A DNA stretch of 64,000 nt from Duganella sp. (GTDB lineage: Bacteria > Pseudomonadota > Gammaproteobacteria > Burkholderiales > Burkholderiaceae_D): positions 73,562-137,561 of the forward strand of contig NZ_JBCNLB010000009.1 in assembly GCF_039595735.1 (NCBI RefSeq). Reading direction: 5' to 3'. Each line of letters begins with the position of its first letter. Position 1 is the stretch's first letter. Made by a program: the position numbers and the translations under genes. The notes below the pieces were generated by a model that was given only the letters and a program-made list of their open reading frames with translations, did not search any database and had not been told where the DNA came from. Positions 1 through 64,000 of this stretch are shown piece by piece.

Positions 1-268
1 CGGCGGCGCTGCCATCCCGCCAGTGCAGCCCGATGATCACCGGATAGGTCTTGTTGCGGTCATACGCGGCCGGCATCTCGATCCAGTAGCTGCGCTGGAT
101 ACCGCCGCTGGTGAGCGAATGCAAGCCGGTGCTCAGACCGGGAGCGCTGCCACAGCCCGCAGCGCTGGCCGCCGGCGGAGCGGCAGGCGCCGCAGTGCTG
201 GTGGCGCCGGTCCCTCCTCCGCAGGCGATAAGCGTGGCAAAAAGCAATGCGACCCATGCATGTCTCAT
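1..268 (-). CDS. Secreted CE1/PHB-depolymerase-type esterase lipoprotein (feruloyl esterase FaeC-like), 3' end runs off the window
   Basis: Not in the ORF track. Manual translation: MRHAWVALLFATLIACGGGTGATSTAAPAAPPAASAAGCGSAPGLSTGLHSLTSGGIQRSYWIEMPAAYDRNKTYPVIIGLHWRDGSAA. Has a lipobox (LIAC), an Ala/Pro linker, and AGCG...R.Y....P..YD....YPVIIGLHW, typical of the CE1 esterase N-terminus. Confidence 0.65.
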   Translation of the reverse strand, partial: MRHAWVALLFATLIACGGGTGATSTAAPAAPPAASAAGCGSAPGLSTGLHSLTSGGIQRSYWIEMPAAYDRNKTYPVIIGLHWRDGSAA

Positions 269-480
269 ATTGTCTCCTCGGTTTTTTAACCTGATTCTAA
301 TTACCGAGATCACAACTGTGACTTACGTTTTTTGCCAATGACGGACATATTTTTTGAATACCAACGCCGAGCGTCAGGATCACGTACCCATATTGCCGGG
401 AACCGTTTCGATAGCAAAATGCAATCATCGGCATTTTTCTATTGCTTTACTATCCTTTCAATATTGAGTTGGGGCCGCGA

Positions 481-741
481 ATGACGCATATCGTCCAAGA
501 AATTTATCGAGGCTGGGAAATCACCATTCAATGTACCAGTGTGCAATCCAGCCCCTCACGCCCGCCGAACTACACGGCCGTAGCAAGCGCCGAGCTTCTG
601 CCGCATGAAAATCCGGCGGATTGGGTCGATTCGCGCATGCAGGTCTTGAACACCAGCGGCAGGCCCTTCGCCAGTGGAAACGCGTGCACTGCGGCCTTGC
701 TGTTTGAAGCCCGGCAGTTGATCGACGCCTTGAAGAAATAG
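481..741 (+). CDS. Small hypothetical protein
   Basis: Open frame from ATG 481 (MTHIVQEIYRGWEITI...), convergent with the LuxR-type gene; no recognisable motif. Confidence 0.55.
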   Translation: MTHIVQEIYRGWEITIQCTSVQSSPSRPPNYTAVASAELLPHENPADWVDSRMQVLNTSGRPFASGNACTAALLFEARQLIDALKK

Positions 742-767
742 GCCGCCCGCCGCCTGCCGGCAGCGGA

Positions 768-1364
768 TCAGGCCACCATGCCGCGCTGGGTGGCCAGCAC
801 CACCGCATGGGTCCTGGCCGTGGCGCCGAGTTTGTTGAACAGTGATTTGACGTGCGTTTTCACCGTGCCAACGCCAATGTCGAGCTTGGTCGCGATCCGC
901 TTGTTGCAGTAGCCCATGGCCAGCAGTTCCAACACCTCACTTTCGCGCGATGTCAGGTTGCCGCTGGCCATGTGCTGCATGGCGCGCTCCAGCAATTCCG
1001 GATTGAAGTAACACTGGCCGCGGCCCAGCGCCTGCACCGCCGTCAGCAGCTCGCCTGCCGCGCAGCGCTGCGGCAGATAGCCGTGCACCCCGGCCGAAAT
1101 CGCGGTGCGAATCTCCCATTCGCGCTCGCGCTGGCTGATGATCATCAGCCGTCTGGCGTGCTGTGTGCCCTGCTCCAGCCGCGCCAAAGCGTCCGCGTAG
1201 TCGGTGACGATCACGTCGGCCCCGTACGCCGCCGCCAGCCGCACCTGCGGCCAGGAGGCCAGCAGCGCGCTGATGCCGGCGTTGACTATCGGTTCTGCGT
1301 GACAGACATGCACCGAGATGGCGGGTGCTGGCGCGGCTTCAGGCGTATTGAAGTCCGTTTGCAT
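768..1364 (-). CDS. NarL/LuxR-family response regulator with atypical receiver
   Basis: C-terminal LuxR HTH (LTSRESEVLELLAMGYCNKRIATKLDIGVGTVKTHV). The receiver lacks the acidic DD pocket and the conserved Lys (GYLPQ). Confidence 0.88.
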   Translation of the reverse strand: MQTDFNTPEAAPAPAISVHVCHAEPIVNAGISALLASWPQVRLAAAYGADVIVTDYADALARLEQGTQHARRLMIISQREREWEIRTAISAGVHGYLPQRCAAGELLTAVQALGRGQCYFNPELLERAMQHMASGNLTSRESEVLELLAMGYCNKRIATKLDIGVGTVKTHVKSLFNKLGATARTHAVVLATQRGMVA

Positions 1365-1385
1365 GGATCGGATCAAATCAGGCGG

Positions 1386-2357
1386 TTAATAGTCCCAGAT
1401 CACCGGCACCCAGCGGAAGGCGTCGCCGTCGACGGCCACCCGGCTGACGGAGGGGAACGGCAAGTGGGCAGCCACCAGCAGCCCGCCGTTCCGCGCCAGT
1501 TCCTGGAACAGGCCGACACGCACACGGGCCGACTCCGCGGGATCGTGTTCGAAGCCGTTCTGCCACTCCGGGTGCTCGAATCCGACCGGGAACATGGCGT
1601 CGCCGGCGAACATCAGCCGCTCACCGTCGGATTCCAGATCAACCACGCTGTGGCCGGGTGTGTGGCCGCCGGTGAGACGCACGACCACGCCCGGCGCGAC
1701 TTCATGCCGGTCATCGAACAGGCGAATCCGGTCGCGGTATTCCTCATAGAAGCTGGCGGCGGTCGAGCGCAGCACGTCCGGCACTGGCTTGGGCATCGCC
1801 GTGTGGGAGAAGTCCGGCGCGGTCCAGAACTTGACCTCAGCGGCGGCGACGTGGATGCGCACGTCCGGACGCAGCCGTTTTTTCACCTCATTGACCAGCA
1901 GCCCGCCAACGTGGTCCATGTGCATATGGGTAATGATCACGTCGGTCACCGCCTCCAGGCCGATGCCGGCGGCCTGCAGGCGCTGGGGGAATTGCCCGGC
2001 ACGCGGGAAGCCAGCGAACTGTCCGCCCAGCCCGGCATCGACCAGGATGACCTGCTCGCCGCTGCGCACCACCATCACGTTCAGCGGCCAGTCGAAGGTG
2101 TCTTGCGGTATGAAATTATCGTCGAGCCAGGTCGCCAGGTCGGCCTGCGCGACATTGGTGGCCATCGTCGCGGTGGGCAGCGGCAGCACGCCGTCGCTGA
2201 TCACCAGCACGTCCAGCTTGCCGAGCCGTAGCGCGTAGCGTGACGGCACCAATTCCTGTGGCGCGTTGACCAGGCCCATGTCGGTATGCGTATCGCGCTT
2301 GATCGGGCTCCTGCTTGTTTGTGCTTGCATATTGTTGACCATTTGCTTCATGTTCAT
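1386..2357 (-). CDS. MBL-fold metallo-hydrolase (methyl-parathion-hydrolase-like)
   Basis: THMHMDH (HxHxDH), GHTPGH, AGD and terminal AAHLPFP motifs; start codon uncertain. Confidence 0.9.
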   Translation of the reverse strand: MNMKQMVNNMQAQTSRSPIKRDTHTDMGLVNAPQELVPSRYALRLGKLDVLVISDGVLPLPTATMATNVAQADLATWLDDNFIPQDTFDWPLNVMVVRSGEQVILVDAGLGGQFAGFPRAGQFPQRLQAAGIGLEAVTDVIITHMHMDHVGGLLVNEVKKRLRPDVRIHVAAAEVKFWTAPDFSHTAMPKPVPDVLRSTAASFYEEYRDRIRLFDDRHEVAPGVVVRLTGGHTPGHSVVDLESDGERLMFAGDAMFPVGFEHPEWQNGFEHDPAESARVRVGLFQELARNGGLLVAAHLPFPSVSRVAVDGDAFRWVPVIWDY

Positions 2358-2384
2358 CTCCTGTTGCAGGTTGCGGTGACAGGT

Positions 2385-3590
2385 TCAGAGATCGGTGACC
2401 CGTTCCGGATCGGCCGACGCCAGCGCGGCGGCGCGTTCGGCCTTCGGCGGATAAATCCAGACGGTATTGATCTCGTGCTTGGTTTTCTTGGCGACCTCAC
2501 CGACCATCTCCACCTTGCGTTCCCAGCCGCGCGTGAACAGCGCGCCGGCTTCGCCAAGGTCCAGGCAGGTGACGTAAGCCTTCTGGTGGTAGGGCCGGGT
2601 CGGCAGGTCAAGCAGTTCAGCCGCGGCGTTGTGACCGGCAAACGCGCCCATCCGGGTGGCGTGCTGGCAGGACATCAAGGCGTAGTTGCCGTCGTCATCG
2701 CAGGCGGCGCGGGCGGCGTCGCCGGTGGCAAACACGCCCTGAACGGCCGGCACGCGCAGCTCGCGATCGACCAGCAGCCGGCCAGAATTGTCGCGCTCGG
2801 CGGAGATCTGTTCGGTCAGCGGCGCGGCGCGGATGCCCGCCGCCCATATGACGGTCTCGGTCCCGATCAACTCGCCGCTGGACAAGGTGATGCCAGACTC
2901 GTCGAGCGAGGCCACGCCGACGCCAAGGCGGGTCTCCACGCCGAGCTGGCGCAGCGCGTCCTCAATGACGGGGCGGGAATCCAGGCCCATGTCGGGCGCG
3001 ATCACGTTGTTGCGGTCGACGATGATGACGCGGGTCCCGGCATCGTTGCCGAGAATCGCACGCAGCCGCGCCGGCATTTCCGTCGCCGCCTCGATGCCGG
3101 TGAAACCGCCGCCCACCACCACCACCGTGTTGCGCCCGTCCGTGGCTGGCCGCCCGGCCAGGCCATGCAGGTGCCGGTCGAGGGCGACCGCGTCGTCGAG
3201 CGAATCGACGCTGAAGCCGTGCGCGGCAAGGCCGGGGATATTCGGACGGAACAGCCGGCTGCCGGAGGCCAGCACCAGGCGGTCGTAGGAGAGCGGCTTG
3301 CGCACGCCGTCAGCAGCCGCGATGCCCACCGTGCGCGCGCTGGCGTCGACCGCCTCGGCGCTGCCTTGCACATACACGACATCGATCGCATGGAACAGCT
3401 CCAGCAGCGGTGCCGTGAGGGTTTCAGGATGCGGTTCGTAGAGCCGCGGCCGCACCACCAGCGTCGGTTGTGGCGCCACCAGCGCGATCTCCAGCTGTTC
3501 CGGTGACACGCCCTGGATGTCGCGCAGACGGGCTGCGGAAAGCGCGGCGTACATGCCGGCGAAGCCGGCGCCTATGATGACGAGTCGCAT
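2385..3590 (-). CDS. NAD(P)/FAD-dependent oxidoreductase (NDH-2-like)
   Basis: Two Rossmann motifs (IIGAGFAG and VVGGGFTGIE) plus FATGD. Confidence 0.9.
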   Translation of the reverse strand: MRLVIIGAGFAGMYAALSAARLRDIQGVSPEQLEIALVAPQPTLVVRPRLYEPHPETLTAPLLELFHAIDVVYVQGSAEAVDASARTVGIAAADGVRKPLSYDRLVLASGSRLFRPNIPGLAAHGFSVDSLDDAVALDRHLHGLAGRPATDGRNTVVVVGGGFTGIEAATEMPARLRAILGNDAGTRVIIVDRNNVIAPDMGLDSRPVIEDALRQLGVETRLGVGVASLDESGITLSSGELIGTETVIWAAGIRAAPLTEQISAERDNSGRLLVDRELRVPAVQGVFATGDAARAACDDDGNYALMSCQHATRMGAFAGHNAAAELLDLPTRPYHQKAYVTCLDLGEAGALFTRGWERKVEMVGEVAKKTKHEINTVWIYPPKAERAAALASADPERVTDL

Positions 3591-3686
3591 GTGAGTTACT
3601 CCTTCTGTTGTGGAAACAGCCATACTGTAGCCAGCCGCGCCGGTGAGCGTTCCAGCGCGATTGATGTGATTGCAGCGCGATTGCTG

Positions 3687-4532
3687 CTAACGCGCGCGCC
3701 GCCGCCAATCGCTCGGGGTTTCGCCGGTAAGCTTGCGGAATCCGGCGGCGAAAGCGGTCTGGGAGCCATAACCCAGCGCCGCCGCCACCGCCATGACGGA
3801 GGCGTCGGTGTCGCGCAGCATGGTCATGGCTTGCTCAAGCCGGTACTGGCGCAGCCAGGCACGCGGCGCCAGCCCGGTGCTTTCCTTGAAGGCCCGGCAG
3901 AAATGAAACCGCGACAAGCCAGCTTCCGCCGCCAGCGCCGCCAGCGACAGGTCGGCGTCGCTGTCCGAGCGCAGGCGTTCGATCGCGCGCTGCAGGGTCT
4001 TCGGCGCCAGCCCGCCCCTGACCGGCTGCACCGCAGCCGGTGCGCCGATGTGCGCGGCCAGCAGGCGCGTGGCCAGCAGATCCATCAATTGCTGCCTGAA
4101 CAGCGTATCCAGTGCCTCATTGCCCTCAACAAAATCGGCCGCGCTCAAGAGCAGGCGGGCTGTGATGGGATCGGGGTGTGCCGTGCGCGCCAGCAATTCG
4201 ACCGGTGCGGCAATCCCGGCCTCAGCAGCGATACGCGCGAGCGATGCCTGAGGCAGATAGAGTTGGACGACATCGACAGGTTTCGGGATATCCCAGCGCG
4301 AGCTGGAGCCTTCCGGGATGGTGATCACCACGCCGGGTCGCAAGGTTCCAATCGCCGTCGCTGTTCCCGTGCGCCGTTGCATGCGCTGCACGATGCCGCT
4401 GTAAGCCATGATGACGTGGTGGGTCATGGGGCCGACGAGATCATGCAAGGGATCATGTTTCCAGTGGGCGATGCCGGCGCCGGAATGGTCCAGGGTCATG
4501 CGGACAGGCGTGGTTCCGAGTACCCGGGCCAT
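3687..4532 (-). CDS. AraC-family transcriptional regulator
   Basis: C-terminal double HTH (LSLAALAAEAGLSRFHFCRAFKESTG...LGYGSQTAFAAGFRKLTGETPS). Confidence 0.92.
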   Translation of the reverse strand: MARVLGTTPVRMTLDHSGAGIAHWKHDPLHDLVGPMTHHVIMAYSGIVQRMQRRTGTATAIGTLRPGVVITIPEGSSSRWDIPKPVDVVQLYLPQASLARIAAEAGIAAPVELLARTAHPDPITARLLLSAADFVEGNEALDTLFRQQLMDLLATRLLAAHIGAPAAVQPVRGGLAPKTLQRAIERLRSDSDADLSLAALAAEAGLSRFHFCRAFKESTGLAPRAWLRQYRLEQAMTMLRDTDASVMAVAAALGYGSQTAFAAGFRKLTGETPSDWRRRAR

Positions 4533-4700
4533 CTCCTCGTCGGCGCGCCGGGCTTCGGGTGCGGCCGGTGTGGCCGGAATGATCGCGCGAGATCGGTGCT
4601 GTGGTCATGCTGCGTGTCTTTCAGTGGAATTATGCGCTGTAAGACGGCGGACCCGAGCGGTTTGTGACTAATTGCTGAAAGTCTGGCGCCAAGCGCTAAA

Positions 4701-5924
4701 ATGAGCGCTGTTTTTAACGATGCAAAACTGATGAACCACGAAAAATACGGCGCCCGGCGCCCTTTCCGCTACGCGATGGCAGCGCTCGTGCTCGCGCTCA
4801 CTGCCAATATTTCCGCCGCCCAGGCACCCGGCTCGGCGGAGGCGCCGGCCCCGGCCTCGGAGGTCAAGCTCGATACGTTGACGGTGCAGCGCGGCGACCT
4901 GCAGCAAACCGTGGACGCCGTCGGCAAATTGCAATTCCACCGTTTTGCCGATGTGAATGCCCAAGTCGCCGGCCAGATAAAGGAAGTGCCCTTTGCGGTC
5001 GGGGACGCCGTGCGGGAAGGCCAACTGTTGCTCGAAATCTCGCCCCCGGTCCGCGCCAACCAGGCGGAAAGCAACCGTGCTCAAATGGCGCGGCTGCGGG
5101 CAGAACTGGCAGACCAGCAGGCCCAGACCGACTTTGCCGAGTTGCAGTTCAAACGCCAGACCCAGCTCAAGGCACAAAATGCCACCCGAGAAGAAAGCTA
5201 TGAATCAAGCCGCATGAATTTGTCCTCCGCCCGCGCCCGCCTCGATTCGATCAACGCGCAGATCCAGCAGATGGAGGCGACGCTGAAACTCGATGAGGAA
5301 AGCAGCCGGCCAAAGCAGCTGCTGGCGCCGCTGTCAGGCACCGTCGTGGCGCTGAACGCGCGTGCCGGACAAACGGTAAGCGTCGGCCAGGCGGGCGGGC
5401 CTTTGATGCGCATTGCTGACCTGTCGCAAATGACGGTCCAGGCCCGCGTGGCGGAGGTGGATGTCACGCGCCTGAAGCGCGGCATGACCGCCAACTTCCA
5501 CACGCCCGGCTATCCGGGCCGCACCTGGTCGGGCAAACTGCGCCAGGTGATTCCCGTCCCTGCCGAGGGCAGCGGCGAGCAAGGCAAGCAAACTTTTTAC
5601 AACGTCTTGTTCGAGGTCGACAATCCGGAACAGGAGCTCATGAGCGGCATGACCGCGCAGGTGCAGTTCATCGTCGCGCAGGTCAAGGATGCCGTGCTGC
5701 TGCCGGTCGATTTGCTGGGTCCGCGCGACGCGGCTGGGATGTACCAGGTCCAGGTGGTGAACCGCGACCAGCGCATCGTGGCGCGCAAGCTGAAAATCGG
5801 CGTGCGCACTGCACAACAGGTACAGGTGCTGTCCGGACTGGCAGCGGGCGAGCAAGTGCTGGCCGGTCCCGCGCCGGCGCTGGCGCCGCAACCCAAACCT
5901 GCAGTGCCGGCGGGCATGCCATGA
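4701..5924 (+). CDS. Efflux periplasmic adaptor (MacA/PvdR-like membrane fusion protein)
   Basis: VNAQVAGQIKEV...VGDAVREGQLL lipoyl half-motif, coiled-coil hairpin, APLSGTVV and ADLSQMTVQARVAEVDV; alternative start at 4731. Confidence 0.9.
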   Translation: MSAVFNDAKLMNHEKYGARRPFRYAMAALVLALTANISAAQAPGSAEAPAPASEVKLDTLTVQRGDLQQTVDAVGKLQFHRFADVNAQVAGQIKEVPFAVGDAVREGQLLLEISPPVRANQAESNRAQMARLRAELADQQAQTDFAELQFKRQTQLKAQNATREESYESSRMNLSSARARLDSINAQIQQMEATLKLDEESSRPKQLLAPLSGTVVALNARAGQTVSVGQAGGPLMRIADLSQMTVQARVAEVDVTRLKRGMTANFHTPGYPGRTWSGKLRQVIPVPAEGSGEQGKQTFYNVLFEVDNPEQELMSGMTAQVQFIVAQVKDAVLLPVDLLGPRDAAGMYQVQVVNRDQRIVARKLKIGVRTAQQVQVLSGLAAGEQVLAGPAPALAPQPKPAVPAGMP

Positions 5925-7336
5925 GCCTGCGTGTGTTGAGACCGTCGGGAACGCCGCATACAAGCATGCTGGCGCTGTGTGTCGCCGGCGCCTTGCTGGC
6001 CGGATGCACCCACGTCCGGCCTGTGGCGGAATCGGCGCCGGCAGTCGAATTGCCGGCCGCGTGGTCGCAGGCGGGGAAAACGGGTGCCCAGGAATGGCCG
6101 GACGCCCACTGGTGGCAACGCTTCGGCAGCGACGAGCTGAGCCAGCTGGTGCGCGAGGGCCAGGACAGCAACCTGGAACTGGCCGCCGCGCTGTCGCGGG
6201 TACGCCAGGCCGCGGCGCAAGCGCGGATTGCCGGCGTCTCGCTGCTGCCCTCGGTCGATGCTTCCGCTGGCGCCAGCCGTGATCTGCCGCTCGGCGGCAA
6301 CCGCAACGCCAATATTTCAACCAGTGGCGTGCTGCAGGTGTCTTACGAACTCGATTTTTGGGGCAAGAATGCGGCCAGCGCCGCTGCCGCCGAGGCCTCG
6401 CTCAGGGCCAATTTCTACGACCGTCAGACCGTGGCCCTCACCGTGACCAGCGGCATTGTGTCGACCTACCTGCAATTGTTATCCCTGCACGACCGCCTTG
6501 AGGTGGCGCGCGAAAACGCCAAAACCGCAGAGCACGTGTTGTCGCTGGTCGAGGCCCAGAGCAGCGTCGGCGCCGCCACCTCGGTCGACCTGGCGCGCCA
6601 GCGCTCCGCGGTCGCCAGCCAGCGTGCCGCCATCCCCGCCTTGCTGCAACAGGAGCGCGAGGCGCAGTCGGCGCTGGCCATCCTGCTCGGCCGGCCGCCG
6701 CAAACCTTCAAGATCAGCGATAGCGGACTCGACACGATCCACTTGCCCGAGGTGACGCCAGGCATGCCATCCGAGCTACTGTCGCGGCGCCCCGATATTC
6801 GCCGTTCGGAAGCAACCCTGGCGGCAGCCAGCGCGAACGTCGAAGCGGCACGCGCGGCCCTGTTTCCGAGCATACGGCTGACCGGCTCGACCGGGACGCA
6901 AAGCAGCGCCTTGCTGTCGCTGCTCAACGCCCAAAACCTGTTCGCCAACATCGGCGCCTCGCTGGTGGCGCCGATATTCGATGGCGGCCGCCTGCGGACC
7001 GAGCGCGACCTTGCCATTGAACAGAAACAGGAACTGGTGCAGACCTACCGCTCAACCGTGCTGGCGGCGCTGGCGGAAGTGGACACCGTGCTGGGCCAGA
7101 TCAACAGCCTGGACGAGCAGCGCCGCTTGAAAGAGGTGGAACTGGAACAGTCGCGTCTTGCGTTCAACCTGTCCGAGATCCGCTACAAGGCGGGGGCGGA
7201 AGACCTGATGACCGTGCTCGATACCCAACGCAGCCTGTCCGACGTGCAAAACGAGCTGGGGATACTCAAACTCAAACGCCTGCAAGCCACGGTATCGCTC
7301 TACAAGGCCCTCGGCGGCGGCTGGCAGGCTGGCTAA
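5921..7336 (+). CDS. Outer membrane efflux factor lipoprotein (NodT/OprM/OpmQ family)
   Basis: Lipobox LLAGC; WWQRFGSDELSQLV, SYELDFWG and PSELLSRRPDIR motifs; ATGA overlap with the adaptor stop codon. Confidence 0.93.
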   Translation: MSLRVLRPSGTPHTSMLALCVAGALLAGCTHVRPVAESAPAVELPAAWSQAGKTGAQEWPDAHWWQRFGSDELSQLVREGQDSNLELAAALSRVRQAAAQARIAGVSLLPSVDASAGASRDLPLGGNRNANISTSGVLQVSYELDFWGKNAASAAAAEASLRANFYDRQTVALTVTSGIVSTYLQLLSLHDRLEVARENAKTAEHVLSLVEAQSSVGAATSVDLARQRSAVASQRAAIPALLQQEREAQSALAILLGRPPQTFKISDSGLDTIHLPEVTPGMPSELLSRRPDIRRSEATLAAASANVEAARAALFPSIRLTGSTGTQSSALLSLLNAQNLFANIGASLVAPIFDGGRLRTERDLAIEQKQELVQTYRSTVLAALAEVDTVLGQINSLDEQRRLKEVELEQSRLAFNLSEIRYKAGAEDLMTVLDTQRSLSDVQNELGILKLKRLQATVSLYKALGGGWQAG

Positions 7337-7373
7337 GTTCGATGCCTCCTTCATCGGGACTCACGCGGTCATG

Positions 7374-7801
7374 GAGCCTGTAAGAATTTCTGTGTGAAAC
7401 GGGGTCATGAAATCTTGCTGGCCAGCTCAAGAAGATGCTGGCCGAGCCCATGCTGGCGGCCGAATTGACGCATCACCTGGCGAACGAAGAGGAAGCCAGC
7501 AAGAATCACCGAAATGGCACCAGCCCCAGGCACCGAAGCGTTGCCGATGTTGAATCTCGACCATCACCGACGAGGTGATCGAGGAAGTCACCCAATGGCA
7601 GCAGCGTGCGCTGGAAGCGATGTACCCCATCGTCTGCTTTGACGCGCTACGCCTGAAGATTGGCGACGAAGGCACAGTCAAAAACAAAGCGGTGTATCTG
7701 GCGCTGGGTATCCGCGCCGATGGCCGCAAGGAAGTGCTGGGCCTTTGGATCTTTCTGCAGCTCCGCATTGCCGGTTTGCCCACAGAAATAGCGTAACTAG
7801 C
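7374..7801 (+). mobile_element. Internally deleted IS256-family remnant
   Basis: Two separated transposase fragments: LAGQLKKMLAEPMLAAELTHHL...NHRNG and ISTITDEVIEEVTQWQQRALEAMYPIVCFDALRLKI...KNKAVYLALGIRADGRKEVLGLWI. The end-like sequence GAGCCTGTAAGAATTTCTGTGT at 7374 has a partial inverse copy, CACAGAAAT, at 7781-7789. Confidence 0.85.
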
Positions 7802-7895
7802 TTTATTATCTTGGCTTCGACAAGCTTGACTCACCTCGCCCTTCGCTCATCGCCAACCATAAGCTTGCCATCCACAAAATTTGCGATATATTTGC

Positions 7896-7919
7896 ACATG
7901 TACGACTTATCGTACATGT
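7896..7919. promoter_or_regulatory. Perfect inverted repeat, candidate YefM operator
   Basis: ACATGTACGA-CTTA-TCGTACATGT, containing TGTAC/GTACA half-sites similar to known yefM operators. Confidence 0.6.
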
Positions 7920-7940
7920 TATTGCCGTTCGAATTTCTCG

Positions 7941-8026
7941 CTGATACTGACGACTATTACTGATACTGGCGACTACTGCTGACACCGACCACGACGACCG
8001 ACACTGACGACGACGACTGACACTGA
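7941..8026 (+). repeat. Imperfect 19-bp tandem repeat, about 4.5 copies
   Basis: CTGATACTGACGACTATTA / CTGATACTGGCGACTACTG / CTGACACCGACCACGACGA / CCGACACTGACGACGACGA / CTGACACTGA. Confidence 0.8.
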
Positions 8027-8052
8027 TAAGTATTGAATGAACGGAGTAACAA

Positions 8053-8352
8053 ATGAGAATCATCAACTTTTCCGATGCTCGCAACAACCTTCGAGCTGTT
8101 ATCGACCAGGTGGTTGAGGATGCTGACGTAACCATTATCTCGCGTAGAGACGCGCCAGATGCAGTAGTCATGTCCTTCGATCATTACAGCAGCCTCATGG
8201 AAACTGTGCATCTGCTGAGTTCTCCAACTAATGCGGCTCACCTTGCCAAATCCATCGCTCAGGCGCGTTCTGACCAAGCGAAACATCGGGAATTAATCAA
8301 CATTTCCGACGCAGAGGGACCGCAACATGCGCAACTTGAAGTTCACGGATGA
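8053..8352 (+). CDS. yefM: Phd/YefM antitoxin
   Basis: MRIINFSDARNNLRAVIDQV...VVMSFDHYSSLMETVHLLSSPTNAAHL matches the YefM family. Confidence 0.93.
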   Translation: MRIINFSDARNNLRAVIDQVVEDADVTIISRRDAPDAVVMSFDHYSSLMETVHLLSSPTNAAHLAKSIAQARSDQAKHRELINISDAEGPQHAQLEVHG

Positions 8353-8584
8353 GGCTTGGGAAAGCTACTTCTACTGGCAAACGCAAGATAGGAAAACGCT
8401 TAAACGCATTAACGATCTGATCCAAGCCACACTCAGAAATCCTTTTGTTGGTGTTGGTAAACCTGAGGCATTGAAACACAGTCTTAGTGGCTGCTGGTCG
8501 AGGAGAATTGACGAAACCAACCGTCTAGTCTACGAAGTGCATGATGAGGAATTAATCATCATTTCGTGCCGCCACCACTATTGA
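8327..8584 (+). CDS. yoeB: Txe/YoeB toxin
   Basis: FTDEAWESYFYWQTQDRKTLKRINDLI...GVGKPEALKHSLSGCWSRRIDETNRLVY; overlaps the antitoxin 3' end. Confidence 0.95.
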   Translation: MRNLKFTDEAWESYFYWQTQDRKTLKRINDLIQATLRNPFVGVGKPEALKHSLSGCWSRRIDETNRLVYEVHDEELIIISCRHHY

Positions 8585-8585
8585 A

Positions 8586-8613
8586 AAGAAGGGGAGCTAG
8601 CGCTCCCCTTCTT
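8586..8613 (+). terminator. Hairpin after yoeB
   Basis: AAGAAGGGGAGC-TAGC-GCTCCCCTTCTT. Confidence 0.75.
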
Positions 8614-8780
8614 TCATGGCCTGGAAATTCGATCCTGAATCTCCCAAAGGTGGCATCGATCTTCACATGGTCTCGACCGCCGATCATGGCATCGTCACGA
8701 GATCATACCATTAAGAATGCCATGAAAAAACATTGCTTACCCGTGCTAATCGTTGCCAGATAGTGCAAGCCAAAATAACA

Positions 8781-8802
8781 AAAAATCCCGTGAAATCACG
8801 GG
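8781..8802 (-). terminator. guaA terminator
   Basis: CCCGTGA-AA-TCACGGG stem, followed on the minus strand by a T run. Confidence 0.65.
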
Positions 8803-8853
8803 CTTAGCTGTGCTTTACTGCACTGTTAGTGCCAGCAGCTGCTAGACATCAAA

Positions 8854-10464
8854 TCATTCCCACTCGATAGTCGCAGGTGGCTTGCCGCTGATGTCGTACA
8901 CCACGCGGTTGATGCCGCGCACTTCGTTGATGATGCGGTTCGACACTTTGCCCAGCAGCGCGTGCGGCAGGTGCGCCCAGTGCGCGGTCATGAAGTCTTG
9001 CGTCTGCACCGCGCGCAGCGCCACCACGTATTCGTAGGTGCGGCCGTCGCCCATCACGCCCACCGATTTCACCGGCAGGAACACGGCAAACGCTTGCGAG
9101 GTCGCCTCGTACCAGTTCTGCGGCACGGCGTCCTGATCGAAGCCCGGCACCACGGTCGCCTCGTACGGCGTGTTGCGCAGTTCTTCGATGAAGATGGCGT
9201 CGGCCTGGCGCAGCAGGTCGGCGTATTCCTTCTTCACTTCGCCCAGGATGCGCACGCCCAGGCCCGGACCCGGGAATGGATGGCGGTAGACCATGTCATG
9301 CGGCAGGCCCAGCGCCACACCCAGCTTGCGCACTTCGTCCTTGAACAGTTCGCGCAGCGGCTCCAGCAGCTGCAGCTTCATGTGCTCCGGCAGGCCGCCG
9401 ACGTTGTGGTGCGACTTGATGGTCTGGCCTTTCTTGCCCTTGCCGGCCGACTCGATCACGTCCGGATAGATGGTGCCCTGCGCCAGCCATTTGGCGTTGA
9501 CCAGCTTGCCCGATTCGCGATCGAACACTTCCACGAACTCGCGGCCGATGATCTTGCGCTTCTGCTCAGGATCGGTGACGCCGGCCAGGTGGCCCATGAA
9601 CTGGTCTTCGGCGTCGATGCGGATCACTTTCACGCCCAGGTTCCTGGCGAACATGTCCATCACCATCTTGCCTTCGTTCAGGCGCAGCAGGCCGTGGTCG
9701 ACGAACACGCAGGTCAGCTGGTCGCCGATCGCGCGGTGGATCAGCGCTGCCGCCACCGATGAATCGACGCCGCCCGACAGGCCGAGGATGACTTCATCCG
9801 TGCCCACTTGCGCGCGGATTTTCTCGACCGCTTCCGAGATGTAGTCCGGCATGTTCCAGTCCGACTTGCAGCCGCAGATCTCGTGCACGAAGCGGCTCAG
9901 CATGACCTTGCCCTGCACGGTGTGGGTCACTTCCGGGTGCCACTGCACGCCGTAGAATTTCTTCTCTTCGTTGGCCATGGCGGCGATCGGGCACGACGGG
10001 GTGTCGCCCATCAGCACGAAGCCCGGCGGCATGTCCAGCACCTTGTCGCCGTGACTCATCCAGACCTTCTGCATGCCGTGGCCTTCGTCGGTCACGAAGT
10101 CGACGATGCCGTCCAGCAGCTTGGTGTGGTTGCGGGCACGCACTTCAGCGTAGCCGAATTCGCGCACCTTGCCGTTTTCCACCTTACCGCCCAGCTGCGC
10201 GGCCATGGTTTGCATGCCGTAGCAGATGCCCAGCACTGGCACGCCCAGTTCAAACACGGCGTCCGGCGCGCGCGGCGCATCGCCTTCCAGCGTCGAGCTG
10301 TGGCTGCCCGACAGGATCACGCCGGCGGCGCCATAGTTGCGCACGAATTCGTCGCTGACGTCATACGGATACACTTCCGAGAACACGCCGGAGTCGCGCA
10401 CGCGGCGCGCGATCAGCTGGGTAACCTGGGAGCCGAAATCGAGAATGAGGATTTTAGAGTGCAT
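8854..10464 (-). CDS. guaA: GMP synthase (glutamine-hydrolysing)
   Basis: [46 protein letters not shown] and terminal KPPATIEWE. Confidence 0.99.
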
Positions 10465-10489
10465 GGAGTTTGAACAAGTTTGAATATAG

Positions 10490-10516
10490 AAAAACGCCGG
10501 CGGGCCGCCGGCGTTT
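10490..10516 (-). terminator. Hairpin plus T run between guaB and guaA
   Basis: AAACGCCGGCG-N3-CGCCGGCGTTT, followed by a short T run on the minus strand. Confidence 0.55.
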
Positions 10517-10524
10517 GCAAGGTC

Positions 10525-12015
<1,491 letters not shown>

Positions 12016-12156
12016 TTATACAGGAAACGCCATTGTTTGTCTGCAACCGCCCCGGCACCAACGCCATTTACAAGAAGGCATTTTAAAAACACAACTAAAA
12101 ATGAAAATATGGTATATTTTTCAATTCTATGTGACAACTTTTATAGGAAAACACTT

Positions 12157-12753
12157 ATGATGAAAAAATACCTCAGCGCTGCTGCCGTGGGCCTCTCGAT
12201 CCTGCTCGCCTCGGCTGCCGCAAATGCGAAAGTCATTGACTTTGAGGACATCACTTTTTCGACACCTGGCTCGTTTCAAGGCGTGAACCTGACCAACCAG
12301 TACGGTTTGACGTTCACCGGCGGCCGCTACAACATCCCGACTTTGACGGCAACCAGCTACACCGGCTGGGGCGCGCATTCCGGCAGCAACTATGCCTGGG
12401 GCGACGGCTACGCTACGCCGATTGAGATCTCGGGCAAAAACATCACCCTGAACAGCTTCTGGGTACGCGCTGGCGTCACCACCGAAGAGTCGGAAATCAC
12501 CGTGAGAGCATTTAAAGACAACAATGTGGTGGCATCCAAGACCTTCAGCGCTAACGCGGACTACCACCTGGAAACATTCAACTTTGCCGGCATTGATACG
12601 ATCTACATCACCAGCCGTGGCGCCCCGGTCGTTATTCTGGACGACATCGATATCGGTTTTGCGGCCCCAGTGCCGGAACCAGGCAGCTACGCAATGCTGC
12701 TGGGCGGCTTAGGTCTGCTGCTGATTGCCGCACGCCGCCAGCGACGCTCTTGA
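12157..12753 (+). CDS. PEP-CTERM sorting domain protein
   Basis: Signal peptide; C-terminal VPEPGSYAMLLGGLGLLLIAARRQRRS; SD AGGA before ATG 12157. Confidence 0.92.
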   Translation: MMKKYLSAAAVGLSILLASAAANAKVIDFEDITFSTPGSFQGVNLTNQYGLTFTGGRYNIPTLTATSYTGWGAHSGSNYAWGDGYATPIEISGKNITLNSFWVRAGVTTEESEITVRAFKDNNVVASKTFSANADYHLETFNFAGIDTIYITSRGAPVVILDDIDIGFAAPVPEPGSYAMLLGGLGLLLIAARRQRRS

Positions 12754-12764
12754 ATTGCCCCGAC

Positions 12765-12789
12765 AAAAGCCCTTCGGGGCTTTTTTTTT
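12765..12789 (+). terminator. Rho-independent terminator
   Basis: AAAAGCCC-TTCG-GGGC followed by a long T run. Confidence 0.9.
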
Positions 12790-12960
12790 CGTCCCTGGCA
12801 TTTAGTTACAGCAATTGTTAAATTTTGCTGCGCGGAATTGGTGTTGTTTTAACGCTAATCTAAAAATATTGATATCTTTACTTGCCTTTTTTAAGGTGCA
12901 ACCAACAGCCCGGTAGCTGCATCTGCCGGTCACTATAACGCTATGTATAGGGGTTCTACG

Positions 12961-13434
12961 ATGAAACTGAAACTACTCGCTGCTGCTGTACTCGCTGGCG
13001 CTGCCTTCTCCGCCAGCGCTGCCGATCAATGGATCAATATCGGCCTGGGGACGACGCAATTCTTCGGTACGCCGACGCTGCTGGAAGGCGGCTCGGACAC
13101 CCTGACCTTCGACGGTCTGGCAAGCGGCCAGTACAATGTTACTGTCTCGTATCAGGGCAACTTCCTGAATATCGACACGGTCACGCTGAACAACAACCTG
13201 GGCACCGCCCTGGTTATCGGCGGCCCAACCGGCTATTTCAGCATTGGCGGCCTCACCATCAACGGCAATTCGCCGTTCACCCTGGTGCTGTCGGGTGACG
13301 AAGCCACTTCGTCGCTGGCGCAGTACCAAGGTGCCATCACCGTCACCGCCGTACCTGAGCCTGCCACCTACGGCATGCTGCTGGGCGGCCTGGGCCTGCT
13401 GGGTCTGGCGGCACGTCGCAAGAAGCAGTCGTAA
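12961..13434 (+). CDS. FxDxF-type PEP-CTERM protein
   Basis: MKLKLLAAAVLAG signal peptide, GSDTLTF segment and VPEPATYGMLLGGLGLLGLAARRKKQS tail. Confidence 0.88.
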   Translation: MKLKLLAAAVLAGAAFSASAADQWINIGLGTTQFFGTPTLLEGGSDTLTFDGLASGQYNVTVSYQGNFLNIDTVTLNNNLGTALVIGGPTGYFSIGGLTINGNSPFTLVLSGDEATSSLAQYQGAITVTAVPEPATYGMLLGGLGLLGLAARRKKQS

Positions 13435-13508
13435 GCAGTTGCAGCGCTCCAGTTGACAGTTGCCATAAATCATGGCGAAATCGTTGCATGTCTCCTGGAG
13501 CGCTTTTT

Positions 13509-14000
13509 ATGAATCCCCGTCATCAGCTATGGGCAGTCCTGCTGCTCGCCGCCTCCCCGCTGGCGCTGGCACAATATATGTGGCTGGATGAGAAAGGCGT
13601 CAAACAGTTCTCCGACCGCCCGCCGCCGCCCAATGTGCCGGAAAAACGCATTCTGAAGGCACCCGGCAAGCCCCTATTCAATCCTAATGCGCCCGCCGAG
13701 GCTGAACCGGCCGCCGGCGCGCCCGCAGCCAAGCCCGCGCCCACATTGGCCGAACGCAACACCGATTTCAACAAGCGCAAGGCCGAAGCGGCGGAAGCCG
13801 AGAAACAGGCTGCCGCCAATGCCCAGCGCAAGGCCGACGAGGCCGCCAATTGCAATGCCGCACGCCAGAACCAGCAGGCGCTCGACCAGGGCTTGCGCCT
13901 GAGCACCTACGATAAAAACGGCGAACGCGGCTATATGAACGACCAGCAACGCGAAGAATTGCGCAAAAACACGCAAAAAGTGTTGGCCGAATGCAAATAG
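13509..14000 (+). CDS. DUF4124 domain protein
   Basis: Signal peptide followed by YMWLDEKGVKQFSDRPPP and a coiled-coil C-terminus. Confidence 0.85.
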   Translation: MNPRHQLWAVLLLAASPLALAQYMWLDEKGVKQFSDRPPPPNVPEKRILKAPGKPLFNPNAPAEAEPAAGAPAAKPAPTLAERNTDFNKRKAEAAEAEKQAAANAQRKADEAANCNAARQNQQALDQGLRLSTYDKNGERGYMNDQQREELRKNTQKVLAECK

Positions 14001-14029
14001 ATATTCTTCCTTTGGGCATAGCTGCCGTA

Positions 14030-14043
14030 TGATATCGCTATCA
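14030..14043. promoter_or_regulatory. GntR(LacI)-type operator 1
   Basis: TGATATCGCTATCA near-palindrome upstream of the regulator gene. Confidence 0.65.
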
Positions 14044-14063
14044 ATATCCTCTACAGTGCAGCA

Positions 14064-15092
14064 ATGACCAAGACTCAAGCCGGCAAGAGCCGCGCCAGCG
14101 GCCGTATCACCCTCGCCATGGTGGCCGAGCGGGCTGGTGTGGCCACCATGACCGCCTCGCGCGCCATTACCCAACCGGAGATGGTGTCGCAGGCGCTGCG
14201 CGACCGCGTCGATGCCGCGGTGGCCGAGCTCGGCTATGTGCCCAACCGCGCCGCCCGCGCCCTGGCCTCGTCGCAATCCAAGGTCATTGCCGTGCTGGTG
14301 CCGTCGCTGTCGAACGCGGTGTTTACCGAGGTGCTGGCCGGCATCCAGGATGCGCTGGACGCCGACGATTACCAGATCCTGATCGGCAACACCCGCTATT
14401 CCGACAAGGAAGAGGAAAAACTGATCAACACCTACCTGCAGTCGAATCCGGACGGCATGCTGCTGTCCGGCCTGAGCCACAGCCCGCGCGTGCAGCAAAT
14501 CCTGTCCACGCTGCGCATGCCGGTGGTGTCGATGATGGACATGTCCACCGATCCCGAGCAGTACACCGTGGGCTTCTCGCAATTCCAGGCCGGCCACGCC
14601 ATGACGCGCTACCTGCTGGACAAGGGCCACAAGCGCATCGGCTTCATCGGCGCGCAGTTGGACGAACGTACCCTGCGCCGCGCCGAAGGCTACCGCAAGG
14701 CCATGCAGGAAGCCGGCCGCGCCGACGCCAAGCTGGAGGTGATGGTGGCCGAGCCATCCACCATCGCGCTGGGCGCCGAGCTGCTGGGGCGCATGCTGGC
14801 TCAGGCGCCCGATTGCGACGCCATCTTCTGCTGCAACGACGACCTGGCGCACGGCGCCATCTACCAGTGCCAGCGGCGCGGCATTGCCGTGCCGGCCCAG
14901 CTGGCGATTTGCGGCTTCAACGACCTGCCGGCCTCTGCCTGGATGAATCCGTCCCTGACCACCATCGGCACGCCGCGCTACCGCATCGGCTACGAGGCGG
15001 CCGCCCTGCTGCGCTCGGTCATCAAGGGCGAACAGCCGGCCACCCGCCAGATCGACCTGGGCTTCACCCTGATGGCACGCGAAAGCGCCTGA
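14064..15092 (+). CDS. gntR: LacI-family regulator, GntR (gluconate) type
   Basis: ITLAMVAERAGVATMTASRA HTH, LGYVPNRAARALAS, CGFNDL; adjacent to gluconokinase. Confidence 0.88.
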   Translation: MTKTQAGKSRASGRITLAMVAERAGVATMTASRAITQPEMVSQALRDRVDAAVAELGYVPNRAARALASSQSKVIAVLVPSLSNAVFTEVLAGIQDALDADDYQILIGNTRYSDKEEEKLINTYLQSNPDGMLLSGLSHSPRVQQILSTLRMPVVSMMDMSTDPEQYTVGFSQFQAGHAMTRYLLDKGHKRIGFIGAQLDERTLRRAEGYRKAMQEAGRADAKLEVMVAEPSTIALGAELLGRMLAQAPDCDAIFCCNDDLAHGAIYQCQRRGIAVPAQLAICGFNDLPASAWMNPSLTTIGTPRYRIGYEAAALLRSVIKGEQPATRQIDLGFTLMARESA

Positions 15093-15171
15093 TCGACACG
15101 GCGGCCGTCTGCTGCGCCGCACCATCGATAGTGCTTTACAAATTTCGCAATCCGTCTAAACTCGTCGCATC

Positions 15172-15185
15172 TGTTAGCGCTATCA
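15172..15185. promoter_or_regulatory. GntR(LacI)-type operator 2
   Basis: TGTTAGCGCTATCA, 5 nt before the gluconokinase ATG. Confidence 0.7.
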
Positions 15186-15190
15186 TTCAT

Positions 15191-15703
15191 ATGCTCAAAA
15201 GTGTACAAACGAAGTCGGCGCGCTGGGTCGTCATGGGCGTCAGCGGCTGCGGCAAAAGCTCGGTTGGGTTGCAGCTGGCCAGCGCGCTGGAAGTGCCCTT
15301 CCTGGAAGGCGACACTTACCATTCCTATGAAAACGTGGCCAAGATGACGGCCGGCGTGGCGCTGACCGATGCCGACCGCGCCGACTGGCTGTGGGCGCTG
15401 CACCGCGAAATCCGCGAAGCCCGCCTCAAGCACTCCGGGCTGGTGCTGTCCTGTTCATCATTGAAACGCCGCTACCGCGACCTGCTGCGCAGCGCCGATC
15501 CGGAATTGCGCTTCGCCCACCTGGCCGGCCCGCGCGAGCTGATCGCCGGGCGCATGGCCGCGCGCAAGGACCACTACATGCCCACCACCCTGCTGGACAG
15601 TCAACTGGCCACGCTGGAACCGCTGGAAGATGACGAAGCCGGCATCGTGCTGGACATCGTCCAGCAACCAGCCGAACTGGTGCGGCAGATTCTAAGAATA
15701 TAG
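15191..15703 (+). CDS. gntK: Gluconokinase (GntK/IdnK type)
   Basis: VVMGVSGCGKSS P-loop, LTDADRADWL, CSSLKRRYRD and YMPTTLLDSQLATLE. Confidence 0.93.
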   Translation: MLKSVQTKSARWVVMGVSGCGKSSVGLQLASALEVPFLEGDTYHSYENVAKMTAGVALTDADRADWLWALHREIREARLKHSGLVLSCSSLKRRYRDLLRSADPELRFAHLAGPRELIAGRMAARKDHYMPTTLLDSQLATLEPLEDDEAGIVLDIVQQPAELVRQILRI

Positions 15704-15715
15704 TTACCGCTATCA
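15702..15715. promoter_or_regulatory. GntR(LacI)-type operator 3
   Basis: AGTTACCGCTATCA between gntK and the transporter gene. Confidence 0.6.
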
Positions 15716-15794
15716 AAGAGCTCTCCCCGGAACTTTAACCAGTTCCGTTCAGGCAGTGTTACGCTGCCTGCTTTTACAAGCGTATGAGAACAAC

Positions 15795-17132
15795 GTGAAC
15801 AAACAACTGACCTGGCGCGAAAAAATCAGCTACGGCGTGGCCGACATGGGCTTCAATTTTTATTGGACCAACGTCGCCACCTTCCTGCTGATTTACTACA
15901 CCGACACCTTCGGCATTTCAGCCGCAGCGGCCGCGTCTATGATGTTCACGATCAAAATCATCAACGCATTCACCGACCCCATGATCGGCGCCGCGGCCGA
16001 CCGCACCAGCACCCGCTGGGGCAAGTTCCGCCCTTACCTGATCTGGGTGCCGCTGCCGCTGGCCTGCGCGGCCTTCCTTACCTACACCACGCCCGACCTG
16101 TCGGAAGATGGCAAGATCATTTGGGCCTACGGCACTTACCTGGCCATGATGGTGTGCTACACCTGCATCAACATCCCGTACAACGCCCTGTCCGGCGTGC
16201 TGTCGGCCGATGCGCAGGAACGCTCCACCGTCAACGGCCTGCGCTTCATCTTCGCCTTTGCCGGCGGCACGCTGGTGACGGCAGCCACGCCGTGGCTGGT
16301 GCACCATCTGGGCGGCGGCAACGACAAGCTGGGCTGGCAGCTGACCATGCTGGCGTGGAGCGTGTTTGCCTCCGTGTTGTTCGTGCTGACCTTCCTCAAC
16401 ACGCGCGAGCGCATCGCCCCGCCCGCCGAGCAGAAGACCAATGTCTGGCAGGACGTGCGCGACCTGTCGCAGAACCGCCCGTGGGTGGCGCTGTTCTTCC
16501 TGGCGCTGATCATCATGATCACCATCACGCTGCGCACCAGCAGTGCGGCCTATTACTTCAAGTACGTGGTGGAACGCCCGGACCTGATGGCGGGCTTTGT
16601 GCCGGCCTACATGATGGCCGCCGCCGCCGGCGCCTCGCTGACGCCGCTGATGACGCGCTTCATCGATAAAAAGAAGCTGATGATGATCCTGATGAGCATC
16701 ACTGCCGTGCTGTCCTCGGCCTTCTTCTTCGTGCCGAAAGACCAGATCTGGCTGATGTTCGCGCTGCAGATCGGCATGGGCCTGGCGCTGGGGCCGAAGT
16801 CGCCGCTGGCCTTCTCCATGTACGCCGACACCGCCGACTACAATGAATGGCGCACCGGCCGCCGCGCCACCGCCATGACCTTTGCCGCCGCCACCTTCTC
16901 GCAAAAGCTGGGCACCGCGGTCGCGGTGGCGGTGATCGGCGCCATCTTCACCAGGCTGGGCTATGTTGCCAACGCCGCGCAGACGGCGGTGTCGCAGGCC
17001 GGCATCGTCTGGCTGATGTCCTTTATTCCCGCTGTCTTCGCGCTGCTCGCGGTGGCGGTCATGTTCTTCTACAACCTCGATAACCACAAACTGCTGCAGA
17101 TCCAGAAGGATCTGGAAGCGCGCAAATCCTGA
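15795..17132 (+). CDS. Glycoside-pentoside-hexuronide (GPH/MFS) symporter
   Basis: [46 protein letters not shown] and QKLG motifs; GTG start assumed. Confidence 0.92.
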
Positions 17133-17139
17133 CGGAGAG

Positions 17140-19515
17140 ATGTCTATGTTACGCCCCACCCACAACGGCGACCGCTATGAACTGACCAGCGCCACGGCCA
17201 TGCCGCAGGCGGCCGGTTTCCTGTGGAATCAGAAGATGATGATACAGATCACCTGCCGCGGCTACGCCACCGCGCAGTTCATGCAGCCGGAACCGGCCAA
17301 GTACGCGCATGCGCCGAATCTGGAAGCCAAGACCTTCATGCAGCCGGAGCAGAACTACTACGCCCACCACCCGGGCCGCTTCTTCTACATCAAGGATGAG
17401 GAAACGGGCGAGCTGTTCTCGGCGCCGTACGAACCGGTGCGTGCCAAGGTCGGCAGCTTCAATTTCTCGGTTGGCAAAAGCAATCTGGCCTGGACCGTCG
17501 AGCACCTGGGCGTGCGCGTCGAACTGACCCTGAGCCTGCCGGTGGCGGATGTGGTGGAACTGTGGTCGCTGCGCGTGACCAACATCTCGGGCCGCGCGCG
17601 CAAGCTGAGCGTCTATCCCTACTTCCCGATCGGCTACATGTCGTGGATGAACCAGTCCGGCGAATACCGTGCCGACCTGGGCGGCGTGGTGGCCAGCAGC
17701 GTCACGCCGTATCAAAAGGTGGCCGACTATTTCAAGCAGAAGGACTTCAAGGACAAGACCTACTTCCTGTGCGAGCAGACGCCCGACGCGTGGGAAGTGC
17801 GGCAGTCGGCCTTCGAAGGCGAAGGCACGCTGAACCGTCCGGAAGCCATCGACGCCGAACAACTGGGCAACAGCGACGCGCGCTACGAAACGCCCACCGC
17901 CGTGGTGCAATACCGCCTGGCGCTGGCCGATGGCGAAGCGCGCGATTACCGCTTCCTGTTCGGCCCGGCGTTTGACGATGCCGAAATCAAGGCCGTGCGC
18001 GCCAAATACCTGAGCGCCCAGGCCTTCGCCGCCACGCAGCAGGCATACGCGGCCTACATCGCCAGCGGCACCGGCTGCCTGCGCATTGCAACGCCGGACG
18101 CCGACCTTGACAACTTCGTCAACCACTGGCTGCCGCGCCAGGTGTTCTACCACGGCGACGTCAACCGCCTGAGCACCGACCCGCAAACCCGCAACTACCT
18201 GCAGGACAATATGGGCATGAGCTTCATCAAGCCCAGCGTGATGCGCGCCGCCTTCCTGCACGCGCTGTCGCAGCAGGAAGCCAGCGGCGCCATGCCGGAC
18301 GGCATCCTGCTGGCGGAAGGTGCCGAGCTCAAGTACATCAACCAGGTGCCGCACACCGATCACTGCGTGTGGCTGCCGGTGGCGCTGAAAGTCTACCTCG
18401 ACGAAACCGGCGACTACGACATCCTCAACGAGGACGTGGTCGGCGCCGAATCCGGCGTCGCCCTCACCGTCTCCGAGCGCGTGAGCAGCGCCATGGACTG
18501 GCTGCTGCAGGCGCGCGACAAACGCGGCCTCAGCTACATCGCCCAGGGCGACTGGTGCGACCCGATGAACATGGTGGGCTACAAGGGCCGCGGCGTGTCC
18601 GGCTGGCTGACCGTGGCCACCGCTTACGCGCTCAACCTGTGGGCCGAGATTTGCGAAACCACCGGCGCCAGTTCCTCGCTGGCGGAAAGCGCCAGGCACT
18701 TCCGCGCCGGCGCGCGCGCCGTCAACCGCGCCGCCAATGAACACTTCTGGGACGGCGAGTGGTTTGCACGCGGCATCACCGATGACGACGTGGTGTTCGG
18801 CACCAGCAAGGACCAGGAAGGCCGCATCTGGCTCAATCCGCAGGCGTGGGCCATTCTGGGCGGCGCCGCCAGCCCGCAACAGCACGCGTCGATGCTGGCC
18901 CAGGTCGATGCGCAACTGGTGACGCCATACGGCGTGCAGATGTTCGCGCCGCCATTCAGCGCCATGCGCGACGACGTCGGCCGGGTGACGCAAAAACACC
19001 CGGGTTCGGCCGAGAACGGCGCGGTGTACAACCACGCTGCCGTGTTTTACATCTACAGCCTGTACAGCATTGGCGAGAGCGACCGCGCCTACCAGTTGCT
19101 GCGCCGCATGCTGCCCGGCCCGAGCGAGGCCGACTACGTCCAGCGCGGCCAGCTGCCGGTGTTCATCCCCAACTATTACCGCGGCGCCTGGCACGAATAT
19201 CCGCGCACGGCCGGCCGCTCCAGCCAGCTGTTCAACACCGGCACGGTATCGTGGGCTTACCAATGCTTTATCGAAGGCCTGTGCGGCTTGAAGGGCAATG
19301 CCGACGGCCTGGTGATCAAGCCGCAGCTGCCGTCGCACTGGGATGGGATCAAGGTGGTGCGTCAGTTCCGTCATGCTACTTTCAATGTGTCTATACAACG
19401 TGGCGACGTCAGCGAGATTCAGGTCTGGCATGACGGCAAGCGTTTGACTGAAAACGTTTTCACCGGTATCGTTGCGGGCGGAGCATATGCGCTGGAGGTT
19501 TTCATCCCGCGCTGA
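17140..19515 (+). CDS. GH94 glycoside phosphorylase, cellobionic acid phosphorylase type
   Basis: [48 protein letters not shown] (catalytic Asp), HPGSAENG and LFNTGT closely follow my recollection of characterised Saccharophagus/Xanthomonas CBAP sequences. Confidence 0.88.
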
Positions 19516-19552
19516 TTGATTAATTCAAATAACTACAAGGACAATTTACTGT

Positions 19553-21799
19553 ATGAAAAAGCGTCTCTGGCTGTCTCTGGCACTGGCTTATCCACTCATT
19601 CTGACCGGCGCCGCGCACGCCGCAGACGCAAACCAACCCTGGCTGAATCCCGCGCAGTCGCCAGAAGCGCGTGCCGACCAGCTGGTCAAGGCCATGACGC
19701 TGGATGAAAAAATCCAGACCGTGTTCGCCTATTTCTCGACCGAGTTCTCGCCAAAGAAATACGAGCAGCCGAAAGACGGCCGTCCTGACTCGGCTGGCTG
19801 GGTGCCGGGCGTGCCACGCCTGGGCCTGCCATCGCAATGGCAGTCGGACGCCGGCGTCGGCGTCGCCACCCAGGCCGTGTCCAAGAAACCGTATGAGCGC
19901 ACTTCCCTGCCCTCGGGCCTGGCCACCACCGCCACCTGGAATCCGAAGCTGGCCTTCGCCGGCGGCGCCATGATCGGCAGCGAAGCCCGTTCGACCGGCT
20001 TCAACGTGCTGCTGGCCGGCGGCGTCAACCTGATGCGCGAGCCGCGCAATGGCCGTAACTTTGAATACGGCGGCGAAGATCCGCTGCTGGCCGGCATCAT
20101 GGTGGGCGAGCAGATTCGCGGTATTCAATCCAACCACATCATTTCCACCGTCAAGCACTACGCCTTCAACGACCAGGAAACCAACCGCAACCACGTCAAC
20201 GTCAAGATCGAAGACAAGGCTGGCCGCATGTCGGACCTGCTGGCGCTGCAATTCGCCATCGAGCGCGGCAATCCAGGCTCGGTCATGTGCGCCTACAACC
20301 GCGTCAACGGCGACTACGCCTGCGAGAGCGATTACCTGCTGAATGAAGTGCTGAAGCAGGACTGGAAATTCAAGGGCTACGTCATGTCCGACTGGGGCGC
20401 GACCCACTCCACCATCCCGGCCGCGCTGCGCGGCCTGGACCAGCAGTCCGGCTTCCCGTTCGACAAATCGGATTACTTCAACGCGCCGCTGAAAGAAGCG
20501 GTGGTCAACCGCCACGTGCCGCAGGCGCGTCTGGATGACATGGTCAAGCGCATCACCTGGGCCATGTTTGCCAACGGCGTGGTCGAGCATCCGGTGGCGA
20601 CGCCAACCTCGGCCGACGCCGGCATCGATTTCGACGCCCACGGCAAGGTCACCCAGGCCGACGCTGAAGAAGCCATCGTCCTGCTGAAGAACCACAACAA
20701 CCTGCTGCCGCTGGCGGCCGGCGTGCGCAGCGTCGCCATCATCGGCGGCCACGCCAACGTTGGCGTGCTGTCGGGCGGCGGCTCGGCCCAGGTGTATCCG
20801 AAAGGCGGCTCGGCCGTGCCGAACGAAGGCCCGACTTCGTTCCCTGGTCCGATCGTGTATCACCGTTCGTCGCCGATGGGCGAACTGGCCAAGCTGACCA
20901 AGGCCAAACTGAGCTACAACGACGGCAAGGACGTGGCCGCCGCGGCCAAGCTGGCCGCCAACAGCGACGTGGTGATCGTGTTCGGCACCCAGTGGATGGC
21001 CGAAAGCTTCGACTCGGACGATCTGAACCTGCCAAACAAACAGGATGACCTGATCGCCGCCGTGGCCAAAGCCAATCCGAAAACCGTGGTGGTGCTGCAG
21101 ACCGGCGGCCCGGTCGTGATGCCATGGCTGAACAATGTTGGCGCGGTGCTGGAAGCCTGGTATCCGGGCACCAACGGCGGCGCGGCCATCGCGCGCGTGC
21201 TGGCCGGTGAAGTCAACCCGTCCGGCCGCCTGCCGGCCACCTTCCCGGCCTCGCTGGCGCAGCTGCCGCGTCCAAAACTGGATGGCGACGCCAAGACCAA
21301 GGATGAAAACATCATCGAGAAGGTCACCACCGACTACAACATCGAAGGCGCAGCCGTCGGCTACAAGTGGTTCGACCTGAAAGGCCACAAGCCGCTGTTC
21401 CCATTCGGTTACGGCCTGTCCTACACCAGCTTCGCCTATGACGACTTGAGCGCGCAGGCTGCGGGCAACGGCATTGCCGTCACCTTCAGCATCAGGAACA
21501 CCGGCAAGCGCGATGGCAAGGCCGTCGGCCAGGTCTATGTGTCGCCAGTGTCGGGCGGCTGGGAAGCGCCAAAGCGCCTCGGCGGCTGGGACAAGCTGGA
21601 GCTGAAAGCCGGCGCCAGCGGCAAGGCCACGGTGCAGATCGATCCGCGTCTGCTCGGCGTGTACGACAGCGCCAGCAAGACCTGGAAGATCGCCGCCGGC
21701 GAGTACCTGGTCACGCTGGCTGATTCGGCCGGCGCCAAGCCAGCCGCCAGCGTCAAGGTCAAGCTGGACGCCAAAACGGTGGACGTCAACGGCCGTTAA
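19553..21799 (+). CDS. Secreted GH3 beta-glucosidase
   Basis: Sec signal peptide; NLMREPRNGRNFEYGGEDP, VKHYAFN, VMSDWGA nucleophile; C-terminal Fn3-like domain. Confidence 0.95.
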   Translation: MKKRLWLSLALAYPLILTGAAHAADANQPWLNPAQSPEARADQLVKAMTLDEKIQTVFAYFSTEFSPKKYEQPKDGRPDSAGWVPGVPRLGLPSQWQSDAGVGVATQAVSKKPYERTSLPSGLATTATWNPKLAFAGGAMIGSEARSTGFNVLLAGGVNLMREPRNGRNFEYGGEDPLLAGIMVGEQIRGIQSNHIISTVKHYAFNDQETNRNHVNVKIEDKAGRMSDLLALQFAIERGNPGSVMCAYNRVNGDYACESDYLLNEVLKQDWKFKGYVMSDWGATHSTIPAALRGLDQQSGFPFDKSDYFNAPLKEAVVNRHVPQARLDDMVKRITWAMFANGVVEHPVATPTSADAGIDFDAHGKVTQADAEEAIVLLKNHNNLLPLAAGVRSVAIIGGHANVGVLSGGGSAQVYPKGGSAVPNEGPTSFPGPIVYHRSSPMGELAKLTKAKLSYNDGKDVAAAAKLAANSDVVIVFGTQWMAESFDSDDLNLPNKQDDLIAAVAKANPKTVVVLQTGGPVVMPWLNNVGAVLEAWYPGTNGGAAIARVLAGEVNPSGRLPATFPASLAQLPRPKLDGDAKTKDENIIEKVTTDYNIEGAAVGYKWFDLKGHKPLFPFGYGLSYTSFAYDDLSAQAAGNGIAVTFSIRNTGKRDGKAVGQVYVSPVSGGWEAPKRLGGWDKLELKAGASGKATVQIDPRLLGVYDSASKTWKIAAGEYLVTLADSAGAKPAASVKVKLDAKTVDVNGR

Positions 21800-22638
21800 T
21801 CCTCCGGCGCCGACAAGGCCGCAAGCAATGGGCCTGGGCCTTGTCGGAAAGTCCGCTTGAGGATGGCTTCATCAAAATAACGTGCGTAGAGGGTGCGGAT
21901 ATCCTGCTCCGCCACCATCGCTTTGAGGGTGGCGGCGTAGCGCTGGCGCACCGCTTCCGGCACGGTTTTCTTGGACAGGTAAATGCCGGTGAAACGCGCG
22001 CCGGCTTCCGCCACCGGAATCACCACGGCGCGCTCCTGCAAGTGCTTGTGCTTCAGGTATTTGCCATAGATCGGCGGCGTGGCCAGGGTGCCGTCGGCGC
22101 GCCCCATCTCCAGCTTGCCGAACACGGTTTCATAATCATTCACCACTTCCAGCCGGCCGGCGGCGGCCAGCAGCGCCAGCTGCGCGTCGATGGCGGCGCC
22201 ATACGTCACGCCGCGCGTGACGTTGAGCCGGCCGCTGCCATGCGCCACGAAATCGGCCAGGCTGCGGTACTGGCGCGCCGGCGCGGCGGCCAGCACCAGA
22301 TCATATTGCAGGTAGGCGTAAGGCAGGTGGCGCGCATAGGCGTCACGCTCCGGCGTGCGGGCCGAGCCCATGGTCATGTCGATATGGCCGGCCGCCAGCT
22401 CGATGAACAGGCGCTGGCGCGGATACCAGTGAAATTCAAACTTGCAGCCGGTGCGGCGCGCCATTTCGTTGGCGATCTCGACCGCGATGCCGCTGATGCG
22501 GCCCTGCTCGCGGTAAGCCGTGTAGCCGAGGTCGCTCAGGCCGACCCGCGTGACCGGCGGACAGGCCGCACCAGCCCACACGCTGGGCAATGTGCAGTAC
22601 AACAGGGCGACCACCAGCAAGCGATTGCGTCTCATCAT
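21796..22638 (-). CDS. Stand-alone periplasmic substrate-binding protein (family 3-like)
   Basis: Signal peptide; GIAVEIANEMARRTGC, YPRQRLFIELAAGHID and LEMGRAD. Confidence 0.75.
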   Translation of the reverse strand: MMRRNRLLVVALLYCTLPSVWAGAACPPVTRVGLSDLGYTAYREQGRISGIAVEIANEMARRTGCKFEFHWYPRQRLFIELAAGHIDMTMGSARTPERDAYARHLPYAYLQYDLVLAAAPARQYRSLADFVAHGSGRLNVTRGVTYGAAIDAQLALLAAAGRLEVVNDYETVFGKLEMGRADGTLATPPIYGKYLKHKHLQERAVVIPVAEAGARFTGIYLSKKTVPEAVRQRYAATLKAMVAEQDIRTLYARYFDEAILKRTFRQGPGPLLAALSAPED

Positions 22639-22767
22639 GAACTCTTAGCGGGAAGTAACGATGAGTGTATCTTAGGCTGATCGCTGGCCGCGAGGAAGGC
22701 ACATCCCTGCAAAATCTGTTTGCAACAGTGCAAAGGGCGGCGCGGCGACGGCGCTACACTATCCGGC

Positions 22768-23964
22768 ATGATGAAGCTCCCCCCAGCCAAGCAAGCCGAG
22801 TTGCATCGCGCCCTGCAGGACGCGGCAGACGATCACGCCTTGCTGTCGGCGCCGCCGGGGCTTGAGCTGCTGGCCGGCACGCCGCCGCTGCCGACCGCCC
22901 ACATCGTCGACAGCGAACTGCACATCGTGCGCCACAAGGACAGCGGCTGCGTGCAGTTCCTGTTTCCATCGTCGACGCAGGGCATGATGCCGCAGGGTTG
23001 GGACTGGATCGTGCAAGGCACCTTGCGCGCCAAGGAGCACATCACGCAAACCATGATCGAACGCATCGAGGAGCACAGCAAGCCGGAGCGTCTGCTGTCG
23101 CTGCGCCATGGCTACGGCCAGCCGGCCACGCCGGAGGAGCTGGCGGCGGCGCGCGGGCGCAAGGTGCTGTTGCTGGTGCACGGCGTCTTCAGCTCCAGCG
23201 CCGGCGCGTTTGGCGCGCTCGACTTGCAGCCCTTGCTGGCGCGCTACGAGGGCCGCGTTTTTGCCTACGACCACTGGACCATCGCCAAGACGCCGCAGCG
23301 CAATGCACTCGACCTGCTGCTGTCGCTGCCGGCGGATGCCGGCTGGGAAATCGACATGGTTTGCCACAGCCGCGGCGGGCTGGTGGTGCGTTCGCTGCTG
23401 AGCGAGGCCCTGGCCGAGGTGGCACGGGCGCGTGCCGGGCGCATCGCTGCGGTCGGCAAGGTGATGTTCATCGCCGCGGCTAATCAGGGCTCGCCGCTGG
23501 CTTCATCTGACGAGATCGAGCATTTCCTGAACGTGGCGGCCATGCTGGCTTCGCTCAGCAATGGCATGGCCTTGGACATCGTGATCGGGCTGGCGCGCAT
23601 GGTGGTGTCGCTGGGCTACAGTCGCCCCAGCGTGCAGGCGCTGGCCAGCGGCTCGGCGCTGATCGGACAACTGGACCGCGGCGCCAGCCTGCTGACCGAG
23701 GCCAACAGCTACTACGCGCGCGCCAACTTCGATTACGGCGATTCGCTGCTGGAACGCACCGGCGCCCTGCTCTCGCGCGTGCTGCTGAATACCGCCAACG
23801 ACATGGTAGTCCCTTACGCCGGCGTCCTGCTCCCGCGGGCCGTCCCGGCCGTCGACCACATCCTCAACTTCGGCAGCGCCGAGCAAAAACAAAACGAAGT
23901 CTGGCATACCGAGTTCTTCAGCCATCCCAGAACGCAAGCGTTCCTGCTGGCCAGCCTGAGCTAG
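22768..23964 (+). CDS. Alpha/beta-hydrolase (lipase-like)
   Basis: LLLVHGVFSS oxyanion segment, VCHSRGGLVVRS nucleophile elbow, AAANQGSPLA, NDMVVP and late WHTEFF. Confidence 0.75.
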   Translation: MMKLPPAKQAELHRALQDAADDHALLSAPPGLELLAGTPPLPTAHIVDSELHIVRHKDSGCVQFLFPSSTQGMMPQGWDWIVQGTLRAKEHITQTMIERIEEHSKPERLLSLRHGYGQPATPEELAAARGRKVLLLVHGVFSSSAGAFGALDLQPLLARYEGRVFAYDHWTIAKTPQRNALDLLLSLPADAGWEIDMVCHSRGGLVVRSLLSEALAEVARARAGRIAAVGKVMFIAAANQGSPLASSDEIEHFLNVAAMLASLSNGMALDIVIGLARMVVSLGYSRPSVQALASGSALIGQLDRGASLLTEANSYYARANFDYGDSLLERTGALLSRVLLNTANDMVVPYAGVLLPRAVPAVDHILNFGSAEQKQNEVWHTEFFSHPRTQAFLLASLS

Positions 23965-24218
23965 CGCCCCAGCCGCGCCCAATGCGCCCGCACTATCTCT
24001 TCATGATGTCGGCGCAACTCTGCTTCAAAACGCTTAGGATTTTCCTTCACATAGTCAAAGAATTTCCATATTTCCGCATCAGGATTGGGCGGACCTTGAA
24101 AATAGGTCGGCACCAGATTGGCAATGTCATCGTGCACGCCGCCTACCAGCATCGGTGCCTCGCCCAGCAAGTATCGACGGAATTCCTCAATGCCTTCCAG
24201 AATACCCTTGGTATCCAT
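23961..24218 (-). CDS. 85-aa protein, degenerate HigA-like antitoxin candidate
   Basis: SD GGAGGT before ATG 24218; ILEGIEEFRRYLLGE N-terminal helix and QGPPNPD...YVKENP resemble HigA termini. Confidence 0.6.
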   Translation of the reverse strand: MDTKGILEGIEEFRRYLLGEAPMLVGGVHDDIANLVPTYFQGPPNPDAEIWKFFDYVKENPKRFEAELRRHHEEIVRAHWARLGR

Positions 24219-24246
24219 AATATTCACCTCCGATGTTTTGAGATAT

Positions 24247-24555
24247 CTATAAACCAAGAAAGTTCCCAAGCCGTCGGAAACAACCTGGAGGCCGCGAACC
24301 ATGCCACTCCACTTTTTCAACATCCATAAAACAGACGGCCCGGAATAAAGGTTCGTAAGAGTAATAGACAACGCAGCCGCCGAAATCCAGTGATCGCGAA
24401 TTCCGGGAACCGCGCAGTCTGGCTCCGATTTCCGGCTCCTCCGCAACCAGAAGCTTTAGCGCGCGAAACTCTACGGCACTAAGAGTGAGGTAAAGATTTT
24501 TTGAGAACCTGCCGCTAAATGCAAACTGCACCGGAGATTTGGATTCGGACGCCAT
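24247..24555 (-). CDS. 102-aa protein, degenerate RelE/HigB-like toxin candidate
   Basis: SD GGAGGT before ATG 24555; LSAVEFRALKLLVAEEPEIGARLRGSRNSRSLDFGGCVVYYSY follows the HigB-2/RelE pattern. Confidence 0.62.
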   Translation of the reverse strand: MASESKSPVQFAFSGRFSKNLYLTLSAVEFRALKLLVAEEPEIGARLRGSRNSRSLDFGGCVVYYSYEPLFRAVCFMDVEKVEWHGSRPPGCFRRLGNFLGL

Positions 24556-24620
24556 AACGACCTCCGGGAAGGGATAATGCTCTATTGTGCGGAGTGGTAA
24601 GCGGCACCTTCTGATCCAGA

Positions 24621-24911
24621 TCAACCGGACGCGGGGGTTTTGCGGCGGCGGCGGGCGTGTTTGGGGTCGGCGATCAGGGGACGGTAGAGTTCGATGCGGT
24701 CGTGCTCGCGCAGGATGGTGTCGCGCGGTTTTTTCTTGGCGTAGATGCCGGTTTCCAGCGTGTTCACATCCACACCCGGCAGTTCCGCCGCCAGGGCGCT
24801 GAGGGCGACCGCCTGCTCCAGCGTGGTGCCCACCGGTACTTGCAGCGCGCGCAGGAACTGCAGCGTGTCGCTGGCATAGCACACCTGGATGGGGATGGTT
24901 TCAGCCGCCAT
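24621..24911 (-). CDS. rnfH: RnfH family ubiquitin-like protein
   Basis: IQVCYA, GIYAKK and DRIELYRPLIADPK...RRRR. Confidence 0.93.
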   Translation of the reverse strand: MAAETIPIQVCYASDTLQFLRALQVPVGTTLEQAVALSALAAELPGVDVNTLETGIYAKKKPRDTILREHDRIELYRPLIADPKHARRRRKTPASG

Positions 24912-25335
24912 ACACCGTTTCCGCCCGTTTGCAGAAGGAGTCCACCATGCTGTTGGCAATCATGCCAAACACCGGACCTACCAGCTTGGCCAGCAAGGCG
25001 CTGGAAAATTCATAGTGCAGGTCGAGGTCGATCTTGCAGGCATCGTCGCGCAGCGCCTTGAAGGTCCACACGCCATCCAGGCACTTGAAAGGACCGTCCA
25101 CCAGCGTCATCTTGATGGCAGCGCCAGGCACGTTTTCATTGGCAGTGGTAAAGCTTTGCTTGACGCCGTGGTAGTTGATGCCAACACTGGCCACCACCGT
25201 GTCGCCATGGCGTTCCTTGATCTCCACACCACCGCACCATGGCAAGAATTTGGGATAGTCCTCGATGGCAGCCACCAGATCGAACATTTGTTGGGCGCTG
25301 TAACCGAGTAAAACTGATTTGTGTACTACTGCCAT
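24901..25335 (-). CDS. ratA: RatA/PasT (Coq10-like START domain) protein
   Basis: YSAQQMFDLVAAIEDYPKFLPWC, LVDGPFKCLDGVWTF and MVDSFCKRA. Confidence 0.95.
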   Translation of the reverse strand: MAVVHKSVLLGYSAQQMFDLVAAIEDYPKFLPWCGGVEIKERHGDTVVASVGINYHGVKQSFTTANENVPGAAIKMTLVDGPFKCLDGVWTFKALRDDACKIDLDLHYEFSSALLAKLVGPVFGMIANSMVDSFCKRAETVYGG

Positions 25336-25410
25336 GTGCTAACCATTTGCTATGATGTTGAATTATTCGCGCTGTACAGCGCAAAGCAGTAGTTTAACCG
25401 ATACCATCTC

Positions 25411-25860
25411 ATGACCATAGCCGATAACAAAAAAGCCTTTTTTGACTACTTCATCGAGGACCGCTTTGAAGCGGGCATCGTGCTGGAAGGCTGGGAAGTC
25501 AAGGCCATCCGCGACAACAAGGTGCAGATCAAGGAAGCCTACGTCACCATCAAGGGCGACGAGCTGTTCCTGTTTGGCGCCCACATCAGCGCGCTGCCGA
25601 CCGCCTCCACCCATATCACGCCCGACATGGTGCGCACCCGCAAGCTGCTGCTGCATCGGCAGGAAATCGACAAGCTGATCGGCAAAGTCACGCGCGCCGG
25701 CTACACCCTGGTGCCGCTCAACCTGCATTACAAGGCCGGCCGCATCAAATGTGAAATCGGCCTGGCAAAAGGCAAGAAAATGCATGATAAACGTGCCACG
25801 GAGAAAGATCGCGACGGCAAGCGCGAGGTTGCGCAGGCGATGAAAACCCACCGCCGCTAA
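25411..25860 (+). CDS. smpB: SsrA-binding protein
   Basis: [32 protein letters not shown] and GKKMHDKR. Confidence 0.98.
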
Positions 25861-25880
25861 AACTGTTGCGCACTCTGTAC

Positions 25881-25907
25881 AAAACCCGGTCCCGCACCGG
25901 GTTTTTT
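25881..25907 (+). terminator. smpB terminator
   Basis: AAAACCCGGT-CCCGC-ACCGGGTTTTTT. Confidence 0.88.
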
Positions 25908-25995
25908 ATCGTCTGGAGAATTTCTAATTAGAAACATCCATGCTAAACTGGATGGCAAACGATTTTACATTCGCACCTTTGACGATGAGGCAATC

Positions 25996-26688
25996 ATGGC
26001 GCTGAAAACTGCAATGGCTCTGGCCGCCGGAATTCTGCTGGCAGGATGCGCGGCGCGCTACACGCCGGCGCCGCTGGCGGCCAACTTCCCCACCACCAAG
26101 CAGGCCAAACTGCAGGCGGCTTACCACTGGGGCGTCATTTCCGACAATATCGAGAAACAGGTGGCGGCCGAGCTCAAGAAGAGCCCGCCACGCCCGGTGT
26201 ATATCAATGAACCGAAAGACCCGACGCCGTTCCAGCGCGCGCTGGCCACCCAGCTGACCACCTCGCTGGTGAACGATGGCCATGTGGTCTCGCGCACGCC
26301 GGCCGGCTCGCTCAAGGTCGATCTGGATGTGCAGGCCGTGACCTTCAGCGCCAACCGTCCGCAATACCGCTACCACGGCGAGCGCGCCATCCTGGGCGCC
26401 GGCGTCTGGCTGCTGAGCGAGATCGAGGCGCCGGCCCTGTTCAACGTGGCGGCCGGCGCCGGCGCCTGGGACGCTTACGACTGGTTCAACGCCCAGTTCG
26501 CACCAGGCGCCACGCCGAAGACCGAAATCATCGTCACCGTCTCGGTGTCCGACCAGTACCGCTATCTGGCGCGCAACACCTCGGCCTACTACGTGGCCGA
26601 CAGCGACCGCGTGCTGTACGGCATAGTCGATCCCAAGCCCGAAGAACCCAAACTGACCCGTACCTTCCAGGTACGCGGAGACATGTAA
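25996..26688 (+). CDS. Lipoprotein of unknown function
   Basis: Lipobox LAGC; stop codon overlaps the start of the FlgO-like gene. Confidence 0.8.
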   Translation: MALKTAMALAAGILLAGCAARYTPAPLAANFPTTKQAKLQAAYHWGVISDNIEKQVAAELKKSPPRPVYINEPKDPTPFQRALATQLTTSLVNDGHVVSRTPAGSLKVDLDVQAVTFSANRPQYRYHGERAILGAGVWLLSEIEAPALFNVAAGAGAWDAYDWFNAQFAPGATPKTEIIVTVSVSDQYRYLARNTSAYYVADSDRVLYGIVDPKPEEPKLTRTFQVRGDM

Positions 26689-27239
26689 TGCTGAAAACCG
26701 TCTTGCGCACCGCCCTGCTGGCCGCGCCGCTGCTGCTGGCCGCCTGCTCCTCCACGCCGAAACAGGAAGAAGGCAATTACGCCACCATTTCTTCCAACCA
26801 GTTCATCAACGCCAACTACAAGGCCGCCGACGCCCTGCTGCAGCAACTGAGCGGCAAACTGGTGGCCGACAAGCCGTTGATCATGGCCACCGTGGTAAAT
26901 ATCGACGCGCTGGAGCAGACCACCACGCTGGGGCGGCTGGTGTCCGAGCAGCTGTCCACGCGCATGGCGCAAGGCGGCCTGAGCATGCTGGAAATGAAGC
27001 TGCGTAACAGCGTCTACCTGAAACGCAACCAGGGCGAGCTGATGCTCACGCGCGAGATTGGCGAAGTGGCCAACAGCCACAATGCGCAAGCGATTGTGGT
27101 GGGGTCGTACGCGGAGACCAGCGACATGGTGTTCATCAACGTCAAGGTGATCCAGCCCAACACCAACTTCGTGCTGGCCGGGCACGACTACGTGCTGGCG
27201 AAAGAAGCCATCGTCCGCTCCATGCTGCAGCGAAATTAA
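26688..27239 (+). CDS. FlgO-family outer membrane lipoprotein
   Basis: Lipobox LAAC; ATVVNIDAL...LGRLVSEQL...LEMKLR...GELMLTRE...IVVGSY pattern. Confidence 0.8.
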   Translation: MLKTVLRTALLAAPLLLAACSSTPKQEEGNYATISSNQFINANYKAADALLQQLSGKLVADKPLIMATVVNIDALEQTTTLGRLVSEQLSTRMAQGGLSMLEMKLRNSVYLKRNQGELMLTREIGEVANSHNAQAIVVGSYAETSDMVFINVKVIQPNTNFVLAGHDYVLAKEAIVRSMLQRN

Positions 27240-28070
27240 TCAGAGCAGCAGCGGCAGCACCTCCACTGCCGACGCCTCCACCTTCAAGCCGATCAAGTCA
27301 TCCGCCCGGGTTTTGCCGAGATTGATGGCCGCGATCGGCTTGTCTGCCTGCGCCGCCAGCTTGGCGAAGCGGTAGCCGGAAAACACCATCAGCGACGATC
27401 CCACCACCAGCACCGCGTCCGCCTCCCCGGCCATGGCCAGGGCATCGGCGGTGCGCTGCGGCGGGATATTATCGCCAAAGAAGATCACATCCGGCTGCAG
27501 CGTGCCGCCGCAAGCGCTGCAGTATGGCAGCTGAAAATCCTGGAACTCATCCAGTTCGACCTCGGCATCGCCATCGGGACGCGCTTCCGGCACCACCTCG
27601 CCGGCCGGCCCGGTCGGCACCAGCGCCGGATTGGCCTGCGCCAGCCATGCCTGAATCTCGGCGCGCGGATGCACCATGCGGCAATCAAGGCACAGCACGC
27701 CGTGGATATTCCCATGCAGCTCGATCAGCTTGCGGCTGCCGGCGCGCGTATGCAGGCCATCGACATTTTGCGTGATGATGCCGTGGATGCGTCCGGCCGC
27801 TTCCAGTTCGGCCAGCGCGTGGTGGCCGGCATTGGGCGAGGCGCCGGCCAGGGTCGGATAGCCGGCCATGCTGCGCGCCCAGTAGCGGCGGCGCACCGCC
27901 TCGGACTTGCGGAAATCCGGCCCCTGAATCGGATTACGGCCGCGGCGCACGCCATCCTTGTCGCGGTAATCGGGAATGCCGGACGCGGTGCTGAGACCGG
28001 CGCCGGTCAGCACCAGCACGCGCCGGTGGCGGTGCAAAAAAGCCAATAGTTGTTCGATTTGCTGGTTCAT
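27240..28070 (-). CDS. NAD-dependent deacylase (sirtuin, class II/SIRT4-like)
   Basis: GAGLSTASGIPDYR, TQNVDGLH, HG, two CxxC motifs, PDVIFFG and GSSLMVFSGYRF. Confidence 0.95.
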   Translation of the reverse strand: MNQQIEQLLAFLHRHRRVLVLTGAGLSTASGIPDYRDKDGVRRGRNPIQGPDFRKSEAVRRRYWARSMAGYPTLAGASPNAGHHALAELEAAGRIHGIITQNVDGLHTRAGSRKLIELHGNIHGVLCLDCRMVHPRAEIQAWLAQANPALVPTGPAGEVVPEARPDGDAEVELDEFQDFQLPYCSACGGTLQPDVIFFGDNIPPQRTADALAMAGEADAVLVVGSSLMVFSGYRFAKLAAQADKPIAAINLGKTRADDLIGLKVEASAVEVLPLLL

Positions 28071-28078
28071 ATATTCAC

Positions 28079-28167
28079 TCCGGGGTCAGGTCCGCCATTT
28101 CTACACGGTCTCAGCCGTAGCGACGCTACGGCTGAGACCGTGTAGAAATGGCGGACCTGACCCCGGA
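28079..28167. repeat. 89-bp perfect palindrome (REP/REPIN-like)
   Basis: 44-bp arm TCCGGGGTCAGGTCCGCCATTTCTACACGGTCTCAGCCGTAGCG, a single A at 28123, then the exact reverse complement. Confidence 0.95.
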
Positions 28168-28169
28168 TT

Positions 28170-28577
28170 TTACAGGCGGGTGCGCAGGTCTTCCACGGCG
28201 GCGCGCCAGGCTGTGTAGTGCTCGCTGTCTTCCCACAGCTGGCGCAGCTCGCTGTCGGGCGAGAGGATGCGCTCGATGGCGCGGGCGGCTTTCTCGGCCA
28301 GGTCGGCACGCGGCCTGGCTTTGGCCTTGCGCGCGTCCACCCATTCATCGACGGCCGCGCTGTCCTCGGTGCGCGACCCGCCCTTGCCTTGCAGGCGCGC
28401 CAGCACTTCAAGCGCCACCAGTGCCTCGGCCGCAAACGGCGCCTCCAGCCCGGCACTGCTGTCCAGTACCGTGTTGAGCGTGTCTTCCACCGCATCCAGA
28501 TTGCTGGTCTCGTGCAAGTCCTCCGCCCAGTCCTGCGCGTAATCATTGCCGAAGGCGTCCACTGCCCAGGTCCCCAT
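28170..28577 (-). CDS. DUF4259 domain protein
   Basis: MGTWAVDAFGNDYAQDW N-terminal motif and SELRQLWED. Confidence 0.85.
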   Translation of the reverse strand: MGTWAVDAFGNDYAQDWAEDLHETSNLDAVEDTLNTVLDSSAGLEAPFAAEALVALEVLARLQGKGGSRTEDSAAVDEWVDARKAKARPRADLAEKAARAIERILSPDSELRQLWEDSEHYTAWRAAVEDLRTRL

Positions 28578-28579
28578 AC

Positions 28580-29515
28580 TTACTCCTTGATGATCTTGCC
28601 TTGTGTCTTGACGACCTGCATGGCGGTGGCAATCAGCCCGCTCATGTCGCCCAAATTGGCCGGTATGATAATCGAATTATTGGTCTTGGCCAGTTGACCG
28701 AAGGCGTTGACGTACTGCTCCGCCACTTTCAGGTTCATGGCCTCGTCGCCGCCTGGTTCACGCAAGGCCGCGCCGACCTGGCGCAGCGCCGACGCATTGG
28801 CTTCCGCCAGCGCCACGATGGCCGCCGCCTGACCTTGCGCACGGTTGATGGCGGCCTGCTTGTCGCCTTCCGAACGCGCAATCTGCGCTTCGCGTTCGCC
28901 GCTGGCGATGTTGATCTGTTCCTGCTTGCGGCCTTCCGACGCCGCGATCAGGGCGCGCTTTTCGCGCTCGGCGGTGATCTGCGCCTGCATGGCATGCAGG
29001 ATTTCCTTGGGCGGCGTCAGGTCCTTGATCTCGTAGCGCAGCACTTTCACGCCCCAGTTGGCAGCCGATTCGTCAATGGCGTTGACGATGGTGGTGTTGA
29101 TGTGCTCACGCTCCTCGAAGGTCTTGTCCAGTTCCATGCGGCCGATCACCGAGCGCAGCGTGGTTTGCGCCAGCTGGGTGATCGCGGCGATGTAATTGGA
29201 CGAGCCGTACGACGCGCGCATGGCATCCGTCACCTGGAAGTACAGGATGCCGTCCACCTGCAGCTGGGTGTTGTCGCGCGTGATGCAGACCTGTGGCGGC
29301 ACGTCCAGCGGAATCTCTTTCAGCACGTGCTTGTAGGCGATGCGGTCGACAAACGGTATCACGATGTTGAGGCCCGGCCCCAGGGTCGCGTGATATTTGC
29401 CCAGCCGTTCCACCACCCATGCGTGCTGCTGCGGCACCACGTTGATGGTTTTGATGACAAACACCAAAGCCAGAATAAATAAAATGAAGGTGACATTACC
29501 AATGCTGATGTCCAT
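28580..29515 (-). CDS. SPFH/stomatin (QmcA-like) membrane protein
   Basis: VPQQHAWVVERLGKY, QTTLRSVIGRMELDKTFEER and WGVKVLRYEIKD. Confidence 0.95.
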   Translation of the reverse strand: MDISIGNVTFILFILALVFVIKTINVVPQQHAWVVERLGKYHATLGPGLNIVIPFVDRIAYKHVLKEIPLDVPPQVCITRDNTQLQVDGILYFQVTDAMRASYGSSNYIAAITQLAQTTLRSVIGRMELDKTFEEREHINTTIVNAIDESAANWGVKVLRYEIKDLTPPKEILHAMQAQITAEREKRALIAASEGRKQEQINIASGEREAQIARSEGDKQAAINRAQGQAAAIVALAEANASALRQVGAALREPGGDEAMNLKVAEQYVNAFGQLAKTNNSIIIPANLGDMSGLIATAMQVVKTQGKIIKE

Positions 29516-29536
29516 GTGGTTCTCCGTTGGTTAATC

Positions 29537-29959
29537 TTAAGCCGCCACGATCAGGCGGCTGCCGCGTACTTCGCGGATGGTGTACTGCCCCGGCGCCGGC
29601 GTGCCGCCCGGCGCCAGTTCGACGTCCCACAGCGCGCCGCGGTACATCACGCGCGCGGCGTTATCGCGCCACTCCGGCACATGCACGGTCTGGCCGATGT
29701 CGAGGTTGACGTTGGGATCGCGCTCGGCCTGCACGCTGCCCTGCTGCCGGCCAAAGCGGCTACGGCGCAGTACGCCGGTGGCGCCGGCGCCCACCACCGC
29801 CGCCACCAGCAGCTGTACTTCGCCGCCCAAGCCCAGCAAGGCGGCGGCGCTGCCGGCCGCCAGGCCGATGGCGATCATCAGCAGGTAAAACGTGCCGCTG
29901 AACAGTTCCAGTATCACTGTCAGGCCTGCCGCGGCCAGCCAGTAGCTCCAATCAGCCAT
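29537..29959 (-). CDS. NfeD-family membrane protein
   Basis: N-terminal TM helices, OB-fold tail (RVMYRGALWDV); paired with the SPFH gene. Confidence 0.9.
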   Translation of the reverse strand: MADWSYWLAAAGLTVILELFSGTFYLLMIAIGLAAGSAAALLGLGGEVQLLVAAVVGAGATGVLRRSRFGRQQGSVQAERDPNVNLDIGQTVHVPEWRDNAARVMYRGALWDVELAPGGTPAPGQYTIREVRGSRLIVAA

Positions 29960-29978
29960 GATGCGCTCCTTTCAAATG

Positions 29979-30020
29979 AAAAAACCCCCGCTTCCCGAAA
30001 TGGGCTGCGAGGGTTTTTTT
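29979..30020. terminator. Imperfect bidirectional terminator-like hairpin after ppsA
   Basis: AAAAAACCC...GGGTTTTTTT flanking a GC-rich imperfect stem. Confidence 0.55.
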
Positions 30021-30101
30021 GCTGCTGACAGATGGTATTGATAGAGTTTTTTGCTACTAAATTCGATAACCTCAGTCTATACCATTTTCAGCGCACGTCA
30101 A

Positions 30102-32531
30102 TCACTTCTGCAAGGACGCCAGTTTCTGCCAGGTGTCGATGACCGAGTCCGGATTCAGCGACATCGATTCGATGCCCTGCTCCATCAGCCAGGCCGCGAA
30201 GTCCGGGTGGTCGGATGGCCCCTGGCCACAAATGCCGATGTACTTGCCTTGCGCGCGGCAGGCCTGGATCGCTTGCGACAGCAGGGCTTTCACCGCGTCG
30301 TCGCGCTCGTCGAAGTCGGCCGCCAGCAGCGCCATGCCGGAATCGCGGTCCAGGCCCAGGGTCAGCTGGGTCAGGTCGTTGGAACCGATCGAGAAGCCGT
30401 CGAAGTGCTCCAGGAAACGCTCCGCCAGAATCGCGTTGGATGGCACTTCGCACATCATGATCAGGCGCAGGCCGTTTTCGCCGCGCACCAGGCCATTCTT
30501 GCCGAGCAGGTTAACCACCTTCTCGGCCTGGCCCAGGGTACGCACGAACGGCACCATGATCTCGACGTTGGTCAGGCCCATGTCGTTACGCACGCGCTTC
30601 ATCGCTGCGCATTCCATTTCGAATGCGCCGGCGAAGTCGGCCGCCAGGTAACGCGCGGCGCCGCGGAAGCCCAGCATCGGGTTTTCCTCGTCCGGCTCGT
30701 AACGCGAACCGCCGATCAGCTTCTTGTACTCGTTGGACTTGAAGTCCGACAGGCGCACGATCACTGGCTTCGGCCAGAACGCGGCGGCGATGGTCGCCAC
30801 GCCCTCGGCCAGCTTGTCGACGTAGAAGGCTTTCGGGGAAGCGTGGCCGCGCGCGACCGACTCCACCGCTTTCTTCAGGTCGGCATCAATGTTCGGGTAC
30901 TCCAGAATCGCTTTCGGGTGCACGCCGATGTTGTTATTGATGATGAACTCCAGACGCGCCAGGCCCACGCCGCCATTCGGCACCGCCTGGAAGTCGAACG
31001 CCAGCTGCGGGTTGCCCACGTTCAGCATGATCTTGGTCGGCAGCTTGGGCAGCTCGCCGCGCGAGACTTCCGACACTTCGGTCTCCAGCAGGCCGTCGTA
31101 GATCTTGCCTTCGTCGCCTTCTGCGCAGGACACGGTCACGAAAGTGCCATCCTTCAGCACCTCGGTCGCGTCGCCGCACCCGACCACCGCCGGCACGCCC
31201 AGCTCACGCGCGATAATCGCCGCGTGGCAGGTACGGCCGCCACGGTTGGTGACGATGGCCGAAGCACGCTTCATCACCGGTTCCCAGTTCGGGTCGGTCA
31301 TGTCGGCCACCAGCACGTCGCCCGGCTGCACGCGTTCCATTTCCGACGGATCGGTAATCACGCGCACCGGACCGGCGCCGATCTTCTGGCCGATGGCGCG
31401 GCCCGACGCCAGTACCGTGCCGCTCGACTTCAGCTTGAAGCGCTGCTGCACGTCGGTGGCTTTCTGCTGCGACTTCACGGTTTCCGGACGCGCCTGCAGG
31501 ATGTACAGCTTGCCGTCGCGGCCATCCTTGCCCCACTCGATGTCCATCGGACGCTGGTAGTGGTTTTCGATGATGACCGCGTACTTGGCCAGCTCGACGA
31601 CTTCGTCATCGGTCAGCGAGTAGCGGTTGCGCAGCTCGACCGGCACGTCCACGGTTTTCACCGAGCGGCCAGCCTTGGCTTCCGCCGTGAATTCCATCTT
31701 GATCAGCTTGGAGCCGATGTTGCGGCGGATCACCGGCGACTTGCCTTTTTCCAGCATCGGCTTGTGGACGTAGAACTCGTCCGGGTTCACCGCGCCCTGC
31801 ACCACGGTCTCACCGAGGCCGTAGCTGGAGGTCACGAACACCACGTCCTTGAAGCCGGACTCGGTGTCGATGGTGAACATCACACCGGCCGCGCCCAGGT
31901 CGGAGCGCACCATGCGCTGCACGCCGGCCGACAGCGCCACTTCAGCGTGGGTGAAGCCCTTGTGCACGCGGTAGGAAATCGCGCGGTCGTTATACAGGGA
32001 GGCGAACACATGCTTCATCGCATCCAGCACATTGTCGATGCCGACCACATTCAGGAAGGTCTCCTGCTGACCGGCGAACGACGCGTCCGGCAAGTCTTCC
32101 GCGGTGGCCGAGGAACGCACGGCAAACGAGACTTCGGTCGACGAATCGGCCACCAGTTTCTCGTAGTACGTGCGGATCTCGTCTTCCAGGCGCGGCTGGA
32201 ATGGCGTGTCGATGATCCATTGACGGATCTCGGCGCCGGCTTGCGCCAGCGAGCGCACGTCGTCGATGTTCAGATCCGACAGACGATCGGCAATCCGGTC
32301 GGCCAGCGATTTACCGCCGTCGACGCTGTGCGACAGGAAGTCACGGAAGGCCTGTGCCGTGGTGGCAAAACCACCGGGCACACGCACACCGGCCCCTGCC
32401 AGCTGGCTGATCATTTCGCCCAGGGAGGCGTTCTTGCCGCCGACGGATTCCACATCCGTCATGCGCAAGTGTTCAAATGAGGCAACGTATACCGCGTCGT
32501 TACTCTGCTCCTTCAATGCTGCGTTGGACAT
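30102..32531 (-). CDS. ppsA: Phosphoenolpyruvate synthase
   Basis: [42 protein letters not shown] (phospho-His) and [10 protein letters not shown]. Confidence 0.99.
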
Positions 32532-32684
32532 AATTACACCTTTTTGATGATAGAAATCTTCCAGCGAGGCGCAGACTTGTTTCTTGTTATTCTGTTCGTC
32601 GTGCAGCACAATCTAACCATAGTCTTTCATTCTACAGCCTGTGGCCCGAATTGACGATTCACAATATAAGATAGCTTCCTCTAC

Positions 32685-33533
32685 ATGACACAAGAACAAC
32701 GACCACAACATCCCTCCGCCGCCCGCACCGTGTTTTTTGTTTCCGACGGGACAGGCATTACTGCTGAAACCTTCGGTCACTCGGTGCTGACCCAGTTCGA
32801 GCTGCGCTTCCGCCAGGTGCGCCTGCCGTTCATCGATACGCTGGACAAGGCGCACGAAGCGGTGCGCAAGATTAACGAGGCGTTTGCGACGGATGGTCAG
32901 CGGCCGATCATCTTTTCCACCCTGGTCAAGACCGAGTTGTCGGATGTCATTCGTCTATGCAAGGGCATGTACATGGACATGTTCCAGACATTTGTTGCCC
33001 CGCTAGAACAAGAGTTGGGCGTGAAATCAACCCACACCATCGGCCGCTCGCACAACATCGTCGACAGCGAGGAGTACAAGAACCGCATCGAGGCCATCAA
33101 TTTCTCGCTGGCGCACGATGACGGCCAGTCGCACAAGAACCTGTCCTCGGCCGACGTCATCCTGGTGGGCGTGTCGCGCTCCGGCAAGACGCCGACCAGC
33201 CTGTATCTGGCGATGCAGTACGGCATCAAGGCCGCCAACTATCCGCTGATACCGGACGATTTCGAGCGCGGCAAGCTGCCATCCTCGCTGTACGAGTTCA
33301 AGAGCAAAATCTTCGGCCTGACCATCACGCCCGAGCGCCTGAGCGAAATCCGCAACGAGCGCCGCGCCGGCAGCAAATACGCATCACTGGAAAACTGCCG
33401 CTATGAAGTCAATGAGGCGGAACTGATGATGAAGCGCGAGGGCATCCGCTGGCTGTCCTCCACCACCAAGTCGATCGAGGAAATCTCGACCACCATCCTG
33501 CAAGAGATCAAGCCGGACCGGCGCGAATACTGA
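32685..33533 (+). CDS. ppsR: PEP synthase regulatory protein (kinase/pyrophosphorylase, DUF299)
   Basis: [30 protein letters not shown] and STTKSIEEI; divergent from ppsA. Confidence 0.96.
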
Positions 33534-34876
33534 TGCGCCTATTTGTCCGCCTGATCGCGGCCGTTGCCGCAGCCCTGCTGGCCGGCGCCGCGCTGGCCGA
33601 TGCCAGCGTCACCGCCTTTGTGCGCGTCAACGTGGTGCCGATGGACAGCGAGCGCGTGCTGCTGGACCAGACCGTGCTGGTGCAGGACGGCCGCATCACC
33701 GCCATCGGCGAAGGCCTGCCCGTGCCGGCCGGCGCCCAGGTGATCGACGGCTATGGCAGGCGCTGGCTCTCGCCCGGCCTGGCCGACATGCACACGCACG
33801 CCGAAACCCGCGGCGACCTGGCGGTGTACCTCGCCAACGGCGTGACCACGGTGCTGAACATGGGCGGCGCGCGCCCCAACCTGGTGGACAGCATCATCCC
33901 CGCCGTCCAGCGCGGCGACCTGCCCGGCCCGCACGTCTATGCGAGCCTGATGGTCGATGGCACGCCGGACTACAACGGCCTGGTGATCAAGACCCCGGCA
34001 CAGGCGCGCGCGGTGGTCGAACTGGCGGCCGCCAACCGCTATGACTTCATCAAGGCCTATGTGGGCTTGACGCCCTCTGTCTTCAGCGCGCTGGCGGACG
34101 CCGGCCGCCAATACAATCTGCCGCTGGTCGGCCATGGCGTGACGGCCGTGCGGCTGGTGCAGCAACTGGCGCAAGGCCAGGCGATGGTGGCACACCTGGA
34201 GGAATTCTTCTACACCTACTTTACCCCGGCCGGCGCGCAGGAAAGCGATGCGCCGCCGGATGAGGCGCGCATTCCGCAAGCCGTGGCGCTGGTGCGTGAA
34301 TACGGCGCGGCGGTGACGGCGGATGTGGTGACCTTCAAAACCCTTGCGGAACAAATTGGCCGGCCGGAGATGCTGGCCCGCTACCTGTCCGCGCCGGAAG
34401 CGGCCTATGTGACGCCGGCCGATCGTCAGGCGTGGCGCCGCAGCAGCTACGGCAGCAAGTCGGCGCGGCTGGCGGCCAAGCTGGCGTTTGAACGCAAACT
34501 GGTCAAGGCCATGGCCGATGGCGGCGTCCAGCTGCTTTCCGGTACCGATGCGCCGTCGATTCCGGGCCTTGTCCCCGGCTACTCGCTGCATGACAATCTG
34601 GCGGAACTGGAGCGCTCGCAGTTGAGCCGATATCAGGCGCTCAGCACCGCCACTCGCGCACCCGGCGAATTCATCGCGCGCACCAAGGGCGGCACGCCGT
34701 TTGGCCAGGTCAAGACCGGCTATCGCGCCGACCTGGTGCTGACCGAGCAGAATCCGCTGGATGGTTTGTCCACGCTGCGCAAGCCGGTGGGCGTCATGGC
34801 CGAAGGCCGCTGGCATGACAGAGGCGCGCTTGACCTCATGCTGGTCAAGACGCGCGCCTCTTACATTGGCGACTAG
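33533..34876 (+). CDS. Secreted amidohydrolase-family protein
   Basis: Signal peptide; PGLADMHTH, GVTTVLNMG, SGTDA and GYRADLVL. Confidence 0.88.
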   Translation: MRLFVRLIAAVAAALLAGAALADASVTAFVRVNVVPMDSERVLLDQTVLVQDGRITAIGEGLPVPAGAQVIDGYGRRWLSPGLADMHTHAETRGDLAVYLANGVTTVLNMGGARPNLVDSIIPAVQRGDLPGPHVYASLMVDGTPDYNGLVIKTPAQARAVVELAAANRYDFIKAYVGLTPSVFSALADAGRQYNLPLVGHGVTAVRLVQQLAQGQAMVAHLEEFFYTYFTPAGAQESDAPPDEARIPQAVALVREYGAAVTADVVTFKTLAEQIGRPEMLARYLSAPEAAYVTPADRQAWRRSSYGSKSARLAAKLAFERKLVKAMADGGVQLLSGTDAPSIPGLVPGYSLHDNLAELERSQLSRYQALSTATRAPGEFIARTKGGTPFGQVKTGYRADLVLTEQNPLDGLSTLRKPVGVMAEGRWHDRGALDLMLVKTRASYIGD

Positions 34877-37278
34877 ACCCGCGAAGCAAGGTTCTCGCGC
34901 GCATAGACGCGGTGCTGCGCCAGCACCGCCTTGAAGCTGTTCAGCGCTTCCGCCGCATCCGCGCTCGCCGCCACGATCACGCCGGGGTCGGGCTTGCGCG
35001 GAATCCTGGCCGCTTTCAGCAGCTCGGCGCCGTTCCCCAGCGCCAGGATGGGCTTATCGTGCCGGTACTGCAGCCTGAGGAATTCCAGCGCCATGGCGTC
35101 GCCCACGAACACCGGGCTATCGGCCACGATCGCACCATCCCATAACACTGACGGCCCGGCCTCGAAACTGATTTCCACGTCAAGCAGGCTGTCGTCGGCG
35201 GTGGCGAGCGGCCCGATACGCGCTGAAATCAGGCGCGGCACGGCGCCCGCGTCCAGCAGCGATGCGTACAGCTTGCGCACCTGGGCCCCATCCACGCCCT
35301 GCCCGACGATGATCGCCACGCGCCGCGTGCGCACGCCCAGCATGCCGGGACGCGCAAACAGGGACAGCGCCGGCGAGGGCGGATATTCATACGGCGGCTG
35401 CTCCGACGACAGCGGCAACGGCGGCGGCAGCTCCATGCCCAGACCATCGGCCACCGCACCGGCCAGCCGGCTGTCGATATTCAGCAGCAGCGCCAGCGTG
35501 CGGCTGCGCACGGCCGGCGTTTGCACCCGCGTCAACTCGAAGCGAAACGCATCGATGATGTGGCGCTGTTCAATCGCGCTCTGGCTGATCCAGAACAGGC
35601 GCGCCTGCGCGTAGTGGTCGGCAAACAGCTCCGGCTTGCCGCACACCTTGCTGGCGTGGATCGGCTGCGGGAAGCTGCTGAAACCACGCGCGCCAGCCTG
35701 GAACGGACAGCCGCCGGCCAGCGAATTGGGTTCGTAATTGACGCGGCCGCGGTTGATCTGCTGGCGGTGGAAACCTTCGCGCTGGTTGTTGTGGATCTGC
35801 GCCACCGGCGTATTGATCGGGATCTCGTGAAAATTCGGCCCGCCCAGGCGGCTGATCTGGGTATCGATGTAGGAATGCAGCCGCCCTTGCAGCAGCGGAT
35901 CGTCCGTGAAGTCGATACCAGGCACCACGTGCGCGGCGCAGAACGCCACCTGCTCGGTCTCGGCAAAGAAGTTGTCCGGATTACGGTCCAACACCAGCTT
36001 GCCGACCGCGCGCACCGCCACCATCTCTTCCGGCACGATCTTGGTGGGATCGAGGATATCGAACGGGAATTGCGCCGCCTGCTCTTCGGTGAACACCTGC
36101 AGGCCGAGTTCCCACTCGGGGAACTGACCGCTGTCGATGGCCTCCCACAGATCGCGGCGGTGATAGTCCGGATCGGCGCCCGCCAGCCGCGCGGCTTCGT
36201 CCCATACCAGCGAATGGGTGCCGGCCAGCGGCGTCCAGTGGAATTTGCAGAACAGCGACTGCCCCTGCGCGTTAATCAGCCGGAAGGTGTGCACGCCGAA
36301 GCCCTGCATCATGCGGTAGCTGCGCGGGATGGCACGGTCCGAGGTATGCCACATCAGCATGTGCGCGATCTCGGGACTGAGCGAGGCAAAGTCCCAGAAG
36401 GTGTCGTGCGCGCTGGACGCTTGCGGCATGGCGTGGTGCGGCTCCGGCTTGACCGCATGCACCAGGTCCGGGAACTTCATCGCATCCTGGATGAAAAATA
36501 CGGGGATATTGTTGGCCACCAGATCCCAGTTGCCTTCGTCGGTATAGAACTTGGTGGCGAAGCCGCGCACATCGCGCACGGTGTCGGCCGAACCGCGTTC
36601 GCCCACCACGGTGGAGAAGCGCACAAACACCGGCGTGCGTTTGCCGGCCGCCGCAAACGGCGCGGCGCGGGTGATGGCGCGCAGGTCTTCGTAGCTTTCA
36701 AAGTAGCCGTGGGCGGCCGAGCCGCGTGCATGCACGACCCGCTCGGGAATCCGTTCATGGTCGAAATGGGTGATCTTTTCGCGCAGGATGAAGTCTTCCA
36801 TCGCGGTCGGACCGCGCAGGCCTGCTTTCAGGGAGTTCTGGTTGTCGGCCACCGGCACGCCCTGGTTAGTGGTCAGTTCGCGGCCGGTGTCATCGACGCG
36901 CACGCGGTCCAGCGGGCGGGTAAGCGCGTTGTCGCCAATCTCCGGCTGGCCGTCGCCCAGCTTGGGCGAGGCGATGGTCTCGGTGCTGGTGCTGGCGGTA
37001 GCGATCGGCGTTGGCGGCGTGCGGGTCTCGCCGGCATGCGGTGTGTAAGCCGCTTCGCCATACTCCAGCGGTTTGGTGACATTGAACGGCATCTCGGCGG
37101 CCAGCGCCTCGTCGCCGGTGACCTTCTCCAGCAGCTGTTCCGCGATGGGATTCGGCGGCCCCAGACGCGCGGGATGCGGCGCCGCCGCCGGCCCGGCAAC
37201 TGTGCTCAGTATCGATCCGGCGCCATCCACCGCGCCGCCGTTGTTGTTCTTACGCTTAGCCATCTCGCACCTCGTCAT
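34873..37278 (-). CDS. katE: Large-subunit catalase HPII with C-terminal DJ-1/PfpI-like domain
   Basis: [41 protein letters not shown]; start at 37278 or 37263. Confidence 0.97.
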
Positions 37279-37348
37279 GTGGCGCCCTCCCGGCGGGAAG
37301 GCAGACAACGAGTGTGCGATTGTTAGGATCTGCGGCTTTTGATCGCGC

Positions 37349-38548
37349 TCAGAAAAAGTGCTGCCAGTCGGCCAGCCAGGCGGGGAAGTCCTCCACCGGC
37401 ATCGGCTTGGCGATGTAATAGCCCTGGGCGTAGGTACACCCCAGGCCTTGCAGGAAGTCCCAATCCTGCTTGGTCTCGACGCCCACCGCAACCGATTTGC
37501 GATCCAGGCTGCGGGCCAGGCCCAGGCAGGAGCGCAGCACGGTGCCGATGGCGGCGCGCTTGGCCGCGCCGTCCACAAAACTGCGGTCGATCTTCAGTTC
37601 GGAGAACGGGATGCGCGCCAGCAGTTGCAGGTTGCTGCGCCCGGTGCCGTAGTCGTCGATCGCCAGCCCGAAGCCTTTCATGCGCAGCCGCAGCAGGCGT
37701 TCGAGGAAGTGCGGGTCGGTGCTGAGCACCGCCGATTCGGTCATTTCGAAGGTGATGTAGTCGGCCATGATCTGGTGCCGGTCCAGGCAGGCCGCGATCT
37801 GCTCCATGAACTGCGGGTGCGCCAGCGTGGTCTGGTCGACATTGATGGAGACCGAGATCGGCACGCCCTGGTCGTGCAGCTTGCGGCAGGCCGCCACCGA
37901 TTTCTCGATCATGGTCCAGTCCAGAAAATCGACGCGCTGCGCCGCTTCCAGCGCAGGCATGAAGGCCGCCGGCCCCAGCACGCCGCGCAGCGGATGGCGC
38001 CAGCGGGCGAACATCTCCAGTCCTTTTACCTGGCCGGTTTCCAGCTCGATCTTGGGCTGGAAGTAGGGATCGAATTCACGGTTCTGCAAACCCTGCCCGA
38101 CCTCGGCAAACGTCATGGCCTGCTGGCCATCATGTGCGCCGTGCGCTTCGGCCGGTTGCAGGTAGTTGTTGATCAGCGCGACCAGACGGCTGCCGATCAC
38201 CGGCTTGCCGATCGCACCCAGCACGTTGACGCCATAGGCAAGCGCCATGGTCTCCACCGAGAACAGCACGGCGTTGGTCTGCGCGCCCACCACGATCACG
38301 CCGGCCTTGCAGCGCATCTCGCCCAGGCGGCGTATCAGTTCCAATGCATCCATGCCCGGCAGCGCCAGGTCGATGATGGCGATATCGACCGCCGGCGTGA
38401 TGCCGGCGCTGAAGTGGCGCAGTGCGGTGTGGCCATCCGGCGCCTGCGTGATATGTCCGACGCCGACATGAACCAGGATATCAGCCAGCGCATGGCGTTG
38501 AACCTGATCCCCTTCGGCTACCAGAAAGTGCAACTGCGCGATATCCAT
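37349..38548 (-). CDS. Response regulator with EAL domain (degenerate motifs)
   Basis: Receiver (IAIIDLALPGMD...GKP) plus EAL fold (FQPKI, EMFARW, DDYGTG, LKIDRSFV, AVGVET). Confidence 0.9.
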   Translation of the reverse strand: MDIAQLHFLVAEGDQVQRHALADILVHVGVGHITQAPDGHTALRHFSAGITPAVDIAIIDLALPGMDALELIRRLGEMRCKAGVIVVGAQTNAVLFSVETMALAYGVNVLGAIGKPVIGSRLVALINNYLQPAEAHGAHDGQQAMTFAEVGQGLQNREFDPYFQPKIELETGQVKGLEMFARWRHPLRGVLGPAAFMPALEAAQRVDFLDWTMIEKSVAACRKLHDQGVPISVSINVDQTTLAHPQFMEQIAACLDRHQIMADYITFEMTESAVLSTDPHFLERLLRLRMKGFGLAIDDYGTGRSNLQLLARIPFSELKIDRSFVDGAAKRAAIGTVLRSCLGLARSLDRKSVAVGVETKQDWDFLQGLGCTYAQGYYIAKPMPVEDFPAWLADWQHFF

Positions 38549-38567
38549 GACGACTCCACGTATGTGC

Positions 38568-39353
38568 TTACGTCTGATTCTGCCTTACTTGCTCGAAAAA
38601 GCAAACTGCCGCACAGGCAGCCACATTGAGCGACTCCACCTGCCCCAGATGCGGAATCACCACCTTGTGCGTGGCCAGCGACAGCAGGTCGTCCGCCACG
38701 CCCTGCCCTTCGTGGCCGAAAATCCAGGCCACCGGCTGGCGCAGGTCGATGTCGTACAGGCGCTGCGCAGCATAGCCGCTGGTGGCCAGCGTTGGCACGC
38801 GCGCGTTGCGCACCAGCTCAGCCAGGTCGACGTTTTCAAAGATATCAAGCACAAAGTGCGCCCCCATGGCCGCGCGCAGCACCTTGGGCGACCAGCAGAA
38901 CGCCGAACCGGCGCTGCAGTACACCTGCCGGATGCCGGCTGCCGCCGCGCTGCGCAGGATGGACCCCATATTGCCCGGGTCCTGCACGCCGTCCAGCAGC
39001 ACTGCCGATACGCTCAGCGCTTCGCTCACGCTGCGTTCCGGCGTGGCGATCAGGAACATCACGCCGACGCCGTGCTCCACCTGGCTGACGGCGTTGTACA
39101 GCGCATCCGGCAAGGCCAGCACATGCGCGCGTTGCGCTTCCAGCTGGCCAACGATGTCCATCACTTCCGGATTTTGCAGCGCGCTTTCACTGACCACGCA
39201 CTGCTCCGGCATGCCGCGCAGCTGCAGGAATGATTGGCACAGGTGCACGCCATCCAGCAGCGTGCGGCCGGCCTTGCGGCGCGCCTGCTGGCTGCCGGCC
39301 AGCTTGACCAGTTCCTTGTATTGCGCGTTATCGCGCGAAGTGATGGTCTTCAC
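38568..39353 (-). CDS. TrmH/SpoU RNA methyltransferase
   Basis: [24 protein letters not shown] and [11 protein letters not shown]. Confidence 0.95.
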
Positions 39354-39970
39354 AGGCCCACCTCCAGCAGCGCGCGCACCGGCGCGAAGGAGCGGCGATG
39401 CACCGGCGACGGGCCGTGCTCGCGCAGGCGCTCCAGGTGCAGCGCGGTGCCATAGCCTTTGTGCTGGTCGAAGCAGTATTGCGGATATTGGGCATGCAGC
39501 GTCACCAGCGCGGCGTCGCGCGCGGTCTTGGCCAGGATGGAGGCAGCCGAGATGGCATCCACCTTGTCGTCACCACCGATGACGGCAATGCTCTGGATTT
39601 TCATCACCGGACAGCGGTTGCCATCGATCAGGGCCAGCGTCGGCACGGTGCTCAGCGCTTCCACCGCACGGCGCATGGCCAGCATGGACGCCTGCAGGAT
39701 ATTCAGCTTGTCGATTTCCGCTTCCGACGCTTCCGCGATGGCCCAGGCCAGGGCTTGCGCCTTGATCAGCGGCGCCAGCAGGTCGCGCCTAGCCTCGGTC
39801 AGCTTTTTCGAATCGCGCAGCCCCTCAATCGGGCGCGAAGCGTCGAGGATGACGGCAGCGGCAAACACCGGGCCGGCCAGCGGCCCGCGGCCCGCTTCGT
39901 CCACGCCGCAGATGATTTCGTCCGGCGATTCCGGCAGGTCGTCGAACAGGCCGAGATTTTGGTTCTTCAC
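39350..39970 (-). CDS. rnhB: Ribonuclease HII
   Basis: [20 protein letters not shown] and HKGYGT. Confidence 0.98.
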
Positions 39971-41145
39971 TTTCGTCCTTCAATAACGCGCAGCACGGCG
40001 GCTGCGCTCTCCGCCGCGCTGTTGCGCAGCAGGCTGTGATGCATATCGGTGAAACGCTGCGTCAGCCGCAAGCGGTGCGGCGCGTCGCTCAGCTGCTTCC
40101 ACATGGCTTCCGCCAGCGCTTCCGGATTGGCCGCGTGCTGCAGCAGCTCCGGCACCAGGAATTCGCGCGCCAGGATGTTCGGCAGGCCGATCCACGGCTG
40201 GTAGCCGAAGTGGCGCAGAATTTGCCATTCCAGCTCCATCATCCTGTAGGCGATCACCATCGGCTTCTTGAACAGCGCCACTTCCAGCGACGCCGTGCCG
40301 GAAGCCACCAGCACCGCGTCGGCGGCCGCGATCGCGGTATGTGACTGGCCGTCCAGCAGCTGGATCCCGACGTCCTGCAGGCCGGCCTGCGCCACCAGTT
40401 GCAGGAAGTACTGCTTCTGGCGCTCGCCGGCCATCGGCGCGACGAAGCGCAGCGTGCGGTCGCGCGCCTTCAGCAGTTTGGCCGCCTGCATGAAGGCCAC
40501 CGTGTTGTACTTGATCTCCGACATGCGGCTGCCCGGCATGATGGTGACCACGTTGGCATCTTCCGGCATGCCCAGCGCGCGCCTGGCGGCGTTTTCATCC
40601 GGCTTCAGGGGAATCAGCTCGGCCAGCGGATGGCCGACATAGCTGACCGGCACGCCGGCCTGCTGGTAAATCGCTTCCTCGAACGGAAACACCACCAGCA
40701 TGTGCGACACCGCCTTGATGATTTTCTTGATGCGGCCACCGCGCCAGGCCCAGATCTGCGGGCCGATGTAGTGCACGGTCGGGATGCCGGCCGCTTTCAG
40801 CTCCATCTCCAGGCCCAGGTTAAAGCCCGGGTAGTCGGCGCCGATGAAGGCGGCCGGACGTTCGGCCAGCAGGCGGTCGCGCAATGCCGTCTGGATGCCT
40901 TTCAGTTCGCGATAGCGCATCAGCACCGGCACCAGGCCGCGCACGGTCAGCTGGTCCATAGGCCAGTGCGACTCAAAGCCCTGCTCCATCATCGCCGGAC
41001 CGCCGATGCCATGGAAGTAAGCATCCGGCAGATGCGGACGCAGGCCGGAAAGCAAACGAGCCGCCAGCATGTCGCCGGACGGCTCGCCTGCCACGAGGGC
41101 GATGGCGGGGACGCGCCCCGCCTGCGTTTTATCGGACGATGCCAC
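39967..41145 (-). CDS. lpxB: Lipid A disaccharide synthase
   Basis: AGEPSGD, DYPGFN, VGHPL, PGSR and SGTASLE; GTG start assumed. Confidence 0.97.
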
Positions 41146-41920
41146 GGGTCGCGGTATCGAGGAACTCGCGCATGGCACGCATGTGCAGCGCCACGTCGGC
41201 CGGCACCGCCGCCTCTTCAGCGATCAGCGCCGCCTTGGCTTCTTCCAGCGTGAGGCCGGAGCGGTAGATGATCTTGTAGGCGGCGCGGATGCCGTTGATC
41301 TGCTCGCGCGTGAAGCCGCGGCGTTTCAGGCCTTCGATGTTGACGCCGTGCGCCGCTGCCGGATTCCCGTTCAGCAGCACGAACGGCGGCACGTCCTGGG
41401 TCAGCGAGGTGCTCATGCCGACAAACGCGTGCGCGCCGATCTTGCAGAACTGGTGCACATTGGCGAAGCCGCTCATGATGACCCAGTCGCCGATCTCCAC
41501 GTGGCCGGCGATCTGCGCGTTATTCGAGAAGATGGTGTTGCTGCCGACCTGGCAGTCATGCGCCAGGTGGACATAGGCCGAAATCCAGTTGTCGTTGCCA
41601 AGCGAAGTGACGCCCTTGTCCTGCACCGTGCCGGTGTTGAAGGTGCAGAACTCGCGGATGGTATTGCGGTCGCCAATGGTCAGACGGGTCGGTTCGCCCT
41701 TCCACTTCTTGTCCTGCGGCGCGGCGCCGATCGACGAGAACTGGAAGAACTTGTTGTCGCTGCCAATGGTGGTATGGCCTTCGATCACCACGTGCGGCCC
41801 CACCACCGTGCCGGAGCCGATGGTGACGTCCGGGCCGATGACCGAGTACGGGCCGATCTCGACGCTCTCGTGCAGCTCGGCCTTGCTGTCAACGATGGCG
41901 GTGGCGTGAATTTTCGCCAT
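41129..41920 (-). CDS. lpxA: UDP-GlcNAc O-acyltransferase
   Basis: Hexapeptide repeats, PQDKKW, IREFCT and HLAHDC. Confidence 0.98.
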   Translation of the reverse strand: MAKIHATAIVDSKAELHESVEIGPYSVIGPDVTIGSGTVVGPHVVIEGHTTIGSDNKFFQFSSIGAAPQDKKWKGEPTRLTIGDRNTIREFCTFNTGTVQDKGVTSLGNDNWISAYVHLAHDCQVGSNTIFSNNAQIAGHVEIGDWVIMSGFANVHQFCKIGAHAFVGMSTSLTQDVPPFVLLNGNPAAAHGVNIEGLKRRGFTREQINGIRAAYKIIYRSGLTLEEAKAALIAEEAAVPADVALHMRAMREFLDTATRGIVR

Positions 41921-41922
41921 GA

Positions 41923-42411
41923 TTATTGGCCTGCAGGCTGCGAAGCGTCAGCGGCGCTGCGGATGGTGCACATCAGTTCCGCTTCCACGGCCACCTGGCC
42001 GTCGACCGAACCGACCGCCTTGTACTTCCAGATGCCACGCGCATTGCGCAGGATCTCGACTTCCATTTTCAGCTGGTCGCCAGGACCGACCGGACGCTTG
42101 AAGCGCGCCGCGTCGATGCCGACGAAGTACACCACCGAATTTTCGTCCGGCTTCAGGTTCATGGTCTTGAACGACAGCAGGGCCGCGGTCTGCGCCATCG
42201 CCTCGATCATCAGCACGCCCGGCATCACTGGCTTGTGCGGGAAGTGGCCGTTGAAGAATTCTTCGTTCACGGTCACGTTCTTGATGGCGGTGATGGTCTT
42301 GCCCTCTTCGTACGAGATCACGCGGTCCACCAGCAGCAGCGGGTAGCGGTGCGGCAGGTAGGATTTGATCTCGCAGATATCCATGGTTTTGGAAGTTTCG
42401 GTAGTGGTCAT
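41923..42411 (-). CDS. fabZ: 3-hydroxyacyl-ACP dehydratase
   Basis: [12 protein letters not shown] and [22 protein letters not shown]. Confidence 0.99.
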
Positions 42412-43463
42412 GATTCGTCTTCTTCTGATTTCGTCTTAATGATTTTTTCAAGCGCGCGGATTTTATCGCGCATGGCCGACAGGTTGCGCACAATGACCGC
42501 CGATTTTTCCCAATCGGCGTTCTTGGCCAGCGGGTAGAAGCCGGTGTACTGGCCCGGCTCCAGGATCGAGCGCGATACCATGCTGCCCGAACCCACATGC
42601 ACCTTGTCGACGATGGTCAGGTGGCCCAGCACCATGGCCGCGCCGCCAAAGGTGCAATACTTGCCGATCCTGGCGCTGCCGGCCACGCCGACGCAGCCGG
42701 CCATCGCCGTGTGCGCGCCGATGTGGCAGTTATGGCCGATCTGGATCTGGTTATCCAGCTTCACGCCGTCTTCAATAATCGTATCGGCCAAGGCGCCGCG
42801 GTCGATGGTGGTGTTGGCGCCGATATCGACGTCATCGCCGATCATCACGCGGCCGGTCTGCGGGATCTTGATGTAGACGCCGCCCTCGTTGGCAAAGCCA
42901 AAGCCGTCGGTGCCGATCACAGCGCCGGAGTGGATGATGCCGCGCCTGCCGATCTGGCAGTACGCGTGGAAGGTCACGTTGGCGAACAGTTTGGTTTCCG
43001 CACCGATCACCGCCTCGCGGCCGATGAAGCAGCCGGCGCCAATCACCGCGCCTTCTTCGATCACGGCGCCATCCTCGATCACCACGCGCGCACCGATGTG
43101 GGCCGAGGGCGCGATTTGCGCGCTCTCCGCCACCACCGCGCTGGCATGCACCCCGGCCGCCGGCACGATGGCCGTCAGCGATGCGAAATACTGCGCCGCG
43201 CGGGCGAAGTACACGTAGGGATTCGGAACGACGATGCGCGCGCCGCTGTAACCGGCCGCGATGAATGCGTCATCGGCGGCCGACACAATCAGTGCCGCCG
43301 CCTTGCTCTGCAGCGCCTGTGCGCGCAGCTTGCTATTGCTGAGAAAGCTGATGTGCGAAACGCCGGCATCAGCCAGGGGCGCGATCCCGCTCACTTCCAG
43401 GTTCGCGTCGCCCACCAGCTGTCCGCCCAAGCGTTCGACCAATGCTCCTAGTCGAGTGCCCAT
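42408..43463 (-). CDS. lpxD: UDP-3-O-acyl-glucosamine N-acyltransferase
   Basis: Hexapeptide repeats, DGFGF, TTIDRG and [11 protein letters not shown]. Confidence 0.98.
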
Positions 43464-43483
43464 CGGGTGATCCAATCTTGTCT

Positions 43484-44002
43484 TTATTTGTCTTTATCCA
43501 GGGCCGCCAGCACCTTGTCGGTGATGTCGATGCGGTTGCTGGCCCAGACCGCGTCCTGCAGCACGATGTCAAAGCCTTCCACGCTGGCCAGCTGCTTGAT
43601 GATCTTGGTGGCTTTTTCCGAAATCGCCTGGCGCTCCTCATTGGTGCGCTGGCTGACGTCTTCGCGGAACTCGCGCTGGCGGCGCTGGTATTCCTTGTCC
43701 AGCTCAAACACGTCGCGCTGGCGCTTGATGCGGTCGGCCTCGCTCAGGGTCGGCGCATCCTTCTCCAGTTTTTCCGAAGCGGCCTTGAGGCGGCCGGCCA
43801 TGTCATTCATGGCTTTCTCGCGCGACTTGAATTCTTCCTTGAGCTTTTCTTCCGCCAGCTTGGCCAGCTTGGATTCGTTATAGATGCGCTCAGGGCTGAT
43901 CCACGCGATGCGCGAAGCCGAGGTCTGAGCCTGCACCGGCGCCAATGCACACCAGCCCAATGCAAGCACGGCGAGATATTTGGTCATGGATGCAGTCTTC
44001 AA
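43484..44002 (-). CDS. skp: Skp/OmpH periplasmic chaperone
   Basis: Signal peptide, coiled coil and DITDKVL; lies between bamA and lpxD. Confidence 0.92.
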
Positions 44003-44039
44003 CTTATTTCTCCGAGGTAAAAATTAATGCCAAAAATCA

Positions 44040-46376
44040 TCAGAAGCCGCTACCCATCTGGAACTGGAAGCGTTCCAGACGGTCGCCGGTCTTGGCGTTC
44101 AGTGGCTTAGCATAACTCAGTTTCAGCGGACCCACCGGGGAAATCCAGCTGATCCCCAGGCCGGTCGAATAGCGCAGTTGGGACAGGCGCATCTTCTCGC
44201 CTTCCTGGTACACCTGGCCGCCGTCGAGGAAGCCGAACCAGCGCAGGCTGCGGTCCTGGCCCGAACCCGGGAACGGCAGCTGCAGCTCGGCATTGCCGAT
44301 CAGGCGCGAAGCGCCGCCCAGGGCGTCGCCATAGGTGTAGTCGACCGCGCCCAGCGAGGAGCTGTAGTAGCCGCGCACCGAACCGATGCCGCCGCCATAG
44401 AAGTTCTTGAACACCGGATAGCTGCTGTTGCCCAGGCCGCGACCGTAGTCGATCTCGCCCTTGAGCGCCAGCGTGACCTTCTGGTACAGCGGCTTGTACC
44501 ACTGGTGCTCGTACACCGCACGGTAGTATTTCTGCTTGCCGACCACGTCGATTTCCAGATTGGCGCGCTGGTAGCGGCCCACGGTCGGCGTCAGCGCCGA
44601 GTCGCGGCTGTCGCGCGCCCACGCGGCCGTCAGCGGCACGGCATTGGTCGACGCGGTGCCGACGCCGGTGGTGGTGCCGTTGATGCTGTTCACGTATTCC
44701 TGGAAGCGGATCGGCGAGGTGGCGTCGGTGGTGATCTGCGAGCGTTCCAGGCCGATGCCGAAGAACACGGTGTCCACTTCCGAGAACGGCACGCCGTAGC
44801 TGATGCGGCCGCCATGCTGCTTGATGGTGTAGTAACCGATGTTGACCGCCGGCGGTTTGGTGGTGCGCAGATACAGCTCGTAGCCGCGCGACACGCCGTC
44901 GTCGGTGTAATAAGGGTCGGTCTGCGAGAACGAAATCGTGCGGCTGTACTTGGAGGTGTTCAGCTCCAGGCCCACGGTGGTGCCGGAACCGGCAAAGTTA
45001 GCCTGCTGCACCGCCGCCTGGAACGAGAACTTCTCCGACTGCGAGAAGGCGCCGCCGATCTGGAAGTTGCCGGTCGGTTTCTCGGTCACGGTCAGGTTGA
45101 CGTCCACCTGGTCGGACGTGCCCTGCGCTTCCGGCGTGTCGATGGTCACGTCCTTGAAGTAGCCCAGACGGTCGACGCGGTCGCGCGACAGCTTGATCTT
45201 GTTGGCGTCGTACCAGCTCGATTCGAACTGGCGGAATTCGCGGCGGATCACCTCATCGCGGGTGGTGGTGTTGCCGGCGATGTTCATGTGGCGCACGTAG
45301 GCGCGCTTGCCCGGATCGATGAAGAAGGTGAACGACACTTCGCGCTTGTCGCGGTCGATGTCCGGGTTGGCGTTGACGTTGGCGAAGGCATAGCCGAACG
45401 TGCCCAGGCGGTCCGAAATCAGCTTGTTGGTGGCGGTCAGCAGCTCGCCCGAGTACACCTGGCCTTTGCGCAGCAGCACCAGCGAGCGCAGTTCTTCCTC
45501 GCGGCCGAAGGTCTCGCCCTCGAACTTGATGTCCTTGACGTTGTACTTCTCACCCTCGGTGATGTTGATGGTGATGTAGATGTCCTTCTTGTCCGGCGTG
45601 ATCGACACCTGGGTCGACTCGATGTTCATCTCGATGTAGCCGCGGTTCAGGTAGAAGGACTTGAGCGACTCGATATCGCCGGTCAGCTTGGTCTTGGAAT
45701 ACTGGTTGGCCTTGGTGTACCAGCTGAACCAGCCGCCGGTGTTGAGCGCCAGCTGGTCTTTCAGCTCCTTGTCGCTGAACACCTTGTTGCCGACAATGTT
45801 GATTTCCTTGATCTTGGCGATCTCGCCCTCGTCCACCGCAAAGGTGATGGTCACGCGGTTACGCTCGATCGGGGTGACGGTGGTGACCACCTTCACGCCA
45901 TACAGGCCGCGCGACAGGTACTGGCGCTTCAGTTCCTGCTCGGCGCGGTCGACCGAAGCCTTGTCGAAAATCTTGGTCTCGCCCACGCCGATGTCTTTCA
46001 GCGCCTTGACCAGCGTATCTTTTTCAAATTCCTTGGTGCCGGTGAAATCCACCTTGGCGATGGCCGGGCGTTCCTCGACCAGCACCACCAGCACCTGGCC
46101 ATCCTTTTCCAGCTTCACATCCTTGAAGAAGCCGGTGGCATACAGGGCCTTGATGGCGGTCACGGATTTGTCGTCGTTGAAGGTTTCGCCAACGCGCACC
46201 GGCAGATAGCTGAAGACCGTACCGGCTTCCGTACGCTGGATCCCTTCGACGCGGATATCTTTGATGACGAATGGATCGATCGCCATGGCGCTGCCGCTGC
46301 ACAGTGCCAGGACAGCGGCGCCGATCAGGCTACGGCGCAAGGAAGTTGAAGTAATACGGTCAGAATATAATTTCAT
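44040..46376 (-). CDS. bamA: Outer membrane protein assembly factor
   Basis: POTRA repeats (DIRVEGIQRTE), VRGY loop, SPVGPL and terminal QFQMGSGF. Confidence 0.99.
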   Translation of the reverse strand: MKLYSDRITSTSLRRSLIGAAVLALCSGSAMAIDPFVIKDIRVEGIQRTEAGTVFSYLPVRVGETFNDDKSVTAIKALYATGFFKDVKLEKDGQVLVVLVEERPAIAKVDFTGTKEFEKDTLVKALKDIGVGETKIFDKASVDRAEQELKRQYLSRGLYGVKVVTTVTPIERNRVTITFAVDEGEIAKIKEINIVGNKVFSDKELKDQLALNTGGWFSWYTKANQYSKTKLTGDIESLKSFYLNRGYIEMNIESTQVSITPDKKDIYITINITEGEKYNVKDIKFEGETFGREEELRSLVLLRKGQVYSGELLTATNKLISDRLGTFGYAFANVNANPDIDRDKREVSFTFFIDPGKRAYVRHMNIAGNTTTRDEVIRREFRQFESSWYDANKIKLSRDRVDRLGYFKDVTIDTPEAQGTSDQVDVNLTVTEKPTGNFQIGGAFSQSEKFSFQAAVQQANFAGSGTTVGLELNTSKYSRTISFSQTDPYYTDDGVSRGYELYLRTTKPPAVNIGYYTIKQHGGRISYGVPFSEVDTVFFGIGLERSQITTDATSPIRFQEYVNSINGTTTGVGTASTNAVPLTAAWARDSRDSALTPTVGRYQRANLEIDVVGKQKYYRAVYEHQWYKPLYQKVTLALKGEIDYGRGLGNSSYPVFKNFYGGGIGSVRGYYSSSLGAVDYTYGDALGGASRLIGNAELQLPFPGSGQDRSLRWFGFLDGGQVYQEGEKMRLSQLRYSTGLGISWISPVGPLKLSYAKPLNAKTGDRLERFQFQMGSGF

Positions 46377-46406
46377 CGGGTTCAATGGCTAAATCAACGG
46401 GAACTA

Positions 46407-47762
46407 CTACAACAACCGGGCGACGTCATTAAACACCGCCAGCAGCATCAGGGTCAGCAACAACCCCATGCCCAGGCGCTGCGCAATTTCGCCTACGCGC
46501 TCCGGCACAGAACGCCCAGTTAAAACTTCCAGCGAATAATACAGCAAATGCCCCCCGTCTAGAACGGGAATCGGCAGCAAATTCATAACACCCAGACTAA
46601 TGCTGATGAAGGCGATAAAGCTCAAATAGCTCGCCGCGCCCATCCTGGCGGTCTGGCCGGCATAATCGGCAATCGTGATCGGGCCGGTGACGTTCTTGAG
46701 CGAAGCCTCGCCGGTGATCATCTTGCCGATCATCTTCAGCGTCATCGTACAAGTTTCCCAGACCTTGGCGACCGCCTTGCCGACGGCCGCAAACGGGGAT
46801 GATGGCACGCTGATCATATCCGGCTGCAGCGCGACGTAAGCGCCGATCTTACCGACTGTTACAGTTCCTTTGCCGCTTTTTGCCTGCTCGGCCTGCGGCA
46901 CCATGCTGATGATGAGCGGCTGGCTGGCGCGCTCCAGCTGCACCTGCACGGTTTTGCCGGCGGCGCCGCGGATGATCTCGATGAAGGCGATGCCGTCCGC
47001 CACCGCCACCCCGTCGACCGAGGTCAGCAAGTCGCCCGGCTGCAAGCCGGCGCGTTCGGCCGGGCTGCCCGGCATCACCTGCTGCACCACCGGCGCCGGG
47101 CGCGCCACGCCCACGCCCAGCTGGCCGGGCACGTCGCCTTCCAGGTCCAGGCCGGCCAGCGCCGCGGCCGGCACGGTGGCGGCCACGCGGCCCTGCCCTG
47201 CGCGCTCCACGGCCAGCCGCAGATCATGCTTGTCGATGGCGGCCTGGATCAGCTGCCAGCGCAGTTCCGACCAGACCTGCACCGGTTGTTCATTGATGGC
47301 GGTGATGACGTCGCCGGTCTGCAGGCCGGCCTGGGCAGCCTTGCCGCCGGCGATCACGCTGATCTTGCTGCTGGGTTCTTCAATGCCGTGCATGTACAGG
47401 CCGGCAAACAGCACGATGGCGATCAGGAAGTTGGCCAGCGGGCCGGCCGCCACGATGGCGATGCGCTTCCACACGTTCTGGCGCGTGAACTCGCGTTTCA
47501 GGTCGGCTTCCGGCAGGCCGGCCAGTTCGCCCTCGCGCGCATCCAGCATCTTGACGTAGCCGCCCAGCGGCAGCGCCGAGATGGCCCATTCGGTCTGGTC
47601 CGGGCCGAAACGGCGCGACCACACCACCTTGCCCATGCCGACCGAAAAGCGCAGCACTTTCACGCCGCACCAGCGCGCCACCAGATAGTGGCCCAGTTCG
47701 TGGAACACGATCAGCGAGCCGAGGCAGACGATGAACGCCAGCACGGTTTGCAGGAAGTTCAT
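46407..47762 (-). CDS. rseP: RIP metalloprotease RseP
   Basis: [13 protein letters not shown], two PDZ domains and [11 protein letters not shown]. Confidence 0.98.
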
Positions 47763-48952
47763 TTTGCCAGTCCGGCGATCATGGTTTCAGCAGCGGCGCG
47801 GGCGGCGGCGTCCTGCGCCATCACCGCTTCGATGCTGTGGGCGGCGCCGTGCGGCAGCTGGTCGACCACCTGAGCGATCACGCGGTCGATCTGGCGGAAG
47901 CCGATCTTCAGGTCGAGGAAGGCTTGCACCGCCACTTCGTTGGCCGCGTTCAGCAGGGCCGGCGCGGTGCCGCCGGCGCGCAGCGCGTCAAAGGCCAGCG
48001 CCAGGCACGGGAAGCGCTTGAAGTCCGGCCGTTCGAATTGCAGGGTGGCGATCTGGGTCAGGTCCAGCTGCGCCACGCCGGAGGCGATGCGCTCCGGGTA
48101 GGCCAGTGCGTGGGCGATCGGGGTGCGCATGTCCGGGTTGCCCAGCTGCGCCAGCACCGAGCCGTCGACGTAGGACACCATGGAGTGGATCACCGACTGC
48201 GGGTGGATCACCACCTCGATCTGGTCAGCCGGCGCGCCGAACAGCCAGTGCGCCTCGATCACTTCCAGGCCCTTGTTCATCATGGTGGCCGAATCGACCG
48301 AAATCTTGCGGCCCATCGACCAGTTGGGATGCTTGCAGGCCTGCTCCGGCGTCACCGCGTCCAGCGTGGCGACGTCGCGCGTCAGGAACGGACCGCCGGA
48401 TGCGGTCAGCAGGATCTTGGCCACGCCGGCGGCGCCGTCGCGCACCGCCGGCATCTTGCCGCCGAACTGCGGCATGGACTGGAAGATGGCGTTGTGTTCG
48501 CTGTCGATCGGCAGCAGCACGGCGCCCGATTCATGCACCGCGTCCATGAACAGCTGGCCGGACATGACCAGCGCTTCCTTGTTGGCCAGCAGGACTTTCT
48601 TGCCGGCGCGGGCGGCGGCCAGGGTCGGCGCCAGGCCGGCCGCGCCCACGATGGCGGCCATCACGCTGTCGACTTCCGGCGCGCTGGCGATGCTGCACAG
48701 GGCTTGCTCGCCCCACTCCACCTCGGTCTTGACGCCGGCCGCGCGCAACAGCGCGGCCAGGCGGTCGGCGGCGGCGGCGCTGCCGACCACCGCGCGCGCC
48801 GGGCGGAACTGCACGCACTGCGCGGCCAGCTCATCGACGCGGCTGTGCGCCGACAGGGCGTAGACGGTGTAGCGCCCGGGATGGCGCGCCACCACGTCCA
48901 GCGTGGATACGCCGATCGAACCGGTGGCGCCTAAAACGGTAATACCTTGCAT
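47759..48952 (-). CDS. dxr: 1-deoxy-D-xylulose 5-phosphate reductoisomerase
   Basis: [22 protein letters not shown] and [20 protein letters not shown]. Confidence 0.99.
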
Positions 48953-48962
48953 GATGAGTCTT

Positions 48963-49801
48963 TCAGATCCAGGACGTGACCAGCGCGGCCATCGGCAGCA
49001 CCGGGATCAGCGCGTCCACGCGGTCCAGCACGCCGCCGTGGCCAGGCAGCAGGTTGCTGCTGTCCTTCATGCCGGCGCGGCGCTTGAGCGCGGATTCAAA
49101 CAGGTCGCCGATGACGGAGAACATCACGATCACCAGCAGGATCAGCAGCGTCAGGCCCCAGCCGAAGCGGGCTTGCAGCTTGTAGGCGAAGGTGTCTTGC
49201 AGCCATGGCGCGGCGCCGTCGGCCAGCAGCACCGAGATGGCGGCAATCACCAGCACGGCCATCGCGCCGCCGATCGCGCCTTCCCACGACTTGCCGGGCG
49301 AGATGGTCGGCGCCAGCTTGCGCTTGCCGAAGGCCTTGCCGGAGAAGTAAGCGCCGATGTCGGCAATCCACACCAGCGCCATCACCGACAGCAGGTACAG
49401 CGGCGAATGCAGGTACAGGCCGACAATGGCAAAGAAGGCCGCGAACACGGCAAAGGTGAAGGTAATCGCCAGCGACCAGTTGGCCGCGCCGGCCATCTGC
49501 GGCAAGCCCAGTCCCAGGGTCGGCGCGTAACGGATGATCCACAGCAGCGCGGCCACGCCGTACAGCGCGTTGACCGAACCCGGCTTGGCGCTGTACATCA
49601 GCGCGACAAACAGCGCGCCGCCGACAAAGCCGGCCACGCGCGCCTTGCTTTCGCTCAGGCCGAACAGGCGGGCGCCCTCCCACACGGCGGCGCCGACAAA
49701 CAGCGTCACCACCAGGGCAAACGCGGGGAAATAGTTGAAGAACAGGACCGGCAGCAGCACCGCCAGCAAGACCACAGCGGTAATAATCCTCGTTTTCAGC
49801 A

Positions 49802-49802
<1 letters not shown>
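48963..49802 (-). CDS. cdsA: Phosphatidate cytidylyltransferase
   Basis: [19 protein letters not shown] and [18 protein letters not shown]. Confidence 0.98.
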
Positions 49803-50554
<752 letters not shown>

Positions 50555-50621
50555 GAAAACGTTGGTGCCAAAGTATAAAGTATTGCAGGTGTGAGGCAAA
50601 AAGACAAGATTACCGCAAAAG

Positions 50622-50701
50622 CGTCATTCCCGCGAAAGCGGGAATCCATAGGCCGCGTGCCTGGACACTCAGCATGGATTCCCGCCTGCGCGGGAATGAC
50701 G
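50622..50701. repeat. Paired ATTCCC-N8-GGGAAT (dRS3/REP-like) element
   Basis: CGTCATTCCCGCGAAAGCGGGAATCCA ... TGGATTCCCGCCTGCGCGGGAATGACG in inverted orientation between frr and uppS. Confidence 0.9.
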
Positions 50702-50714
50702 TAGCTACTCCGAC

Positions 50715-51275
50715 TTAAACGGTCAGAACTTCTTTTTCTTTCTCTGCCAGCATCTTGTCGATGTCGGCGATCGCCTTGTCGGTCAGCTTCTGGATGTCGT
50801 CGGTGCCGCGGCGCTCGTCGTCTTCCGAGATGGCTTTGTCCTTGACCAGCTTTTTCAGGCCTTCGTTGGCATCGCGGCGGATGTTGCGCACCGCCACCTT
50901 GGCATCTTCGCCTTCGCTCTTGACCAGCTTGACCATTTCCTTGCGGCGCTCTTCGGTCAGCGGCGGGGTCGGCACGCGGATCATGTCGCCCTGCGACGAC
51001 GGGTTCAGGCCGAGGTCGGAATCGCGGATGGCTTTTTCGATGGCGGCCGCCATTTTCTTCTCGAACGGCTGCACGCCGATGGTGCGGGCATCGACCAGGG
51101 TCAGGTTGGCCACCTGGTTGATCGGGGTCGGATTACCGTAATAATCCACCATCACGCTATCAAGGATGCCGGCGTGGGCGCGGCCGGTGCGCACCTTGGC
51201 CAGGTCGCCACGCAGGGTTTCCAGCGATTTCACCATGCGCTCTTGCGCGCTCTTTTTAACGTCAGCTACGGACAT
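50715..51275 (-). CDS. frr: Ribosome recycling factor
   Basis: [15 protein letters not shown] and VRNIRRDAN. Confidence 0.99.
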
Positions 51276-51310
51276 TGCTGCTCTCCTGTTGTATCTAAAT
51301 AAAACGCGTA

Positions 51311-52027
51311 TTAAACGTGAACCAGTGTACCTTCATCCTCGCCCATGATGACGCGCATCAGCGCGCCCGGCTTGGTGATGGAGAACACCTTGATCGGCAA
51401 TTTCTGGTCGCGGCACAGCGCAAACGCGGTGGCGTCCATGACCTGCAAGTGCTTGGCGATGGCTTCATCGAAGCTGATCGAGCGGTACAGGGTGGCGTTC
51501 GGGTCTTTTTTCGGGTCGGCGGTGTACACGCCGTCTACCTTGGTGGCTTTCAGCACGATTTCCGCGCTCACTTCCGAACCGCGCAGCGAGGCGGCGGTGT
51601 CGGTGGTGAAGAACGGGTTGCCGGTGCCGGCCGCGAACACCACGACCTTGCCTTCTTCCAGGTACTGCAGCGCTTTCGGGCGCACATACGGCTCGACCAC
51701 CTGCTCGATGCCGATCGCCGACATCACCCGCGCGGTGATGCCGACATGGCGCATGGCGTCGGCCAGGGCCAGCGCGTTCATCACGGTGGCCAGCATGCCC
51801 ATGTAGTCGGCGGTGGCGCGGTCCATGCCCTGCGCACCGGGCGCCACGCCACGGAAGATATTGCCGCCGCCAATGACGATCGCCAGTTCCACGCCCAGTT
51901 TCGCGACCTCGGCCACATCGGCCACCGTCCGTTCGATCGTGGCGCGATTGATGCCGTAAGGATCATCGCCCATCAGGGCTTCGCCGGACAATTTGAGGAG
52001 GACGCGCTTATAGGCTGGTTTGGACAT
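51311..52027 (-). CDS. pyrH: UMP kinase
   Basis: [19 protein letters not shown] and NPFFTTD. Confidence 0.99.
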
Positions 52028-52116
52028 GAGACGGGGCTCCTAATAGTGGGTTGTTCGGGGGTTAACTCTGCGGCGCCTATGATACCCTGCCCGGCGCCGC
52101 GTACTGCTGCGGGCTT

Positions 52117-52143
52117 AAAAAAACGGGCCTCTCGGCCCGTTTT
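52117..52143 (-). terminator. tsf terminator
   Basis: AAAACGGGCC-N4-GGCCCGTTTT with a T run on the minus strand. Confidence 0.85.
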
Positions 52144-52148
52144 CTGTA

Positions 52149-53063
52149 TTACGCTCCTTTGGAAGCGGCCATCTGTGCGGCCACTTCAGCGGCGAAGTCG
52201 TCGACCTTCTTCTCGATACCTTCGCCCACCACATACATGGTGAAGGCTTTCACGGTGGTCGATTTCTCTTTCAGCATCTGCTCGATCGATTGCTTGTCGT
52301 TCTTCACGAAAGCCTGGTTCAGCAGCGATACTTCTTTCAGGTACTTCTGCACCGAGCCTTCCAGACGCTTGGCGACGATGTCGGCAGGCTGTACTGGCTT
52401 GCCAGCGGCCACAGCGGCAGCGGCATCTTCGTCGGCTTTCAGCTTGGCCACCGAACGCTCTTTTTCGATCAGTTCAGCTGGCACCTGTTCCGACGACAGC
52501 GCGACTGGCTTCATGGCGGCGATGTGCATTGCCACGTCCTTGCCCACTTGCTCGTCGGCGCCGTCGAACTCAACCATCACGCCGATACGGGTGCCGTGCA
52601 GGTACGACGCCAGCTTGGCGGTGGTTTCGAAACGCTGGAAGCGGCGGATCGACATGTTTTCGCCGATCTTGCCGATCAGGGCCGAACGCACTTCGTCCAG
52701 GGTTTTGCCGTCGGCAGCCGGCAGGGCCAGCAAGGCTGCCACGTCGGCTGGGTTCTTTTCCGCCACCAGGCGCGCGGCGGTGTTGGCCAGGGCCAGGAAG
52801 TCGTCGTTTTTGGCGACGAAGTCGGTTTCCGAGTTCACTTCCACCAGGGCGCCCACGCCGCCGGCGATGAAGGTCGCCACCACGCCTTCCGCGGTGATGC
52901 GGCTGGCTGCTTTGCCAGCTTTGCCGCCCAGCTTGACGCGCAGGATCTCTTCCGCACGACCCATGTCGCCTTCGGCTTCGGTCAGTGCTTTTTTGCATTC
53001 CATCATTGGCGCGTCGGTTTTCGCGCGCAGTTCGCCTACCATTGCTGCAGTAATCGCTGCCAT
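52149..53063 (-). CDS. tsf: Elongation factor Ts
   Basis: [21 protein letters not shown] and MHIAAMKP. Confidence 0.99.
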
Positions 53064-53102
53064 GTAATTCTCCTGTAATTCGGTATTCGGGGGTGGTTAG
53101 TT

Positions 53103-53137
53103 AAAAAAAAGGGGGAGCTGTTGGCCACCCCTTTTTT
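53103..53137 (-). terminator. Hairpin between rpsB and tsf
   Basis: AAAAAAGGGG...CCCCTTTTTT; the attenuating terminator typical of rpsB-tsf. Confidence 0.65.
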
Positions 53138-53158
53138 CGTACAGCCTGCCAGGAACGA

Positions 53159-53911
53159 TTAAGCCTGTTCGCTGACTTCGACGAATTCGTCGCCGGCTGC
53201 AGCTTTCACCATCTCTACAACTTCAGCGCCGGCTGCCGAACGGCCTTCCAGGATCGCGTCTGCCACGCCGCGGGCGTACAGCGTGATGGCTTTCGACGAG
53301 TCGTCGTTGCCTGGAATGACGTACTGCACGCCTTCTGGCGAGTGGTTGGTATCGACCACGCCGATCACTGGGATGCCCAGTTTAGCGGCTTCGGTGATGG
53401 CGCCCTTGTGGTAGCCAACGTCAACGACGAAGATAGCGTCAGGAACGCCGCCCATGTCTTTGATGCCGCCGATCGATTTTTGCAGCTTGGCGATTTCGCG
53501 TTGGAACATCAGCGCTTCTTTTTTCGACAGCTTCTCAACCGAACCGTCTTCCAGAGCGACTTCCATGTCTTTCAGGCGCTTGATCGAGGTCTTGATGGTC
53601 TTGAAGTTGGTCAGCATGCCGCCCAGCCAACGCTGGTCAACATAAGGAACGCCTGCGCGCTGGGCTTCAGCAGCGATGATATCGCGTGCTTGACGCTTGG
53701 TGCCTACCATCAGGATGGTGCCACGGCTTGCGGCAACCTGTTTCACGTGCTTCATCGCTTCCTGATACATACCCATCGTCTTTTCCAGATTGATGATATG
53801 GATCTTGTTGCGGTGACCGAAGATGAACGGTGCCATCTTTGGGTTCCAGAAACGGGTTTGGTGACCGAAGTGGACACCGGCTTCCAGCATTTCGCGCATA
53901 GTTACGGACAT
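53159..53911 (-). CDS. rpsB: 30S ribosomal protein S2
   Basis: [26 protein letters not shown] and IPGNDD. Confidence 0.99.
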
Positions 53912-53915
53912 AATT

Positions 53916-53995
53916 TACTCCAGGGTTAGTTCTGGAATCCGATCAGTCACCTCGGCAATTGCCAGGCACCCTTGTCGACCGGATTCGCGTGTTTA
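53916..53995 (-). ncRNA. rpsB leader (t44/S2 autoregulatory RNA)
   Basis: Minus-strand leader with a GAAUCCG/CGGAUUC stem, internal GGGUGCC and downstream UAACCC, directly 5' of rpsB. Confidence 0.7.
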
Positions 53996-54295
53996 AGATT
54001 AAGGAACACAACATTGCTTAAACCAAATTCAAGCAACCCGAGATTCTACCCTGAAAACAACCACTTGGGCAAGCGTTTCCCTCTATGACAGCGCCCCGTC
54101 CGCGCCCCAGGCTGGTGCATGCAAGATGCTAGTGTTGCGCTGCGGCGCGCCAAAGTAGTGCGCGGCATCAAATAATTCCTCCAAGCACGCCCGCAGATGC
54201 AGAAAATGTAATATCATCGCGGAAATCAAAGTTTAAGATTATTAACCCATCGCCGCGCCCAACCCCTGCGATAGCGTTTAGCCCCGAGAGATCAC

Positions 54296-55087
54296 ATGCC
54301 CTTACTGCTAGCTGTCACACTCGCTGCCGCCACCGTCCAACCCGCCTGTTCGTGGGACAATCCGGGGCACAACCCCTATACCGGCGGCGCCGCTGCCGCC
54401 ATCGACCGCTATACCGACATCCCGGAAGCCGTGCGCAGTACGCTCAAGCGCCGCATGGAAGAAGGCCAGTCCGACGACAAGGTCAGCATCACCCGCGGCA
54501 CCATTGCCGGCAAGTACCAGTACGATCCCGCCATCCGCGACATGCACTTTGGCAAATCGTCGGTATGCGCCACCGTCACCCGCGATAAATGGGCCGAAAC
54601 CCGCGTGGAGCCGGGCGCCGTGTATTGCGTCGACAAGCACTGCATCCTGGTGCCGCGCATCTGCGGCAACGTCAGCCGCGTGAACCGCACCCCTGCGGCC
54701 GCGGCCGCCGCTGCCGCCGCGCCGGAAAAGCAAGAAGACCGCGAGCTGCACATCCCGGGCGAACTGGCCGATCTGGGCCTGGAAGACCCGAACATGATGG
54801 ACGACAACCCGCTCACCGCCCAGGAACTGGCCGAGCGCCGCGCGGCCGCCGAGCGCGTGCTGGCCGCCATGGGCGACGCCGACCTGGAAGCCGAGCAACT
54901 GGCCGCGCTGCTGGCAGCCGACCGCGACATGTCGCGTTTGCGCCCCGGCGTGTTCTCCGGCCAGGACGGCGAAGGCCCGTCGCCGGCCGCCCCGGTGCCG
55001 GAAGCCGACACCTGGGCCATGCTGCTGGCCGGCCTCGGCCTGGTAGGCTGGCAAGCCCGCCGCCGCGCCCGCAAGGCAGCCCAATAA
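54296..55087 (+). CDS. MHFG-family PEP-CTERM protein
   Basis: CSWDNPGHNPY, IRDMHFG, CILVPRICGNVSR and tail VPEADTWAMLLAGLGLVGWQARRR. Confidence 0.9.
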   Translation: MPLLLAVTLAAATVQPACSWDNPGHNPYTGGAAAAIDRYTDIPEAVRSTLKRRMEEGQSDDKVSITRGTIAGKYQYDPAIRDMHFGKSSVCATVTRDKWAETRVEPGAVYCVDKHCILVPRICGNVSRVNRTPAAAAAAAAAPEKQEDRELHIPGELADLGLEDPNMMDDNPLTAQELAERRAAAERVLAAMGDADLEAEQLAALLAADRDMSRLRPGVFSGQDGEGPSPAAPVPEADTWAMLLAGLGLVGWQARRRARKAAQ

Positions 55088-55214
55088 GCGCGGCGGCGAC
55101 AGCCGCACGCGACTGCCCCGCCGTCGTTTATAATTTCGACATATTGCACGCCAGGCCGCCCTCCGGGGGCGCGCCGGGCGTGTTCACCGTTTACTTAGCT
55201 GATTGCGATCCAAT

Positions 55215-56036
55215 ATGTCTATTTCCATCAAAACCGCCGAAGATATCGAAGGCATGCGCATTGCCGGGCGCCTGGGCTCCGAAGTGCTGGACTACATCAC
55301 CCCCTTCGTCAAGCCCGGCGTCACCACCGGCGAACTGGATCGCTTGTGCCACGAATACATGGTCAACGTGCAGGACACCATCCCGGCGCCGCTGAACTAC
55401 TGTCCGCCCGGCTACACGCCCTACCCCAAAGCCATCTGCACCTCGGTCAACGACGTGATCTGCCACGGCATTCCGGGCGACAAGGTGCTGAAGAACGGCG
55501 ACGTCGTCAACCTCGACATCACCGTCATCAAGGATGGCTACCACGGCGACAACAGCCGCATGTTCTTCATCGGCGAACCATCGATCCTGGCCAGGCGCCT
55601 GTCGGAAGTGACCTATGAATGCATGTGGCTGGGCATTCAGCAGGTGAAGCCGGGCGCCTTCCTGGGCGACATCGGCCACGCCATCCAGCAGCACGCCGAA
55701 AAAGCCGGCTACAGCGTGGTGCGCGAGTTCTGCGGCCACGGCATCGGCAAGGTGTTCCACGAAGAGCCGCAGGTGCTGCACTACGGCCGTCCGGGCACCG
55801 GCGTCAGGCTGGAAGCCGGCATGGTCTTCACCATCGAGCCGATGATCAACGCCGGCCGCCGCGAAATCCGCGAAATGGGCGACGGCTGGACCATCAAGAC
55901 CAAGGACCGCAGCCTGTCGGCCCAGTGGGAACACATGATCCTGGTGACCGACACCGGCTACGAAGTGCTGACGCTGTCGGCCGGCAGCCCGCCGCCGCCG
56001 GCCTTCATCACCGGCGGCGCGGCCAAGGCAGCGTGA
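55215..56036 (+). CDS. map: Type I methionine aminopeptidase
   Basis: CTSVNDVICHGIP, DITVIKDGYHGD, GHGIG, FTIEPM and SAQWEH. Confidence 0.99.
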   Translation: MSISIKTAEDIEGMRIAGRLGSEVLDYITPFVKPGVTTGELDRLCHEYMVNVQDTIPAPLNYCPPGYTPYPKAICTSVNDVICHGIPGDKVLKNGDVVNLDITVIKDGYHGDNSRMFFIGEPSILARRLSEVTYECMWLGIQQVKPGAFLGDIGHAIQQHAEKAGYSVVREFCGHGIGKVFHEEPQVLHYGRPGTGVRLEAGMVFTIEPMINAGRREIREMGDGWTIKTKDRSLSAQWEHMILVTDTGYEVLTLSAGSPPPPAFITGGAAKAA

Positions 56037-56039
56037 GCC

Positions 56040-58622
56040 GTGAACGCGGCCGTGATGAAGAAGGAGCTGCGCGAGCAGCTCAAGCGTCAGCTGAAGGCTG
56101 ACCGCCAGGTCGTCATTGCCGCCTTCAAGGAAGACGGCAAGCCGGAAAAACTGCTGCGCAGCCTGCGCCAGACGGTGGACGCGGTGCTGTGCACCGCCTG
56201 GCACGCGGCCGGCCTGCCGGACAGCACGGCGCTGGTCGGCGTCGGCGGCTACGGCCGCGGCGAGCTGTTCCCCTATTCCGACGTCGACCTGCTGATCCTG
56301 CTGGAGCAGGCGCCGGACGCCGACACCACGGCCAAGCTGGAGGAACTGGTGCAGCTGCTGTGGGATCTGGGCCTGGAAATCGGCCACAGCATCCGCACCG
56401 TGGACGAGTGCCTGAGCGAATCGGCGGCCGACATCACGGTCCAGACCAGCCTGCTGGAAGCGCGCCTGATCTGCGGCGACCAGCAGCTGTTCCAGCAACT
56501 GGAAACCCGCTACGCGGCCGCCATGGACCCGCGCGCCTTTTTCCACGCCAAGGTGCTGGAGATGAAGCAGCGGCACGCCAAGTACGAGGATACCGCCTTC
56601 AGCCTGGAGCCCAACTGCAAGGAAAGCCCGGGCGGCCTGCGCGACCTGCAGGTGATCCTGTGGCTGGTGAAAGCGGCCGGCCTGGCCAATTCCTGGCGCA
56701 CCCTGGCCACCAGCGGCCTGATCACCCAGACCGAGGCCAAGCAGCTGATGGAAAAGGAGCGCGCCTTCAAGGATATCCGCGTGCGCCTGCACCTGCACGC
56801 CGGCCGGCGCGAAGACCGGCTGGTGTTCGACGTCCAGACCGCGATTGCCGAATCGCTGGGCCTGACCGCCACCGGCAGCGGCGTCCACATGCGCCGCGCC
56901 AGCGAATACCTGATGCAGCGCTACTACTGGGCCGCCAAGACGGTTACCCAGCTCAACACCATCCTGCTGCAAAACATCGAGGAGCGCCTGTTCCCGCAAT
57001 CGGGCGAAGCGGTGCGCATCAACCAGCGCTTCAACGACGTCAACGGCCTGATCGACATTGCCGAGGACGACACCTTTGAGAAAACCCCGTCGGCCATGCT
57101 GGAAATCTTCCTGCTGATGACCGAACGGCCGTCGATCAAGGGCATGACCGCGCGCGCCACCCGCGCGCTGTGGCACGAGCGCTTCAAGATCGACGCCGCT
57201 TTCCGCGCCGATCCGGTCAACCGTTCGCTATTCCTGCGCATCATGCAGGCGCCGGTGGGCATCATCCACGCGCTGCGCCGCATGAACGACCTGTCGATCC
57301 TGGGCCGCTACCTGCCCAACTTCCGCAAGATCGTCGGCCAGATGCAGCACGACCTGTTCCACGTCTACACGGTGGACCAGCACATCCTGATGGTGGTGCG
57401 CAATATGCGCCGCTTCACCATGGCCGAGCACGCGCACGAATACCCGTTCTGCAGCCAGCTGATGGCCAACTTCGCGCAGCCGTGGGTGCTGTTCCTGGCG
57501 GCGCTGTTCCATGACATCGCCAAGGGCCGCGGCGGCGACCACTCCGAGCTGGGCATGGCCGACGCCGAACAGTTCTGCCGCGACCACGGCATGAGCGAGG
57601 AAGACACCGAGCTGGTGGTGTTCCTGGTCGGCAACCACCTGACCATGTCGCAAGTGGCGCAGAAGCAGGACTTGTCCGATCCGGACGTGATCCAGGCCTT
57701 CGCCAGGGTGGTCGGCGACGAGCGCCACCTGACCGGCCTGTACCTGCTGACCGTGGCCGACATCCGCGGCACCAGCCCGAAAGTCTGGAACGCCTGGAAA
57801 GCCAAGCTGCTGGAAGACCTGTACAAGATCACCCTGCGCGTGCTGGGCGGCGAGGAACACAGCGCCGACAACGAGCTGCGCAACCGCCAGCAGGAAGCGC
57901 TGGCCACGCTGCGCCTGTACGGCCTGGCGCCGGACGCGCACGAAGCGTTCTGGAAGCAGCTGGACGTGGCCTACTTCCTGCGCCACGACGCTTCCGACAT
58001 CGCCTGGCAGACGCGCGCCCTGTACGAGCGCTTCAACAGCGAACAGCCGGTGGTCAAGTGCCGGCTGGCGCCGATCGGCGAGGGCTTGCAGATCGCGGTC
58101 TACATCAAGGACCAGCCGGACCTGTTCGCGCGCATCTGCAGCTATTTCGACCGCAAGAATTTCTCCATCCTCGACGCCAAGATCCACACCACGCGCCACG
58201 GCTACGCGCTGGACACCTTCCTGGTCACCGAGCAGAACTTCGCCAAGAGCTACCGCGACATCATCAGCCTGATCGAGCACGAGCTGTGCGGCCTGCTGAC
58301 CAATCCGGAGCCGCTGCCGGCGCCGGGCAAGGGCCGCTTGTCGCGCCTGTCGCGCACCTTCCCGATCCAGCCGACGGTGGACTTGCGCCCGGACGAGCGC
58401 GGCCAGTATTACCTGCTGTCGGTGGCAGCCAACGACCGCACCGGCCTGCTGTATTCCATCGCCAATGTGCTGACCAAGTACAAGATCAACCTGCATACCG
58501 CCAAGGTCATGACCCTGGGCGAGCGCGTCGAAGACGTGTTCCTGATCGATGGCGCGGCGCTGTCCAACGCCCGCAACCAGATCCAGCTGGAAACCGACCT
58601 GCTGGAAGCCATGAAGGTTTAA
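56040..58622 (+). CDS. glnD: [Protein-PII] uridylyltransferase/UMP-removing enzyme
   Basis: [42 protein letters not shown] and two ACT domains. Confidence 0.99.
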
Positions 58623-58646
58623 CCCGTTTTAAAAAAGAGTTTCGCA

Positions 58647-59396
58647 ATGTCTGAAGAATTACTCCGCCTGTCCAAACGCATGTCCGAACTGGGCCTGTGC
58701 TCGCGCCGTGAGGCCGATGAGTGGATCGCGCGCGGCTGGGTGCGGGTTGACGGCAAGGTCGTCAACGAACTGGGCACCAAGATTCACCCGAGCCAGAAAG
58801 TCAGCGTGGAGCGTCAGGCCGCCGCCGAGCAGTCCAAGCGCGTCACCATCCTGATCAACAAGCCGATGGGCTACGTCTCCGGCCAGGCCGAGGACGGCTA
58901 CCAGCCGGCCGTGGCCCTGATCAAGCCGGAAAACCGCTGGCCGGACGATCCGTCGCCGGAACAGTTCCACCCGACCCAGCTGCGTTCGCTGGTGCCGGCC
59001 GGCCGCCTGGACATCGATTCGGTCGGCCTGCTGGTGCTGACCCAGGACGGCCGCGTGGCCAAGCACCTGATCGGCGAGACCACCGAGGTCGACAAGGAAT
59101 ACCTGGTGCGCGTGGAGTACACCAGGCCGGGCAAGCTGCCGGACAGCGACCTGAAAAAACTCAACCACGGCCTGTGGATGGACGGCAAGCCGCTGCTGCC
59201 GGCCAAGGTGCGCTGGCAAAATGACGACCAGCTCAGCTTTACGCTGAAGGAAGGCAAGAAGCGCCAGATCCGCCGCATGTGCGAAATGGTGGGCTTGAAA
59301 GTTGTTGGTTTGAAACGCGTGCGCATCGGCAAAGTGAAGCTGGGCGACCTGCCGGTCGGCCAATGGCGCTATTTGCGCCCGGATGAGCGCTTCTGA
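58647..59396 (+). CDS. rRNA pseudouridine synthase (RluB/RluF type)
   Basis: S4 domain (RLSKRMSELGLCSRREAD), GRLDIDSVGL and EGKKRQIRRM. Confidence 0.95.
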   Translation: MSEELLRLSKRMSELGLCSRREADEWIARGWVRVDGKVVNELGTKIHPSQKVSVERQAAAEQSKRVTILINKPMGYVSGQAEDGYQPAVALIKPENRWPDDPSPEQFHPTQLRSLVPAGRLDIDSVGLLVLTQDGRVAKHLIGETTEVDKEYLVRVEYTRPGKLPDSDLKKLNHGLWMDGKPLLPAKVRWQNDDQLSFTLKEGKKRQIRRMCEMVGLKVVGLKRVRIGKVKLGDLPVGQWRYLRPDERF

Positions 59397-59475
59397 ACCA
59401 CAGGAATCAAAATTTCTTGCTCTTTTGCAAGCCAAAACGCTGAATCCGCTGTAAACTGCGTAGATCGACCTCGCA

Positions 59476-60279
59476 TTGCAGAAGTCATTATCAAAGAGAT
59501 ATGCCGTCGTGAACGATCCAATACCCAATGAATTTCGCCGCGGGCCTCCCACCCTAAAAGACGCTGTGGAGCCCATCGCGACGGGTTCGAAACCCCATGA
59601 CATGACCGATGAACATGACATCGGTGATGCCCTGACCTTGCTGGCCGAATCCGGCGAGCCGGTGTCGATCTACCCGTCCAGCGCCACCAACGTGGTGCTC
59701 GGACGGCTGAAGTCGGTCGATCCGCAAAATCCCTATTTTGTACTGGAGCTGAATGAAGGCGAATTCCTGCCGCCCGGCGAAGCCACCTTCGTTGCCTGGC
59801 TGCGCTCGGCCAAGCTGCAGTTCAAGCTGAGCTCGGAAACCTGGCCGACGCTGCCGGAGCAGCCCACTTTGCTGAACCTGGAATTTCCGCTCAAGTGCCA
59901 GGTCCTGAACCGCCGCTCCTCGGCGCGGCTGGAAACGCCGCTGGGCGTGTACTACATGGCCTCCTTTGTCCTCAACGGCAAGCCGTACGAGCTGCAGCTG
60001 TACGACTTTTCCGCCGGCGGCGTCGGCATGCGCGCCGCGCCGCGCGACGCGGTCGGCCTGCACGTGGGGCGCAAGCTGCAGCGCGTGCGCCTGGAACTAG
60101 GGCCGGAGTCGGTCATGATTGCCGATCTGGAAGTGCGGCTGTCGCGCACCTTCCGCTCCTTCCTGCTGGGCGAGCAGGTGCAGATCGGCTGCCAGTTCAC
60201 CAATCTGTCGCCGGCCATGGAAGAAGAACTCAAGCGCCTGCTCGACAAACTGAATGCGGGCAAGCAGCGTTTCGCCTAA
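59476..60279 (+). CDS. YcgR-like flagellar brake/PilZ protein
   Basis: RSSAR (RxxxR) and DFSAGG (DxSxxG) c-di-GMP motifs intact; start codon uncertain. Confidence 0.85.
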   Translation: MQKSLSKRYAVVNDPIPNEFRRGPPTLKDAVEPIATGSKPHDMTDEHDIGDALTLLAESGEPVSIYPSSATNVVLGRLKSVDPQNPYFVLELNEGEFLPPGEATFVAWLRSAKLQFKLSSETWPTLPEQPTLLNLEFPLKCQVLNRRSSARLETPLGVYYMASFVLNGKPYELQLYDFSAGGVGMRAAPRDAVGLHVGRKLQRVRLELGPESVMIADLEVRLSRTFRSFLLGEQVQIGCQFTNLSPAMEEELKRLLDKLNAGKQRFA

Positions 60280-60300
60280 GTCTGGGCATGTAATTTGCTT

Positions 60301-60332
60301 AAAAAGCAGCTAGTTCACTAGCTGCTTTTTTT
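60301..60332 (+). terminator. Rho-independent terminator abutting the next ATG
   Basis: AAAAAGCAGCTAG-TTCA-CTAGCTGCTTTTTTT, then ATG at 60333. Confidence 0.85.
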
Positions 60333-63300
60333 ATGACCACGACACAGCGCATCGTCAAAATACGGCGCGATTACAACACCTGGGTGGCCAACGAGACCAT
60401 CGAGGACTATGCCCTGCGCTATACGCCGCGCGCGTTCCGGCGCTGGTCGGTGTTTCGCGTGTCAAACACGGCGTTTGGCGCGATTTCGTTTCTGGTGCTG
60501 GAGGCCATCGGCGGCACCATCACCGTCAACTATGGCTTCATCAACGCGCTGTGGGCCATCATGGCGGTGGGCCTGATCATCTTCCTTACCGGCCTGCCGA
60601 TCAGCTATTACGCGGCGCGCTACGGCGTCGACATGGACTTGCTGACGCGCGGCGCCGGCTTTGGCTACATCGGCTCAACGATATCGTCGTTCGTGTACGC
60701 CTCGTTCACGTTTATTTTGTTTGCGCTGGAAGCGGCCATCATGGCTTATGCGCTGGAGCTGTACTTCGGCTTGCCGCTTTGGCTGGGCTACATGGTCAGC
60801 GCCTTGATCGTGGTGCCGCTGGTGACGCACGGCGTGACGCTGATCTCGCGCATCCAGATGGTAACGCAGCCGGTGTGGCTGATTTTAATGGCCCTGCCTT
60901 TCATTGCGATTTTCTACAAGCGCCCGGAGCTGCCGGCGCAACTGCTGGACTACGCCGGCCGCGACGGCACCCACGGCCATTTCAATATGCTGATGTTCGG
61001 CGCCGCCACCGCGGTGGGCGTGGCGCTGATCACGCAGATTGGCGAACAGGTCGACTTCCTGCGCTTCATGCCGCAGCAGACGCGCGCCAACCGCCTGCGC
61101 TGGCACTTCGGCGTGCTGATGGCGGGACCGGGCTGGATTTTGCTCGGCATCGCCAAGATGCTGGGTGGCGCGCTGCTGGCCTGGCTGGCCATCAGCAGCG
61201 CCATGCCGCTGGCGCAGGCGGTCAATCCGACGCATATGTACCTGGCCGGCTTCGGCCTGGTGTTCGAACAACCGCACATTGCGCTGGCGGCGACCGCGCT
61301 GCTGGTGGTGGTGTCGCAGGTGAAGATCAATATGACCAATGCCTACGCCGGCTCGCTGGCATGGTCCAACTTCTTCGCCCGCCTGACGCACAGCCATCCG
61401 GGCCGCGTGGTGTGGGCCGTGTTCAACGCGCTGATCGCGGTGCTGCTGATGGAGCTCGATGTATTCCAGGCGCTGGATCAGGTGCTGGGCCTGTACTCCA
61501 ACATCGCCATCTCGTGGATTACCGCCGTGGTGGCGGACCTGGTGATCAACAAGCCGCTGGGCCTGAGCCCGAAAGGCATCGAATTCCGCCGCGCCTACCT
61601 GTACGACATCAACCCGGTCGGCGTCGGCGCCATGCTGCTGGCTTCCGCGCTGTCGGTGGCGGCCTTCATGGGCATGTTCGGCACGCAGGCGCAGGCCTTC
61701 TCCGCGTTCATCGCGCTGTTGACGGCGCTGGCGGCCTCGCCGCTGATCGCGCTGGCCACAGGCGGCAAATACTACGTCGCCCGCCAGCCGGAACATGTGC
61801 ACAGCAAGACCTGCGTCATCTGCGAGAAGGAATACGAGGCCGACGACATGGCGCACTGCCCCGCCTATCAAGGTTCGATCTGCTCCCTGTGCTGCTGCCT
61901 GGACGCCCGCTGCAACGACACCTGCAAGCCGCATGCGCGCGTGGCCGTGCAATGGCAGGAAGCCATGCGCGCCGTGCTGCCGCAATCGCTGTGGCGCTAC
62001 CTGAGCAGCGGACTTGGGCACTATCTGCTGCTGATGGTCGTCACCGTGCTGTCGCTGGGTGCTTTGCTGGGGTTGATCTACTACCACGAGCAATCGGTGC
62101 TGCCGGATGCCGCGCTGCTGCCGCAGTTGCAGCTGGTGTTCTTTAAAATTTTCGCGGCGCTGCTGCTGTTGAGCGGCATCGTCGCCTGGTGGCTGGTGCT
62201 GACCAGCGAAAGCCGGCGCGTGGCGCAGGAAGAATCCAACCGCCAGACCGGTCTGCTGACGCGCGAGATCGAATTGCACCAGCAGACCGACGCCCAGCTG
62301 CAGCAGGCCAAGCAGGCCGCCGACCTGGCCAATCAGGCCAAGAGCCGCTACATCGCCGGCATCAGCCACGAGATCCGCACGCCGCTGAATTCCATCCTCG
62401 GCTACGCCCAGCTGCTGGATAACGATCCGGCGATACCGGCGCACCGCCAGCAGGCCGTGCGCGTGATCCGCAACAGCGGCGAGCATTTGCTGTCGCTGAT
62501 CGAAGGCACGCTCGATATCGCCCGCATCGAAAGCGGCAAGCTGAAATTCGACATGAAGGAGCTGGACTTCCCGGACTTCATCGGCCAGGTGGTGCGCATG
62601 TTCGAGCTGCAGGCGGCCAACAAGGGCCTGAGCTTCCGCTATGAACTGAGCGGCAGCCTGCCCCATTGTGTGCGGGCGGACCGCAAGCGGCTCGGGCAGA
62701 TCCTGATCAACATCCTCGGCAACGCGGTCAAGTTCACCAGCCATGGCGGCATCGTCATGCGCCTGCAGTATGCGCGCGAGATGGCTTCGTTCGAGATCGA
62801 GGACACCGGCCCTGGCATCCTGCAGGAAGAGATAGACCACATCTTCGAACCGTTCTCGCGCGGCAGCGCCAGCGCACATGCCAACGCCAGCGGCACCGGC
62901 CTTGGCCTGCCGATCGCGCGCATGCTGACGCAGTTGAATGGCGGCGAGCTCAAAGTCCGCAGCACGCCGCGCGGCAGCGTGTTCCAGGTGCGCCTGTTCC
63001 TGCCCAGCGTGCACCAGCGCGACGGACGTGGCGTCGGCGGTGTGCCGGGGGCCGGGCATGCGGGCCGGCGGCGCGCCGCGGCCGCGCCGCAGCGCACCGG
63101 CTATCACGGCCCGCGCCGCCGCATTCTGGTGGTCGACAACGAGCGCGTGGACCGCGAGCTGCTGCTCAACATCCTGCAACCGCTGGGCTTTGAAGTCGCA
63201 CAGGCCGAGTCCGGGCTGGAATGTCTGGACCTCTACGCCAGTTTCAAGCCCGACCTGATCCTGATGGACCTGGCCATGCCCGGCATGGACGGCTGGGAAG

Positions 63301-63722
63301 CCAGCTACATCCTGCGCCGGCGCGAAATGTCGGTGACGCCGATCGCCATCGTCTCCGCCAATGCGTTCGACAAAGGCATGGAGAACCCGGCCGCGATCCG
63401 CGCCGAAGATTTCTTCGTCAAGCCGGTGAATGTGACGGAGCTGCTGGACTGGATCGGTGCCCGCCTGGCGCTGGAGTGGATCACGCAAGCAGCCGCGCCG
63501 GCGCCGGCGGCGCCGGCAGCGCTGGTCTTCCCGCCGGAAGAAGTGATGACTGCCCTGCGCGAGCTGATACGGGTTGGCTACGTGCGCGGCATCCAGAAAA
63601 AACTCGACGAAATCGCGCCGCACTATCCGCATTTCACCCACACCATGCGTAACTTTGCCGCCCGCTTCCAGCTGGACGCGATGGCAGACTTCGTGAAAGA
63701 GAACAATGAACTTCAACAGTGA
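60333..63722 (+). CDS. Hybrid sensor histidine kinase/response regulator with N-terminal permease-like (NCS1/purine-cytosine permease type) domain
   Basis: Many TM segments, a Cys-rich segment, HisKA (ISHEIRTPL), HATPase (NAVKFT, DTGPG, GTGLGL) and receiver (VDNE...MDLAMPGMDG...KP). Confidence 0.92.
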   Translation: MTTTQRIVKIRRDYNTWVANETIEDYALRYTPRAFRRWSVFRVSNTAFGAISFLVLEAIGGTITVNYGFINALWAIMAVGLIIFLTGLPISYYAARYGVDMDLLTRGAGFGYIGSTISSFVYASFTFILFALEAAIMAYALELYFGLPLWLGYMVSALIVVPLVTHGVTLISRIQMVTQPVWLILMALPFIAIFYKRPELPAQLLDYAGRDGTHGHFNMLMFGAATAVGVALITQIGEQVDFLRFMPQQTRANRLRWHFGVLMAGPGWILLGIAKMLGGALLAWLAISSAMPLAQAVNPTHMYLAGFGLVFEQPHIALAATALLVVVSQVKINMTNAYAGSLAWSNFFARLTHSHPGRVVWAVFNALIAVLLMELDVFQALDQVLGLYSNIAISWITAVVADLVINKPLGLSPKGIEFRRAYLYDINPVGVGAMLLASALSVAAFMGMFGTQAQAFSAFIALLTALAASPLIALATGGKYYVARQPEHVHSKTCVICEKEYEADDMAHCPAYQGSICSLCCCLDARCNDTCKPHARVAVQWQEAMRAVLPQSLWRYLSSGLGHYLLLMVVTVLSLGALLGLIYYHEQSVLPDAALLPQLQLVFFKIFAALLLLSGIVAWWLVLTSESRRVAQEESNRQTGLLTREIELHQQTDAQLQQAKQAADLANQAKSRYIAGISHEIRTPLNSILGYAQLLDNDPAIPAHRQQAVRVIRNSGEHLLSLIEGTLDIARIESGKLKFDMKELDFPDFIGQVVRMFELQAANKGLSFRYELSGSLPHCVRADRKRLGQILINILGNAVKFTSHGGIVMRLQYAREMASFEIEDTGPGILQEEIDHIFEPFSRGSASAHANASGTGLGLPIARMLTQLNGGELKVRSTPRGSVFQVRLFLPSVHQRDGRGVGGVPGAGHAGRRRAAAAPQRTGYHGPRRRILVVDNERVDRELLLNILQPLGFEVAQAESGLECLDLYASFKPDLILMDLAMPGMDGWEASYILRRREMSVTPIAIVSANAFDKGMENPAAIRAEDFFVKPVNVTELLDWIGARLALEWITQAAAPAPAAPAALVFPPEEVMTALRELIRVGYVRGIQKKLDEIAPHYPHFTHTMRNFAARFQLDAMADFVKENNELQQ

Positions 63723-64000
63723 ATCCAGCATCGTGCTGGTGGTGGACGACATCCCTGAGAACCTGGCCGTGCTGCACGATGCGCTCGACGAATCCGGCTA
63801 CACCGTGCTGGTGGCGAACAACGGCGAGACAGCGCTGATCCGCGCCGCCGAGGCGCAGCCGCACATCATCCTGCTGGACGCCATCATGCCCGGCATGGAC
63901 GGCTTTGAAACCTGCCGCCATCTGAAAGCCAACCTGGCCACCCGTCACATTCCCGTCATCTTCATGACCGGCCTGACCGAGGCCGAACACGTGGTGGCCG
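63706..64000 (+). CDS. Response regulator (receiver domain), truncated by the window end
   Basis: Not in the ORF track: MNFNSESSIVLVVDDIPENLAVL...ILLDAIMPGMDGFETC...PVIFMTG; overlaps the kinase stop codon. Confidence 0.93.
   Translation, partial: MNFNSESSIVLVVDDIPENLAVLHDALDESGYTVLVANNGETALIRAAEAQPHIILLDAIMPGMDGFETCRHLKANLATRHIPVIFMTGLTEAEHVVA

Follow-up and report, generated by a model that had tools for sequence, protein, structure and literature searches.

The window analyzed herein, a 64,000-nucleotide stretch of Duganella sp. contig NZ_JBCNLB010000009.1, carries five genes at positions 14064-21799, namely gntR, gntK, a GPH symporter gene, and genes for GH94 and GH3 enzymes, all located on the + strand as the original prediction had described. 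These genes and the associated predicted features are listed below.

14030-14043, unstranded: GntR box 1, TGATATCGCTATCA (predicted; read from the sequence)
14064-15092, + strand: gntR, LacI-family gluconate repressor of the Pseudomonas type, 342 aa (NF052440, Pfam)
15135-15162, + strand: sigma-70-like putative promoter of gntK, TTTACA-16-TAAACT (consensus scan, 9/12 matches)
15172-15185, unstranded: GntR box 2, TGTTAGCGCTATCA (predicted; immediately 3' of the -10 element, with the gntK ATG 6 nt further on)
15191-15703, + strand: gntK, gluconokinase (GntK/IdnK), 170 aa, P-loop GVSGCGKS (TIGR01313)
15702-15715, unstranded: GntR box 3, AGTTACCGCTATCA (predicted; overlaps the gntK stop codon)
15728-15777, + strand: two predicted leader hairpins (RNA fold, cross-species covariation)
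15795-17132, + strand: GPH-family symporter, 445 aa, candidate cellobionate:H+ importer (TIGR00792, synteny, co-occurrence)
17140-19515, + strand: GH94 cellobionic acid phosphorylase (CBAP), 791 aa, predicted cytoplasmic (orthology to SdCBAP, active-site residues)
19553-21799, + strand: exported GH3 beta-glucosidase-like enzyme, 748 aa (Pfam domains, signal peptide, SDW motif)

The five-gene order is common to 14 Duganella-type genomes, and the arrangement is thus not a matter of chance; among the 80 CBAP loci compared, the entire set lay inside the fetched locus in 18. The cluster is flanked on its 5' side by guaA, guaB and genes for PEP-CTERM and DUF4124 proteins, and on its 3' side by a convergent solute-binding protein gene. 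Since these neighbors are unrelated, the boundaries of the cluster are right. With fairly high confidence, we predict that this region constitutes a GntR-controlled cellobionate utilization cluster of a soil Duganella species, cellobionate being an acid produced by the oxidative cleavage of cellulose.

The phosphorylase, the symporter and the exported glycosidase

In the Pfam search, the GH94 protein was revealed to consist of a supersandwich domain (PF06165, 96 bits) and an (alpha/alpha)6 catalytic domain (PF17167, 190 bits). It aligned over the full length with the crystallized CBAP from Saccharophagus degradans (SdCBAP, PDB 4ZLE) at 1277 bits, whereas the scores against other specificities were 191 bits for chitobiose phosphorylase (the next best), 178 bits for cyclic glucan synthase, approximately 137-145 bits for cellobiose phosphorylases and 47 bits for laminaribiose phosphorylase. 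In SdCBAP, Arg609, Lys613 and Gln190 are reported to recognize the carboxylate at subsite +1, and Asp472 to be the catalytic residue (work of Nam and colleagues in 2015). The alignment placed R615, K619, Q192 and D474 of the Duganella enzyme at these positions, and all four were kept in 80 of 80 orthologues, while chitobiose phosphorylase carries Phe and Val in place of the Arg and Lys. These scores and residues ruled out a grouping with cellobiose, laminaribiose or chitobiose phosphorylases, and strongly suggested that the GH94 protein is, as proposed, a CBAP orthologue (EC 2.4.1.321), which would convert cellobionate and Pi to alpha-glucose-1-phosphate and gluconate. As it bears no signal peptide, it is predicted to be cytoplasmic.

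The phosphorylase step for cellobionate has reportedly been described since 2013, and homologues of the present enzyme already carry the name cellobionic acid phosphorylase in the JGI and NCBI annotation. The Duganella cluster is accordingly presented as a further case of a known pathway with an already known enzyme type, extending that pathway and changing no concept. The known CBAPs are SdCBAP (PDB 4ZLE/4ZLF/4ZLG/4ZLI) and XCC4077 from Xanthomonas campestris (Nihira 2013; Nam 2015). The Duganella protein shares with SdCBAP the two-domain layout, the catalytic Asp and the carboxylate-binding Arg, Lys and Gln; no distinctive functional feature was detected relative to SdCBAP and XCC4077, and the enzyme appears to be a betaproteobacterial orthologue. 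Its setting downstream of gntR-gntK, in contrast, is lineage-specific and unlike that of the characterized CBAPs.

The symporter scored well above the cut-off for its family (TIGR00792, 393.5 bits vs 231.35; PF13347, 320.6 bits) and below those of the characterized subfamilies YagG (370 vs 610), UidB (glucuronide; 276 vs 528) and MelB (199 vs 456), and it formed a separate orthogroup, with its paralogues at most 40% identical. Although its ORF opens with GTG at 15756, the start conserved across species is the GTG at 15795, backed by a conserved GTGAACAAACAACTG. In 74 of the 80 loci (74 of 77 when counting those with enough upstream DNA), the GPH gene was the immediate 5' neighbor of CBAP; these loci range over Oxalobacteraceae, Cellvibrionaceae, Rhodanobacter, Rhodoferax and one Bacteroidota MAG. 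CBAP itself was found in 5 of 151 sampled genomes of the family; four of these five carried a close GPH orthologue, in each case next to CBAP, whereas none of the 146 CBAP-negative genomes did. Orthologues of at least 75% identity were confined to CBAP-positive genomes, all other matches being at most 40% identical.

Synteny and co-occurrence thus tie the symporter to GH94, as had been anticipated, and this genomic association makes the GPH protein the likely cellobionate importer. The assignment is new: no bacterial cellobionate importer was named in the literature searched, and a study of cellobionate growth in E. coli stated the importer as unknown (PMC4403981). The tight pairing therefore offers a concrete transporter candidate to test. 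Because Asp59 of MelB is kept and Asp55 is replaced by Asn, the symporter is probably proton-coupled. A comparison with the MelB pocket was also tried for the substrate; Asp19 and Asp124 are Asn here and likewise in neutral-sugar-type paralogues, so these positions are uninformative on carboxylate binding.

The GH3 protein comprises an N-terminal PF00933, a C-terminal PF01915 and an Fn3-like PF14310 domain, with the nucleophile motif SDW within YVMSDWGA. It matched no NCBIfam equivalog at cut-off (best 386 vs 1300), and its nearest solved relatives are beta-glucosidases. A Sec-type signal peptide, MKKRLWLSLALAYPLILTGAAHA followed by AD, lacks a lipobox cysteine; the enzyme described as secreted is thus predicted to be exported, and it is no less likely to reside in the periplasm than to be secreted beyond it. 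Linkage of GH3 to CBAP was seen in 22 of 80 loci only, and the same genome encodes two 60%-identical paralogues of the enzyme, so that of all steps in the scheme the specific part assigned to GH3 is the least secure.

GntR boxes, leader hairpins and the second locus

GntR scored 539.5 bits against NCBIfam NF052440 (GntR_PSEAE equivalog, cut-off 400) and below the cut-offs of both the E. coli GntR and IdnR models; Pfam identified a LacI HTH and Peripla_BP_1/3. GntK scored 177.5 bits against TIGR01313 (cut-off 113.75) and has a 67% identical paralogue on contig C3. Across the CBAP loci, a gluconokinase gene was present in 46 of 80, in varied layouts that include divergent arrangements in Cellvibrio.

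Box 1 shares bases with a -10-like hexamer, TATGAT, situated 21 nt 5' of the gntR ATG; it was identical and at the same position in 14 of 14 Duganella-type loci, and is likely an autoregulation site of gntR. Box 2, kept in all 14 loci with zero or one change, follows the element at 15135-15162, which presumably functions as the gntK promoter. When boxes were counted genome-wide only if they were at most one mismatch from the palindrome TGTTAGCGCTAACA, six sites including box 2 were found, compared with none in each of six simulated genomes. These near-perfect boxes mark gntK, a gntK2-TBDR-gntP locus (TBDR, TonB-dependent receptor) and a paralogous TBDR. Looser matches, with at most two mismatches, amounted to about 40 sites, about the chance expectation, and were rejected. 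Box 3, conserved in 11 of the 14 loci and absent from two species (loci L008 and L009), is best read as a degenerate operator of a weaker, auxiliary type, and its degeneracy and these absences weigh against the favored model. Where no gntK intervenes, a corresponding TTTACAAAT...TACACT promoter and a box stand directly before GPH, and in many Massilia/Telluria/Pseudoduganella loci TGTTAGCGCTAWCA lies behind a TTGACA-N17-CATACT promoter directly 5' of GPH-GH94.

The AGCGCT/TAGCGCT-type core of the boxes matches the footprinted operators of Pseudomonas GntR, which responds to gluconate and 6-phosphogluconate (PMC5902321, PMC12195362). Gluconate-responsive control of the cluster by GntR is thereby supported by analogy. 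As for the claim of induction by gluconate, boxes of the GntR type do precede the units and fit gluconate or 6-phosphogluconate; the inducer itself is a prediction, and the Duganella repressor may respond to another effector than its Pseudomonas counterpart.

Between gntK and GPH, hairpin 1 (15728-15747) is followed by hairpin 2 (15751-15769) and then by GCTTTTAC, because of which hairpin 2 is terminator-like. The leader region gave an RNA fold of -27.1 kcal/mol (z = -2.9). Across species the stems are kept and the loops vary, with hairpin 1 covarying as GGAAC/GTTCC vs GGGGT/GCCCC, and the hairpins were present only where gntK precedes GPH. An Rfam scan of the whole cluster gave no match, which places them outside the described RNA families. 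The terminator-like hairpin at this position was counted against the favored model.

The locus had also been described as complete and self-contained, which did not hold, since the genes for a TonB-dependent receptor, a GntP permease and a second gluconokinase are grouped at another site that bears the same box, and edd is likewise encoded away from the cluster. In Massilia and Telluria, gntK-TBDR-gntP is contiguous with GPH-GH94-(GH3)-gntR (L034, L038, L048, L054 and L058), and L013 has the receptor and gntK alone inside the locus. Orthologues of the receptor occurred in four of five CBAP-positive genomes vs one of the 146 others, and this co-occurrence suggests dedicated outer-membrane uptake as well. 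CBAP-negative congeners keep the gntR-gntK pair with no GPH, GH94, GH3, TBDR or gntP nearby, which supports the view that the GPH-GH94-GH3 module was an add-on, apparently joined to a gntR-gntK pair of ancestral origin. A GH9 gene was also found to have a perfect-class GntR box at its 5' end, and a further box precedes a secreted ThuA-like gene. Conservation of the GH9 box was limited to relatives with an approximately 91% identical protein, and the box sits inside the annotated coding start, so this conservation is not independent evidence and the site is a candidate only.

Predicted cellobionate route and alternative explanations

We propose that externally made cellobionate and longer Glc(n)-gluconate would cross the outer membrane, with the TBDR of the second locus as the likely gate. 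The exported GH3 would then remove the non-reducing-end glucose from longer C1-oxidized cellodextrins to leave cellobionate, a conversion for which a beta-glucosidase provides precedent, as C1-oxidized cello-oligomers were mainly turned into cellobionate (PMC5778151); possibly, it also hydrolyzes cellobionate itself. The GPH symporter would carry cellobionate into the cytoplasm, probably with protons, for GH94 to split it into glucose-1-phosphate and gluconate, and GntK would phosphorylate the latter to 6-phosphogluconate, which would enter the Entner-Doudoroff pathway via Edd. GntR would bind its three boxes, one ahead of gntR, one ahead of gntK and one between the latter and GPH, until gluconate or 6-phosphogluconate, as pathway products, released it; judging from Pseudomonas GntR, basal uptake would start this positive loop.

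It is conceivable, but unlikely in our view, that the exported GH3 instead hydrolyzes cellobionate in the periplasm to glucose and gluconate, like NCU08755 of Neurospora, with gluconate handled via GntP and GntK, and GPH/CBAP being minor or serving another beta-glucoside. N. crassa has such a branched pathway (PMC4537572), and the signal peptide of GH3 and the GntP in the box-bearing gntK2 locus would fit it. However, the conserved core of the loci is GPH-CBAP, with GH3 as an accessory, the fully conserved CBAP active site argues for its continued use, and almond beta-glucosidase, the sole one tested, showed little activity on cellobionate (PMC5778151).

With regard to the origin of the substrate in the proposed GPH-CBAP route, neither an AA10 LPMO (LPMO_10) nor a membrane PQQ glucose dehydrogenase (best match 101 bits vs a cut-off of 833) turned up in the genome, which renders an external source plausible. 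The suggested cross-feeding on fungal oxidative cellulolysis is therefore retained as to the external source, whereas fungi are only one of several possible origins, along with plant cellodextrin oxidases and the glucose dehydrogenases of other bacteria. The cell might alternatively make its own cellobionate without cross-feeding, if a periplasmic dehydrogenase or oxidase acted on cellobiose that the cell's glucanases, among them the box-associated GH9, had released, as in the peripheral glucose-to-gluconate route of Pseudomonas. The boxes at the GH9 and ThuA-like genes favor this idea, as does the proposal that Gcd of P. putida oxidizes cellobiose (10.1101/284182). It nevertheless seems quite unlikely, because, besides the two absences above, the sole PQQ protein found in a survey covering LPMO_10 and PQQ enzymes was of the alcohol dehydrogenase-like type, and neither the cluster nor its neighborhood contained an oxidoreductase gene. 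That GPH-GH94 acts on another beta-glucosyl acid such as glucosyl-glucuronate, or that GPH carries a neutral glycoside, with the proximity of gntK a legacy of an ancestral gluconate operon, is highly improbable: SdCBAP was reportedly shown by Nam and colleagues in 2015 to take glucuronate as acceptor as well, and some GPH members carry glucuronides (the UidB score stayed under the cut-off), but the 1277-bit match is to a biochemically defined CBAP with every known subsite +1 residue kept, and gluconokinase genes in unrelated layouts are hard to explain unless the product is gluconate.

What becomes in soil of the aldonic acids that oxidative cleavage of cellulose produces has been mapped only poorly. 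Returning to the scavenging of external cellobionate, we tentatively advance a wider reading that we would stop just short of calling probable, in which GPH, as the first identified bacterial cellobionate importer, would combine with a dedicated TBDR, a GH3 in the periplasm and the GntR regulon into an envelope-spanning system. With such a system, LPMO-less, apparently non-oxidizing rhizosphere Oxalobacteraceae would scavenge oxidized cellulose fragments, whether these stem from fungi, from plants through their cellodextrin oxidases, or from other bacteria. If confirmed, the module may help to engineer strains consuming LPMO products and may provide a genomic marker for bacteria feeding on the oxidative cellulolysis of others.

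Comparison with known systems

CBT-1 of N. crassa is a sugar-porter-type MFS transporter, and the Duganella transporter, a member of the GPH family, is set apart from it by family description. The aldonic acid pathway of N. crassa consists of CBT-1, the beta-glucosidase NCU08755, the phosphorylase CAP and gluconokinase (PMC4537572), and the two systems share four activities, i.e., an external beta-glucosidase, a cellobionate importer, a phosphorylase and a gluconokinase, those of Duganella being predicted. The Duganella system adds an outer-membrane TBDR, a LacI-type repressor and gene clustering.

The Xanthomonas-type CUT loci are said, from the work of Blanvillain and colleagues in 2007, to combine a TonB-dependent receptor, an inner-membrane transporter, a glycoside hydrolase and a LacI-family regulator. 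The Duganella system resembles them in its envelope-spanning design and in the co-occurrence of the receptor with catabolic genes, although here the receptor gene lies apart, with the shared operator as its only connection to the cluster. In E. coli, cellobionate is handled by a phospho-beta-glucosidase, probably after PTS-type uptake, and the route involves neither a phosphorylase nor a GPH transporter, both of which are encoded in the Duganella cluster. E. coli, which grows on cellobionate through AscB (PMC4403981), is alike in using it as a bacterial carbon source, a use predicted for Duganella, and in that its importer is likewise not pinned down.

The closest regulatory parallel is the gntR-gntK(gnuK)-gntP regulon of Pseudomonas, with which the Duganella genes share an equivalog-level regulator, a TAGCGCT core overlapping or following the -10 element, and predicted autoregulation and control of gntK. 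The Duganella regulon appears wider, taking in the disaccharide-acid importer, the phosphorylase, GH3, TonB-dependent receptors and possibly GH9, and, unlike in the Pseudomonas gluconate regulon, gntP is located in the second locus.

Gene cluster and identity of the phosphorylase

The region 14064-21799 contains five genes on the + strand, which are listed below together with the predicted 14-bp operators (GntR boxes) and spacer elements.

14030: GntR box TGATATCGCTATCA, 14 bp, preceding gntR
+ strand: gntR, LacI-family regulator, passing the NCBI equivalog model for Pseudomonas-type GntR (539.5 bits, cut-off 400)
15172: GntR box TGTTAGCGCTATCA, 14 bp, preceding gntK
15191-15703, + strand: gntK, GntK/IdnK-type gluconokinase
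15702: GntR box AGTTACCGCTATCA, 14 bp, preceding the symporter gene
15728-15777: two conserved hairpins in the gntK-symporter spacer
15795 (GTG start conserved across species), + strand: GPH-family symporter
+ strand: GH94 protein
+ strand: GH3 protein with a Sec signal peptide

For the symporter, the start codon shared with other species is the listed GTG and not GTG 15756, where the ORF begins. The cluster is confirmed, and since the flanking genes (guaA, guaB and genes for PEP-CTERM and DUF4124 proteins upstream, and a convergent solute-binding protein gene downstream) are unrelated to it, its originally predicted boundaries are correct.

In a search of all PDB sequences, the GH94 protein aligned end to end with SdCBAP, the cellobionic acid phosphorylase (CBAP) from Saccharophagus degradans (PDB 4ZLE), at 1277 bits, followed by chitobiose phosphorylase (191 bits), cyclic glucan synthase (178 bits), cellobiose phosphorylases (approximately 137-145 bits) and laminaribiose phosphorylase (47 bits). 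In SdCBAP, the substrate carboxylate is reportedly bound by Arg609, Lys613 and the partner-subunit Gln190, with Asp472 as the catalytic residue. These align with R615, K619, Q192 and D474 of the window GH94, which are invariant in 80/80 orthologues (the best 80 of at least 598 relatives); in chitobiose phosphorylase, Phe and Val take the place of the Arg and Lys. Because the score against SdCBAP is 1277 bits versus at most 191 bits elsewhere and the carboxylate-binding residues are kept, the enzyme is of the CBAP type, as had been proposed, and does not group with the cellobiose, laminaribiose or chitobiose phosphorylases. Close homologues are already named "cellobionic acid phosphorylase" in public databases and the assignment is thus not new; the cluster provides one more example of the known pathway of cellobionate phosphorolysis. 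As two phosphorylase-negative congeneric genomes keep only gntR-gntK, the catabolic module seems to have been added to an ancestral gluconate gene pair.

One GH94 protein assigned to a fungus, Zopfia rhizophila (P0117), was 73% identical to the window phosphorylase, reflecting either an unusual cross-kingdom conservation of the family or transfer/contamination.

The GPH symporter as a candidate importer

Relatives of the phosphorylase were sought in one genome per species, which gave at least 598 records, and the 80 best loci were analysed. They derived from Duganella (phosphorylases 82-96% identical to that of the window, which places the window in this genus), Rugamonas, Massilia, Pseudoduganella, Telluria, Cellvibrionaceae, Rhodanobacter, Rhodoferax and one Bacteroidota MAG. 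In 74 of these 80, a GPH gene lay immediately upstream of the phosphorylase gene on the same strand, and three of the remaining six were cut by a contig end. Among 151 sampled genomes from the same family as the window's genome, five possessed the phosphorylase; symporter orthologues with at least 75% identity occurred in four of these, always adjacent (the fifth is a fragmented assembly), and in none of the 146 phosphorylase-negative genomes, all remaining GPH matches being at most 40% identical. This association is strong evidence, not proof, that the symporter carries the substrate of the phosphorylase; it would import cellobionate for the cytoplasmic GH94 enzyme. No bacterial cellobionate importer was described in the literature searched, an earlier mention of the neighbouring genes in the two founding papers being possible, and a concrete, widely conserved candidate is what is new here.

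Compared with the MelB structure, the symporter retains the cation-site Asp59 but has Asn in place of Asp55, a hint of proton coupling. The MelB sugar pocket, compared as a sign of an acidic substrate, was uninformative because paralogues show the same differences. Three phosphorylase loci with sufficient upstream DNA lack the GPH gene (L016 from Rugamonas aquatica, in which gntR directly abuts the GH94 gene, L017 and L059), and these natural exceptions could serve to test the importer idea.

Predicted GntR regulon and the second gluconate locus

Boxes 14030 and 15172 were conserved in 14 Duganella-type genomes (the latter with 0-1 change) and box 15702 in 11 of the 14. They share their core with operators footprinted for the Pseudomonas GntR, a repressor that gluconate and 6-phosphogluconate release from DNA (PMC5902321, PMC12195362); as in Pseudomonas, GntR would repress the cluster and these ligands would release it. 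In Rugamonas and Massilia, no gntK intervenes between promoter and symporter, and GPH-GH94 is directly preceded by a clear -35/-10 pair with TGTTAGCGCTAWCA behind it, so that the module belongs to the predicted GntR regulon across Oxalobacteraceae. The Cellvibrio loci do not have this box, and their LacI protein, at 43% identity, is a different one. Only six sites genome-wide lay within one mismatch of TGTTAGCGCTAACA, one of them being the gntK box, and none turned up in any of six genomes simulated with a third-order Markov model. A delimited, putative GntR regulon is a further addition of this work. The genes outside the window are as follows.

Contig C3, 332184-337104, - strand: gntK2, 998-aa TonB-dependent receptor and GntP permease
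Contig C9, 58726-61675, approximately 12 kb before the window start: paralogous 972-aa TonB-dependent receptor
Contig C4, 287292-289511: GH9 protein (CelD_N, signal peptide) fused to a C-terminal HbpS-like (haem-degrading type) domain
Contig C38, 7250-8107: secreted ThuA-like protein (PF06283)

The gntK2 operon has a near-perfect box, AGTTAGCGCTAACA, just upstream of gntK2, whose product is 67% identical to the window GntK. The C9 receptor, 65% identical to that on C3, has near-perfect boxes at two positions, approximately 18 nt ahead of its ATG (61662) and within the gene (60045). Five Massilia and Telluria loci are contiguous as GPH-GH94-(GH3)-gntR-gntK-receptor-gntP, and receptor orthologues occurred in 4/5 phosphorylase-positive versus 1/146 other genomes of the 151; in the Duganella genome, this system is thus distributed over two separate loci, with the outer-membrane receptor as a newly added candidate member. 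The original prediction stood for enzyme identity and was well supported by association for transporter and regulator, but overstated the locus as complete and self-contained: the genes for the outer-membrane step, for the gluconate permease and for Edd (edd is present in the genome) all lie outside 14064-21799.

The C4 gene, divergent from genes for an amidohydrolase and another TonB-dependent receptor, has a perfect TGTTAGCGCTATCA box at its 5' end, kept only in relatives approximately 91% identical. The C38 gene, with a TTGACC-N17-TAGACT promoter followed by box TGTTAGCGCTAACT, is a putative, unexpected regulon member.

The spacer hairpins, without a match in Rfam, were found only where gntK precedes the symporter. 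In the first, base changes between Duganella species compensate each other, and the second, followed by a T run, resembles an intrinsic terminator ahead of genes needing read-through. They may constitute a leaky gntK terminator setting the ratio of kinase to transporter plus phosphorylase.

GH3 protein and source of cellobionate

The exported GH3 protein was beta-glucosidase-like on sequence comparison, with no equivalog-level match to a characterised enzyme, and accompanied the phosphorylase in only 22 of the best 80 loci. Since a known beta-glucosidase trims C1-oxidised cello-oligomers mostly to cellobionate, on which it hardly acts any further (PMC5778151), the preferred role would be trimming of oxidised cello-oligomers. 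Alternatively, GH3 may cleave cellobionate in a parallel hydrolytic branch, the gluconate entering through GntP, as Neurospora NCU08755 does hydrolyse cellobionate (PMC4537572). Two paralogues approximately 60% identical to the cluster GH3 are encoded at C6:99939-102071, adjoining another LacI-family gene, and C3:387987-390176.

Neither an LPMO_10 domain nor a membrane PQQ glucose dehydrogenase was found in the 99.98%-complete genome, which fits a supply of cellobionate from other organisms. Candidate sources include fungi and plant cellodextrin oxidases. A moss homologue from the BBE family has been reported to be a cellobiose oxidase (PMC6001459), and oxidation of cellobiose has also been proposed for dehydrogenases of other bacteria (10.1101/284182).

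Follow-up and report, generated by a model that had tools for sequence, protein, structure and literature searches.

Two compact genes downstream of ratA-rnfH

The window (the whole 64,000-nucleotide stretch of Duganella sp. DNA analysed here) carries two compact genes on the minus strand, with the toxin-like gene first. ORF1 (24247..24555, minus strand, 102 aa) encodes a RelE/ParE-fold protein related to HigB-2, as judged from its translation, AF2 model, Foldseek and profile searches, hhalign and ω. ORF2 (23961..24218, minus strand, 85 aa) encodes a shortened HigA-2-like antitoxin relative, as judged from its translation, hhalign, BLASTP, AF2 and ω. A spacer of 28 nt separates the two genes, and a GGAGGT Shine-Dalgarno sequence can be read upstream of each (24560..24565 for ORF1 and 24226..24231 for ORF2, both minus strand). 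GC content is ~0.5 for the pair against 0.63 window-wide (0.47-0.53 over 23900-24600, with flanks at 0.62-0.70), and GC3 is 0.51 for ORF1 and 0.56 for ORF2 compared with 0.70-0.86 for neighbouring genes. A first-pass annotation of this DNA had described two compact, lower-GC frames with these ribosome-binding sites and this spacing, buried inside longer frames. All of these features are present in the sequence, the enclosing frames being 211 aa (24247-24882) and 161 aa (23961-24446) in length.

Upstream of ORF1 and on the same strand are rnfH (24621..24911, minus strand; Pfam Ub-RnfH, 4.5e-27) and ratA (24901..25335, minus strand; Polyketide_cyc, SRPBCC), with smpB (25411-25860) on the plus strand as a further neighbour. 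The earlier statement that no terminator is evident between rnfH and the pair was borne out by a promoter/terminator scan, which found neither a terminator-like nor a sigma-70-like site in the intervening 65 nt. Terminator-like matches were seen within ORF1 only, and were no more numerous than in shuffled sequence. A repeat scan of 23800-24750 gave nothing beyond short chance-level repeats, and searching the neighbourhood with Rfam and for tRNA/tmRNA genes gave no hits and no nearby ssrA-type integration site. Neither protein gave a usable match in Pfam, NCBIfam, PHROGs or PADLOC, and these scans of both proteins ruled out straightforward membership of a library family as well as a known defence system. 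The DNA runs that hold the pair are plant and rhizosphere metagenomes, and no RNA run holding it was found among the runs searched.

On the other side of the pair lies a convergent DUF7379 hydrolase-like gene (22720..23964, plus strand; Pfam PF24096, 3.6e-34) whose 3' end overlaps that of ORF2 by 4 nt. We rejected a functional link to this gene, since the short form of the pair is found both with it (L002, L015 and L017) and without it (L018 and L019). A functional link to smpB found no support either. Most genomes of the genus have smpB-ratA-rnfH without any such pair, and relatives have unrelated insertions, genes for an ATC hydrolase and an ADP-ribosylglycohydrolase, between rnfH and the long-form cassette described below. 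That the pair lies next to smpB seems to reflect the variability of the site.

ORF1 has a HigB-2-like fold but not the HigB2 catalytic residues

The AF2 model of ORF1 (pLDDT 82.5) has the topology β-α-α-β-β-β, with strands at residues 10-13, 53-58, 61-68 and 73-81 and helices at 15-24 and 27-39; residues 91-102 are disordered (pLDDT below 50). The best nine PDB matches in Foldseek were all V. cholerae HigB2 (TM about 0.68, range 0.64-0.70; E about 1e-5); PfiT, RelE and ParE came next. When a profile of 26 ORF1 family members was searched against the PDB, only HigB-2 chains were matched at E<=0.004 (E 7.7e-4), and hhalign comparison of ORF1 with a PF06296 member of the same bacterial family gave Prob 84.6% and E 6.8e-6. 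ORF1 and HigB2 share an 'LS..EYR' α2 motif and a '(I/V)(I/V)YY' β3 strand, and the V. cholerae HigB-2/HigA-2 system (PDB 5JA8, 5JA9, 5JAA, 5J9I, 8A0X; PMC5416850) also has the toxin-like gene first. This shows that ORF1 keeps the RelE/ParE core, with HigB2 as its closest solved structure, and both the profile and the fold search validate the HigB-2/RelE pattern originally read in this protein.

However, the identity of ORF1 to HigB2 is only about 19%, and ORF1 has no basic loop, catalytic residues or α3. The catalytic residues of HigB2 are R51, R64, Y82 and K84 (PMC5416850). Using an HMM alignment and the numbering of that study, we assigned R51 to D57, Y82 to E80 and K84 to V82 of ORF1, with R64 deleted. 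In the alignment of the ORF1-family profile with HigB-2, an 8-residue gap falls exactly at 'skgkgkrg' and Arg64 is an unmatched insertion. The first-pass annotation had reported the absence of this loop and regarded it as the carrier of the catalytic residues. The loop is indeed absent, but the basic β2-β3 loop of HigB2 functions in ribosome binding and not in catalysis (PMC5416850). Nor are these losses a recent decay of this pair: the β2-β3 loop is missing in the whole parent family, and the loss of loop and catalytic residues is common to all of this uncurated group. The C-terminal helix α3 is also missing in ORF1, which has ~24-25 residues fewer than the long forms.

ORF1 gave no Pfam match at E<=1, and neither it nor any of 28 family members tested matched PF06296. 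Canonical PF06296 members keep the loop RRGSQGKSGGVR and a Y.K motif, whereas ORF1 has neither; copies of PF06296 in Burkholderiaceae genomes (L026, L032) are matched by the wide-family profile with per-genome E values of 1e-9 to 1e-11. ParE toxins (PF05016) have the same superfamily fold as ORF1 and no RNase residues, and are a precedent for a non-nuclease 'toxin'. PF05016 matched 3 of the 28 family members weakly, and did not match ORF1 in Pfam. ParE also falls below HigB2 in fold and profile searches with ORF1, and its partner ParD (RHH) is encoded upstream, while the partner of ORF1 is downstream and HigA-2-like. We therefore rejected ParE membership for ORF1 on the lack of a PF05016 match and the position and type of its partner, and found no evidence for ParE-like action on gyrase. 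The wide ORF1 family could have a different, unrecognised active site, although not one polar residue is invariant throughout it. ORF1 proteins of the short clade have an Arg-rich α2-β2 loop, GxRLRGSRNSR.

ORF2 resembles HigA-2-like partners at both ends and has no detectable HTH

Profile-profile comparison of ORF2 with the 109-aa HTH-bearing partners of the long form using hhalign gave Prob 75% and E 2.4e-5, with high confidence over residues 1-30, and residues 1-23 matched a long-form partner by BLASTP (E 6e-4). This homology is moderate and comes for the most part from the first 30 residues and a C-terminal segment. ORF2 and HigA-2 both open with an amphipathic helix ending G-E/K, residues I10, E11, G19 and E20 are invariant in short- and long-form partners, and the C-terminal 'NP..F' segment of ORF2 is also found in HigA-2-like XRE partners. 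The HigA-like ends described in the first-pass annotation are thus recovered, and the view that ORF2 descends from a HigA-2-like partner appears largely right on sequence grounds. Since three independent lines (the profile search, the fold search and the homology of the partner) agree, we consider the resemblance of the pair to HigBA genuine.

At 85 aa, ORF2 falls 24 aa short of the 109-aa relatives that carry an HTH, and no XRE HTH can be recognised in it, in contrast to the 104-aa HigA-2. No HTH family was detected in ORF2 in Pfam or NCBIfam, and a short-ORF2 profile gave chance matches only against the PDB. The AF2 model is poor (pLDDT 67.8, pTM 0.42), with four helices, one of them at residues 3-17, and Foldseek with this model returned no PDB fold match and no HTH fold match. 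The HTH previously reported as collapsed is undetectable by family, profile and fold searches. A low-confidence model and a blank Foldseek search do not show the structure of ORF2 to be novel. Conservation is strongest in residues 16-42, a stretch found only in the short clade, where the block GEAPMLVGG..DDI..LVPTYF is invariant. Residues 1-48 have a pI of 4.3 and residues 61-85 a pI of 11.3, making the C-terminal helix basic.

The short form derives from a long-form family

The long-form ORF1 proteins are about 125-140 aa in length, with the same loop-less core, 27-34% identity to ORF1 (BLASTP E 1e-17) and a conserved terminal helix (...GLKWLWDLI). Their 109-aa partner scores above the Pfam cut-off for HTH_3 and matches HigA-2 (9tv9, 5jaa) at E 1.4e-5 over residues 9-89; a full-length HigA-2 match is a feature of this long-form partner. 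The long-form pair is usually followed by a ~225-aa membrane protein. Examples are JOD97_001056 of Duganella sp. 1411 and loci L003, L008, L009, L011 and L020-L022, and in sister Duganella the long form occupies the same locus (smpB / ratA-rnfH / cassette). No Pfam or NCBIfam model covers the parent family, and a set of 1.84 billion proteins contains about 35 clusters of it at 50% identity. Within the genus the family is carried by 4/37 genomes; a scan of a genome collection for related loci found 3, and tblastn of the long form against plasmid and phage collections gave no match.

In phylogenetic analysis the short clade was monophyletic (100/100) on a stem of 1.11 substitutions per site, and was sister to the rnfH-locus long forms (Duganella and metagenome contigs) within an otherwise all-long family. 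The upstream DNA of short and long forms is homologous, with two elements spaced 22 nt apart in both. The shared locus, the homologous upstream DNA and the placement in the tree together indicate that the short form was derived from the long form. The absence of the loop and of the catalytic residues is old, being shared with the long-form family. The changes of the short form itself are the internal loss of the ORF1 C-terminal helix, which is conserved throughout the long family and lost in the short clade only, the shortening of ORF2 and the decay of one upstream palindrome.

One of two upstream palindromes is retained

Element 1, the dyad TTGATCTGGATCA (24612..24624, minus strand), overlaps the rnfH stop codon and is kept in 7/7 short-form loci. 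It is the counterpart of the long-form TGAG-N4-CTCA, from which its two arms differ in a matching way. Element 2 persists as the remnant TCCGCACAATAGAGCATTA (24575..24593, minus strand) of the long-form GGAAGA-CAATGAs-TCTTCC; the long-form sequence is a good palindrome, whereas dyad symmetry is lost in the short form (1/6 arm matches). The GGAGG before ORF2 is kept across all short-form loci. The arrangement of the co-oriented genes fits a type II system; upstream of them the element 1 dyad is kept, the element 2 dyad is lost and no promoter could be assigned. Because element 1 is symmetric in all short loci and its two arms have changed together, its sequence points to a dimeric factor, possibly ORF2, that still binds at this site. 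The first-pass annotation had proposed that the pair lost both RNase and DNA-binding chemistry. All four catalytic residues are indeed absent or replaced, but loss of DNA binding is less certain, this dyad being still symmetric. The motif TTGATNNNGATCA occurs at 45 genome sites against about 12 expected (extrapolated from window shuffles), which weakens the case for element 1 as a cassette-specific operator. Loss of the ORF1 C-terminal helix and of one operator-like palindrome had not been noted in the first-pass annotation.

Both genes are under purifying selection in at least 7 lineages

At least 7 diverged lineages carry both frames uninterrupted at this locus, with ω values of 0.07-0.28 (ORF1) and 0.03-0.12 (ORF2); dS is saturated and these values are rough. 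With intact frames in this many lineages and dN/dS far below 1, the pair is real and more than a chance occurrence, and the substitution pattern indicates that both genes are under purifying selection and not decaying. This agrees with the earlier observation of intact frames. In one lineage (L013/L014) a deletion extends from ORF1 codon ~74 through ORF2. GC3 of the pair is low in every lineage. The cassette tree conflicts with the flanks, as the window pair is nearest D. radicis (strain KCTC 22382 carries the pair) while the window ratA and rnfH are nearest genome G019. ORF2 is conserved more strongly than ORF1. It is unusual for an antitoxin to be more conserved than its toxin.

Possible functions of the pair

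We favour the explanation that the pair is a selected, reduced ('short-form') descendant of an uncharacterised HigB-2/HigA-2-related cassette that occupies a variable site 3' of ratA-rnfH, and consider this probable. The cassette is found in Duganella and relatives, just downstream of ratA-rnfH. ORF1 and ORF2 would act as a tight non-nuclease two-protein complex, in which the N-terminal amphipathic helix of ORF2 may dock on the ORF1 β-sheet in the groove held by α3 in HigB2. ORF1 would not be an mRNA endonuclease, and would act, if at all, through binding. Classic HTH-based self-repression is predicted to be weakened or remodelled, and expression may come from the retained upstream region or from ratA-rnfH read-through. 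We lean slightly towards an attenuated or non-toxic ORF1 over a functional toxin.

The strongest competing explanation, which we consider rather unlikely, is a working type II toxin-antitoxin system in which ORF1 inhibits growth by a non-nuclease route (cf. ParE) and ORF2 both neutralises it through the N-terminal helix and represses transcription at element 1 by means of a remodelled DNA-binding region. The toxin-first order, short spacer and strong ribosome-binding sites are as expected of such a system, as are purifying selection on both genes, the patchy distribution in the genus, the low GC3 in every lineage and the disagreement of the cassette tree with the ratA/rnfH flanks. Retention of the element 1 dyad with its paired arm changes and the basic C-terminal helix of ORF2 would suit a repressor, and residues 3-22 of VcHigA2 alone suffice to neutralise its toxin (PMC5416850). 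However, ORF1 has none of the four catalytic residues and no ribosome-binding loop, the C-terminal helix, a plausible effector part conserved in the long family, is deleted, and no HTH is detectable. PADLOC was blank, no plasmid or phage copies were found, and ORF2 is more conserved than ORF1.

Full domestication is less likely again. After a burst of change, reflected in the long stem of the short clade, ORF1 would have become a non-toxic RelE-fold binder and ORF2 its obligate helical partner, with the ORF2 helix permanently replacing α3 and the pair taking on a new role in RNA or ribosome binding or as a regulatory switch. If this were true, the Arg-rich α2-β2 loop, the invariant ORF2 block and the basic ORF2 helix would serve that role.

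We consider it improbable that the pair was recruited as a ribosome- or RNA-associated accessory factor co-transcribed with ratA-rnfH. The pair does lie on the rnfH strand, 65 nt downstream of that gene; the interval contains neither a terminator nor a recognisable promoter, and the rnfH stop codon falls inside element 1. The RelE fold binds the ribosomal A site (PMC5416850), and the loop GxRLRGSRNSR of short-clade ORF1 is rich in Arg. Against this, smpB-ratA-rnfH mostly occurs without the pair in the genus, unrelated genes separate rnfH from the long cassette in relatives, most of the pair is deleted in one lineage, and the HigB2 ribosome-binding loop is missing. Finally, although the lack of a Pfam, NCBIfam, PHROGs or PADLOC match for either protein alone and the L013/L014 deletion might suggest decaying pseudogenes or chance ORFs with an accidental likeness to HigBA, we rejected this highly improbable reading on dN/dS and on frames that have stayed open in at least 7 lineages although dS is saturated; the ORF1 fold is also predicted with confidence, and profile, fold search and partner homology all lead to HigB-2/HigA-2.

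Implications for the HigB-2/HigA-2-related family

The family has few members, all within a narrow bacterial group, and its lack of a Pfam or NCBIfam model leaves an annotation gap. Across related genomes there is a one-locus evolutionary series, from canonical HigB-2-type toxins, through a long form that has no loop but has an HTH partner and a palindromic operator, to the short form. At this endpoint the toxin C-terminal helix, the partner HTH and one operator are gone and both genes are still selected. The series allows testing of what a RelE-fold "toxin" does without nuclease chemistry. It could also reveal which part of the loop-less family is active, the obvious candidate being the C-terminal helix, and could show whether antitoxin DNA binding and the operator decay jointly.

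Position and composition of the gene pair

ORF1 (P0001, 102 aa, 24555-24247, minus strand) and ORF2 (P0002, 85 aa, 24218-23961, minus strand), both read from the sequence, lie 28 nt apart downstream of ratA (25335-24901, minus strand) and rnfH (24911-24621, minus strand, between ratA and ORF1); smpB (25411-25860) is divergent from these genes. Each ORF is preceded by GGAGGT (24560-24565 for ORF1 and 24226-24231 for ORF2, both minus strand), and the ORF list of the window hides them within frames of 211 and 161 aa. GC content is 0.47-0.53 over the pair versus 0.62-0.70 in the surroundings, and GC3 is 0.51 and 0.56 versus 0.70-0.86 in ratA, rnfH, smpB and the DUF7379 gene. A scan of the 65-nt spacer between rnfH and ORF1 found no terminator-like and no sigma-70-like site. 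The first-pass annotation had described the ORFs, their spacing, Shine-Dalgarno sequences, low GC, buried frames and lack of a terminator correctly. A small palindrome, GTTTATAGATATCTCAAAAC (24235-24254, minus strand), spans the ORF1 stop just 5' of the ORF2 Shine-Dalgarno sequence, and its core TAGAT.TCTC is partly kept in other loci with a window-type (short-form) pair.

The pair is maintained by purifying selection

Neither protein matched Pfam, NCBIfam, PHROGs or PADLOC, and the close relatives (three for ORF1, nine for ORF2) were all from Duganella or metagenome contigs. Seven diverged lineages carry the pair at this locus: the window, Duganella sp. SG902 (genome G019, locus L002), D. radicis KCTC 22382 (L006), L015/L016, L017, L018 and L019. 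Nei-Gojobori ω was 0.07-0.28 for ORF1 and 0.03-0.12 for ORF2, compared with 0.06-0.15 for ratA and 0.14-0.42 for rnfH. The earlier suggestion that the frames had been kept intact was borne out by this synteny and dN/dS comparison, with 7/7 lineages intact and ω (0.03-0.28) not neutral. Readings of the pair as a pseudogene or as chance ORFs were rejected, as the frames are intact in seven lineages and ω is well below 1.

The dS of the pair is saturated (~1 to 3 or more, versus 0.17-0.74 for the ratA and rnfH of these genomes) and is 3-10 times that of ratA. The window ORF1 and ORF2 are nearest to those of D. radicis (dN 0.09 and 0.08), but the window ratA and rnfH are nearest to those of SG902, so the cassette is more diverged than its flanks and conflicts with them in its relationships. 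This points to cassette alleles having been exchanged among lineages, or to a lasting relaxation of synonymous constraint. The low GC3 of the pair holds in every lineage.

One lineage, represented by two metagenome Duganella-like contigs, carries a remnant allele (L013:3001-3351 and L014), in which ORF1 is intact to residue ~73 and then gives way to unrelated sequence. The deletion begins at ORF1 codon ~74 and takes in ORF2, as well as the DUF7379 gene if this was once present, with an SBP_bac_3 gene directly after it. The pair is therefore dispensable.

ORF1 has a HigB-2-like fold without the catalytic residues

Sister genomes encode relatives 32-34% identical to ORF1 (BLASTP E 1e-17) at the equivalent position after ratA-rnfH. 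We compared an alignment of 26 proteins gathered by profile search from the ORF1 relatives (A3) with all PDB sequences, and at E<=0.004 only chains of Vibrio cholerae HigB-2 (VcHigB2) were matched (8a0x, 5ja8, 5mje, 5ja9 and 9tv9; E 7.7e-4 to 3.6e-3). This alignment has an 8-residue gap exactly at HigB-2 'skgkgkrg', with Arg64 as an unmatched insertion. The AF2 model of ORF1, with A3 as the alignment, was confident (pLDDT 82.5, pTM 0.70) and had the topology β1-α1-α2-β2-β3-β4, with residues 91-102 disordered; its best nine Foldseek matches in the PDB were all HigB2 (E ~1e-5, TM ~0.68), followed by PfiT, RelE and ParE. In genomes of other Burkholderiaceae, a wider-family profile matched loop-bearing toxins of the canonical type (per-genome E 1e-9 to 1e-11). 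Against Pfam PF06296 'RelE' (cut-off 27), one of two canonical toxins passed with 30.9 bits and the other was just under with 22.8 bits; in hhalign, A3 and the passing toxin aligned with Prob 84.6% and E 6.8e-6, the loop again being deleted. The HigB-2/RelE pattern first noted in ORF1 was thus recovered by profile, fold and hhalign comparison, and the gap confirms that the basic loop is missing.

Activity of VcHigB2 needs Arg51, Arg64, Tyr82 and Lys84 (Hadži et al. 2017, PMC5416850). Its β2-β3 loop (residues 54-63) is the probable contact with 16S rRNA, and swapping this loop for AAA causes a 120-fold loss of activity (PMC5416850). We mapped the catalytic residues on the A3-HigB-2 PDB alignment by the PMC5416850 numbering (anchor 65-IIYY-68). 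Asp57 of ORF1 (invariant in A3) stands in the place of Arg51, Glu80 in that of Tyr82 and Val82 in that of Lys84; Arg64 is deleted. Since all four are replaced or deleted, ORF1 cannot use RelE/HigB2 chemistry. We infer a non-nuclease action and attenuated toxicity. The loop and the catalytic residues are both absent, as first proposed; however, the proposal that the loop carries these residues does not agree with its probable role in 16S rRNA binding.

The short form derives from an older loop-less family

Among 1.84 billion representative proteins, only 35 members of the ORF1 family were found at E<=1e-3, nearly all of them 'long forms' of about 120-140 aa, a family for which there is no Pfam or NCBIfam model. 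The loop is absent in all members, and no polar residue is conserved family-wide. The loop-less state is common to the whole family, so the loop and catalytic residues were lost long ago, and not through decay of the window pair; RNase chemistry has been lost as the first-pass annotation claimed, but this loss predates the pair. The C-terminal helix ...GLKWLWDLI is conserved in every full-length member outside the window's own clade. In the short clade alone, ~24 residues that include the C-terminal helix appear to have been lost in frame, and ORF1 lacks α3. In an ML tree the short clade was monophyletic (100/100), with a long stem of 1.11 substitutions per site, and was sister to the rnfH-locus long forms within an otherwise all-long-form family. 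This nesting shows that the short pair was derived from a long-form cassette at the same locus.

Long-form cassettes (L003, L008, L009, L011, L012 and L020-L022) encode the long-form protein (about 125-140 aa in these loci) and a 109-aa HigA-2-like HTH protein, usually followed by a ~225-aa membrane protein; the window has no copy. A conserved Arg/Lys-rich α2-β2 loop, G.(K/R)L.GS.N(S/T)R(S/G)LD, marks the short clade at ORF1 residues 44-57 (window ~24385-24426); it reads RLRGSRNSR in the window, and long forms have G.PVGG..GLRGLD in its place. This loop could be a new basic surface.

ORF2 is a HigA-2-like partner without a detectable HTH

The 109-aa protein encoded after the toxin-like gene in long-form loci scores above the Pfam cut-off for HTH_3 (25.6 and 30.3 bits versus 23), and its residues 9-89 match V. 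cholerae HigA-2 (9tv9, 5jaa, 5j9i; E 1.4e-5). ORF2 has in common with it an N-terminal helix, MD...I..IEE....L.GE (BLASTP E 6e-4), and a C-terminal '..NP..F..E' segment, which upholds the HigA-type start and tail recognised earlier. Profile-profile alignment of 10 short with 8 long partners gave Prob 75% and E 2.4e-5 (columns 1-71 versus 1-95), with low confidence over the HTH helices.

ORF2 matched no HTH family in Pfam or NCBIfam, the short-ORF2-family profile had no match in the PDB, and the AF2 model, a low-confidence four-helix chain (pLDDT 67.8), had none in a fold search. The HTH signature is absent, as the description of a collapsed HTH implied, but the middle of ORF2 is no decaying linker, as the highest conservation in the protein falls in a short-clade-specific block, Y16-G42 (YL.GEAPMLVGG..DDI..LVPTYF.G). 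With a pI of 11.3, the C-terminal helix is strongly basic.

HigA2 residues 3-22 suffice to neutralise HigB2, and that helix displaces toxin α3 (PMC5416850). By analogy, ORF1 and ORF2 would still form a complex via the ORF2 N-terminal helix, which may take up the space left by the deleted α3.

Upstream dyads

The DNA 5' of ORF1 is homologous between long and short cassettes. Element 1 (24612-24624, minus strand) is a 12-nt dyad that reads TGAG-N4-CTCA in 7/7 long loci and TGAT-N4-ATCA in 7/7 short loci (homologous sites in L002, L006, L013, L015, L017 and L018), a change matched in both arms; in short loci the rnfH stop codon forms its left arm. GACAATG follows 22-23 nt after it and, in long forms, lies inside a second palindrome, GGAAGA-N7-TCTTCC (element 2; its window remnant is at 24575-24593, minus strand), with 3-6 of 6 arm matches versus 0-2 of 6 in short forms. 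One operator-like dyad has thus decayed together with the HTH. This fits the proposed loss of DNA binding, but the claim is tempered by element 1, which is still symmetric: ORF2 may contact DNA in a different manner, or the dyad may belong to a promoter element or be used by a host factor. Genome-wide there are 45 copies of the motif TTGATNNNGATCA, versus ~12 expected (extrapolated from window shuffles).

Locus context

The site after rnfH is variable among relatives. It holds a long pair with the ~225-aa membrane protein, sometimes with an ATC-hydrolase or ADP-ribosylglycohydrolase gene between, a short pair that may or may not be accompanied by a convergent DUF7379 gene, or the L013/L014 remnant; in most genomes of the genus it holds nothing of the ORF1 family (only 4/37 match). 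The pair therefore most probably lies beside smpB, ratA and rnfH because the site is permissive for insertion, rather than through a functional link to these genes. A tblastn search with the long form found no copies in plasmid and phage collections, and RNA-family and tRNA scans near the pair found none.

The window DUF7379/DUF676-like putative serine-hydrolase gene (22720-23964, plus strand) is convergent with ORF2, their stop codons overlapping by 4 nt. L002, L015 and L017 also have the gene, L018 and L019 do not, and comparison with L002 places its true start probably at the MMKLPPAK methionine near 22765. The ADP-ribosylglycohydrolase (PF03747) or ATC-hydrolase-like (PF14196) genes between rnfH and the long cassette in several relatives (L011:2728-3657, L020:383-1318, L009:1018-1704 and L008:3096-3833) could be part of a larger accessory island or unrelated insertions.

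The pair is a real, selected and reduced HigB-2/HigA-2-like module, and its parent family is uncurated and amounts to only some 35 clusters in a set of 1.84 billion representative proteins.
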